The position numbers and the translations under genes are program-made. The notes under the pieces were generated by a model that worked only from the letters and a program-made list of their open reading frames with translations, did not search any database and was not told the origin of the DNA. Of a stretch of DNA of 36,208 nucleotides, positions 1 to 36,208 are shown piece by piece. The stretch is from the IMG/VR virus record IMGVR_UViG_3300037785_000033, positions 1 to 36,208 of that record; one strand, 5' to 3'. The stretch comes from a virus. Its lineage: Duplodnaviria > Caudoviricetes. Numbering within the stretch: position 1 is the first letter of the stretch; each line of letters starts with the position of its first letter.

Positions 1-127
1 TGCTCGCTGCTTGCCCAGCGCTTCCTCGACGAACCAGCGCGGCTGATTGCGTAAAAATTCATTCGGCGTTGTATCTGCATCAATGGTTTTCGGCTTCGCG
101 CCATTCGATGACCGCCTGCCAGTAAAA
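1..127 (+). repeat. 127-bp terminal overlap, identical to 36082-36208 (circular assembly overlap)
   Basis: tgctcgctgc...cagtaaaa occurs at both ends; 127 is a common assembler k-mer length. Confidence 0.9.
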
Positions 128-933
128 TGGTCTAATCCCTTCACCTTGTAAATAAACTGGCTGCGCTCGTTGTAGTGGAGCGGCAAAACCGGTTTCGTCG
201 GGTCGCCAGGCTTGTACAATTTTCGAAGCTGGCCGTAATGCAGGCACGTTAAAGTGGTACGGCTATCGAATACGCATAAAAAATACTCGCCCTCGATCAC
301 ATCACTATTCGCCTCGGTTACTGCATCGTGGGCCCGATTGGAATAATGGCTTATGCCGGTGCGAACCAGCGTTTCGGCCCAGCGCTTGCCGTTTCGCATT
401 ATCAGGCCATCGGCGTAATTCATTCGCTTTGTTCCAGCCAGACGCTTTACTATTTGCTGGCGAGTCTGGCTTTCGCTGAATCCAGCTCTGATCGTGTTAT
501 CGATGAGATTTGCTTGAGCGTCTATATTTCCGCGCACAAATTCGGACCAGGTACCGACCTGCGGCCTTGTACCAGATTCTAAAATCATTTCGGCTGCAGT
601 TGCTCCGGAGACAGCTGCCTCTGTAGGTATCTGCATACCCTGATCGGCAAAATCCTGAATCATTTCGGCGAGATAATTCGCCTCGTTTATTGCGAGCTCG
701 TCCAGCTGCTCAGTAACAGCGGCGAACATTGCGCGCAATTCTGTGGAGGTGATTTCGCTAAGCTCGCGCCGGATTCGATTAAATTCTCGCCTCGGCATAT
801 CTGGTTCGTAATCCGCAAGGGCTTTACGGATCTTATCAGCCAGCTCGATCTGGGCCGGCTCCACTGATTTATTCACGATTCCGCTCGCCAGCCGATCAAT
901 GTACGTGGCATGGCGCAGCATTGTGTCTGCCAT
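1..933 (-). CDS. Minor head protein, SPP1 gp7 / Mu gpF family, N-terminal part (continues across the junction to 35956; about 352 aa in total)
   Basis: Hand translation from ATG at 933: MADTMLRHATYIDRLASG...EYFLCVFDSRTTLTC...PVLPLHYNERS. Missed by the ORF track because it spans the contig end. Confidence 0.88.
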   Translation of the reverse strand, partial: MADTMLRHATYIDRLASGIVNKSVEPAQIELADKIRKALADYEPDMPRREFNRIRRELSEITSTELRAMFAAVTEQLDELAINEANYLAEMIQDFADQGMQIPTEAAVSGATAAEMILESGTRPQVGTWSEFVRGNIDAQANLIDNTIRAGFSESQTRQQIVKRLAGTKRMNYADGLIMRNGKRWAETLVRTGISHYSNRAHDAVTEANSDVIEGEYFLCVFDSRTTLTCLHYGQLRKLYKPGDPTKPVLPLHYNERSQFIYKVKGLDHFTGRRSSNGAKPKTIDADTTPNEFLRNQPRWFVEEALGKQRA

Positions 934-937
934 TGAA

Positions 938-1120
938 TCAGCCATTTTTTATAACCAGATAATTTTGGATATCCATTTGAGGCCCATAGCTTTTTAACGT
1001 GGCGCTACAATCGAGAAGCGTGTCTTTTTCTCCATCCCTGCCACTTTGTAAAATCTTAACTTCGCTTACGCCCATATTTTTTGCGGCCTCGATCAGAGCC
1101 TCTAGCGTTTCTATTTTCAT
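938..1120 (-). CDS. Small hypothetical protein (60 aa, MKIETLEALI...)
   Basis: GGAG RBS before ATG 1120; fills the gap between terL and the minor head gene. Confidence 0.6.
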   Translation of the reverse strand: MKIETLEALIEAAKNMGVSEVKILQSGRDGEKDTLLDCSATLKSYGPQMDIQNYLVIKNG

Positions 1121-1133
1121 TGGCGAAGCTCCA

Positions 1134-2375
1134 CTAATAAATCCCCATTTTAGGCCCAGAAGAAACGGGCCGGCGAATCGGGAATTTCTGATTGATAAAA
1201 TAGCCCATGCCATCATTCCAGTCATCGATTGCAGGATGCTCGTTAAATTTCTCAGGGTCGCCTTTCTTGTCGTAGCCCTGAGATTCTAACGAATCCGTGA
1301 GATTAGGACACTTTTCTGTATTCACTCGCATTCTATTATGGGCCAAAAGCCCATTAACTGCATTGATTCTATCGCGTACCGCTGGATTCGCTTCGGGGCA
1401 ATCGATTCGATAGCCGGCCTGCTGGATGATATCTATATCGGATTGCGTAGCATTTGTGCTTCCAGATTTACCGCTTGCATCGGGGAATACTGTAATTTTT
1501 CTGTCTGGCATTTCGTACTTCACCAGGTTATTGCAGAAATCCCGAGTATCGTGGCTCACAAATTCGTCTACCGCGTGAGGCATATTGTTTTCGATTACCC
1601 AAACGCTGGCGCACGTTCCGCCGATATTAAAATCGAGCCCGACATATATGTATTTGTCTTCGGCTGAAAGCGCTCGATCAGTGTGATGCAGCTTTCTATC
1701 GAAAAAGTGATAAACCTTATTTTGGCTGAGTGATACAAACTCGCCATTCAGATACATATCCGCAAGAATCGGGTCGTAATTCGCGCGAATCTGATCGATA
1801 TACCCTGCCGGCAAATATGGATTCGAGGCGGTGGCGGCCTTGATCAGCTCATAGCCTGGCTGTTTTTTCTTAACCCATTTTTCGTAAGTAAAGCCGCTGT
1901 AGCCTTGGTCTGGGGTAGTCACATTTCCGAGAGTGTTCGGACGGCCGCAATTTTGACGATTACGCTCTGATACTTTCCGCCAGACATAAGCGGCCTTTTC
2001 TTTCGCTAATGTATCCAGCTCGTCTACGATTGAGTGAGCCACGGCATAAGCCACAATTCGCTCGGGTCTTTCGTAGCTCCTGAAAATCATATCGCCATAG
2101 CGAGGAATCTCAATTTTATATTGGCTGTGATTTACTCGGTAAGGCAAGCCGAGGCCGGTCAGCATTTCCTCGGCACCAGGCATGGCGCGCAATCTGATCA
2201 GGTCATAAGTGGGCATGTAATACGCCGTATTAATTCCTGGCTGGCCAACCATGGCGATCATTAATCGAGCGATGCCGGCCTGAGATTTTCCAGCTCCAAG
2301 CCCAGCCACCATGGCCGGATTTGTGGCCTCGGAAAAAACGAACTGCTCTTGAGGCTCAGTTAGTGCCAGTTGCAC
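1134..2375 (-). CDS. terL: Terminase large subunit
   Basis: Walker A GLGAGKS, Walker B IVDELD, nuclease motifs GLDFN and DDWNDG, 413 aa. Confidence 0.95.
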   Translation of the reverse strand: MQLALTEPQEQFVFSEATNPAMVAGLGAGKSQAGIARLMIAMVGQPGINTAYYMPTYDLIRLRAMPGAEEMLTGLGLPYRVNHSQYKIEIPRYGDMIFRSYERPERIVAYAVAHSIVDELDTLAKEKAAYVWRKVSERNRQNCGRPNTLGNVTTPDQGYSGFTYEKWVKKKQPGYELIKAATASNPYLPAGYIDQIRANYDPILADMYLNGEFVSLSQNKVYHFFDRKLHHTDRALSAEDKYIYVGLDFNIGGTCASVWVIENNMPHAVDEFVSHDTRDFCNNLVKYEMPDRKITVFPDASGKSGSTNATQSDIDIIQQAGYRIDCPEANPAVRDRINAVNGLLAHNRMRVNTEKCPNLTDSLESQGYDKKGDPEKFNEHPAIDDWNDGMGYFINQKFPIRRPVSSGPKMGIY

Positions 2376-2742
2376 GAACTACCTCGATAACCACGCCTTG
2401 CTTCGGTTCCTCGGAAGCTACTTCTCCTGATTCGCGCCAGCCCATTCTGGTTTTCGTCCAGAACATCGCTGCGCGCACACAATCGGAATACTTCGCGCCT
2501 TTTTTTAAAGCAGCGCCAGAGGCAGCGCCGTAGAGAAAATTGGCCACATTCGCATTCGCTTTAAGCTGGGCCTCGGCTATTTCTGATTTGTAGTGCTTAC
2601 TCAATGTCTTGCGATCTATGCCGATATAATCGGCAATTTCTTCGAGCGGTACGCCATAGGATTTAAGCGCAGAAACTTCGGCCCTTGTTTTTTCGGTGGG
2701 CTCATGCGGTGGCTTTGTGCGCTTTTTCTCGATTTCGGCCAT
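2356..2742 (-). CDS. terS: Terminase small subunit
   Basis: HTH-like EEIADYIGIDRKTLSKHY and AAMFWTKTRMGWRE motif; directly upstream of and overlapping terL. Confidence 0.85.
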   Translation of the reverse strand: MAEIEKKRTKPPHEPTEKTRAEVSALKSYGVPLEEIADYIGIDRKTLSKHYKSEIAEAQLKANANVANFLYGAASGAALKKGAKYSDCVRAAMFWTKTRMGWRESGEVASEEPKQGVVIEVVRATGTN

Positions 2743-3491
2743 TACAGCGCCTCTCGAGTTTTCTCATTTTGGAGCGCGCAGGTCGGAATCGAACCGCCCA
2801 GCTCTGAGGGGTTCTCAGAGTCCTGCCTTTTTACGCGCGTAATCTTTTCGCCTTTGTACATACCGATGCCCATTTTGCTTATTTCACTATACGGCAAAAT
2901 AGGAACAGTAAGCCTTTCCTTTGCGGCTTTGTTGATGAAATAAATATAACGGATTTGGTAGCCTGGCAACTTTTCGCAATCCGATTTTTTGAATCCTTTG
3001 TAAGTTCGATCAATGCGGTTATTGAATGTTTTATCAGCTACCACTTCGCCGCTGGGAGTTCTGAGCATCGTGCTGTTTTTCTTGATTCCGGTCAGCTCGA
3101 ATCCGGCAGCTCTGTAAATTGCACCATCGCCGGACTGGCAGCAATCCGAAAAAGAAAGTACCCATTCTATATTCGGGTAATGCTTTTTAATCAATTTAAA
3201 TGCGATGGCCATCGCTCGACTTTCGCTGTTTTTCGGTAATCGGCTACTAAATGCCATGCGATTCAGCTCGATCATATCGTACCAGGACGTCTTCGCTACA
3301 AGCGGCAGCACCTTTCGGCGGTCTATGGGAGAGCCGAATGACATTGCGCCCTCAAGCTTTCCATTTAAGAACGCACCGAAATGCAGCGTACTATTCGGCA
3401 CCACCTTCCCGCTGTAATGGATTCGGCGCACCACTGCATTCGCCGCCTTGGCTGTAATCGGCTTGATTACAATATCTTTCGCGCTAACCAT
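2742..3491 (-). CDS. mom: Mom-family (GNAT-fold) DNA adenine-modifying enzyme
   Basis: HY...ELNRM...KNSES...SFSD..Q..DGAIYRAAGF.LTG pattern of Mu Mom homologues. Start placed at ATG 3491 after a GAGG RBS. Lies between ParB-N and terS. Confidence 0.8.
   Translation of the reverse strand: MVSAKDIVIKPITAKAANAVVRRIHYSGKVVPNSTLHFGAFLNGKLEGAMSFGSPIDRRKVLPLVAKTSWYDMIELNRMAFSSRLPKNSESRAMAIAFKLIKKHYPNIEWVLSFSDCCQSGDGAIYRAAGFELTGIKKNSTMLRTPSGEVVADKTFNNRIDRTYKGFKKSDCEKLPGYQIRYIYFINKAAKERLTVPILPYSEISKMGIGMYKGEKITRVKRQDSENPSELGGSIPTCALQNEKTREAL
2770..2838 (-). ncRNA. D-armless tRNA-Gly-like element (anticodon ACC) embedded in the mom 3' coding region
   Basis: GCGCGTA-AAAAGGCAGGA-CTCTGA(GAACCCC)TCAGAG-CTG-GGCGG(TTCGATT)CCGACC-TGCGCGC-T-CCA: 7-bp acceptor stem, U73, CCA, canonical T-loop. 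Confidence 0.72.
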
Positions 3492-4113
3492 TTTGCGCCT
3501 CAAGCCACTGCGAGCAGATAAATGCTATCGCGTTGCCATTCGCATTATCATTGATTCCGGTATCTGCCACGGGATTAGATCGTGCCAGCATGAGAGCATC
3601 GTCAATAATTGCCGCCTGATCATCATGCAAAATAAAGGTTTTTTGCTGGAATGGATCTCGATCACCTTCGCTTAATTCCGGCATATCAGTGCCGCTGTCG
3701 CTATCAAATGAAAGCGCCTCGATTTCCTGAGTATCGAAGCCGGTAATTTCCAGATCGAATCCAGACTCCTCGAGCGCATCAAATTCAACGCGTAAAAGTT
3801 CCTCGTCCCAGCCGGCGTCAAGTGCAAGCCTGTTATCGGCAATCACATAAGCGCGCTTTTGGCTTTCGGTTAAATGCTTGGCTTCGATAACTGGCACTAC
3901 ATCGAGGCCCAGCTTCTCCGCTGCCAATAATCGGCCATGGCCGGCCACTACTCCATTCGAGCCGTCTACTACTATCGGATTAAGAAAGCCAAATTCTTTA
4001 ATGCTTGCGGCAATCTTCGCTACTTGAGCGGCGCTATGGGTGCGGCTGTTTCTTGCGTAGGGAATAAGGCTCGATAAATCAGCCTTTTTATAATGGGGAA
4101 AATCTTTTGACAT
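3484..4113 (-). CDS. ParB/Srx N-terminal-domain protein of the type linked to phage DNA modification and terminase genes
   Basis: LIPYARNSRTH...IAASIKEFGFLNPIVVD...VVAGHGRLLAA...AYVIADNRLA. Confidence 0.9.
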   Translation of the reverse strand: MSKDFPHYKKADLSSLIPYARNSRTHSAAQVAKIAASIKEFGFLNPIVVDGSNGVVAGHGRLLAAEKLGLDVVPVIEAKHLTESQKRAYVIADNRLALDAGWDEELLRVEFDALEESGFDLEITGFDTQEIEALSFDSDSGTDMPELSEGDRDPFQQKTFILHDDQAAIIDDALMLARSNPVADTGINDNANGNAIAFICSQWLEAQNG

Positions 4114-4134
4114 ATATCAACACCGTCGACAATA

Positions 4135-4155
4135 AAGCGGGCCACCGACCCGCTT
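4135..4155 (-). terminator. Hairpin, probable intrinsic terminator after the small leftward gene cluster
   Basis: AAGCGGG-TCGGTGG-CCCGCTT followed by TATT on the minus strand; weak U tract. Confidence 0.5.
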
Positions 4156-4181
4156 GAGTATTGATAATATACTTTTTTTGA

Positions 4182-4346
4182 TTATTTAGAAACTGCCCTC
4201 ACCCAACAGCCGGCCAATATTGTTTTGAATAGTTCCGGCCTGTTTTGGTGCCAATTATGCAAAGTTTGCACACTCACACCGGTAAGATCAGATACTTGTT
4301 TCAGGCTTTTGAGCCCGATTTGCTTTGCTTGCTCTGAGGCTGTCAT
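4182..4346 (-). CDS. Small HTH DNA-binding protein (54 aa)
   Basis: Hand translation MTASEQAKQIGLKSLKQVSDLTGVSVQTLHNWHQNRPELFKTILAGCWVRAVSK; HTH pattern; below the ORF-track cutoff. Confidence 0.75.
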   Translation of the reverse strand: MTASEQAKQIGLKSLKQVSDLTGVSVQTLHNWHQNRPELFKTILAGCWVRAVSK

Positions 4347-4349
4347 TGA

Positions 4350-4868
4350 TCAGGCTCCCATGTGCTCATTCCAGATTTTTAAAGCTTCGTCTTCCGGAAG
4401 TGTGTTTAAGATTACCGAGGTATTGCATTCCTTTTTCACGTGATCAAAAAGCCGCTGATCGGGCTTGCCTTTTTTGTATCCCATAATCATTAGTTTTCCA
4501 TCTTTCAGATATACAGCGTTTTTATTTATCTGCCTTTTGAATTCCTTTCTTGAAATGTAATCGCTTACGGAATCATGGCAGAAAATTTCGAGGGCTGTAT
4601 ATTTCGAGTCATCGATCACGTCGATAGATTCGAGCATTTTGTCCCAGCCGGCCTGATCAATAATGTGATGGTCATCGCATCCGCCATGCCCAGCATTTCC
4701 TACCTTGCCGATTTTTTTGCCATCGAAGTAGAGCGCCGCATCGTAGCAATATGTCTCCTCGCTACGTGAAGCGAATTCTTTTATGGCTTTAAGTTCGATT
4801 CGCCCAGCTGCTTTTATTTTGGCTTGCTGGTCTTTCAGGTCTTTTTCGAATTGGTCGAATGAAATCAT
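4350..4868 (-). CDS. Hypothetical protein (172 aa)
   Basis: GAGG RBS, co-oriented cluster, SEETYCYDAALYFDGKKIGKVGNAGHGGCD motif. Confidence 0.75.
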   Translation of the reverse strand: MISFDQFEKDLKDQQAKIKAAGRIELKAIKEFASRSEETYCYDAALYFDGKKIGKVGNAGHGGCDDHHIIDQAGWDKMLESIDVIDDSKYTALEIFCHDSVSDYISRKEFKRQINKNAVYLKDGKLMIMGYKKGKPDQRLFDHVKKECNTSVILNTLPEDEALKIWNEHMGA

Positions 4869-4882
4869 TTTAAGCGCCTCAA

Positions 4883-5170
4883 TTAGATAGTGTATTTTTT
4901 GATGATTTGGCGAACCATGTCCGCCGATGCTGTTACAAGGATTTCTAGTTCCTCGTCTTCGTCGCTAAATACTGATAGCGAGAATTCTTGCCCTTCGATG
5001 CCGCTGTTAAAAGCTTCACCTAAATAAATGATATAGGTGCCATTGGTAAAGCTTGGTAATACATCGTGCTGCCATGAATTGTCAATGAAGCCGCTTTTTT
5101 CTAATTCGGTATGCAAGCCGGCTTCGATGATAATTTTTGATTCTTCGGGGTGTGTTTCAGTGAATGACAT
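4883..5170 (-). CDS. Hypothetical acidic protein (95 aa)
   Basis: GGAG RBS, co-oriented cluster. Confidence 0.7.
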   Translation of the reverse strand: MSFTETHPEESKIIIEAGLHTELEKSGFIDNSWQHDVLPSFTNGTYIIYLGEAFNSGIEGQEFSLSVFSDEDEELEILVTASADMVRQIIKKYTI

Positions 5171-5197
5171 TTTTTTGCTCCAATTTTTAAAATTTGA

Positions 5198-5398
5198 TTA
5201 TTTTACGTACCAGCTTACAAGCTGAAGAAATGTATCGTGCTGCGGCTCGGCTCGGGTAGCAATCCACTCGAGCAATACTTCGCGCTGCTTTTCTACTGAG
5301 TGCAAGGCGTTGGTTACTGCGAAATTGCTGATATCGATTTCACGGATTACCTGCTTGCCAGTAAATTCGTCTTTCATTTCTACTGTGATTGTATTCAT
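5198..5398 (-). CDS. Hypothetical protein (66 aa, MNTITVEMKDEF...)
   Basis: First gene behind the predicted promoter; ATG at 5398. Confidence 0.65.
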   Translation of the reverse strand: MNTITVEMKDEFTGKQVIREIDISNFAVTNALHSVEKQREVLLEWIATRAEPQHDTFLQLVSWYVK

Positions 5399-5430
5399 TT
5401 CTTTGCCCTGTTTGATTGCTGTTGATAGTG

Positions 5431-5458
5431 ACAATATCAAATATTTTTATAATTTCAA
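5431..5458 (-). promoter_or_regulatory. Sigma70-like promoter for the leftward small-gene cluster
   Basis: TTGAAA-16 nt-TATTGT with an extended -10 TG and AT-rich upstream DNA. Confidence 0.55.
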
Positions 5459-5501
5459 GCTTTTTATAAAATATTTTTACATTTTTTTGATTTTTTTTAT
5501 C

Positions 5502-5809
5502 AGTGCCTCAGTCCTGGTAGTGGTGGCACTGTATTAAGTGATTGAAATTCAAGGAAAATATGGCGATTCAGTGCCTCAAGTGCCTCCAAGTGCCTCAATC
5601 TCTATAGAGTATCTCTGCTTACATAGTAAAAAGTACGTATTTATTACTGCAAAAAGTACATACTTTTTACACTGTTATTCAATTATAAGTTTACCCCTAA
5701 AACAGAGGCACTAAGGCACTGTTATAGAGTAATAGTCAATACTGGCAAGGGATTGAGCACAGTGCCACCCCATAAAAAAGGCGGCACTGTAGAGGCACTG
5801 CAAGGCACT
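5502..5809. repeat. Putative replication origin: 11 AGTGCC/GGCACT iterons around an AT-rich core
   Basis: AGTGCC at 5502, 5570, 5579, 5589, 5761; GGCACT at 5525, 5707, 5715, 5783, 5794, 5804. Non-coding region just downstream of the primase-helicase. Confidence 0.75.
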
Positions 5810-5884
5810 GTTTTTATGATATTTTGGGAAATTCGAATAAAAAAACGCGTACTTTTCGCATTTAGGAAAGTTTGCCACTCGGGC

Positions 5885-5910
5885 AAAAAAAAGCCGCTTG
5901 GAAGCGGCTT
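5885..5910 (-). terminator. Rho-independent terminator of the replication operon
   Basis: AAGCCGC-TTCCAA-GCGGC followed by T8 on the minus strand, about 30 nt after the primase stop. Confidence 0.85.
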
Positions 5911-5941
5911 AAAGGCAGTTGGGGCAAAAAATGATCTGCGA

Positions 5942-8281
5942 TTACATTCTGACGGCTTCCGGACATAAAAGCAACCGCTTCCCGTTCGAGCGCTTGGATT
6001 GATCGCCGTTTTTGCTTCTGATCAAAGTGGCCGCTGTAGCCGCATCAGTTTTATTCGGCTTATCGATTCCGCACTCTACCAGGACCTCTGAGGCTTGAGC
6101 CCAGCGCCACGTAGCCGGCGCAGAATCCCAGTCTAATTTACCTAGTATCCGCTCCTCCACGGGGTCAAGGGCCATGAAATCATCATTACTGGCATTGAGC
6201 ATTTCCATCTCGTCCGGCGTGAGGTAAAAGCCTTCGCCGCCCTTATAGAGATCCAGTACCTCGGCCCATAATTGTTGCATATCAATATCGTGGCTGTGAT
6301 CTAATTTCTCGCACTCAATTGTCCAGAAGCGGCGATTCCCCGTAGGGTCATGCAGGTATTCGCGCGGATTCACGGAGCCGAAAAATACTGTGCGCCTTGC
6401 ATAATGAGATTCGCGCTTAGCATAAGCCAGCCGAAGCACGTCGCTGTCCTTGGTAATGAATGCTTTTAATTGAGCGATATCTGATCGCCTGAAAGTGCTA
6501 TCGAGCTCACCGAGCTCAACAAGCCAGTAGCTACAGATTTGCTTTACTGAGTCCTTATCGTCAGGCCGCAAGAGCATGCCGTCTTTTATCAGATCGAGCT
6601 CTTTCGGTACGAGAGATTTAAACCATTTAGTTTTACCCAGATATTGCGCGCCCTGAAACACAAGCACACCGGCAGCGGCAATTCCGTTCTGCGAGTAAGC
6701 AGCGGCGACGGCCGATATCAGCCATCGCTTGATAATGGTTTCCTTAAGCTGCCTAATTTCTGGGCGATAAGATTCGCCTCGGGCGGTGACGGTATCGTAA
6801 AGCTTTTGCAATCTGGGCTCGCCGTCCCACGGCTTCGATTCAATCCATTTATGCACGGGATTAAATAAATTTTGATCAGCGATATAGGTAATAAAATCGC
6901 CAATCTTATCGGTAGGAAATTTGAAAAGGCTGCATTCTGATACCAGCCATGCGAGCGAGGCATTCGCTTGATTGTCCTTACTGAATCGCTCAGTCGGAAT
7001 AATGATTTCCTCGTCCTTTTTTATAACATTGTATCGAATAGTCACTCCCAGCCGCCGGCAGATTTCATAAAGGTTATCGATGTGTTTCATCGGCGCACCT
7101 TTATCGCTCACCCATGGAAGCGGAGACATATAGTCTCGATATCCAGAATCGATTTCGCTTGTTTCACGTGAAACAGTTTCTGGAATTTGGGCCGGTGCAT
7201 TTTGCTGGATTGGCGGAGATTCCAGACCGAGCAATTTCGCAGCTGTTTTAACAGCCGCACGTACATCGCCGGAATGCTCGTAATAACAGAAAAGATCGAA
7301 GGCATTTACCGGAGTTCCGTTTTCCTCCGAGCAGAGCGGGTCGCTTGCATGATGAATCCAGCACCGGTTTCCATCTTTGAACAAAACGACACCTGGCAAT
7401 TGCGTGCTTGAGTGAGGCGAGAGGTATCTGCTTCCTCGGCGCTCGTATCCGTACTGCTCGAGCATGGCCCGAAGATCATGCGCGTCATTGAATGCTTGAA
7501 TTGCGCTTCCTTGCTGGGGGGCCGGCTGTGTTTGTACTCGCTTCGGAATATCGGCAACGATATCGGAATCTTCGGCAAGCCACGGACACATGGCCTTAAC
7601 TTGCGGCTTAAATCTTTCCCATTCTGACCATATAGTAAGCAGCCACTTCGGCGGCTCCGGCCAGTCCTCTTTTGGCTGTGAAATCCATTTATAAGGCTTG
7701 CCGGTATCTGGGTGTATTGATGGAGGTAGAACGTCCTGCCTTTGCTTGCCATCGGCAGCGCGCAATTCCATTACAGTATATTGAGCCCACCGGCGCGCGA
7801 CTTTTCTTATTCGCTCCTCCCGCTCAATATCGCCGCTATCTTTTGCGGCCTTTGCGGCAGCCATGGCCGCTCGATGTTTGTCGCCAGTAGGGTCATTTCT
7901 CGATGGCCAATTCAATTTAACGTAAGGAAGATTTACACCCTCCGGCACTCGAAACATAATTCGATGGCCTTTATCTCGGCCTTGAATTGCGGGGTATTTT
8001 TCAAGCTGATCTGGCGTTATTCCGAATTCGTCTAGGATTACCTGAAAGGATGCGTCGCAATCAATATCGAGCGAGCAAAGCTGGGAAGGGCCGAGCGCCA
8101 CCCCGATATTCCAATCAGGATTTTTTCTATAGAAATCGGCGGCATGCTCTGGATCTGTAAAAGTAGAATTTCCCCAATCTTTTGTTTTTGGATACTTCCG
8201 TCCTGGTTCAATCGGCACTAGATGGAATCCGAAACGCTCGATATATCTTTGAGCGTACCAATCTATTTTTTTATTTGTCAT
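5942..8281 (-). CDS. Bifunctional primase-polymerase (N-terminal) fused to a VapE/VirE-like P-loop helicase
   Basis: NIGVALG...LDID, G.RIMFR, VLPPSIHPDTGKPYKW (prim-pol); QGAQYLGKT, WLVELGEL, RRTVFFGSVN, DPTGNRRFW (VapE). Start ATG 8281 after AGAGG. Confidence 0.9.
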   Translation of the reverse strand: MTNKKIDWYAQRYIERFGFHLVPIEPGRKYPKTKDWGNSTFTDPEHAADFYRKNPDWNIGVALGPSQLCSLDIDCDASFQVILDEFGITPDQLEKYPAIQGRDKGHRIMFRVPEGVNLPYVKLNWPSRNDPTGDKHRAAMAAAKAAKDSGDIEREERIRKVARRWAQYTVMELRAADGKQRQDVLPPSIHPDTGKPYKWISQPKEDWPEPPKWLLTIWSEWERFKPQVKAMCPWLAEDSDIVADIPKRVQTQPAPQQGSAIQAFNDAHDLRAMLEQYGYERRGSRYLSPHSSTQLPGVVLFKDGNRCWIHHASDPLCSEENGTPVNAFDLFCYYEHSGDVRAAVKTAAKLLGLESPPIQQNAPAQIPETVSRETSEIDSGYRDYMSPLPWVSDKGAPMKHIDNLYEICRRLGVTIRYNVIKKDEEIIIPTERFSKDNQANASLAWLVSECSLFKFPTDKIGDFITYIADQNLFNPVHKWIESKPWDGEPRLQKLYDTVTARGESYRPEIRQLKETIIKRWLISAVAAAYSQNGIAAAGVLVFQGAQYLGKTKWFKSLVPKELDLIKDGMLLRPDDKDSVKQICSYWLVELGELDSTFRRSDIAQLKAFITKDSDVLRLAYAKRESHYARRTVFFGSVNPREYLHDPTGNRRFWTIECEKLDHSHDIDMQQLWAEVLDLYKGGEGFYLTPDEMEMLNASNDDFMALDPVEERILGKLDWDSAPATWRWAQASEVLVECGIDKPNKTDAATAATLIRSKNGDQSKRSNGKRLLLCPEAVRM

Positions 8282-8323
8282 TTTTTGCCTCTGGTCAATG
8301 AGTATAAAGGTCGTAATAAAAGA

Positions 8324-8376
8324 GCCATGGCAAGCAGAGACCAACCTGCCTTTCGGGGGCTACCCCTAGCCACGGC
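8324..8376 (-). ncRNA. Candidate structured RNA (three-way junction) in the primase leader
   Basis: GCCGTGGC-TA-GGGG(TAGC)CCCC-GAAAG-GCAG(GTTGGTCT)CTGC-TT-GCCATGGC; three stems found by eye. Confidence 0.45.
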
Positions 8377-8719
8377 GAAGCAATGTTATTGCATCCTCCG
8401 GAGATCGACAAACGCCGGCGATCCCTCCGGCTTTATTCACATTATTTATAAATTTAAGCTGCTCTTTTGTAGGACGGCCTTTTTCCGTCTTTATTTCCAC
8501 GGCTAAAAATTTACCATTCGGAGCGATGCCGATAATATCGGAGCTTCCTACCTGTAGCCCGCATGGAATCATTCGAGCGCTTTTTAAAGTAACCTGATCG
8601 CCGGCTTTATGTATCAGTGTACCCTGCCAAAAATTCCCAACATTGTTTCTAAATACAATACAGCCGGCCTCAGAAAGCGTCACCATAATCGCGCGTTGTA
8701 GTGCTGTCTCTTTGTTCAT
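8366..8719 (-). CDS. VRR-NUC domain nuclease (PD-(D/E)XK; resolvase-like)
   Basis: GSSDIIG...FLAVEIKTEKGRPTKEQLKF...GGIAGVCRS. Confidence 0.9.
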   Translation of the reverse strand: MNKETALQRAIMVTLSEAGCIVFRNNVGNFWQGTLIHKAGDQVTLKSARMIPCGLQVGSSDIIGIAPNGKFLAVEIKTEKGRPTKEQLKFINNVNKAGGIAGVCRSPEDAITLLRRG

Positions 8720-10172
8720 TTTTCACCTGTATAAATATATTTTTTGCTTCCTGAAATTCTTCCCGCGTAGGCTTTCGTCCGGCTCGAGCGGCAATTGTGA
8801 TAGCAGCCCATTCAGCCGGCTTCCGCATTTGGCGGCGAATACCTAAATTTACCAATTCTTGCAGCGTTCTGGATTGCCCCTGCTCGCGCTTCCTTTCTCG
8901 GCGAGCGGCCTCGATATCTACCTGTACCAGATCGCCGTCGACTTCCTCGAGCTCTCGGTGCTGTACTGGCACTGGATGGCCGCATTGAGGACACTTTTCT
9001 GGGCCTTTTTTAAATACGTGATAGCATTCTCGGCATTGCTGAACAGTGAAAGCTTGTTCATCTTCCCGCTTCTGTGTTTTCTTTCTGCCGCCGAGGCTCC
9101 ATTCTCTGTCCTCGCATGGCAATCCGTGGCGCATAAAGCAACCAGCATGATCGAGGATTATTGCGGGCCTCGGCTTTTTGCGTAGCGCTCTAAAAACCAT
9201 TTGAAGATAACGCGCCAGGCTCATAGTTGGCCGCAATAAAATACAGGCCTCTATGGGAACCTCTCGGCCTACCTGCGAGGAAAGATCGAAGCCCTCAATG
9301 ACCAGCTCGCAATTGCACAGAACCAGATATCTACCATCAGCGAGCCCTTCGCATGCGTCTTTTAATTCTGCTTCTGTAGTATCAGCGTCAACGTGGACAG
9401 CAGAGATTCCCGCTGCATTAAAAGCTTGGCAAGTATGAATGCTGTGCTCTACATTGACGCAATAACAAACAGTGCGAAGACCTAAAGCGTATTTTTTCCA
9501 GTGAGCAATCGCATCGCCGACGATTCTCGGCTTGTCCATTACTTCGGCAAGCTCTTGAGTATTGTAATCGCCATGCTTTTTAACAGCTGATAGATTTGGA
9601 GTATTTGGCACGGTGTATGCTATGTAATCAGACAGCCGGCCCTGATCAATCAACCAGCGCACAGATTTCGCCTCGATCAGATCATCGAATAAAGCTCCGA
9701 GGCCTTTTCCGTCTAATCGATCCGGTGTGCCAGTAAGCCCGATCACAAGAACGCCGTTTTCTTTCGCCCATTCAATTACTGTCTCGAATCTGCTACCTCG
9801 AGCAAGGTGCGCCTCGTCGATAAACATAATCGAAGGCGGGGCTAGCGAGGAATATCGGCTGTAAAGTGTTCCGATAGTAGCAATCTGAATCGGTAAATTT
9901 GAGCGCATTTTTCCGGAAGTGATTAGACCGTGCTCGATATGAGCAGACCAGAAAGATTTACTCGTTTGCCTGAGTAGATTTTTCCGATGCACTACAAACC
10001 AAACAGAAGCAGCTGCATTTTTATGCCGCGCCTGTTCTGTTATATAAGCTGCAACTACGGTTTTACCGAATGCTGGGGCCGCCACTCCGAGAATTGATTT
10101 TTTCCCTCTTTGTATCGAGCCTCGTAAAAGCTGGACGAATTCGGCTTGATCGTCGTAGAGATTAACCCGCAT
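8670..10172 (-). CDS. SF2 DEAH-box helicase with a C-terminal zinc ribbon
   Basis: PAFGKT, FIDEAH, LTGTP, EGFD, YLQMVFRALR, CRECY...CPQCG. Confidence 0.92.
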   Translation of the reverse strand: MRVNLYDDQAEFVQLLRGSIQRGKKSILGVAAPAFGKTVVAAYITEQARHKNAAASVWFVVHRKNLLRQTSKSFWSAHIEHGLITSGKMRSNLPIQIATIGTLYSRYSSLAPPSIMFIDEAHLARGSRFETVIEWAKENGVLVIGLTGTPDRLDGKGLGALFDDLIEAKSVRWLIDQGRLSDYIAYTVPNTPNLSAVKKHGDYNTQELAEVMDKPRIVGDAIAHWKKYALGLRTVCYCVNVEHSIHTCQAFNAAGISAVHVDADTTEAELKDACEGLADGRYLVLCNCELVIEGFDLSSQVGREVPIEACILLRPTMSLARYLQMVFRALRKKPRPAIILDHAGCFMRHGLPCEDREWSLGGRKKTQKREDEQAFTVQQCRECYHVFKKGPEKCPQCGHPVPVQHRELEEVDGDLVQVDIEAARRERKREQGQSRTLQELVNLGIRRQMRKPAEWAAITIAARAGRKPTREEFQEAKNIFIQVKNEQRDSTTTRDYGDAF

Positions 10173-10359
10173 CCTTTTCGGCTTCCTTGTCCATTCTATC
10201 CATTACAGTATTAAGGGTGGTATAGGTGCTTGTGTAGATATCGTGCCGCTTGCCATTGGCGAGAGCAAAGACTGTTTTGTACGCCATTCCGGCCCGCCTG
10301 GCTACCTCGGAAAGATTGCGCCCTTGCAGCCTTTCGGCTATTTCTTCGATCATTGTCAT
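10162..10359 (-). CDS. Cro-like HTH regulator
   Basis: RNLSEVARRAGMAYKTVFALANG; first gene of the leftward unit at a divergent intergenic region. Confidence 0.8.
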   Translation of the reverse strand: MTMIEEIAERLQGRNLSEVARRAGMAYKTVFALANGKRHDIYTSTYTTLNTVMDRMDKEAEKDAG

Positions 10360-10448
10360 AAGCTTTTTTCTCTATAGAATTATTGATTTCTATACTGTAG
10401 CATATAGCCCGCAGTACATAAAAGTCCATAATAATTACGAGGTAAAAA

Positions 10449-11312
10449 ATGATACAAGTAATTGAATACGAACCAGGTATGAAAATCGAACCGCCTTGCT
10501 TTATTGCAAATATGCCAATGGAGGATTATCACAATTACTCCGAAGGCATTAGCTCAAGCGGTCTTAAGGCCATTTTGATCAGCCCAGCTCACTTTCGATA
10601 TATGGAGCCTTACGCTACTACTCGAGCGCAAGAGATGGGCACAGCTATCCATACAGCTTTACTCGAGCCAGAGCGCTTTAAATCTGAGTATCTGGCACTC
10701 CGAGAGGTAACAGATCGGCGGGCGAGCGCTTACAAGGAAGCGATAAAAGTCCACCCGAAAGAAAAGGTATTAACCGGCCTCGAGGCCGATAAAGTAATCG
10801 GCATGCAGGAAAGTGTGTTATCGAATGATGCAATAAAAAGCTTATTCACTGCCGAGGGTTGGCGCGAACTTTCGCTATTTGTACGCCATCCTGATACCGG
10901 CGCAATTGTCCGATGCAGATACGATCTGATTACCGCCACCGGAGTAGCGATCGATCTTAAAAAGACACGGGACGCCCGCCCTGACGCATTCAGCCGTGCA
11001 ATATTGAACTACGAGTATGATTTGCAAGCGGCCTTATATGCAGACGCTTTCGAATGGGCCACAGGCGAGCGTATCGACTTATTTTTTGCAGCCGTCGAGG
11101 AGAGCATGCCGCACGGGGTAAAGCTTTACCGCCCTGACGATACTGTGCTCAGCGAGGGCCGCAGAAAATACAAGGAAGGCCTGCAAATATTTGCCGATAG
11201 CGAAAGCGCCGGCGATTGGCCAAATCTGGAATGCACCGAGCCGGAGCTTATAGGCCTACCGGCTTGGCGCGTGAACCAAATAGAAAACGAGCTTTTGGAG
11301 GCAATAGAATGA
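10449..11312 (+). CDS. Exonuclease VIII/RecE-like PD-(D/E)XK nuclease (DUF3799-type)
   Basis: ISSSGLK..L.SPAHF, GTAIHTALLEP, RCRYD...IDLKKT, YDLQAALY. Confidence 0.88.
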   Translation: MIQVIEYEPGMKIEPPCFIANMPMEDYHNYSEGISSSGLKAILISPAHFRYMEPYATTRAQEMGTAIHTALLEPERFKSEYLALREVTDRRASAYKEAIKVHPKEKVLTGLEADKVIGMQESVLSNDAIKSLFTAEGWRELSLFVRHPDTGAIVRCRYDLITATGVAIDLKKTRDARPDAFSRAILNYEYDLQAALYADAFEWATGERIDLFFAAVEESMPHGVKLYRPDDTVLSEGRRKYKEGLQIFADSESAGDWPNLECTEPELIGLPAWRVNQIENELLEAIE

Positions 11313-11923
11313 ACCAAGCAACGAATGACGAGCACGACGTAAGCTTTGCGCTCGAGGCAAAATCGGACCAGCTTAATGCTGTGGATATTATCGGCGTTGA
11401 GCCTGTAATAAAAATTCGCGAAGTAAAAGTCCGGAAAGGCGAGCAGCCGGTCTGGATTTATTTCGAGGGCGACAATAATCGCCCATGGAAGCCCAGCAAG
11501 GGCATGCTGCGAATTTTAGCGGGCGCATGGGGCCGAGACTCCTCCGCATGGGTAGGGAAATCGGTACAGATATACAATGAGCCCACGGTGGTTTATGCCG
11601 GCAAGCAAATCGGCGGCATAAGAATCCGAGCGCTTTCTGATATCGATTCGCGAGGGCTAAATTTTAGCCTTACTATAAACAGGCAGAAGCGCGAGCCTTA
11701 TCACGTGCCGCTGTTGAATATAGATACCAAGCCTTACCCTCAAGACAAATTCGATAAAGCTTTCGGAAAAATGCAGGAGCTTCTGGAATCCGGCGAAAAG
11801 ACATTAAGTCAGATCGTCGCGCAGTGCCAGAAGACCGGCCACTTGACGAGCGAGCAGTATGCCCGCCTCGAAGCCGTGGCACCGATTGAAGTATCGAATG
11901 AGCATGATGACGAAATAATGTAG
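11309..11923 (+). CDS. Phage protein of unknown function coupled to the exonuclease (204 aa)
   Basis: ATGA overlap with the exonuclease stop, GGAGG RBS, KSDQLNA motif. Confidence 0.75.
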   Translation: MNQATNDEHDVSFALEAKSDQLNAVDIIGVEPVIKIREVKVRKGEQPVWIYFEGDNNRPWKPSKGMLRILAGAWGRDSSAWVGKSVQIYNEPTVVYAGKQIGGIRIRALSDIDSRGLNFSLTINRQKREPYHVPLLNIDTKPYPQDKFDKAFGKMQELLESGEKTLSQIVAQCQKTGHLTSEQYARLEAVAPIEVSNEHDDEIM

Positions 11924-11929
11924 AGCATC

Positions 11930-11949
11930 GCCCCAGCTTCGGCTGGGGC
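11930..11949 (+). other. GC-rich C(UUCG)G tetraloop hairpin
   Basis: GCCCCAGC-TTCG-GCTGGGGC, intergenic, with no adjacent U tract. Confidence 0.7.
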
Positions 11950-11976
11950 ATCGCTTTCCCTGCATTAGGTGGAAAA

Positions 11977-12255
11977 ATGAACAAACAAAAAGCAGAGAAA
12001 AAAATACGCAGGAAAATAACGAGGGCGAAACTGTGTCCGTTTTGCGGAAACAGGCCAAAATTTGAAGTTTACTGTGATAATGATATAAGCCCGCATGGCA
12101 GCTTCGGTCATTACGCAAAAAGGAAAGGGTGCTGTCAGCCAACCAAGGCAGGCCAGACAGAGCTGTTTTTTACTAATAATTTTGCCCCGCCGAATTACTG
12201 GCTCTGGTGGCAAATGCTCAGCGCATTAGTGAATGATTGGAACCGAAGGGTTTAG
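11977..12255 (+). CDS. Hypothetical protein with a CPFCG zinc knuckle (Lar-like N-terminus)
   Basis: LCPFCG...GCC; AGGTGG RBS. Confidence 0.6.
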   Translation: MNKQKAEKKIRRKITRAKLCPFCGNRPKFEVYCDNDISPHGSFGHYAKRKGCCQPTKAGQTELFFTNNFAPPNYWLWWQMLSALVNDWNRRV

Positions 12256-12300
12256 CGGCCTTTTATAAATTAATACTTAATCAATCAAAGAGGAAAAACC

Positions 12301-12789
12301 ATGGCACAACGTGGAGTAAATAAAGTAATCCTTGTAGGCAATATCGGGCAAGATCCAGAGCTCAAAAGCCTACCCAGCGGCAGCGCGGTCTGTAATGCGA
12401 GCCTCGCTACCTCCGAAGTCTGGAAGGACAAGCAGAGCGGCCAGCAGCAAGAGCGCACCGAATGGCACCGGCTTGTATTTTTTAATCGGCTGGCGGAAGT
12501 GGTCGGCGAGTACGTGAAGAAAGGTTCAAAAATCTATGTAGAGGGTCGGCTTCAAACTCGTAAATGGCAAGATCAGAGCGGGCAAGATCGGTACACAACT
12601 GAGATTGTATGCAACGAAATGCAGATGCTTGACAGCAGGAATAGCGGCGGCCAAGGCGCACCAGGCAGCTCGGCACCGGCTTATTCGGGCCCAGCGGCGC
12701 AGCAATCACAGCAGCCGGCAGCACAACAAGCCCCGCAAAATCAGCCGCAGCCGAATTTCGACGATTTCGACGATGATATCCCGTTCTAA
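12301..12789 (+). CDS. ssb: Single-stranded DNA-binding protein
   Basis: [11 protein letters not shown]...TEWHR...YTTEI; acidic DDDIPF tail. Confidence 0.98.
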
Positions 12790-12791
12790 AA

Positions 12792-13034
12792 ATGCTTTTA
12801 GTAATTGATCAATTAAATCGATATCTAGCCGGCGACGATAACGTGAGCGCCGGCGTAAAATCATGGGCGCGCTTGCACATATATAAACAGGCGCGCGAAA
12901 TTGTGCTTTTGAATAATCCGGCGCGGCAGCGTGAAGCAATAGAAAAAGCTCCGGACAATATTCGAGAGCTGCTTAGAAAAGAGTGCCGAAGATATTTCGA
13001 TATGCACTATAAACAGAGGGGTGTAAATGAATGA
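12792..13034 (+). CDS. Hypothetical protein (80 aa)
   Basis: Tightly packed between ssb and the methyltransferase. Confidence 0.65.
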   Translation: MLLVIDQLNRYLAGDDNVSAGVKSWARLHIYKQAREIVLLNNPARQREAIEKAPDNIRELLRKECRRYFDMHYKQRGVNE

Positions 13035-13759
13035 GCTGGCTTTATTCGCGGGCGCTGGTGGAGGAATACTCGCAGGAAAAATGCTCGGATGGCGAACGGT
13101 CTGCGCCGTTGAATTCGAGCCCTACCCCGCTAGCGTACTTGCACAAAGACAAAATGACGGAATTCTCCCGCCTTTCCCGATCTGGGATGATGTTCGAACC
13201 TTTGACGGCAAGCCGTGGCGAGGAATTGTTGACGTTATATCTGGCGGATTTCCATGCCAGGACATTTCAATTTCGGGACGAGGGGCCGGAATCGCAGGCG
13301 AGCGAAGCGGATTATGGGGAGAAATGTCCCGCATTATTAGCGAAGTACGACCCCGCTACGCATTCATTGAAAACAGCCCAATGCTTGTTAATAGAGGGCT
13401 CGACAGAGTGCTCTGTGATCTTGCCTCGATGGGGTTTAATGCAAAATGGGGAGTTATATCAGCAGCCAGTGTCGGCGCACCCCATAAAAGAGACAGGCTC
13501 TGGATTGTGGCCCACTCCGATACAAACAGACTACAAGGGCGCGCCCAGCCCCGAGAAAGTAAAGGAAAGACAGGCAGCGTCAAAACGGGGGGGTAAGGCT
13601 TCCCGAGGAAGTGGTGAGACGCGGGGAAGTTGGGCCATTGAACCCAGAATGGGTAGAGTGGCTCATGGGGTGGCCGCAAGGGTGGACAGACTTAAAGCCA
13701 TTGGCAACGGACAAGTGCCAGAATGTGCCGCCGAAGCTTGGCGAATCTTAAAGCCGTGA
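13027..13759 (+). pseudogene. C5-cytosine DNA methyltransferase, dual-frame type, frameshifted at about the G7 run (13587-13593)
   Basis: Motifs LFAGAGG, GGFPCQD, IENS and HKRDR in 13027-13596. Motif X (RLKAIGNGQVP) lies one frame over, ending 13759. Motif IX-like LNPEWVEWLMGWP lies in the third frame, ending 13751. Confidence 0.8.
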
Positions 13760-13799
13760 TATTCAGCCTCTTTTATGCAAAAAAGATATATAAAAATAT

Positions 13800-13828
13800 T
13801 TGATATCAGTCCTGGCGGCGATTAACGT
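13800..13828 (+). promoter_or_regulatory. Sigma70-like promoter for the rightward accessory genes
   Basis: TTGATA-17 nt-TAACGT with an AT-rich upstream tract. Confidence 0.55.
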
Positions 13829-13860
13829 CTGTTTAACAAATCAAAACAAAGGGCAAAAAG

Positions 13861-14031
13861 ATGAAAAATGTATGCACCTGTAACGCTTACGAATTTCCCC
13901 ACCGAGAAAATGGCGGGAAATGCGAAGGCGAAAATGAAACTCTCGGTACTGAATTCACCGACGGCGAGCAGGCTTATGCTGATATACGCGCCGATAATGC
14001 CGCCGCAGCGGCTCGGGAGTGCCAGTCATGA
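13861..14031 (+). CDS. Small Cys/His protein (56 aa)
   Basis: Hand translation MKNVCTCNAYEFPHRENGGKC...; ATGA overlap with the next ORF. Confidence 0.65.
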   Translation: MKNVCTCNAYEFPHRENGGKCEGENETLGTEFTDGEQAYADIRADNAAAAARECQS

Positions 14032-14273
14032 GTAATAAAATCGACAGGCTTTCCCACTTTCTTTTGTGTAACGTAAAGCTTCCGAAATATATCGCATGCT
14101 CGAGAGCGCGCGGTATTACTAATAAATTACCACTCGAGCAGAGAAAAAAGCACTACAGCAATATAGCTGCTCATCAAAATAAACTCCGCGCTGATATCAG
14201 GCGCTTAGCGGGCATAAAATATGAAAACTTATCAAATTACCTACAGGCTCACAGACGGCTCGATTCTCACTGA
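14028..14273 (+). CDS. Hypothetical basic protein (81 aa)
   Basis: ATGA overlap, GGGAG RBS. Confidence 0.55.
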   Translation: MSNKIDRLSHFLLCNVKLPKYIACSRARGITNKLPLEQRKKHYSNIAAHQNKLRADIRRLAGIKYENLSNYLQAHRRLDSH

Positions 14274-14388
14274 ATCCGTTCTATCGAAAAGCTTCTCGGG
14301 AGCGCTTTTTGCGCTTCTCGAGAATAGGGCCGTTCGTGAAATTATCCACATGCGGCGCAGTAATAAATCAATAATAATCGGAGCTTAA
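14221..14388 (+). CDS. Hypothetical protein (55 aa, MKTYQITYRLTDGS...)
   Basis: Hand translation; overlaps the preceding ORF by 53 bp. Confidence 0.5.
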   Translation: MKTYQITYRLTDGSILTESVLSKSFSGALFALLENRAVREIIHMRRSNKSIIIGA

Positions 14389-14390
14389 AA

Positions 14391-14483
14391 ATGCAAAATG
14401 CAAAATTCGCATTAATGATAATGGTCGGCATCGCTGCAATGATGGCATTTAGCGCAATCATGGCCTTTTGTGCGCTGGGCTAA
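14391..14483 (+). CDS. 30-aa hydrophobic peptide
   Basis: MQNAKFALMIMVGIAAMMAFSAIMAFCALG; GGAG RBS. Confidence 0.5.
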   Translation: MQNAKFALMIMVGIAAMMAFSAIMAFCALG

Positions 14484-14495
14484 ATATATAAATCA

Positions 14496-15176
14496 ATGAC
14501 CATCGAAATTATAAATGCCGATTGCATGGATTATATGAGCGGCCTGCCCGACAAGGCGTTTGATCTGGCAATCGTCGACCCGCCCTACGGCGTGAAGCAA
14601 GACGGCCACCGAGAAAACAATCGTTCGAAGCTGGCAAAATCAAGAAATTATCATAAAGCCTTATGGGCCCAGCAAAGGCCGGAGCCTGAATACTTTTCCG
14701 AGCTTTTCCGAGTATCAGAAAATCAAATAATATTTGGCGGTAATCACTTGGCCGATCTGATTGGCAAAAAATCGCCTTGCTGGCTTGTCTGGGATAAGCA
14801 CACAACGGGCGGCTTTGCAGATTGCGAGCTTGCCTACACAAGCTTTGACACAGCTGTAAGAAAATTCGATTACCCGTGGAACGGGATGATTCAGGGTTTT
14901 TTCGGCAAAAAATCGATTAACGAAGATAGGATTCACCCCACCCAGAAGCCGGTAGCTTTGTATAAATGGATACTGAGTAATTACGCCAAGGCTGGCGATA
15001 GAATCCTTGATACGCACTTAGGCTCCGGCTCGAGCGCTATTGCGGCCCATTACAGCGGCTTCGATTTTGTAGGGCTAGAGATTGATCAAAATTATTACCA
15101 GGCTGCCATGGCGAGATTCGAGCGCGAGACAGCGCAACTGGATCTGCTCGCGCCGTTTGCTGGTAGCCATTCCTGA
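14496..15176 (+). CDS. N6-adenine/N4-cytosine DNA methyltransferase (beta class)
   Basis: DPPY near the N-terminus, HPTQKP, ILDTHLGSGSS. Confidence 0.95.
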   Translation: MTIEIINADCMDYMSGLPDKAFDLAIVDPPYGVKQDGHRENNRSKLAKSRNYHKALWAQQRPEPEYFSELFRVSENQIIFGGNHLADLIGKKSPCWLVWDKHTTGGFADCELAYTSFDTAVRKFDYPWNGMIQGFFGKKSINEDRIHPTQKPVALYKWILSNYAKAGDRILDTHLGSGSSAIAAHYSGFDFVGLEIDQNYYQAAMARFERETAQLDLLAPFAGSHS

Positions 15177-15379
15177 AGGAGAGAAGTGATGAAAAAATGT
15201 AAATCGAAAACTGTGTGCGGAAAACTGGCAGACGGTACGGTTTTGTATAGAAACTGCAAAAGAGCAGGAGCATATCAAGGCTTTTGCTATCAGCATACGA
15301 ACGGAAAAGATAAGACAGGCGCTGGCGGATTTATCAGAACAAGTCTCAAAACTGGCAATCAGGTTTAGCCATTCCTGAA
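15164..15379 (+). repeat. 14-bp direct repeat TAGCCATTCCTGAA (15164-15177 and 15366-15379)
   Basis: Exact copies flanking one small ORF. Confidence 0.8.
15189..15368 (+). CDS. Small Cys-rich protein (59 aa)
   Basis: AAGGAG RBS; C...C...C...CYQH pattern. Confidence 0.6.
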   Translation: MKKCKSKTVCGKLADGTVLYRNCKRAGAYQGFCYQHTNGKDKTGAGGFIRTSLKTGNQV

Positions 15380-15400
15380 CCTAACCAAAAGGGAGAGTGA

Positions 15401-16162
15401 GTGATGGTATCTAAAAAAATCTCAAACCCAGATATAAATTTTACAGATAGCTGGCAGGGCTATACGAGCGAATTGCACAGCCCTTCCATGTCGCGAATGG
15501 AAAAAATAAACGAGCTTACAGAAGGCGTTGAAGTTGATTTAGACGAGCCACTGCCGCCAGAAGATGATGATGCCGATACAAACACAGGAGGCATAGAAGC
15601 CATGACAAACTGGAGAGATGAGGTTACAAGGCGCGTTCTTAAGTGGACTCGTTACGAGCCAGATACGGGAAAGGTGATATGGCTGGAAAGGGAAAATAAC
15701 AAGCAATTCACCTCTAAGTTTGCAGGCAAGGAGGCGGGGAAGGTGTCTGCCCATGGAAATTCTTTTTATCGATATTTGGGCTTTAAAATTGACGGAAAAA
15801 CAAAAAACGTTGCCGCCCATACCGTTGCCATGATTCATATACACGGCGAATACCCAAAACATGGGGATGAAGTGGATCACATTGACGGGGACGGACTTAA
15901 TAACAGAGCCGAAAATTTGCGGCTTGTAGATCACAGCACAAACGGCAAAAACAGCAGGCTAATGTCCAACAATAAAAGCGGAATTTCTGGAGTGCGCTGG
16001 GACGAAAAAAGAAAATATTGGATTTCTCTTGTGAGAGTAAATAAAAAATCAAAAATATTGGCATTTACTGAAGATTTTTTTGAGGCGTGTTGTTTGCGCA
16101 AGTCTGCCGAAAGAAAACACAACTACCACGAAAATCACGGCAGGAGAGTTCGCAATGGATAA
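15401..16162 (+). CDS. HNH endonuclease with an AP2-like C-terminal domain (internal start likely at 15602)
   Basis: VDHIDGDGLNNRAENLR, NNKSGISGVRW; GGAGG RBS before ATG 15602. Confidence 0.88.
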   Translation: MMVSKKISNPDINFTDSWQGYTSELHSPSMSRMEKINELTEGVEVDLDEPLPPEDDDADTNTGGIEAMTNWRDEVTRRVLKWTRYEPDTGKVIWLERENNKQFTSKFAGKEAGKVSAHGNSFYRYLGFKIDGKTKNVAAHTVAMIHIHGEYPKHGDEVDHIDGDGLNNRAENLRLVDHSTNGKNSRLMSNNKSGISGVRWDEKRKYWISLVRVNKKSKILAFTEDFFEACCLRKSAERKHNYHENHGRRVRNG

Positions 16163-16715
16163 TAAAGAATTGAAGCCTTGCCCGTTTTGCAAAGGGAAAG
16201 CTTGGAACACCCGCCCACCCCAAGACGCAGCAGTGCGCGAGGTAGATCACAAAGAACTGTTAATAGAAATGTTCTCCCACGGATATTTGCTAGAGCAGGA
16301 GTATGCCGGACAAACAATCATTTCCTGTAAGTATTGCGATGAACAGGGAGATTCACCGGAAGAAATACAACATGAGCCTGATTGCACTTATATCAAGGTT
16401 GAGCAAGCCCTATCAACCGAGCAGCCAGATAACCGCTGCCCAAGGTGCGGGGAAGACAAAGGACACGCTCCAGAATACTGCAATATTTGCTCACTGACTG
16501 CGCCACCAGAGGAGCTTGGTTATACGCCTTTTGTAACACAAGAAAGCGAGCGCATTGCAGAATTAGAAGCCAGAAACAAGGTGCTGAGTGAGGCTATATC
16601 CAATATTGCACCGTGGCTCCCGCTTTCTTGTGATGACCCGCAGGAGCGCGTAGATGCCTGTCAGGAGATATATCGACTTAGCATAGAAATAGGCCTAGCA
16701 GAAAACGGAGAGTGA
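16155..16715 (+). CDS. Hypothetical mosaic protein with several CxxC motifs (Lar-like N-terminus)
   Basis: MDNKELKPCPFC, CKYC, CPRC, CNIC; AGGAG RBS. Confidence 0.7.
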   Translation: MDNKELKPCPFCKGKAWNTRPPQDAAVREVDHKELLIEMFSHGYLLEQEYAGQTIISCKYCDEQGDSPEEIQHEPDCTYIKVEQALSTEQPDNRCPRCGEDKGHAPEYCNICSLTAPPEELGYTPFVTQESERIAELEARNKVLSEAISNIAPWLPLSCDDPQERVDACQEIYRLSIEIGLAENGE

Positions 16716-16716
16716 T

Positions 16717-16935
16717 ATGATCATCCCAAAATATGTTTTAGAAAACAGTAAATGCACGACATCGAGAGAATGGAAAAGCAAAAAACGAGAACAGGCCAGA
16801 GCTGCAAGAAAGGCAATAGATACGCTTCGAGCAGGCTGCGCGCATTTCCCGAGCGGCGCAGATGATCTAGAGGAAGCCGCGCAAGCTATAGATCGTATTT
16901 GCGCTGATATTTCAGTCGAAAATTGGGGCCGATAA
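16717..16935 (+). CDS. Hypothetical protein (72 aa)
   Basis: GGAG RBS, tight packing. Confidence 0.6.
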   Translation: MIIPKYVLENSKCTTSREWKSKKREQARAARKAIDTLRAGCAHFPSGADDLEEAAQAIDRICADISVENWGR

Positions 16936-17007
16936 TGCATATTATTTCGAGCCTTATTTTTTATCGCCTTTGCGGCGAGTGCTGGATAAAAAACGGGAGC
17001 CCAGAGT

Positions 17008-17379
17008 GTGAGTGCAAAAATAATTCTAAATAAAGAACATCGCCGGCCCGAATCTGGATTTGATCAGCGGCTTTTTGAGGCGGTAGACAGAAATAAATAC
17101 TTCTCAAGCAATGAGACTGTCTATCTGCCAGAATGGCGCACACTTAAAAAATGGGGCTTGCTTATAGCGGAATTTGATAAGCATGGCGCTGCGATTCTTA
17201 ATATATCGACTTTAAGAAAAGCGCCGAAGCCTGGTATTACGAAAATTTACCGAGCGTTGGGTTTGCCGGTAAAAATAAGGCGCGGCGAGGCATTGATTAA
17301 TTTTTCTGAAATAGAAAAGCGATCAGCCCAGCTTTATAAGCATATTCTCGAGGCCGGAATTATTCAGGCTGATCAGTGA
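17008..17379 (+). CDS. Hypothetical protein (123 aa)
   Basis: GGGAG RBS, GTG start; converges on the spanin gene. Confidence 0.6.
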   Translation: MSAKIILNKEHRRPESGFDQRLFEAVDRNKYFSSNETVYLPEWRTLKKWGLLIAEFDKHGAAILNISTLRKAPKPGITKIYRALGLPVKIRRGEALINFSEIEKRSAQLYKHILEAGIIQADQ

Positions 17380-17650
17380 TCTGTTTTACTTTCTGGCGAT
17401 CACCTTGCAGGGTGCGAATAAATCGCTTCTGTAGCTCAATATAATCAGCCAAATCTTCGTTTGTTATTTCACCGCGCGGCAGCTCGGGCGCATCCAGCTC
17501 TCGAGTAAATTCGTCCGGTATCTCATGGTATACGGGTACCGATACCTCGACTGTTCTGTATTCTACAGCCGGCTCAGTGGCGCAAGCTGTCAGCAATAGC
17601 AGCAGGCACAACAGTCCGGCCCCATTGGTCAGCGTCTGAATTTTCAGCAT
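17360..17650 (-). CDS. Outer-membrane spanin (Rz1-like lipoprotein)
   Basis: Lipobox LLLLTAC, Pro-rich periplasmic part; overlaps the i-spanin. Confidence 0.85.
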   Translation of the reverse strand: MLKIQTLTNGAGLLCLLLLLTACATEPAVEYRTVEVSVPVYHEIPDEFTRELDAPELPRGEITNEDLADYIELQKRFIRTLQGDRQKVKQITDQPE

Positions 17651-17966
17651 AGATAATTTCTCGCTCAGTGCGGCTGCTTTCGAGTTGATTTTTTAGCTGC
17701 TCGGCTTCCAATCGGGCCCGAGCGACGGCGGCCTCGGCGCGCTCCAAATCAGCGGCGCGCGAATTCACTAGATTATTGTATTTTTCACTGAGGCCGGTAA
17801 TTACAGTCTGATTCTGATCGTTTGCGCTTTTTAGATTGGCATTTTCTACTTCAAGCCGATCAACATCAGCTTGCGCCAGATCAAGCCGCCAGCTCTGAGC
17901 TCCAAGGGCCAGAGCCAAGGCCGCAACAATTAACCAGGCTTTAGGGATCGCATTGATGGGAATCAT
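17574..17966 (-). CDS. Inner-membrane spanin (Rz-like)
   Basis: N-terminal TM segment, coiled coil, C-terminal WGRTVVP..I...L. Confidence 0.85.
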   Translation of the reverse strand: MIPINAIPKAWLIVAALALALGAQSWRLDLAQADVDRLEVENANLKSANDQNQTVITGLSEKYNNLVNSRAADLERAEAAVARARLEAEQLKNQLESSRTEREIIYAENSDADQWGRTVVPAAIADSLRH

Positions 17967-18222
17967 TGATTTTCTCGAGCTTTACTTTAAAAAGCCACGT
18001 TGCAACGATCAGGCAAGCGAAGCCGGCACCAATAGCAAGCAGCTCAAATCCTACAGCTACTACGAATATCCACTCGCCGATTGTAGTGCCGAATCCCGCC
18101 AGGACGAGAATTGAGCCGACTATTGCGAACGCCAGCCACATTCCGAGATATTTCCAGATTTTTAATTTCGCCAGCGCATCTACAAAGCTAGCCAGCGCAT
18201 TGATTGTCTTGTCCCAGCTCAT
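17941..18222 (-). CDS. Membrane protein, holin candidate
   Basis: Two long hydrophobic segments; between endolysin and spanins. Confidence 0.5.
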   Translation of the reverse strand: MSWDKTINALASFVDALAKLKIWKYLGMWLAFAIVGSILVLAGFGTTIGEWIFVVAVGFELLAIGAGFACLIVATWLFKVKLEKINDSHQCDP

Positions 18223-18234
18223 AATGGTGCCTCT

Positions 18235-18669
18235 TTATTCGTCAATTTCAATGTGCGGTAAATCGTCAAGCTTTGAATCGGCATTATTGCCGTCACCGTC
18301 CCAATCGCCGCCCCACCTGATTTTAACACCGAGTTCAGCAGCAGCGGCGAAAAACATTCCGGCAATAAATGTAAACCGCCGAGTATCCTGCCAGACATTT
18401 ACGCCATTAATCTCAGCGGGATAAGGTAGAAAATCAAGCGCGAGCGACGGCGAGTGATTGTGCTTACTTTTTCGGGTGATGCCGTCGATATGAGTTTTCG
18501 GTGGATCTGCATTGAATAGCTCTTGCTGCCGTTCAATGCTTCGATGGCCCTCAATGATAGAAAAATCGGCTACGCCATAGGAAAGAACAAGCTCGGCGAG
18601 CTCCCGTAATCGCGCGTCACACGTGGCCAGGTTGGCCGCTGATCGCTTTCCGAATCGATAACTACTCAT
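18235..18669 (-). CDS. Endolysin, M15-family L-Ala-D-Glu peptidase (T5 lysin-like)
   Basis: EGHRSIERQ, SKH...ALD, IRWGGDW, DLPHIE. Confidence 0.92.
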   Translation of the reverse strand: MSSYRFGKRSAANLATCDARLRELAELVLSYGVADFSIIEGHRSIERQQELFNADPPKTHIDGITRKSKHNHSPSLALDFLPYPAEINGVNVWQDTRRFTFIAGMFFAAAAELGVKIRWGGDWDGDGNNADSKLDDLPHIEIDE

Positions 18670-19129
18670 AATCTTCTAATTCTCTAATCCGCCGGCTGTG
18701 ATTTTCTGTTCGCTGCTCTTGAGTGCTGATTCTATTTTCATGGTTTTCAATGTTTAAAGTATTGCGATTCACTTGATCGGTGAGCGGGAGCAAAACATTG
18801 TCTTCAAATCTTCGAAAATCTGTGCCTATAAATCTATCCTCCACTGCATCTATTTGGATTTGCTGCACCACTTCCGTTAATTCTTTAATGGCTGCAGTTT
18901 GTTCCATATCTGAATTTTGCAACATAGGCACGATAATAACTATGCCTCCAGCACCGACAAAAGCGGTGGTAAGCAAGGCGAGAACCAGCTTTTCCATGAA
19001 TCCCGAAGTTAAACCTTTTTCTGCTACGTCTGGCGCGGCCATAACCATTCCTTTTATCGTAGTTAAAGTTCCAGCATCAGGCATCAAATCCTTTAAGCTG
19101 TCGATGAAACTGAAATCCGTCATGCTCAT
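18662..19129 (-). CDS. Single-TM coiled-coil protein (holin or antiholin candidate)
   Basis: One TM segment followed by a coiled coil, directly upstream of the endolysin. Confidence 0.5.
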   Translation of the reverse strand: MSMTDFSFIDSLKDLMPDAGTLTTIKGMVMAAPDVAEKGLTSGFMEKLVLALLTTAFVGAGGIVIIVPMLQNSDMEQTAAIKELTEVVQQIQIDAVEDRFIGTDFRRFEDNVLLPLTDQVNRNTLNIENHENRISTQEQRTENHSRRIRELEDYE

Positions 19130-19758
19130 TTCCTTTTAGGTAAAGATTTCCTAAGTTGTTCTATTTCCTGAACAGCCGCGTTTTCGGCAGCCTTGAATTG
19201 ATAGTTAAGCTGTTTTGCTGCTTCGGCATGGCAGCGATTCTGGTAATCGGCTTCGCTCTCGCCTTTTTTCTGTTTGGGGAGCGTAGGCGTGGAAAGTTGT
19301 ACTTTCTCCACGACATAAGCCAGCTTTTTCTCGGTTTTCGGTACTCGGTGAGGCTTGCACTTTTCAAAGATCGGCTGGCCTGTTTTTTCATCCTTGCCGA
19401 CTTTCTGCATCACCGGCTTACCTGATTCATCGACCACTTCATACTCGTCGAAATCCTGCACCATCTTTTTCTCAGGCTTACCAGGACGCATCACGGCTTT
19501 ACCGTCCATGATTTCAACCGAAGGCTTGCCGGAGACTTCGATTTCTTTCATCTTCGGCGCGTCAACAATCCTAGCCTTTTCAATATGGCGCTTCTTAACA
19601 GGGAACATGGAGATAGCCGCCTCGGCGCTATTGTTGGCCGCATTGCAAAAGACTTTCTGCTTTGAGAGCAGATGGGTACCGCCATCTACCTCTTGCACTT
19701 CCTGTACCAGCCAGCCGTTGTCTGTACCGTCGATTTTGGTTGCTGTTAGATTAATCAT
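19126..19758 (-). CDS. Hypothetical protein downstream of the tail fibre (possible fibre assembly factor)
   Basis: ATGA-coupled to the fibre gene, highly charged, 210 aa. Confidence 0.55.
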   Translation of the reverse strand: MINLTATKIDGTDNGWLVQEVQEVDGGTHLLSKQKVFCNAANNSAEAAISMFPVKKRHIEKARIVDAPKMKEIEVSGKPSVEIMDGKAVMRPGKPEKKMVQDFDEYEVVDESGKPVMQKVGKDEKTGQPIFEKCKPHRVPKTEKKLAYVVEKVQLSTPTLPKQKKGESEADYQNRCHAEAAKQLNYQFKAAENAAVQEIEQLRKSLPKRK

Positions 19759-21275
19759 AGGAATGTCACCTTAAATACATAACTTCCGCCAGCCCGATTC
19801 TCTATCTTTAGAACGCCGGATTGGACTGCTATAGTGGTTTTTGTATCTGTACCAGTAGTCCCAGAAACATCAGAAGCGGTGACGTCCACATCGGCTGCGC
19901 CGAATCCTATATTGCACTTCCCTATTTGCAATGATCCGCCAACATCATAATAAATTAGGACACTTCTCGCGCTGACTGGAAATTCGCCGCCAGAAAGTGC
20001 AGACACTAACGCAAATCCCCCGTCCCTTGGAGGCGTAATACTCCCAACCGCATCATCAGCAATGGTGATTGATTCCCCGCCTATATCATTTCCGTTAAGG
20101 GTAAGAAGGCCATCAGCAAGGTCTAGACCATTGCTGGTCAATTCCAATTTTTCGACGCCAGCCAAAGCCCAAGAATGCTGGTTAGCACCTGAAGCATCAA
20201 GAAATATTCTGTAATCTGTTGATACCAAGCCTCCGGCATCATCCCGCGTCTGCAACCAAAAGCTGTCACCATTTAACAGAAAGCTGACCCGCCTATAATC
20301 TGCGCTGCCGTCTGAGTCATACAACCGATAATTTGGGAACGTGTTGCTAATTTCAATCGTTGCTGTGCTATCCAACCCCGCAACGTTGGTGTCACCTGTC
20401 GCTGTTAAATCAGCAAAACTTGCCGCCGCGCCCTGCAAGGCAAACTGCTCCCACGATTGCCAAGTGCCAGAAGTTTTGCGCCGATACCAAACCTCCGATC
20501 CGCCTGTTTCCATTGCAAATTGAGCCATGTTATTTGCGTCATAGGCTATTGAGAGACAAACCCCAAAATTGAACGGCCTGTTTGAAGTAGTATTGATAAT
20601 CTTATCGAATCGGGTAGTTGTTGGAGAATTTAAATCCGCAATAGCAGTAAGGATGCTGGCACCAAGCCCAAAAGAACCTGCCGTTCCAGAAAGCGCGAGA
20701 ATCCGCGATGCGGTATCGTCGTAAGCGGAGGTTTGCTTATCTTCGAGCGCCGCCGTACCAAGCTCATCAGTGGTTAAAGTGGTATTAATCCAATCTGCCG
20801 AACCTACACTGGAATCGACACAGCGATAGGATTCATCGGCTGTAGTATCAATCCAGATCGAGCCTACCGAATAACCTGCATCAGCATCGTCATTCACAGT
20901 AGGCGCTGCGCTTGCTGACAGGTTGTTTAAAAGCTGCTCAGTGGCTTCCCATGCCGAACCGGTGTAGCGATAACGAAGATTTTCATCCTTGACCCAGACA
21001 AACCATCCCTCGTCAGGCGTAACGTACAGATAGGATGATATCGGAGAGCAATAGATCGCTATATCATCATCCTTGCCTGACCATGCGCCCGTGGCACTAC
21101 CCCCGACAATATAGGTGTCGCCATCGGATTCGCCGCCAGGAGGCGCGGTCAAATCTTTATCAATGACAGAGCCTTGAGCAAGCGCTTCAATGACGCGGTT
21201 ATTCGCATTGATTAATGGCTCTTTGCCAGCCTGGCCATCAGATAAGTCATACAGATTAAATTTTGGGCTTGTCAA
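19755..21275 (-). CDS. Tail fibre / receptor-binding protein with an N-terminal DUF2793-like domain
   Basis: GQAGKE..IN...DLTAPPG...GDTYIVG..ATGAWSGKD...P.EGW; mosaic Gly/Ser/Thr-rich C-terminal modules. Confidence 0.75.
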   Translation of the reverse strand: MTSPKFNLYDLSDGQAGKEPLINANNRVIEALAQGSVIDKDLTAPPGGESDGDTYIVGGSATGAWSGKDDDIAIYCSPISSYLYVTPDEGWFVWVKDENLRYRYTGSAWEATEQLLNNLSASAAPTVNDDADAGYSVGSIWIDTTADESYRCVDSSVGSADWINTTLTTDELGTAALEDKQTSAYDDTASRILALSGTAGSFGLGASILTAIADLNSPTTTRFDKIINTTSNRPFNFGVCLSIAYDANNMAQFAMETGGSEVWYRRKTSGTWQSWEQFALQGAAASFADLTATGDTNVAGLDSTATIEISNTFPNYRLYDSDGSADYRRVSFLLNGDSFWLQTRDDAGGLVSTDYRIFLDASGANQHSWALAGVEKLELTSNGLDLADGLLTLNGNDIGGESITIADDAVGSITPPRDGGFALVSALSGGEFPVSARSVLIYYDVGGSLQIGKCNIGFGAADVDVTASDVSGTTGTDTKTTIAVQSGVLKIENRAGGSYVFKVTFL

Positions 21276-24200
21276 AGCGTTACCTCCAAGGGTGTTCCGC
21301 GACCCTGTTCATTCAAGTGATAAATCTTAACATCGAGGGAAGATTGCGGCGAGCCAAAATCTGTGGTCTGATCTGCCGCCGAATAGGTGAAGGCAACTTC
21401 ACCGTCAGAATCGTAAGCGGTCTCGATAGTGCGAACCACGGTTGAGCCATCCATTACATCAATCTCGTAGCTTTCTTCGGTACTGCTTTCGCCCGAACGC
21501 CAAGGCAGGCCGTTTTGCCACAGATCGACCCTTGAGCGAATCAGGAAGGTGCCAGAAATATTATCCGAGCCATCACGGCTGGCCTCTGCATGTACCGGAG
21601 AAAATGTTTTGAGATTTTCAGCGGCATAAGTGAATTCATAATTGATCGCATCAGGAACAGAAATGGCGGTACTGGCACACCGGTAATCGATAGCCGTATC
21701 AATATCGCCAGATTCCGCGCCCACCCATTGAGTGTCAGGGTCAGAAATAAGCACGAAATCATCACCGACTACATGCAATCCGGTATTGTGCTCAGTGCCG
21801 CGCAAGCCACGCATGAAATTCGAAATGGTGTAAGTATTGTCGCCGTTATCAACTACGGTCTGGAATTTGACCATTTCCCAGCGACCATTTACTCCGTAAG
21901 CGGCATAATTCTCGCCATTGCAAAAGGCTTCGAAATCGCTTGCGCTGGAAAAGCTGCCTATCTCGATTCGAACAGTAAGCTCGGCAGGGTCAATCATGTA
22001 TCCGTTATTTGCTGCCAGCGTATCTGTAGCTACACCCCAAGCCCCGTTGTTCTGAAAGCTCGACACCGTATTCCAGCTTGAATCGTCCCTAGAGCGATAG
22101 AGCGTCCCACCCTGCCAGCTTGTGTAAGCTGCCCCGCCGGCTGCCAAAAAGCCGTAGGCATCCTGAATCGACGGATTAACTACGGGGCAATCGACAAGCT
22201 TCAGAAATGCCAACGGCGAATCTGGTATTACTTCATCAACAAAATCTTCGCCCTCTTGCCCTACCGCCGCCGAAGTGTAGCTGCTCGATTTGTAAAGCGT
22301 TCCGGAAATTTTTAGATTTCCACCGAAATCAATATCTCGAATTAATACAGTATGCGTCACGTCATCAAAAGGCACCGTGACCACATCGCCAGGCTGCAAA
22401 GCTCGATAGGAAGGAGGCAAAGTGAAGCCGCACGTATTTCGATCATCCCATGCCATCTGCAACAAAACTTCGGCGCACTGAGCAGCCCTGTCAGCGGTCA
22501 TATACATAGCAAGATCGACTGTTACTTCATCAACTGCTTCGGTACTTTCGCGCTCGGCGTACTGAATGCCGGCCTCTCCCGCCCTGCCTGCATCGAAATA
22601 CTTTACGTTAATTCGACGCGGTAGCTGGGCATCCATTTCGCGCTGTTGTGTCCACTGAGTATCGGGATCAAGATCATCGGTGTCTATAGTAAGCACCGAA
22701 GACCCGCCGCGCGGCTTAAACTTGATTTTGTAGCCGTCCTGAATGATGTCGAACGGCGAATATTTTTGCAGCGCGGCAAGATTTTCCCGAATACTTGCTA
22801 CCTTGGAAATTCGATACCCGCCTACGGTATCGGTCATTTCTGTGACATCAATATCGCTTGCTGTAATTAATCCTGATAATTCAACTTCCGCTGTAATTAT
22901 CGAAGAAAGAGGAACATCGGAGATTGTTCGATTATTAAAATCAACTCGATATAGTTTTTCAGTAATCCTATTAAGGAAACTTATTCGGTCACCGGCTACC
23001 TGAAAATTGATATTAGAGCTCAAAAACCATGCGTTACCGATAGTCTCAACAGCCTTGTAATCTGAGACCCCTAGCCGCTTTATTCGATACGTGCCAGCGC
23101 TTGAGAAAGTGGCGTAAAGATAATCACCGGAGAAGCCGAAATTCTGTATGCCGATATAGCGGCCAAAAAGGGCGAGCACAGTGGTACTTTCTGCCACTGC
23201 AAAAGAATCAAGGTCAATAATCTTTATTGGAATATTGGTGGTATTGTCGAAAAGGAAAAGAGAGTTCCCGACTACACCGCCCCAGCTTGTGTCTGCTTCA
23301 AACGCCGAGATAACCAGAACGGTTTGCGCCCCAGCTATATTTGACGAGCCACCAAACGAAGCGCCCTCATTATTAGCTGCGCGCCACCGGTAAAGGTAGG
23401 TATCAGTGCCGTCGTTATACCAGGAATAAAAATAATCGCCTTTGAGCGCACCGCTGTCAAAAGGCAATAAATCATTCCACGTGTACCCTTGGAGATTGCT
23501 TCCATCAACGGCAAAAGTAACCGTATTCCGATATCCGTTGTAATCAAGCTCAGCCACACTGGTTCCAAATTCTTGCTTGGCCCCGAAACAAACGGAGATC
23601 CATATTTTGTCATTGGCCGAATCAACTGCCCATAAAGCCACTGCGTTTTGATCTGTCCATATCCACCGAAATGTCTTGATAGTAGAAATTGAGCCACGGG
23701 TAAATCCGGAACCGGCAAAAGGAACAACGCTAGTTAAAATCTTGTGAACATTCCCGTTCCAGTCAACGATCCAGCAAGCAAGCTCGGCAGTGTCTGAGCT
23801 TGGCCAAGTTCTTGATGCGTACCAGATATACGTACCGTTTTCGTCTTGAAACGGAACATCAATTTCGGATTCTCCGGTTGCCGCTACGATATCTGTAATT
23901 TCGGCAGGCAAATCTATCTGCTCAATATCGCCTGATTCGAAGGCTGAAATGACAGACGAGCCGCCGCCAGCGTCTACAAAATACTCTACGTCCACCTGTA
24001 GGTTGTTTATCGAATTCCCGTACTTTTCCAGCGGCCAGCGCTGAATGCCGAGATACGCAATATCGCGCCATGCCGGAACGTCAGCCGTATCAATTCCGGA
24101 GCCTTCACGGAGATCGATGCGCTCCCATCTTTTTTGATCGGATTCGCCGTTCTTGAAGATCAGCGCCCTTCCGCCTTTCTGGTCAATCCTTGACGGAGTG

Positions 24201-24550
24201 GATTGCGAGCTTGTAGCGGAATAGATCAAATCACTCTCGAACCATATCTTACGAACGTGATCTATTTCGCCGTGATGAAAAGCAGCCGCAAATTCTCCAA
24301 AATACGCATAACCTCTCGGCCCTTTTATTTTTACTTCCTCGATCTGGTTTTGATAAACCCAAGTAATTACGCACTTGTTTCTGCCTATCCCGTAGGTGCG
24401 AGGAAACACTGTCCCGTAAGCATTACTCTGTACGCTCAAATCCTCGACGCGCGAAACATTAACAGGCTCCCGCACATCGGGCGCGATGAATGAAAAAAGC
24501 TTGCTGAAAATGCTTTTAAAAAAATCACCAATCGCGGAAAAAATGCTCAT
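21272..24550 (-). CDS. Central tail / hub protein (GTA-like phage tail protein)
   Basis: SNAYG..FPRTYG, PAWRDIAYL, LPRRINVKYFD, WEMVKF, RGLRGTE; 1092 aa. Confidence 0.85.
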   Translation of the reverse strand: MSIFSAIGDFFKSIFSKLFSFIAPDVREPVNVSRVEDLSVQSNAYGTVFPRTYGIGRNKCVITWVYQNQIEEVKIKGPRGYAYFGEFAAAFHHGEIDHVRKIWFESDLIYSATSSQSTPSRIDQKGGRALIFKNGESDQKRWERIDLREGSGIDTADVPAWRDIAYLGIQRWPLEKYGNSINNLQVDVEYFVDAGGGSSVISAFESGDIEQIDLPAEITDIVAATGESEIDVPFQDENGTYIWYASRTWPSSDTAELACWIVDWNGNVHKILTSVVPFAGSGFTRGSISTIKTFRWIWTDQNAVALWAVDSANDKIWISVCFGAKQEFGTSVAELDYNGYRNTVTFAVDGSNLQGYTWNDLLPFDSGALKGDYFYSWYNDGTDTYLYRWRAANNEGASFGGSSNIAGAQTVLVISAFEADTSWGGVVGNSLFLFDNTTNIPIKIIDLDSFAVAESTTVLALFGRYIGIQNFGFSGDYLYATFSSAGTYRIKRLGVSDYKAVETIGNAWFLSSNINFQVAGDRISFLNRITEKLYRVDFNNRTISDVPLSSIITAEVELSGLITASDIDVTEMTDTVGGYRISKVASIRENLAALQKYSPFDIIQDGYKIKFKPRGGSSVLTIDTDDLDPDTQWTQQREMDAQLPRRINVKYFDAGRAGEAGIQYAERESTEAVDEVTVDLAMYMTADRAAQCAEVLLQMAWDDRNTCGFTLPPSYRALQPGDVVTVPFDDVTHTVLIRDIDFGGNLKISGTLYKSSSYTSAAVGQEGEDFVDEVIPDSPLAFLKLVDCPVVNPSIQDAYGFLAAGGAAYTSWQGGTLYRSRDDSSWNTVSSFQNNGAWGVATDTLAANNGYMIDPAELTVRIEIGSFSSASDFEAFCNGENYAAYGVNGRWEMVKFQTVVDNGDNTYTISNFMRGLRGTEHNTGLHVVGDDFVLISDPDTQWVGAESGDIDTAIDYRCASTAISVPDAINYEFTYAAENLKTFSPVHAEASRDGSDNISGTFLIRSRVDLWQNGLPWRSGESSTEESYEIDVMDGSTVVRTIETAYDSDGEVAFTYSAADQTTDFGSPQSSLDVKIYHLNEQGRGTPLEVTL

Positions 24551-25377
24551 GTTCGCTTCCCTCTCGACTTGGTAACGTCATCGGTTGGCACCCATGGAAA
24601 GCCGAGAAAATTTCGCACGTTATTGTATTTGTTTTTACAATCTTCGATATGTCGCTTGCGACAGCCAGGCTTTACGCTGAGTGCGTCCCCGACTTCCGGA
24701 GTATATGGAAGCGGGTCAAACAAAGTGATATTGCCTCCTGTGGTATGCTCTTTAACCACGGCTGGCCTGAGATTGGCGTTCTCACCATCAGTAAACTGCA
24801 ACTTTCCCAGCCCGAAATAATCATCGGCTTCGGAGGTTGCAGAAATAACAAAATTTGATGCGTCGGTAACACTCGTAACTGTGGCCGCAACTGCCAGTGC
24901 ATCAACGTCGACGGTGCATCCAGAATCACCAAATACGCGAGGGCATTTTTGCTGCGCCTGTAATCCTACTTTCTGATTCAGGACATCAACCAGTGTCATC
25001 ATTTCAATTTCGTATTCGCTATCAACAATTTTTGATGCGCCGAACAACCCCGCGCTCATTGGCTCTTCATCTTCAACTGGATTGTCCCAGTCAGTATTGA
25101 ATAAATACCATCGAGCATTGTCATAAGTACCCGCAGCAATATCGGCCTTACTGATTCCGTTGCTTGATAAAAATCCAGCTATATCAATGGACGTAGGAGA
25201 GAAATCAGATCGAAATTCTGTGCCCGAGAAATCTTGCCCATCTGCCTTAGTGTAAATCTCGCCGTTCGACATAGTTACATCATGCGGATAAAAGGCAAAT
25301 TGAAGGTCGGAGCCGTAGACAGGCTCGACTCTCAAACACCACAAAATTCGTTGCCAGGGGGCTACAGTTGATTTCAT
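24547..25377 (-). CDS. DUF2163/BR0599-family tail-tip protein
   Basis: C.RVFGDSGC...PGCRK....C.NKYNNVRNFLGFPWVP. Confidence 0.9.
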   Translation of the reverse strand: MKSTVAPWQRILWCLRVEPVYGSDLQFAFYPHDVTMSNGEIYTKADGQDFSGTEFRSDFSPTSIDIAGFLSSNGISKADIAAGTYDNARWYLFNTDWDNPVEDEEPMSAGLFGASKIVDSEYEIEMMTLVDVLNQKVGLQAQQKCPRVFGDSGCTVDVDALAVAATVTSVTDASNFVISATSEADDYFGLGKLQFTDGENANLRPAVVKEHTTGGNITLFDPLPYTPEVGDALSVKPGCRKRHIEDCKNKYNNVRNFLGFPWVPTDDVTKSRGKRT

Positions 25378-26003
25378 TATTCAGGGTCGTAAAGTTCTTC
25401 TAGCTCAATCGAGATATCTAGAATATTGTAATTAGACATATTTACCCCGCTTAAATCCGTCTGAAACACTACGGGGAAATCGAATAAAAAACCTGCCTTG
25501 ATTTCGGCACCCGCGTCAGGAGTATCGAGCGTGATAATCCCTGTAGTAGTATCAACGCTGAAAGCTGTGCTTGTAACTCCATCAATAGATAAAAGTACAG
25601 AGCCAGATCGAGGCTTACGTATTCTTCGCCTTGCCACGCCGGTACCGCCTTGCGTTCCATACCATTTTATTAGCTGATAGGTGCCGGCAGAGGCATCAAT
25701 GGCAGTGCATAATTGATCTGTACTTGTAGGGGTGCCTGTTTCCCCATTGCTTGAATTTTCATACAAATAGGGAAATCGAAAGCCATCTACTGTCTTTGCT
25801 TTTCTCCATAAAGCAATCAAGTTTTCATATTGATCTTCGGCAATTCGCCCGCTGAATTCCAGAGTAAAAATCGCTTTTGGGTAAGGATGCCTTAATACTG
25901 CTTCGCGCCCTAAAAAGGTATTGAAAACCTCTACAGAAAAACCTTCGTCAAAGGATGATCCCTGATTAAAATCGTAATCTAATTGCTGTTCAATAAAAGC
26001 CAT
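25377..26003 (-). CDS. DUF2460-family distal tail protein
   Basis: GFRF, YQLIKWYG, RRIRKP..GSV, GFLFDFPV.F. Confidence 0.88.
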   Translation of the reverse strand: MAFIEQQLDYDFNQGSSFDEGFSVEVFNTFLGREAVLRHPYPKAIFTLEFSGRIAEDQYENLIALWRKAKTVDGFRFPYLYENSSNGETGTPTSTDQLCTAIDASAGTYQLIKWYGTQGGTGVARRRIRKPRSGSVLLSIDGVTSTAFSVDTTTGIITLDTPDAGAEIKAGFLFDFPVVFQTDLSGVNMSNYNILDISIELEELYDPE

Positions 26004-28165
26004 TAATTAAACCTCTGCTGGCGCTTTCGCTCTTTCTCAGCCTCGCGCGCAATAGTTGAGCCTGCCTTTCTTGCTTGAGCATTGCTCATATTGCCATCTA
26101 CAGAAACGTGCACCTGGTAAGTTGCGTTCCCGCCTGAATCATTCATCGCTCGGCTTTTTGTAAGATCGTAAACCACTTCGTTAGGATGCAGCATAGCAGG
26201 AAATCCGCCTTTTCCATCCATGCCGCCGGAGCGAGAGCCCGCACCAGTAAAGCCGCCGCCTTCGAATGATTGAACCATTTGGCCGGCCTGCATTGCACCG
26301 TAGGCAATTACACCAGCGGCAGCGGCAGCCCCGAGAGCTGGGCCGATGATCGGAATGCTCGCCATCGCCTCGTAAGCGCCCATTGCAGCGGATCTGGTAT
26401 CGTTCCATAGATCAGCCAGCTGCATACGGCCTTTTTCTGAGAATGCCGCCCGAGCAATAGAAAGAGAGGCCCGCGCATAAGCCGCTTCCTTGCCTTCCAT
26501 GCCTGCAAAATAGGCGTCAGCCGTATTTAACAGCAAGCCGTATTTTTCCATTTTTCGCTGGCGCTCGGCCTCGTCCATTTCGGCAACCATTTCCAATCTG
26601 GCGCGCTCCACGTCCAGAAGCATTTGAGCGTGATCATTGGCCATGACAAGCTCCTCGGCTTGCCTGTCCTCGAGCATCTGCAAGCGCTTTTCTTCAACCT
26701 CTGCTTGCATATCCGAATAGAGTAATGCGTCAAAATTTTGGCCATCTGGTGATGGTAGCTCTCCTGTGCCTTCGGAATCGTTAGCCGCTGGCTGAGTGTA
26801 GCCAGGACCGCCGAGGCCTCCCATCGGCTCATAAGGTACACCGGTCATCGGATTGGTAAGATTGCCCACCATCTCAGAGAATGCGCCGATTTTTTGTGTC
26901 GCCGCTTCTGTTTGCTCAGAATTGATCTTTTCAATAAGAGCGTCCCAGCCCTTACCAGCCAAATCGAAGCCGGTAATAATAGAGCCAAGCGGGCCACCTT
27001 GCGCTTTTAGATATTCTGAAAATACAGAAAAGCTCGAGCCGCTATCTTCCATTTCGTCGCCGAGATAGCCGATCACAAGCGTAAGCTCGCGTATTTTTTC
27101 GGTAAGGCCTTGCACACCTTCGCGCTGTAATTCTTCTAAATCACCACCAAGCACCTCAAGCGTTAGGCCTTCGATTGCAGAATTTAGATTTTTAAAATCC
27201 CCGACGAGCGTATCCATGCGGATAGAGGCCTGCTCGTAAGCTGTATTAGTGCCTCTGAGCGTCCCGTTCAGCTTTTCCAGAACTTCCCGCTGCGATAAAA
27301 GCGAAGCCGCAGCTGTGAACGCTTCCTGCCCGAATAGCTCCATTAATTCGGTGTTATTTAAATTGCGATCTGCCAGCGTATTAAGCGATCTGGAAAGCCC
27401 GTTGATTGACGGCATCAAATCTCTATCGCCGGTTTGTTCTAGCCGCAGCATGACCTGGCGGAGCGCGGTACCAGCATCAGCACCCTGCCGGCCAGAGGCG
27501 GCGAGAGCCTGAATACCAGCCACGGTTTCCGTAAGATCAAGCCCGAGGCTATTCGCAGCCGCGCCGGCATTTCTGAGCGCTTCCGTAACGGCAGAAACCT
27601 CGGCTGTACCGAGCTGGGAAGATGCAGCCAAAATATTGATTACTTCGTCAGCACTTTCGGCATCGAGCTGAAATTGGTTCAAGGAAGCACCAAGCGCCTG
27701 TGCTGCAGCCGGCAAATCAATGCCAGTAGCTTCGGCAAGTGTGACAGCGGAGCGGGTAACTTCATTTAAGCTCTCGGCAGAGCCCAGCAAATCTGGCTTA
27801 GCCGACGCGATAAGCTTAAAAGCTTGGCTTGCTTGTGAGGCACTTAGCGAAGTAGTAGCCCCGATATCTTTTGCCTGATCAGCGTAATATTCGAGATCGG
27901 CACCCGTGGCACCGGTGATCGCAGACAGATCAGCCACGGATTGACTGAAATCAGCGGTAAGCTTAATCAGGCGGCTTGCGGAATATGCAGCGGCGGCGGA
28001 AAAGATCGCGCCGCGTACCAGGCTAAAGCCGCCGGCCATGCTTCGAGTTGCTACATTAAGCCGGCGCTCGGCATCTGTGCCAGATCGCTTAAGCTTGTCC
28101 ATGCCTTCGCGACCTTTCTTGAGGTCTCTGGTATCAACTCCGAGGGCTATATTTGCGATATCCAT
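26003..28165 (-). CDS. Tape measure protein (TP901 family)
   Basis: 720 aa, Ala/Gly-rich helical; LSAITGATG, AGTALR, GGMDGKGGFPAMLHPNE. Confidence 0.93.
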   Translation of the reverse strand: MDIANIALGVDTRDLKKGREGMDKLKRSGTDAERRLNVATRSMAGGFSLVRGAIFSAAAAYSASRLIKLTADFSQSVADLSAITGATGADLEYYADQAKDIGATTSLSASQASQAFKLIASAKPDLLGSAESLNEVTRSAVTLAEATGIDLPAAAQALGASLNQFQLDAESADEVINILAASSQLGTAEVSAVTEALRNAGAAANSLGLDLTETVAGIQALAASGRQGADAGTALRQVMLRLEQTGDRDLMPSINGLSRSLNTLADRNLNNTELMELFGQEAFTAAASLLSQREVLEKLNGTLRGTNTAYEQASIRMDTLVGDFKNLNSAIEGLTLEVLGGDLEELQREGVQGLTEKIRELTLVIGYLGDEMEDSGSSFSVFSEYLKAQGGPLGSIITGFDLAGKGWDALIEKINSEQTEAATQKIGAFSEMVGNLTNPMTGVPYEPMGGLGGPGYTQPAANDSEGTGELPSPDGQNFDALLYSDMQAEVEEKRLQMLEDRQAEELVMANDHAQMLLDVERARLEMVAEMDEAERQRKMEKYGLLLNTADAYFAGMEGKEAAYARASLSIARAAFSEKGRMQLADLWNDTRSAAMGAYEAMASIPIIGPALGAAAAAGVIAYGAMQAGQMVQSFEGGGFTGAGSRSGGMDGKGGFPAMLHPNEVVYDLTKSRAMNDSGGNATYQVHVSVDGNMSNAQARKAGSTIAREAEKERKRQQRFN

Positions 28166-28169
28166 AGAA

Positions 28170-28547
28170 TTACCACCGGCTTATTATTGAGGCGACTCGC
28201 GACCTTCGTTTCGATGCTGCCTCGCCATCTGTATTTAAATACGGTTTCGGCGCATCGGCTTTCGTAGAGGCATTATATGTCGCAGCGTAGATTTTTGACA
28301 GATCAATAAGCGCCTCGCATTCCCATGGAAGCAGGTGCTCACCTGATAAATCGATGAAATTCTTGATATCGCCCCAGCTCAGATACGAAAGGCCGAAGCT
28401 AGTCGGCACCGCTGGGCCCACTCGATAAAGTAGAGCTAGAAGATAGATAAACGCCGGCTCCGGCTCGTTCTCAAGCTGGCGATCCTTGTGCGCGTCTGCC
28501 CATGCGCGTAACTCGACGAGCCGTCTTAATTCAGTTACGCACTGCGA
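28170..28547 (-). CDS. Tail assembly chaperone, -1 frameshift extension (lambda gpT-like)
   Basis: Open -1 frame from the slippery site to the stop at 28170; LSWGDI..F...L.PWE motif. Confidence 0.8.
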   Translation of the reverse strand, partial: SQCVTELRRLVELRAWADAHKDRQLENEPEPAFIYLLALLYRVGPAVPTSFGLSYLSWGDIKNFIDLSGEHLLPWECEALIDLSKIYAATYNASTKADAPKPYLNTDGEAASKRRSRVASIISRW

Positions 28548-28960
28548 AAAAAATTCGCGTCGTTGTATACCTCGAGCAGTACCTGTTTCTTAATCCAGTG
28601 GTAATCGGTATAAATGCGCCTGAATTCATCCGGCGTCTGCTCTATCTTTTTGCCGTTTTCAATTACGTGCATTTCGATAGTGCAAACAACAAGCGAGTCG
28701 ATCATTCGAGCTTCCCGCTGCTCTCGGGTAAATTCAAGCTTCCCGCCGCGCGCCTTTTTCGCCTCCATAGCGTCCCGCCGATCTCGCTCGGCAGTAAACT
28801 CGCGAAACTTTGCCGACTCCATGCCAATTACGCGAACGAATTGCTCGCTCTCATGGGCACAAGTCGGGTCAAGAATTACCTCGCCGCTTGCTGGATGGCG
28901 CAGCACTACCTCTATGCCGCTGTCAGTCCGATCAGCGGCTTTAATTTCCGCCAAATCCAT
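28535..28960 (-). CDS. Tail assembly chaperone (lambda gpG-like)
   Basis: Between the tail tube and tape measure genes; LRHP.SGE and ANFF end. Confidence 0.85.
   Translation of the reverse strand: MDLAEIKAADRTDSGIEVVLRHPASGEVILDPTCAHESEQFVRVIGMESAKFREFTAERDRRDAMEAKKARGGKLEFTREQREARMIDSLVVCTIEMHVIENGKKIEQTPDEFRRIYTDYHWIKKQVLLEVYNDANFFRSA
28547..28553 (-). other. Programmed -1 frameshift slippery heptamer T TTT TTT
   Basis: AAT TTT TTT CGC, three codons before the chaperone stop; the -1 frame joins the downstream ORF. Confidence 0.8.
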
Positions 28961-28964
28961 AAGA

Positions 28965-29420
28965 TTAAGCGGCTACAGTAACGAAAGGCTTGGTAATTTC
29001 GATCTGCGAAGTAGCCTGAATGAATTCGCCGTCGATTGTGCCAACGCCATTCTGGAAGCTGGATACAACGCCAGTGAAATACTTTTCGCTGCCATCCGGA
29101 AGCTGGATTTCGAAAGCAATCGCATCGCCGGAGGCAACTGCGGCTTCGAGAATAGCCTGGCCGGCATCGTCATCGTCGAGCGCCATAGTAAGCGTAAGCG
29201 AGCCATTGTCACGGCTGCCGAGCTTTTTATCGATATCGATACTGGCGAGAGGCGAATGAGTTACTACAGCGCGAGTCGGCCCGAAGGACGGAATATCGGT
29301 AATTTCACCGATTGCTGTAAACGTGAGTGATGGGTAGCCGCTAGAGCCGTCACTATCGTAAGTGGTAGGCAGCGTCGCAGACGCGCCAATAACTGTTCCT
29401 GCTGGTGCTTGCTTAGACAT
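28965..29420 (-). CDS. Major tail (tube) protein
   Basis: FTAIGEITDIPSFG...KKLGSRDNGSLTL...DDDAGQAIL. Confidence 0.88.
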   Translation of the reverse strand: MSKQAPAGTVIGASATLPTTYDSDGSSGYPSLTFTAIGEITDIPSFGPTRAVVTHSPLASIDIDKKLGSRDNGSLTLTMALDDDDAGQAILEAAVASGDAIAFEIQLPDGSEKYFTGVVSSFQNGVGTIDGEFIQATSQIEITKPFVTVAA

Positions 29421-29433
29421 TTATCAAGTCCTC

Positions 29434-29841
29434 TTAATTTAGAGCTGAATATTCGACTTGCACTGGAACACTGTACCAGCCTTCGTCAGTAATTGGCGGG
29501 AACGCCGAAGGCTTTCGGTGTACATCAAGGCCGGAAGCAATCGAGGTTCCTCGCGCAAATAGGGTTATGATTTTATCAACAATTTGCCACGCTGCATATT
29601 CTCCGTGATTTGCCTCTACTCTTACGGAAAATTGAATAATTCCAGAATGCGATTCAAGGGTGCTTAATCCGAGCGTTATCGTTTCTGCCGGATTGATTGA
29701 AACAGCAATATGGTTTCCCGTGGGCGGTTGCGGCTTTCCGTCATTTGGAGAATTCGGATAGTAAATAGTAGGCAGCTCCGAGGCAGCTTTATTCGCCTCG
29801 AGGTAGGTATATGTATTATTTACTATGTCGGCATAATTCAT
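29434..29841 (-). CDS. Tail terminator-like protein
   Basis: Position; YPN, GIIQFSV, F.RG and VPVQVEY pattern. Confidence 0.7.
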   Translation of the reverse strand: MNYADIVNNTYTYLEANKAASELPTIYYPNSPNDGKPQPPTGNHIAVSINPAETITLGLSTLESHSGIIQFSVRVEANHGEYAAWQIVDKIITLFARGTSIASGLDVHRKPSAFPPITDEGWYSVPVQVEYSALN

Positions 29842-30233
29842 TTTTTAGCCTTCGATACAATCTTGCGAATATTGTTTTTAGTATCCTGCGCGGCTAACCG
29901 GTATACGCCGCCCATGGCTTTTTTCGACCAATTATCAAATTCAATTCTTGCGGCATAAGGCAGACCGTTGCTTATATAGAATTTACCGAAAGGATTGGAA
30001 ATAATCTGGCCGGCTTTCTTTGCCACTACTTGCCGGTCTTCGGTGGTGGTTTCAGAAACTGAAAAATCGGGAGCGCCTTCGCTTACATTGTGATTTGCTA
30101 GATAGGTACCTTTATCTACTGGCGAGCGGAGCCCTACTCGGCTAGAGGCATCAAGCACAACGGCGCGGCTTGCCTGCTCTATAGATAGCTCGGCTTTCTT
30201 GCGCCATTTTTCAAAATCTCGAGCGAAGCTCAT
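29838..30233 (-). CDS. Tail completion protein (HK97 gp10-like)
   Basis: SPVDKGTY.AN, YISNGLPYAARIE, WSK.A.GG. Confidence 0.8.
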   Translation of the reverse strand: MSFARDFEKWRKKAELSIEQASRAVVLDASSRVGLRSPVDKGTYLANHNVSEGAPDFSVSETTTEDRQVVAKKAGQIISNPFGKFYISNGLPYAARIEFDNWSKKAMGGVYRLAAQDTKNNIRKIVSKAKK

Positions 30234-30577
30234 ATTCTGGCCTGCACTATATACAAAGCCGTGACGTTACCAGGCTTTATCACTTTGAAATCGACAATCG
30301 TATAATCGAGCCCGCCGTCGCGGATCTTGCTTTGCTTTGTTGGCGTGTAATCCGAGCTAATCAAAAATTTTACGTCGTTTTTTTGCAGCGTGAAGAATTC
30401 CGAATCCATCGCATTAAAAGCCGATTGTATGAGCTTAATGCCGGCAGCGGTTTCGGTTACATCAGGATTCCAATCAGTGCCGGTATTGCTGAGAGTGAGC
30501 AGCGCAGCTGTGCGCCCATTATCACTAATGAGCTGGGCGGCAGTATCGGCAAGAGCCTGTATATTAATCGCTACCAT
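30230..30577 (-). CDS. Head closure / head-tail joining protein
   Basis: Position; A.QLI..NGR and KPG....LYIVQAR pattern. Confidence 0.7.
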   Translation of the reverse strand: MVAINIQALADTAAQLISDNGRTAALLTLSNTGTDWNPDVTETAAGIKLIQSAFNAMDSEFFTLQKNDVKFLISSDYTPTKQSKIRDGGLDYTIVDFKVIKPGNVTALYIVQARI

Positions 30578-31057
30578 TTAAAGCACTCTTTGAACCGAGC
30601 CCGCTGGATTCAGTAAAGGGCGCAAAATCGCGTTGACGCTCCTGATCGAAAAAGTAGAGGTTCCGTCTTGGAATTCTACTTCGATCACATCAACTTTTTG
30701 ACGCTTAACCGCCTGAGTAATTACCGCCAGCGGGTCATAGCCTCGATCAATCTCGAGGGCCAGAGCGCATACAGCATCTTTCAAAATCTGGGGTATGTCC
30801 GTATTCTCAAGCAAAAAGCCTCTGTAATAAACTTTTTGGCGCGGCCAGGAAAGCGGCTGATCTTCCTCGACAATCTTTCCGAGAAAATTCTTTGATTCGA
30901 TAAAATCCATCGCTTTGTAAATCAGCGTTTTATTATCGTCGGCGGTGATTGTGTAAGCTCTGTCCTCGGCGTACTGAGTAAGCTCGGCCTCTGTAATATA
31001 GGAATTCGCACCGCTTACGATGCTGCCGTCCTCGACAGTAATTTCTGTAATAGCCAT
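30578..31057 (-). CDS. Head-tail adaptor (DnaT-like annotated family)
   Basis: TVEDGS.V.GANSY, QPLSWPR, IP..LK.A.C.LAL. Confidence 0.85.
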   Translation of the reverse strand: MAITEITVEDGSIVSGANSYITEAELTQYAEDRAYTITADDNKTLIYKAMDFIESKNFLGKIVEEDQPLSWPRQKVYYRGFLLENTDIPQILKDAVCALALEIDRGYDPLAVITQAVKRQKVDVIEVEFQDGTSTFSIRSVNAILRPLLNPAGSVQRVL

Positions 31058-31629
31058 TACCAGTTCACCTGCTGAATATTCCCGTTAAAATCCTGCTTCG
31101 CCTCGAATGGGAAAAAGCGAGAAAGCCTTTCAATGTCTCCGCAATCCCAGACCAAGCTGGCAAGCACCTTTTCCGGCACCTGCTTTTTCCGCACTATGAC
31201 GGACACATTATAACCGTATGTTTTTACTTTTGCCTCTGAGCAATCAAATCCAGCGAGAATCATATTGTATAAAAGCAGACCTGCGTTCCAACAAGTTAAA
31301 TGGCCGCCCACGATTTGCTGTTTCATCGGTGGCACTGTTACCGCCAGAATCCCGCCTTTATTCAAATCAGAAAAGCACTTTTGCAGGAAAAGCCCGACAT
31401 TTTTTTGATGCTCGAGCACATGGGACAACCAGAGGCAGTCGAATCGAGATTTGAAATCGGTAGTAAGATAGTCGCCGATTATATCGGCTTCGCCGGTGTA
31501 AGCGATTGTTGTAACTTTCTTGCCGGCCCGCTCAAATTCTCGAGCGTGTGCGCCATTGCCGCAGCCTACATCGAGAACGGTGTCAAAATCCTCGCGCAGC
31601 AATCTCGCCAGGCATTCTTCAGCGGGCAT
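31057..31629 (-). CDS. Class I SAM-dependent methyltransferase (non-DNA type)
   Basis: VLDVGCGNG, FDCLWLSHVLEH, L..GGILAVTVP; start likely ATG 31629. Confidence 0.9.
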   Translation of the reverse strand: MPAEECLARLLREDFDTVLDVGCGNGAHAREFERAGKKVTTIAYTGEADIIGDYLTTDFKSRFDCLWLSHVLEHQKNVGLFLQKCFSDLNKGGILAVTVPPMKQQIVGGHLTCWNAGLLLYNMILAGFDCSEAKVKTYGYNVSVIVRKKQVPEKVLASLVWDCGDIERLSRFFPFEAKQDFNGNIQQVNW

Positions 31630-31819
31630 CTTTCCAGCCGTGAAGCAAAAGCTTTTCCCGCATTGATTCGGGGAAGCTTTCAACGCCTCGGTCTGGCCGG
31701 CGCATTTTTACTTGCTTTTCTTTCGGCTTAGCCTTCGATTTTGTGGATTTTTTAGGCTCTGGGTTTTCTGCCTTTTCCAGATCCACGCCAGCGGTATTCT
31801 CTACACTTTCGGTTGGCAT
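31619..31819 (-). CDS. Small Lys/Glu-rich head-region protein (66 aa)
   Basis: GAGG RBS; overlaps both neighbours. Confidence 0.65.
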   Translation of the reverse strand: MPTESVENTAGVDLEKAENPEPKKSTKSKAKPKEKQVKMRRPDRGVESFPESMREKLLLHGWKDAR

Positions 31820-32694
31820 CGGTAATTACCTCGTTTTACATTTTCAAGAATAAATTCGGCAGCTTCACCTTTTTGCATTTCTTGAGCTGTCCACTGTGCA
31901 AAAGCTACCCGATTCAAGTGCTCGCGTCTATCGCTATCGCTTGGAAAATAAGGCTCATCGATCTTCGAAAAATCGAGGCCGTTAGATAATTTGAATGCTT
32001 GAGTGCTTGGCATGCAGAAAAATGGAACGCCAGCAATCAGCGCATCTGTGCAAGCCGTAGAATTATATGCAACTACCGCATGCGCGTATCTGAGGGCGGA
32101 ATCAAGGCCGCCGTTTTTTGTGTCTGTAGGCGGCTGATTGTACGCGCCATTAATCTTCATATCAGGACAGCGCGGGTGCGTTCTGAAAATTATCCGCTTA
32201 TTTGTATGGAATGCGATTTGCTCGGCCCAGCTCTCATACAGAGATCGAAGCTCCTCCGGCCCCATGTGATGCTGGCCGTCATAAGGCTTTTGCCCGCATA
32301 TCAGAACAGTTTCTTTTTCGGCCTGGCGGGGCTTCAAATCAATGCCAAGCTTATCGAATCGCTCGGGCCCGCACGGCTCCGGCGGTACCCAATTCAAGCC
32401 GTCGAGGCCTACTTGTTGGTATCCAGAGTATCGATTTAAGAAACCCATATCTGTGACGATTACTGGCAATCCCTCGGCATTGTATTCCTCGACCATGGTA
32501 CACATCGGCTCGCGTACACCGTCGGTCATTGCCATATCAAAAAGATGGGGCTCGCAGTATTTAGGTTTGTAGGCTGCGCGATCTTCGCGCCAGGTAATTT
32601 TGCATCCGTGTCGCTCTAATCCTTGAGCCATAAAAGAAAGGCTCCCCATTGCTGGGGAGCCATATATAACCACTCGCAAATTCATGCGCGGCAA
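31801..32694 (-). CDS. Putative GT-B glycosyltransferase, capsule-synthesis (KpsC/KpsS-like) family
   Basis: GQKPYD (QxxxD), FRTHP (HP), VVAYNSTACTDALIAGVP. Confidence 0.7.
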   Translation of the reverse strand: MPRMNLRVVIYGSPAMGSLSFMAQGLERHGCKITWREDRAAYKPKYCEPHLFDMAMTDGVREPMCTMVEEYNAEGLPVIVTDMGFLNRYSGYQQVGLDGLNWVPPEPCGPERFDKLGIDLKPRQAEKETVLICGQKPYDGQHHMGPEELRSLYESWAEQIAFHTNKRIIFRTHPRCPDMKINGAYNQPPTDTKNGGLDSALRYAHAVVAYNSTACTDALIAGVPFFCMPSTQAFKLSNGLDFSKIDEPYFPSDSDRREHLNRVAFAQWTAQEMQKGEAAEFILENVKRGNYRCQPKV

Positions 32695-32697
32695 ATA

Positions 32698-33699
32698 CTA
32701 GCGAGTTTTAATCGCTATACCCGCGTAATCTTTATACGAGCTTGCTGCAACGTCCCAGTTGGAACCGGTACCGAGGGCGGTGTCGTTGGGGTTGGCTGCA
32801 CCATTGGCAACGTCCCACTTAAAGCCCTTAATTCCGACGTTGTACGCGAATTCACCTTGAAGGCGAGCCACGATATTCTCGAGGCCAGTGACCTCGTCGT
32901 AGGTCATATATTCTTCTTCGGTGTTTTCGACCATCACAGCGCCGGCGGTAAGGCCGAGGGTGTGATATACATTATCAGGAACGGAGCTGGTGCCCTCGTC
33001 CACGATCAGCGCGCTGGAATCAGTTACGATTACAGGCTTGCCGAAAGTAGCCGGTGACGCACCTTGAACCACAACGCCAGCGATGTTATCGCCATTGTTG
33101 GTCGGGTCAATCTGGTAGCCAACAAGATCAAAAAAGACCTTGGAGTGCATCACCCACGCCACAACACGGTTGTAAGCGTCGCCAAATTTCGCCAGGCCTT
33201 GGTTCAGAGTGCCGGAAGTGATAGTTCCGCTGGACGGCTCCGTGTAAGTGACGGCAGATTGATTCGCCAGAGCAGCGCGCGCAGAACGCAGGCCGGTATT
33301 CAGCATTTCAACTTGCATCGCTTTCGCGATCTGGGTACCGATCAGAAACGAAAGAGCCTCTGGGCCGTCTGCCTGCATCAGCACTTTACGGAACGAATCA
33401 ATTGTCTGATCTACTGGCCCGACTTTGCGGTTCAGTTTCACAGAAATGAATTCGTCCATCGCCACTGCCAGAGCAGTTGCAGCCGATACAGAGGTTGTAT
33501 CACGACGAGAGATCAGCCCAGAAATGTTCGTAATGAACGATTCATAAGCATAATCGCCGCGCTTGCTAATGGTAGACAAGCGAATTGCGCCGTTTGAACC
33601 TTGGTTGAAAAAATTCGAGGATTGCGTAAGCGTTTCAATAACGCCGCCGCGCATTTGGTCTTGATAGACCACAAAATCAGAAGCTTTACCTGTAGCCAT
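32698..33699 (-). CDS. Major capsid protein
   Basis: 333 aa after the scaffold; FGD....VVAWVMHSK, GKPVIVTDS, KGFKWD..NG.ANP.D..LGT.SNW. Confidence 0.93.
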   Translation of the reverse strand: MATGKASDFVVYQDQMRGGVIETLTQSSNFFNQGSNGAIRLSTISKRGDYAYESFITNISGLISRRDTTSVSAATALAVAMDEFISVKLNRKVGPVDQTIDSFRKVLMQADGPEALSFLIGTQIAKAMQVEMLNTGLRSARAALANQSAVTYTEPSSGTITSGTLNQGLAKFGDAYNRVVAWVMHSKVFFDLVGYQIDPTNNGDNIAGVVVQGASPATFGKPVIVTDSSALIVDEGTSSVPDNVYHTLGLTAGAVMVENTEEEYMTYDEVTGLENIVARLQGEFAYNVGIKGFKWDVANGAANPNDTALGTGSNWDVAASSYKDYAGIAIKTR

Positions 33700-33710
33700 G
33701 ATGATTCACC

Positions 33711-34439
33711 TTATTTCGAGTTAAGCAGTTTGTTCCACGCCGATAAACCATGTTTGGAAATGTACTCGCTTTTTTCCTTACTGGTCATATCAGCTACTTT
33801 TTTAGAGCCAGCACCGCCGCCCTGATTTAAGCCACCTTCGCCAGCGCCGCCGCTTGAGACTTCCGCCTTTAACAGTGGGCTGAGAAAGTCAGATTTAATA
33901 AGCTCCTCCGTGAAGCCTTCCAAATCTAACGAGGTGGCACTGCCATCCTCCGTTAAAAAGGTGTATTTGTCTTCCTCGGGGTCGTACTGGATTCGATCCA
34001 TAATTGCCTTTTCAAGCAATTTCTTACCCTTGTCCGTCCCGTACTCCGAAGCCAATCGGGAGGCTATTGACTCCCGCGCCTTTTTACTAATTGAGCTTTG
34101 CATTTTTTCGATGCGCTGCTCGTATTCTTTGATCGATTCGCCGTGCCGGCGCTCTTGATCTTTCAAAATCTCGTCGATCTTGCCCTCTTTTTTGAGCTTT
34201 TCGAAAGCCTGGCTTTCCAGTTCTTTCGCTCGCTCTGCCTCTTTCGCCTTGTACTCCTCGAGCTGTTGCTGAACAGATTTGTATCCACTATCAGCTTCCT
34301 TGTATTTTTTATCCAGCTCGTCAAGTGTGCTTTTCAGCTTTGCGTCTTTAGCGGGAATGTAAACTTCCCCATCTTTTGCAAAGGCATCCTTGGCGAAATC
34401 TGGCAGCTCGTCGTATTGTTCCTGTGTTAATTCACTCAT
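33711..34439 (-). CDS. Capsid scaffolding protein
   Basis: Charged coiled coil, Gly-rich linker, DMTSKEKSEYISKHG..AW.KL end. Confidence 0.88.
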   Translation of the reverse strand: MSELTQEQYDELPDFAKDAFAKDGEVYIPAKDAKLKSTLDELDKKYKEADSGYKSVQQQLEEYKAKEAERAKELESQAFEKLKKEGKIDEILKDQERRHGESIKEYEQRIEKMQSSISKKARESIASRLASEYGTDKGKKLLEKAIMDRIQYDPEEDKYTFLTEDGSATSLDLEGFTEELIKSDFLSPLLKAEVSSGGAGEGGLNQGGGAGSKKVADMTSKEKSEYISKHGLSAWNKLLNSK

Positions 34440-34498
34440 TTTGGGCACGGCCTCTCGGATTAATTTCAGCGCACAGCGCTGGTTTTTCGGGATTGTAA

Positions 34499-35923
34499 CT
34501 AATTATTTAACAAAGGAACAGGCATGTCTTGTTCTGCCTGCTCTAAAATTTCCTCGGCGTCACCTTTAAGGAATCCGCCATCAATCAATTTCTGAATGGC
34601 CGCAAGCTTGCTAATCAAGCCGTCAAGGTACAGCTCTCGTATTGCTTTTATTTCCTCGGTGGTGAGCTTGGTATCGACAAACTCGCGATTTACACTGAAT
34701 TCAAAATCGGCATTTACGCCTTCAAAAATCATGGCGTATCGAATAAGCCGGCTGAAACACTCGTCTAGATTATTCGCCAGAAGATTCAGCTCAGCCAGCT
34801 CCTCGGCTGATTCTTGCCGTACTTCGGTGGCTGTTTTCTCGCGATCAGTAGCGCCATAATTTCCGCCGATTGCTTGAACTTGGCGGGTATTTTCCTCCAA
34901 GTATTTAAAATGGGCATCGCCGTCGGCCTGCATTTTGAGAATATCGATCTCTACGCCGTCCGGCATAAAATTGTGTACACCGGCACCCATGGCGAAATAA
35001 TCTCGGCCATTGATTGTCTCGAATTCTTCCTTTTTTGCTTCGGACCAGCCAGAGCTGTAGGAAGTATCCTGCATGATTCGAAGCTTTTCTTTTAAATCAG
35101 CCGACACTTGGTAGCGGTGATGTGCCTTATAAACAAGCGGCGCGATGTATCCGGTTTTAATCGGGAGGCAGCCAGGCCTGTGTCGATCTGCCGTAATAAT
35201 TTCCATGGGAATAAACGGCAAAGGCCTGCCGTTGACCGTGGGCCTGATTTCTTCGCTTCGATCTACGTCCTCGTCATGGTAAACGGTGATCTTCTGGCGA
35301 TACCCTTCGCTGTCAAGCATCAGCTCGAGTACAGTGGTTTGCAGATATCGAGTATCTTCAAAATGACAGTTATCAGAGGTTACAAGCTTTGCATAAACCA
35401 GCTGCATGCGGTCATTCACTTTCTCGAAAGACCAATCGCGAAGCTGCTCACGGAGATAGTGCTTGAATGAGGCCCGAAGCTTCAAATTTTCTTTTTGCTC
35501 GCGCGAAATATCTTTCAGATTTTCTGGCAAGCGAGTGTATTCACACAAAACAATATGGTAATTCACCGCCAGAGCATTCGAAGCGCTGAGCTCCACTGCC
35601 TCATTAAGAGACATTCCATCGCCATCTGAATCGTCAATTAAATATTGAATCTGGGCGGGAATCTCAACTTTCGGCTTATTCCGATTAAGCCGGCCCAGCA
35701 TTGACTCGAGTGTACGAGCCGGAAAATCTTCAACTTCGCCACCCATCAGATAATCCTGATAACGCTGGCTCTGGCCAGGATCGCTTTTCTGCGCTGTATT
35801 CGGGTGCGGTAGGTAAGTAGTTCCGTGACGCTTTACCGCTGGCTCGCCTTCGAGAAAATCGCGCACCTTTTTAACATCAGGCAACGCGATACTATAATTT
35901 TCGTGTTCGTAAATTTCTGGCAT
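34499..35923 (-). CDS. Portal protein (DUF4055-like)
   Basis: 474 aa; G...VKRHGTTYLPHP, HHRYQVSAD, EKTATE, NREF. Confidence 0.88.
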   Translation of the reverse strand: MPEIYEHENYSIALPDVKKVRDFLEGEPAVKRHGTTYLPHPNTAQKSDPGQSQRYQDYLMGGEVEDFPARTLESMLGRLNRNKPKVEIPAQIQYLIDDSDGDGMSLNEAVELSASNALAVNYHIVLCEYTRLPENLKDISREQKENLKLRASFKHYLREQLRDWSFEKVNDRMQLVYAKLVTSDNCHFEDTRYLQTTVLELMLDSEGYRQKITVYHDEDVDRSEEIRPTVNGRPLPFIPMEIITADRHRPGCLPIKTGYIAPLVYKAHHRYQVSADLKEKLRIMQDTSYSSGWSEAKKEEFETINGRDYFAMGAGVHNFMPDGVEIDILKMQADGDAHFKYLEENTRQVQAIGGNYGATDREKTATEVRQESAEELAELNLLANNLDECFSRLIRYAMIFEGVNADFEFSVNREFVDTKLTTEEIKAIRELYLDGLISKLAAIQKLIDGGFLKGDAEEILEQAEQDMPVPLLNN

Positions 35924-35955
35924 TGGTCAACCTCGGCGGTAATATGCGGATTCTA

Positions 35956-36081
35956 TCACAAGCCGGCTTTACGAAAAGCCGCGTCTGTGGAGTCCAGTGC
36001 GCGGAGCTGATCGAGCGTTAATGGCGTCCCGCGCATATCGGTAAATTTATCGACGGATAGCCCGCCATCCAAAAATAATTT
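35956..36081 (-). CDS. Minor head protein (gp7/gpF family), C-terminal part continuing from base 1
   Basis: In frame across the junction: KLFLDGGLSVDKFTDMRGTPLTLDQLRALDSTDAAFRKAGL, then TGA at 35958-35956. Confidence 0.88.
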   Translation of the reverse strand, partial: KLFLDGGLSVDKFTDMRGTPLTLDQLRALDSTDAAFRKAGL

Positions 36082-36208
36082 TGCTCGCTGCTTGCCCAGC
36101 GCTTCCTCGACGAACCAGCGCGGCTGATTGCGTAAAAATTCATTCGGCGTTGTATCTGCATCAATGGTTTTCGGCTTCGCGCCATTCGATGACCGCCTGC
36201 CAGTAAAA

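Follow-up and report, generated by a model that had tools for sequence, protein, structure and literature searches.

The closest described relative of this locus is phage Mu's Mom enzyme (PF25680, PDB 8bv8; Silva et al. 2026, PMC13219725), which shares its protein family and fold with the protein discussed here and for which Gly-tRNAGly is a proven donor. According to the accessible portion of that paper, Mu Mom moves glycine onto N6-dA from Gly-tRNAGly; the tRNAGly body is required and every E. coli isoacceptor is accepted, while the supply of Gly-tRNA is left at scavenging. The original prediction for the present DNA had mentioned a report that Mom uses Gly-tRNA, and this report proved to be real. 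Mu Mom draws on host tRNAGly, and the Mu-like phages D108 and JD024 do not carry the element described below. The second comparison is with the staphylococcal NP1-NP3 tRNAGly, donors for FmhB, FemA and FemB (PMC7826273). In the available text of that source, EF-Tu sequesters ordinary Gly-tRNA from FmhB, with the first three T-stem pairs setting the affinity. NP1-NP3 keep the GlyRS marks, have a 5-nt anticodon loop and an altered EF-Tu site and serve a GNAT-fold transferase, all of which are found or proposed for the element here. They are chromosomal, stand-alone, full cloverleaf molecules with substituted T-stem pairs which feed the cell wall, whereas the element is phage-borne, overlaps and travels with its enzyme gene, has a bulge in place of substitutions, is often D-armless and would feed DNA. 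By analogy it may work like a non-proteogenic tRNAGly, though it is a member neither of that family nor of the canonical tRNAs.

Ordinary phage tRNA-Gly (RF00005) are clearly related by ancestry, and those members of the present family which keep a D-stem grade into them; they have U8, the D-loop GG, U33, A37 and an unbulged T-stem, and are not found beside mom. The tRNA-like domain of tmRNA has no D-stem and keeps its acceptor and T arm. The same is described, in the part of PMC9976931 available, for the D-armless animal mitochondrial tRNA-Ser(GCU). Neither of these shares the element's bacterial-phage setting, its glycine identity or the covarying helix by which its linker pairs with the variable region.

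The window (the whole stretch of DNA that was analysed) is a complete phage genome of 36,208 bases with direct terminal repeats, in which DNA contigs of four sequencing runs showed zero variants. The minus strand carries a ParB-like gene, a Mom-family gene, terS and terL in that order:

3484..4113, minus strand: ParB-like gene (profile matches), directly upstream of mom, overlapping the mom start and likely in the same operon
2742..3503, minus strand: Mom-family GNAT gene (PF25680, phrog_1384 and PDB 8bv8 matches)
2356..2742, minus strand: terminase small subunit gene (terS), its ATG overlapping the mom stop
2375-1134, minus strand: terL, following terS

The phage has several DNA-modification genes, since two DNA methyltransferase-like genes were also seen at 13031-13759 and 14496-15176 (plus strand) and a weaker methyltransferase-like gene at 31057-31683 (minus strand).

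The Mom ORF encodes 253 amino acids counted from a TTG, although the ATG at 3491 is a likely start. The protein matched the Pfam Mom profile (E = 2e-50) and the Mu Mom crystal structure both by sequence (E = 1e-24, 31% identity) and by fold (E = 8e-19). Six of the eight named key residues of Mu Mom were kept (H58, Y59, R111, S124, D149 and Y159), including all of the catalytic R111, S124 and D149. W48 and R151, the latter essential in Mu Mom, were not kept, and a C was found at the R151 position. By analogy with Mu Mom, the enzyme is predicted to modify adenine in the phage DNA; PADLOC gave zero matches for the protein. R at position 151 was outside the four commonest residues in every element-bearing Mom class. 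Loss of R151 was considered as the partner of the RNA and rejected as unspecific, as the RNA-less enzymes of A511, PM87 and Alsa_3 also lack R151.

The element makes up codons 222-245 of the Mom-family gene, overlapping RVKRQDSENPSELGGSIPTCALQ of ORF 3503-2742. Its parts are as follows:

2770..2838, minus strand: Mom-linked tRNA-Gly-like RNA of the D-armless class, 69 nt, with an encoded CCA (homologue covariation; sole match to model R1 in 36,208 bases)
2832..2838, minus strand: 5' strand of the acceptor stem with G1, C2 and G3, pairing with 2780-2774 (GCGCGUA/UGCGCGC, one U·G; 99.7% paired in homologues, double changes at 4 of 7 pairs)
2826..2827, minus strand: linker GG, equivalents of G18/G19, with predicted elbow contacts to U55 (2792) and C56 (2791)
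2823..2825, minus strand: CAG, 5' strand of a 3-bp helix replacing the D-stem, pairing with variable-region CUG at 2801-2799
2802..2820, minus strand: anticodon stem of 7 bp and 5-nt loop with ACC (2812-2810), without U33, with C at 37 and with 32-38 paired
2781..2798, minus strand: T-arm of 5 bp, A bulged at 2783 between positions 63 and 64, T-loop UUCGAUU at 2793-2787
2770..2773, minus strand: U73 discriminator (2773) and CCA (2772-2770), read from the sequence

All features named in the original prediction were found where it had placed them, with some refinements. The D-arm is absent as claimed, but the purine-rich 11-nt linker said to replace it is not all single-stranded because its CAG is paired; and the anticodon stem, put at 6-7 bp around ACC, has ACC in that position and is better described as 7 bp, since 32-38 pairs and leaves a 5-nt loop. 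The set of bacterial GlyRS identity elements given in PMC9976931 is complete (G1-C72, C2-G71, U73 and C35/C36) and is accompanied by the CCA. The canonical tRNA-Gly set of D-arm, U8, U33, purine 37 and unbulged 5-bp T-stem was not found.

On its own the element is modestly stable (MFE -28.4, z -2.25, with 5 of 200 shuffles as good). Its MFE fold retains the acceptor stem only, and the family fold imposed on this copy scores -27.2. Of the suggested tRNA finders, ARAGORN reported no tRNA in this copy. An Rfam search over 2400-4400 gave no tRNA match at E ≤ 10 and no family at the gathering threshold, with a weak match to the tmRNA T-arm (E = 3.6). The structure descriptor matched only once in the whole genome. 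On the plus strand, the opposite-strand reading of the anticodon hairpin with a T run (2801-2821) scores as terminator-like, which is probably coincidental.

We found two classes in the family, D-armless (67-70 nt, including this copy) and D-stem (74-77 nt). In 43 homologues of 69 nt, 96.5% of cells pair and 15 of 21 pairs show double-sided change. Covariation in this alignment was 0.64 against 0.18 when shuffled and at most 0.11 when slid, and none of 500 shuffles reached the score; it should be noted that these 43 rows were chosen for acceptor and T-stem, the unselected test being the prospective 5'-part pattern search given below. Double-sided covariation was also present in 37 copies of 76 nt, where 90.2% of cells pair. 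Covariation extends to all stems, to the additional helix that stands in for the D-stem and to the elbow contacts 18·55 and 19-56. The linker/variable-region helix changes at each of its columns: 14-40 is GC in 23 and CG in 20, 15-39 is AU in 20 and CG in 18, and 16-38 is GC in 20 and UA in 12. RNAalifold recovered the fold de novo, including this 3-bp helix and the 32-38 pair (43/43), and the bulged A was invariant in alignments A3 and A5. On this comparative evidence the element is a real, conserved structured-RNA gene, far beyond chance.

The elbow contacts were read from 69 unique 69-nt elements. The 19-56 position was GC in 54, UA in 7, AU in 3, GU in 1 and AC in 4, and the 18·55 position was AG in 60, GU in 4 and other combinations in 5, with GU in all four copies that have a G there, including this one. 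The linker GG is thus predicted to behave as G18/G19, and the RNA would be L-shaped without a D-stem, though the elbow swaps may partly reflect only a few independent events that were then inherited. RNA classes differ between Mom proteins which are up to 77% identical, and in a FastTree tree (143 of 361 domains), whose sample is biased by RNA-first selection and hand labels and whose deep support is weak, D-armless and D-stem forms interleave. These two observations suggest module exchange or repeated loss of the RNA classes; given the weak support and biased sample we claim no order of events.

To survey from the enzyme to the RNA, we gathered loci of Mom homologues in collections of viral, genome and metagenome sequence, together with 16 phage records that carry annotation. 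After redundancy was removed, 222 loci reached 40% identity or more, had their C-terminus complete and offered 150 nt of downstream sequence. A descriptor specifying G1-C72, 6 of 7 acceptor pairs and a 5-bp T-stem matched 194 of the 222 loci, compared to 16 for an inside-gene control and 12 for shuffled sequence; an opposite-strand control (43/222) was unclean, as the stems are self-complementary and some true copies are antisense. Of the 28 loci that the descriptor missed, a covariance model found copies in 21: 17 at the gene end, of which 11 were sense and 6 antisense, and 4 at 0.7-1.3 kb. A related element therefore lies at the mom gene end in 211 of 222 close homologue loci and within 1.3 kb in another 4, while 7 gave none by descriptor or covariance model.

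Among 174 unique elements, C2-G71 was found in 172, G3-C70 in 156, U73 in 168, CCA in 148 and an A bulged between 63 and 64 in 149. G was present at position 55 in 139, recalling the TGC/TGT T-loop that NP1-NP3 have instead of TTC in the accessible text of PMC7826273; this genome's copy has TTC. With the anticodon register set by pairing alone and the 41 of 168 rows with fewer than 4 anticodon-stem pairs left out, the anticodon was NCC in 119 of 127 (ACC n = 68, TCC n = 43, CCC n = 6, GCC n = 2) and U33 was present in 36. Viral tRNA-Gly of canonical spacing (n = 52) had ACC in none, U33 in 51 and A37 in all 52.

These counts bear on whether the RNA could be a translational helper, replacing host tRNA-Gly which is drained by Mom or cut by host nucleases. 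A 5' D-stem class is near canonical (TTC loop in 34 of 43, U8 in 37 of 43, mostly TCC) and ARAGORN calls a few family copies tRNA-Gly, as a helper would predict, but the T-stem bulge occurs in nearly all classes, U33 is present in only 10 of 76 D-armless copies, the 32-38 pair is closed and position 34 varies freely. ACC is also favoured although this phage prefers GGC (237 of its 473 Gly codons) over GGT (94). We consider a helper very unlikely.

We also surveyed from the RNA to the enzyme. The T-arm/acceptor pattern alone matches approximately 1,500 IMG/VR viral stretches, an estimate from one narrow signature. Of 120 stretches retrieved, 98 had a same-strand ORF of the Mom family, lying upstream in 73 and downstream in 25; where flanks were long, an adjacent same-strand Mom gene was present at 75 of 80 loci, and all 21 adjacent ORFs picked passed the Pfam Mom profile. 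In a paired control sharing the T-loop and 3' end, none of 58 unique loci with canonical T-stem spacing was near Mom, compared to 33 of 54 with one extra T-stem nucleotide. The prospective pattern covered the 5' part and held no 3' acceptor strand, bulge, U73 or CCA; its complete scan gave 69 matches, 40 of them unique. Chance explains 3 of these 40; the other 37 go on to complete the acceptor stem and to show the bulged A, U73 and CCA. Mom lay upstream in 36 of the 37, the last having a flank of only 115 nt. The link between RNA and Mom is two-way and specific.

Approximately 10 bulged or extra-nucleotide NCC tRNAs from the paired control had no Mom within 1.2 kb, including the intact D-armless copy at L597. 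At L597 and L358 the element directly follows a ParB-like gene with no mom; the L358 copy forms only 4 of 7 acceptor pairs and lacks a CC anticodon, looking like a copy in decay since mom was lost. Five further viral tRNAs (L540, L557, L596, L607 and L608) have a TGT (Thr-type) anticodon loop, U73 and an extra T-stem nucleotide. There is no Mom within 1.2 kb of them and their neighbours match nothing informative in Pfam; they are possibly carriers for another enzyme.

The paired control also bears on a decoy or inhibitor, an uncharged RNA which binds and restrains Mom or soaks up host factors attacking Gly-tRNAGly such as TacT. Such an RNA would keep the same identity marks, and TacT reads U73 and G71 in the available part of PMC9976931. 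A general decoy, however, has no need to adjoin mom (0/58 vs 33/54), and an inhibitor has no need of the GlyRS anticodon marks, so we regard this as quite unlikely.

The position of the RNA relative to the reading frame separates selection on RNA from selection on peptide. The T-arm of 3' copies is read in the GGxxPT frame in 105 of 154 translated cases and in other frames in 49 (5 of these rows being mis-picks in the gene body), while 49 more T-arms lie outside the ORF. Elements use each of the three frames, and some lie past the stop, antisense, in tandem or at the 5' end, which argues for selection on the RNA and not the peptide. The prediction that the GGSIPT peptide is a by-product of the T-loop holds, as the peptide shifts frame or vanishes while the pairing stays. 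The outcome it had named as damaging, homologues keeping the peptide and losing pairing, U73 or CCA, is the reverse of what we observed (U73 in 168/174, CCA in 148/174, pairing kept). That the element is a conserved peptide, a decaying relic or an attachment site without RNA function draws on GGxxPT being the commonest frame. Against it stand the double-sided covariation in all helices, the use of all three frames and the T-arms outside ORFs, the RNA-encoded tail (residues 216-253), which AlphaFold predicts to be unstructured (pLDDT < 50), and for an attachment site the lack of an integrase among the 32+3 ORFs scanned. It is already largely refuted and has a negligible chance of being correct. 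An internal promoter in the G-M-Y-K-G codons was also considered and is not supported: TAT is used in 107 of 157 against 577 of 1,058 elsewhere, but the distance to G1 ranges from 1 to 113 nt. A promoter scan of the genome stretch gave no minus-strand promoter.

By position, the 174 unique elements divide into 108 within the ORF, 32 that include the stop and 34 past it. The 140 overlapping the stop region (108+32) would suit a cis-acting processing or regulatory signal, in which mom mRNA is limited through removal of its stop or start codon, or is split from terS, by RNase P cleavage or by charging that depends on glycine; this would tune a toxic enzyme, with no glycyl transfer from the RNA. 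So would the 5'-type copies: 40 of 41 are in frame with Mom, plausibly since they provide its start codon, and the domain often begins 1-10 nt past the CCA. Neither antisense copies (at 6 of the 28 loci re-examined) nor tandem intergenic copies (L034) nor those at 0.7-1.3 kb can act in cis on mom translation, and C35/C36 are kept though RNase P has no need of them. We therefore think a purely cis-acting role unlikely.

The RNA is probably a dedicated, non-translational glycyl donor for the Mom enzyme. The original interpretation of a Mom-dedicated, translation-incompetent RNA is supported by the two-way specific link and the retained identity marks, while the donor function itself, with excision, glycylation, EF-Tu avoidance and use by this clade's Mom, is what we infer. 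Judged from the alignments, the family has retained exactly the features required for charging and lost those required for decoding, and it goes together with an enzyme family of which the prototype uses up Gly-tRNA. In the proposed mechanism, RNase P would cut the operon transcript before G1 and exonucleases would trim it to the encoded CCA. Host GlyRS would then charge the RNA through G1-C72, C2-G71, U73 and C35/C36, the retained elbow holding the L shape. EF-Tu would bind less well because of the A bulged among T-stem pairs 49-65, 50-64 and 51-63, and decoding would be barred by the anticodon loop, closed to 5 nt and lacking U33, so that the Gly-RNA is proposed to stay free for Mom. Mom would transfer the glycine to N6-dA (6-NcmdA), protecting the DNA from restriction just before packaging. 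For in-ORF copies, one transcript could become either enzyme or donor.

Published work fits parts of this mechanism. The glycine identity set is given as U73, G1-C72, C2-G71, C35 and C36 (PMC9976931, accessible part), and in the available text on a GlyRS crystal the acceptor stem, U73 and anticodon are contacted, elbow contact is unseen and minihelices are charged (PMC9908026). The RNase P optimum is described as A(-2)U(-1) in the accessible portion of PMC10731613. Among the 34 elements after the stop, U(-1) was found in 27 and A(-2) in 23, which counts for the donor; U(-1) in only 20 of 163 in-ORF copies and C(-1) in this genome's copy count against it, as do the loss of R151 and W48, the use of host tRNAGly by Mu Mom and the existence of Mom phages without the RNA and of bulged tRNAs with no Mom nearby. 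The word private, used of the donor in the original prediction, perhaps goes too far: Mu Mom takes each of the three tRNAGly isoacceptors of E. coli, and Mu-like phages are without the RNA.

We searched the openly accessible literature and found no description of Mom-linked tRNA-like RNAs. The accessible text of PMC13219725 does not contain the terms 'tRNA-like', 'embedded' or 'overlap', and the available parts of a 2023 preprint and of PMC7824862 do not mention a Mom-linked RNA. There is a real chance that this is a distinct system. In its fullest form it would be an undescribed, widespread two-part system of phages, with an enzyme that modifies DNA and the aminoacyl-carrier RNA belonging to it both encoded by a single stretch of DNA. 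This carrier would be a natural D-armless tRNA with a rewired core in the bacterial cytoplasm, exchanged between mom lineages and preferred or required by R151-less Moms, with the transcript becoming enzyme or co-substrate; we rate this whole as possible, at somewhat short of even chances. A donor role would explain how a late phage enzyme obtains enough Gly-tRNA when EF-Tu holds nearly all of it. ARAGORN, Rfam and record annotation all overlooked this RNA family, which recasts the GGxxPT C-termini of Mom-like proteins as what a tRNA T-arm yields when it is translated. The element would also offer a minimal, naturally occurring RNA that can be charged and is predicted to stay away from ribosomes, with a single bulge as a testable EF-Tu antideterminant.

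The RNA is not universal to Mom. Searching ten cultured-phage genomes with model R2, we did not find it in six (the whole genomes of D108, JD024, Alsa_3, PM87, JeffCo and PSullivan, all with Mom-like genes), and the matches in A511 and AsFcp_2 were an ordinary tRNA-Gly only and an ordinary-looking tRNA, respectively. In Arthrobacter phage Shade (L045:1177-1250, NC_042015.1 46210-46283), the stop of a distant Mom-like gene falls within an unannotated tRNA-Gly-like gene that is unbulged and lacks an encoded CCA. Melnitz-3 (L660, MZ577098.1 68570-68643) has a weak tRNA-like match approximately 1 kb upstream of a Mom-like gene and inside an annotated CDS, with a TCC loop but a non-glycine A1-U72/G73 acceptor end. 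A blastn search of the element against cultured phages gave short T-arm matches only, and the Rfam tRNA gathering score (RF00005) was passed by 3 of 11 loci.

Three Bacillota loci (L165:4397-4470, L167:4652-4726 and L170:4540-4613) have their element 0.7-1 kb beyond the mom homologue. Shortly downstream of it comes a long ORF, ParB-like at its start when judged by eye, and the element may serve a second cassette. The best bench system that we found is a cultured phage of Psychrobacter, vB_PmaS_Y8A. Between mom and terS, wholly past the mom stop, it has an unannotated tandem pair of D-armless copies with anticodon TCC (L034:1262-1329 and 1334-1402, OQ059336.1).
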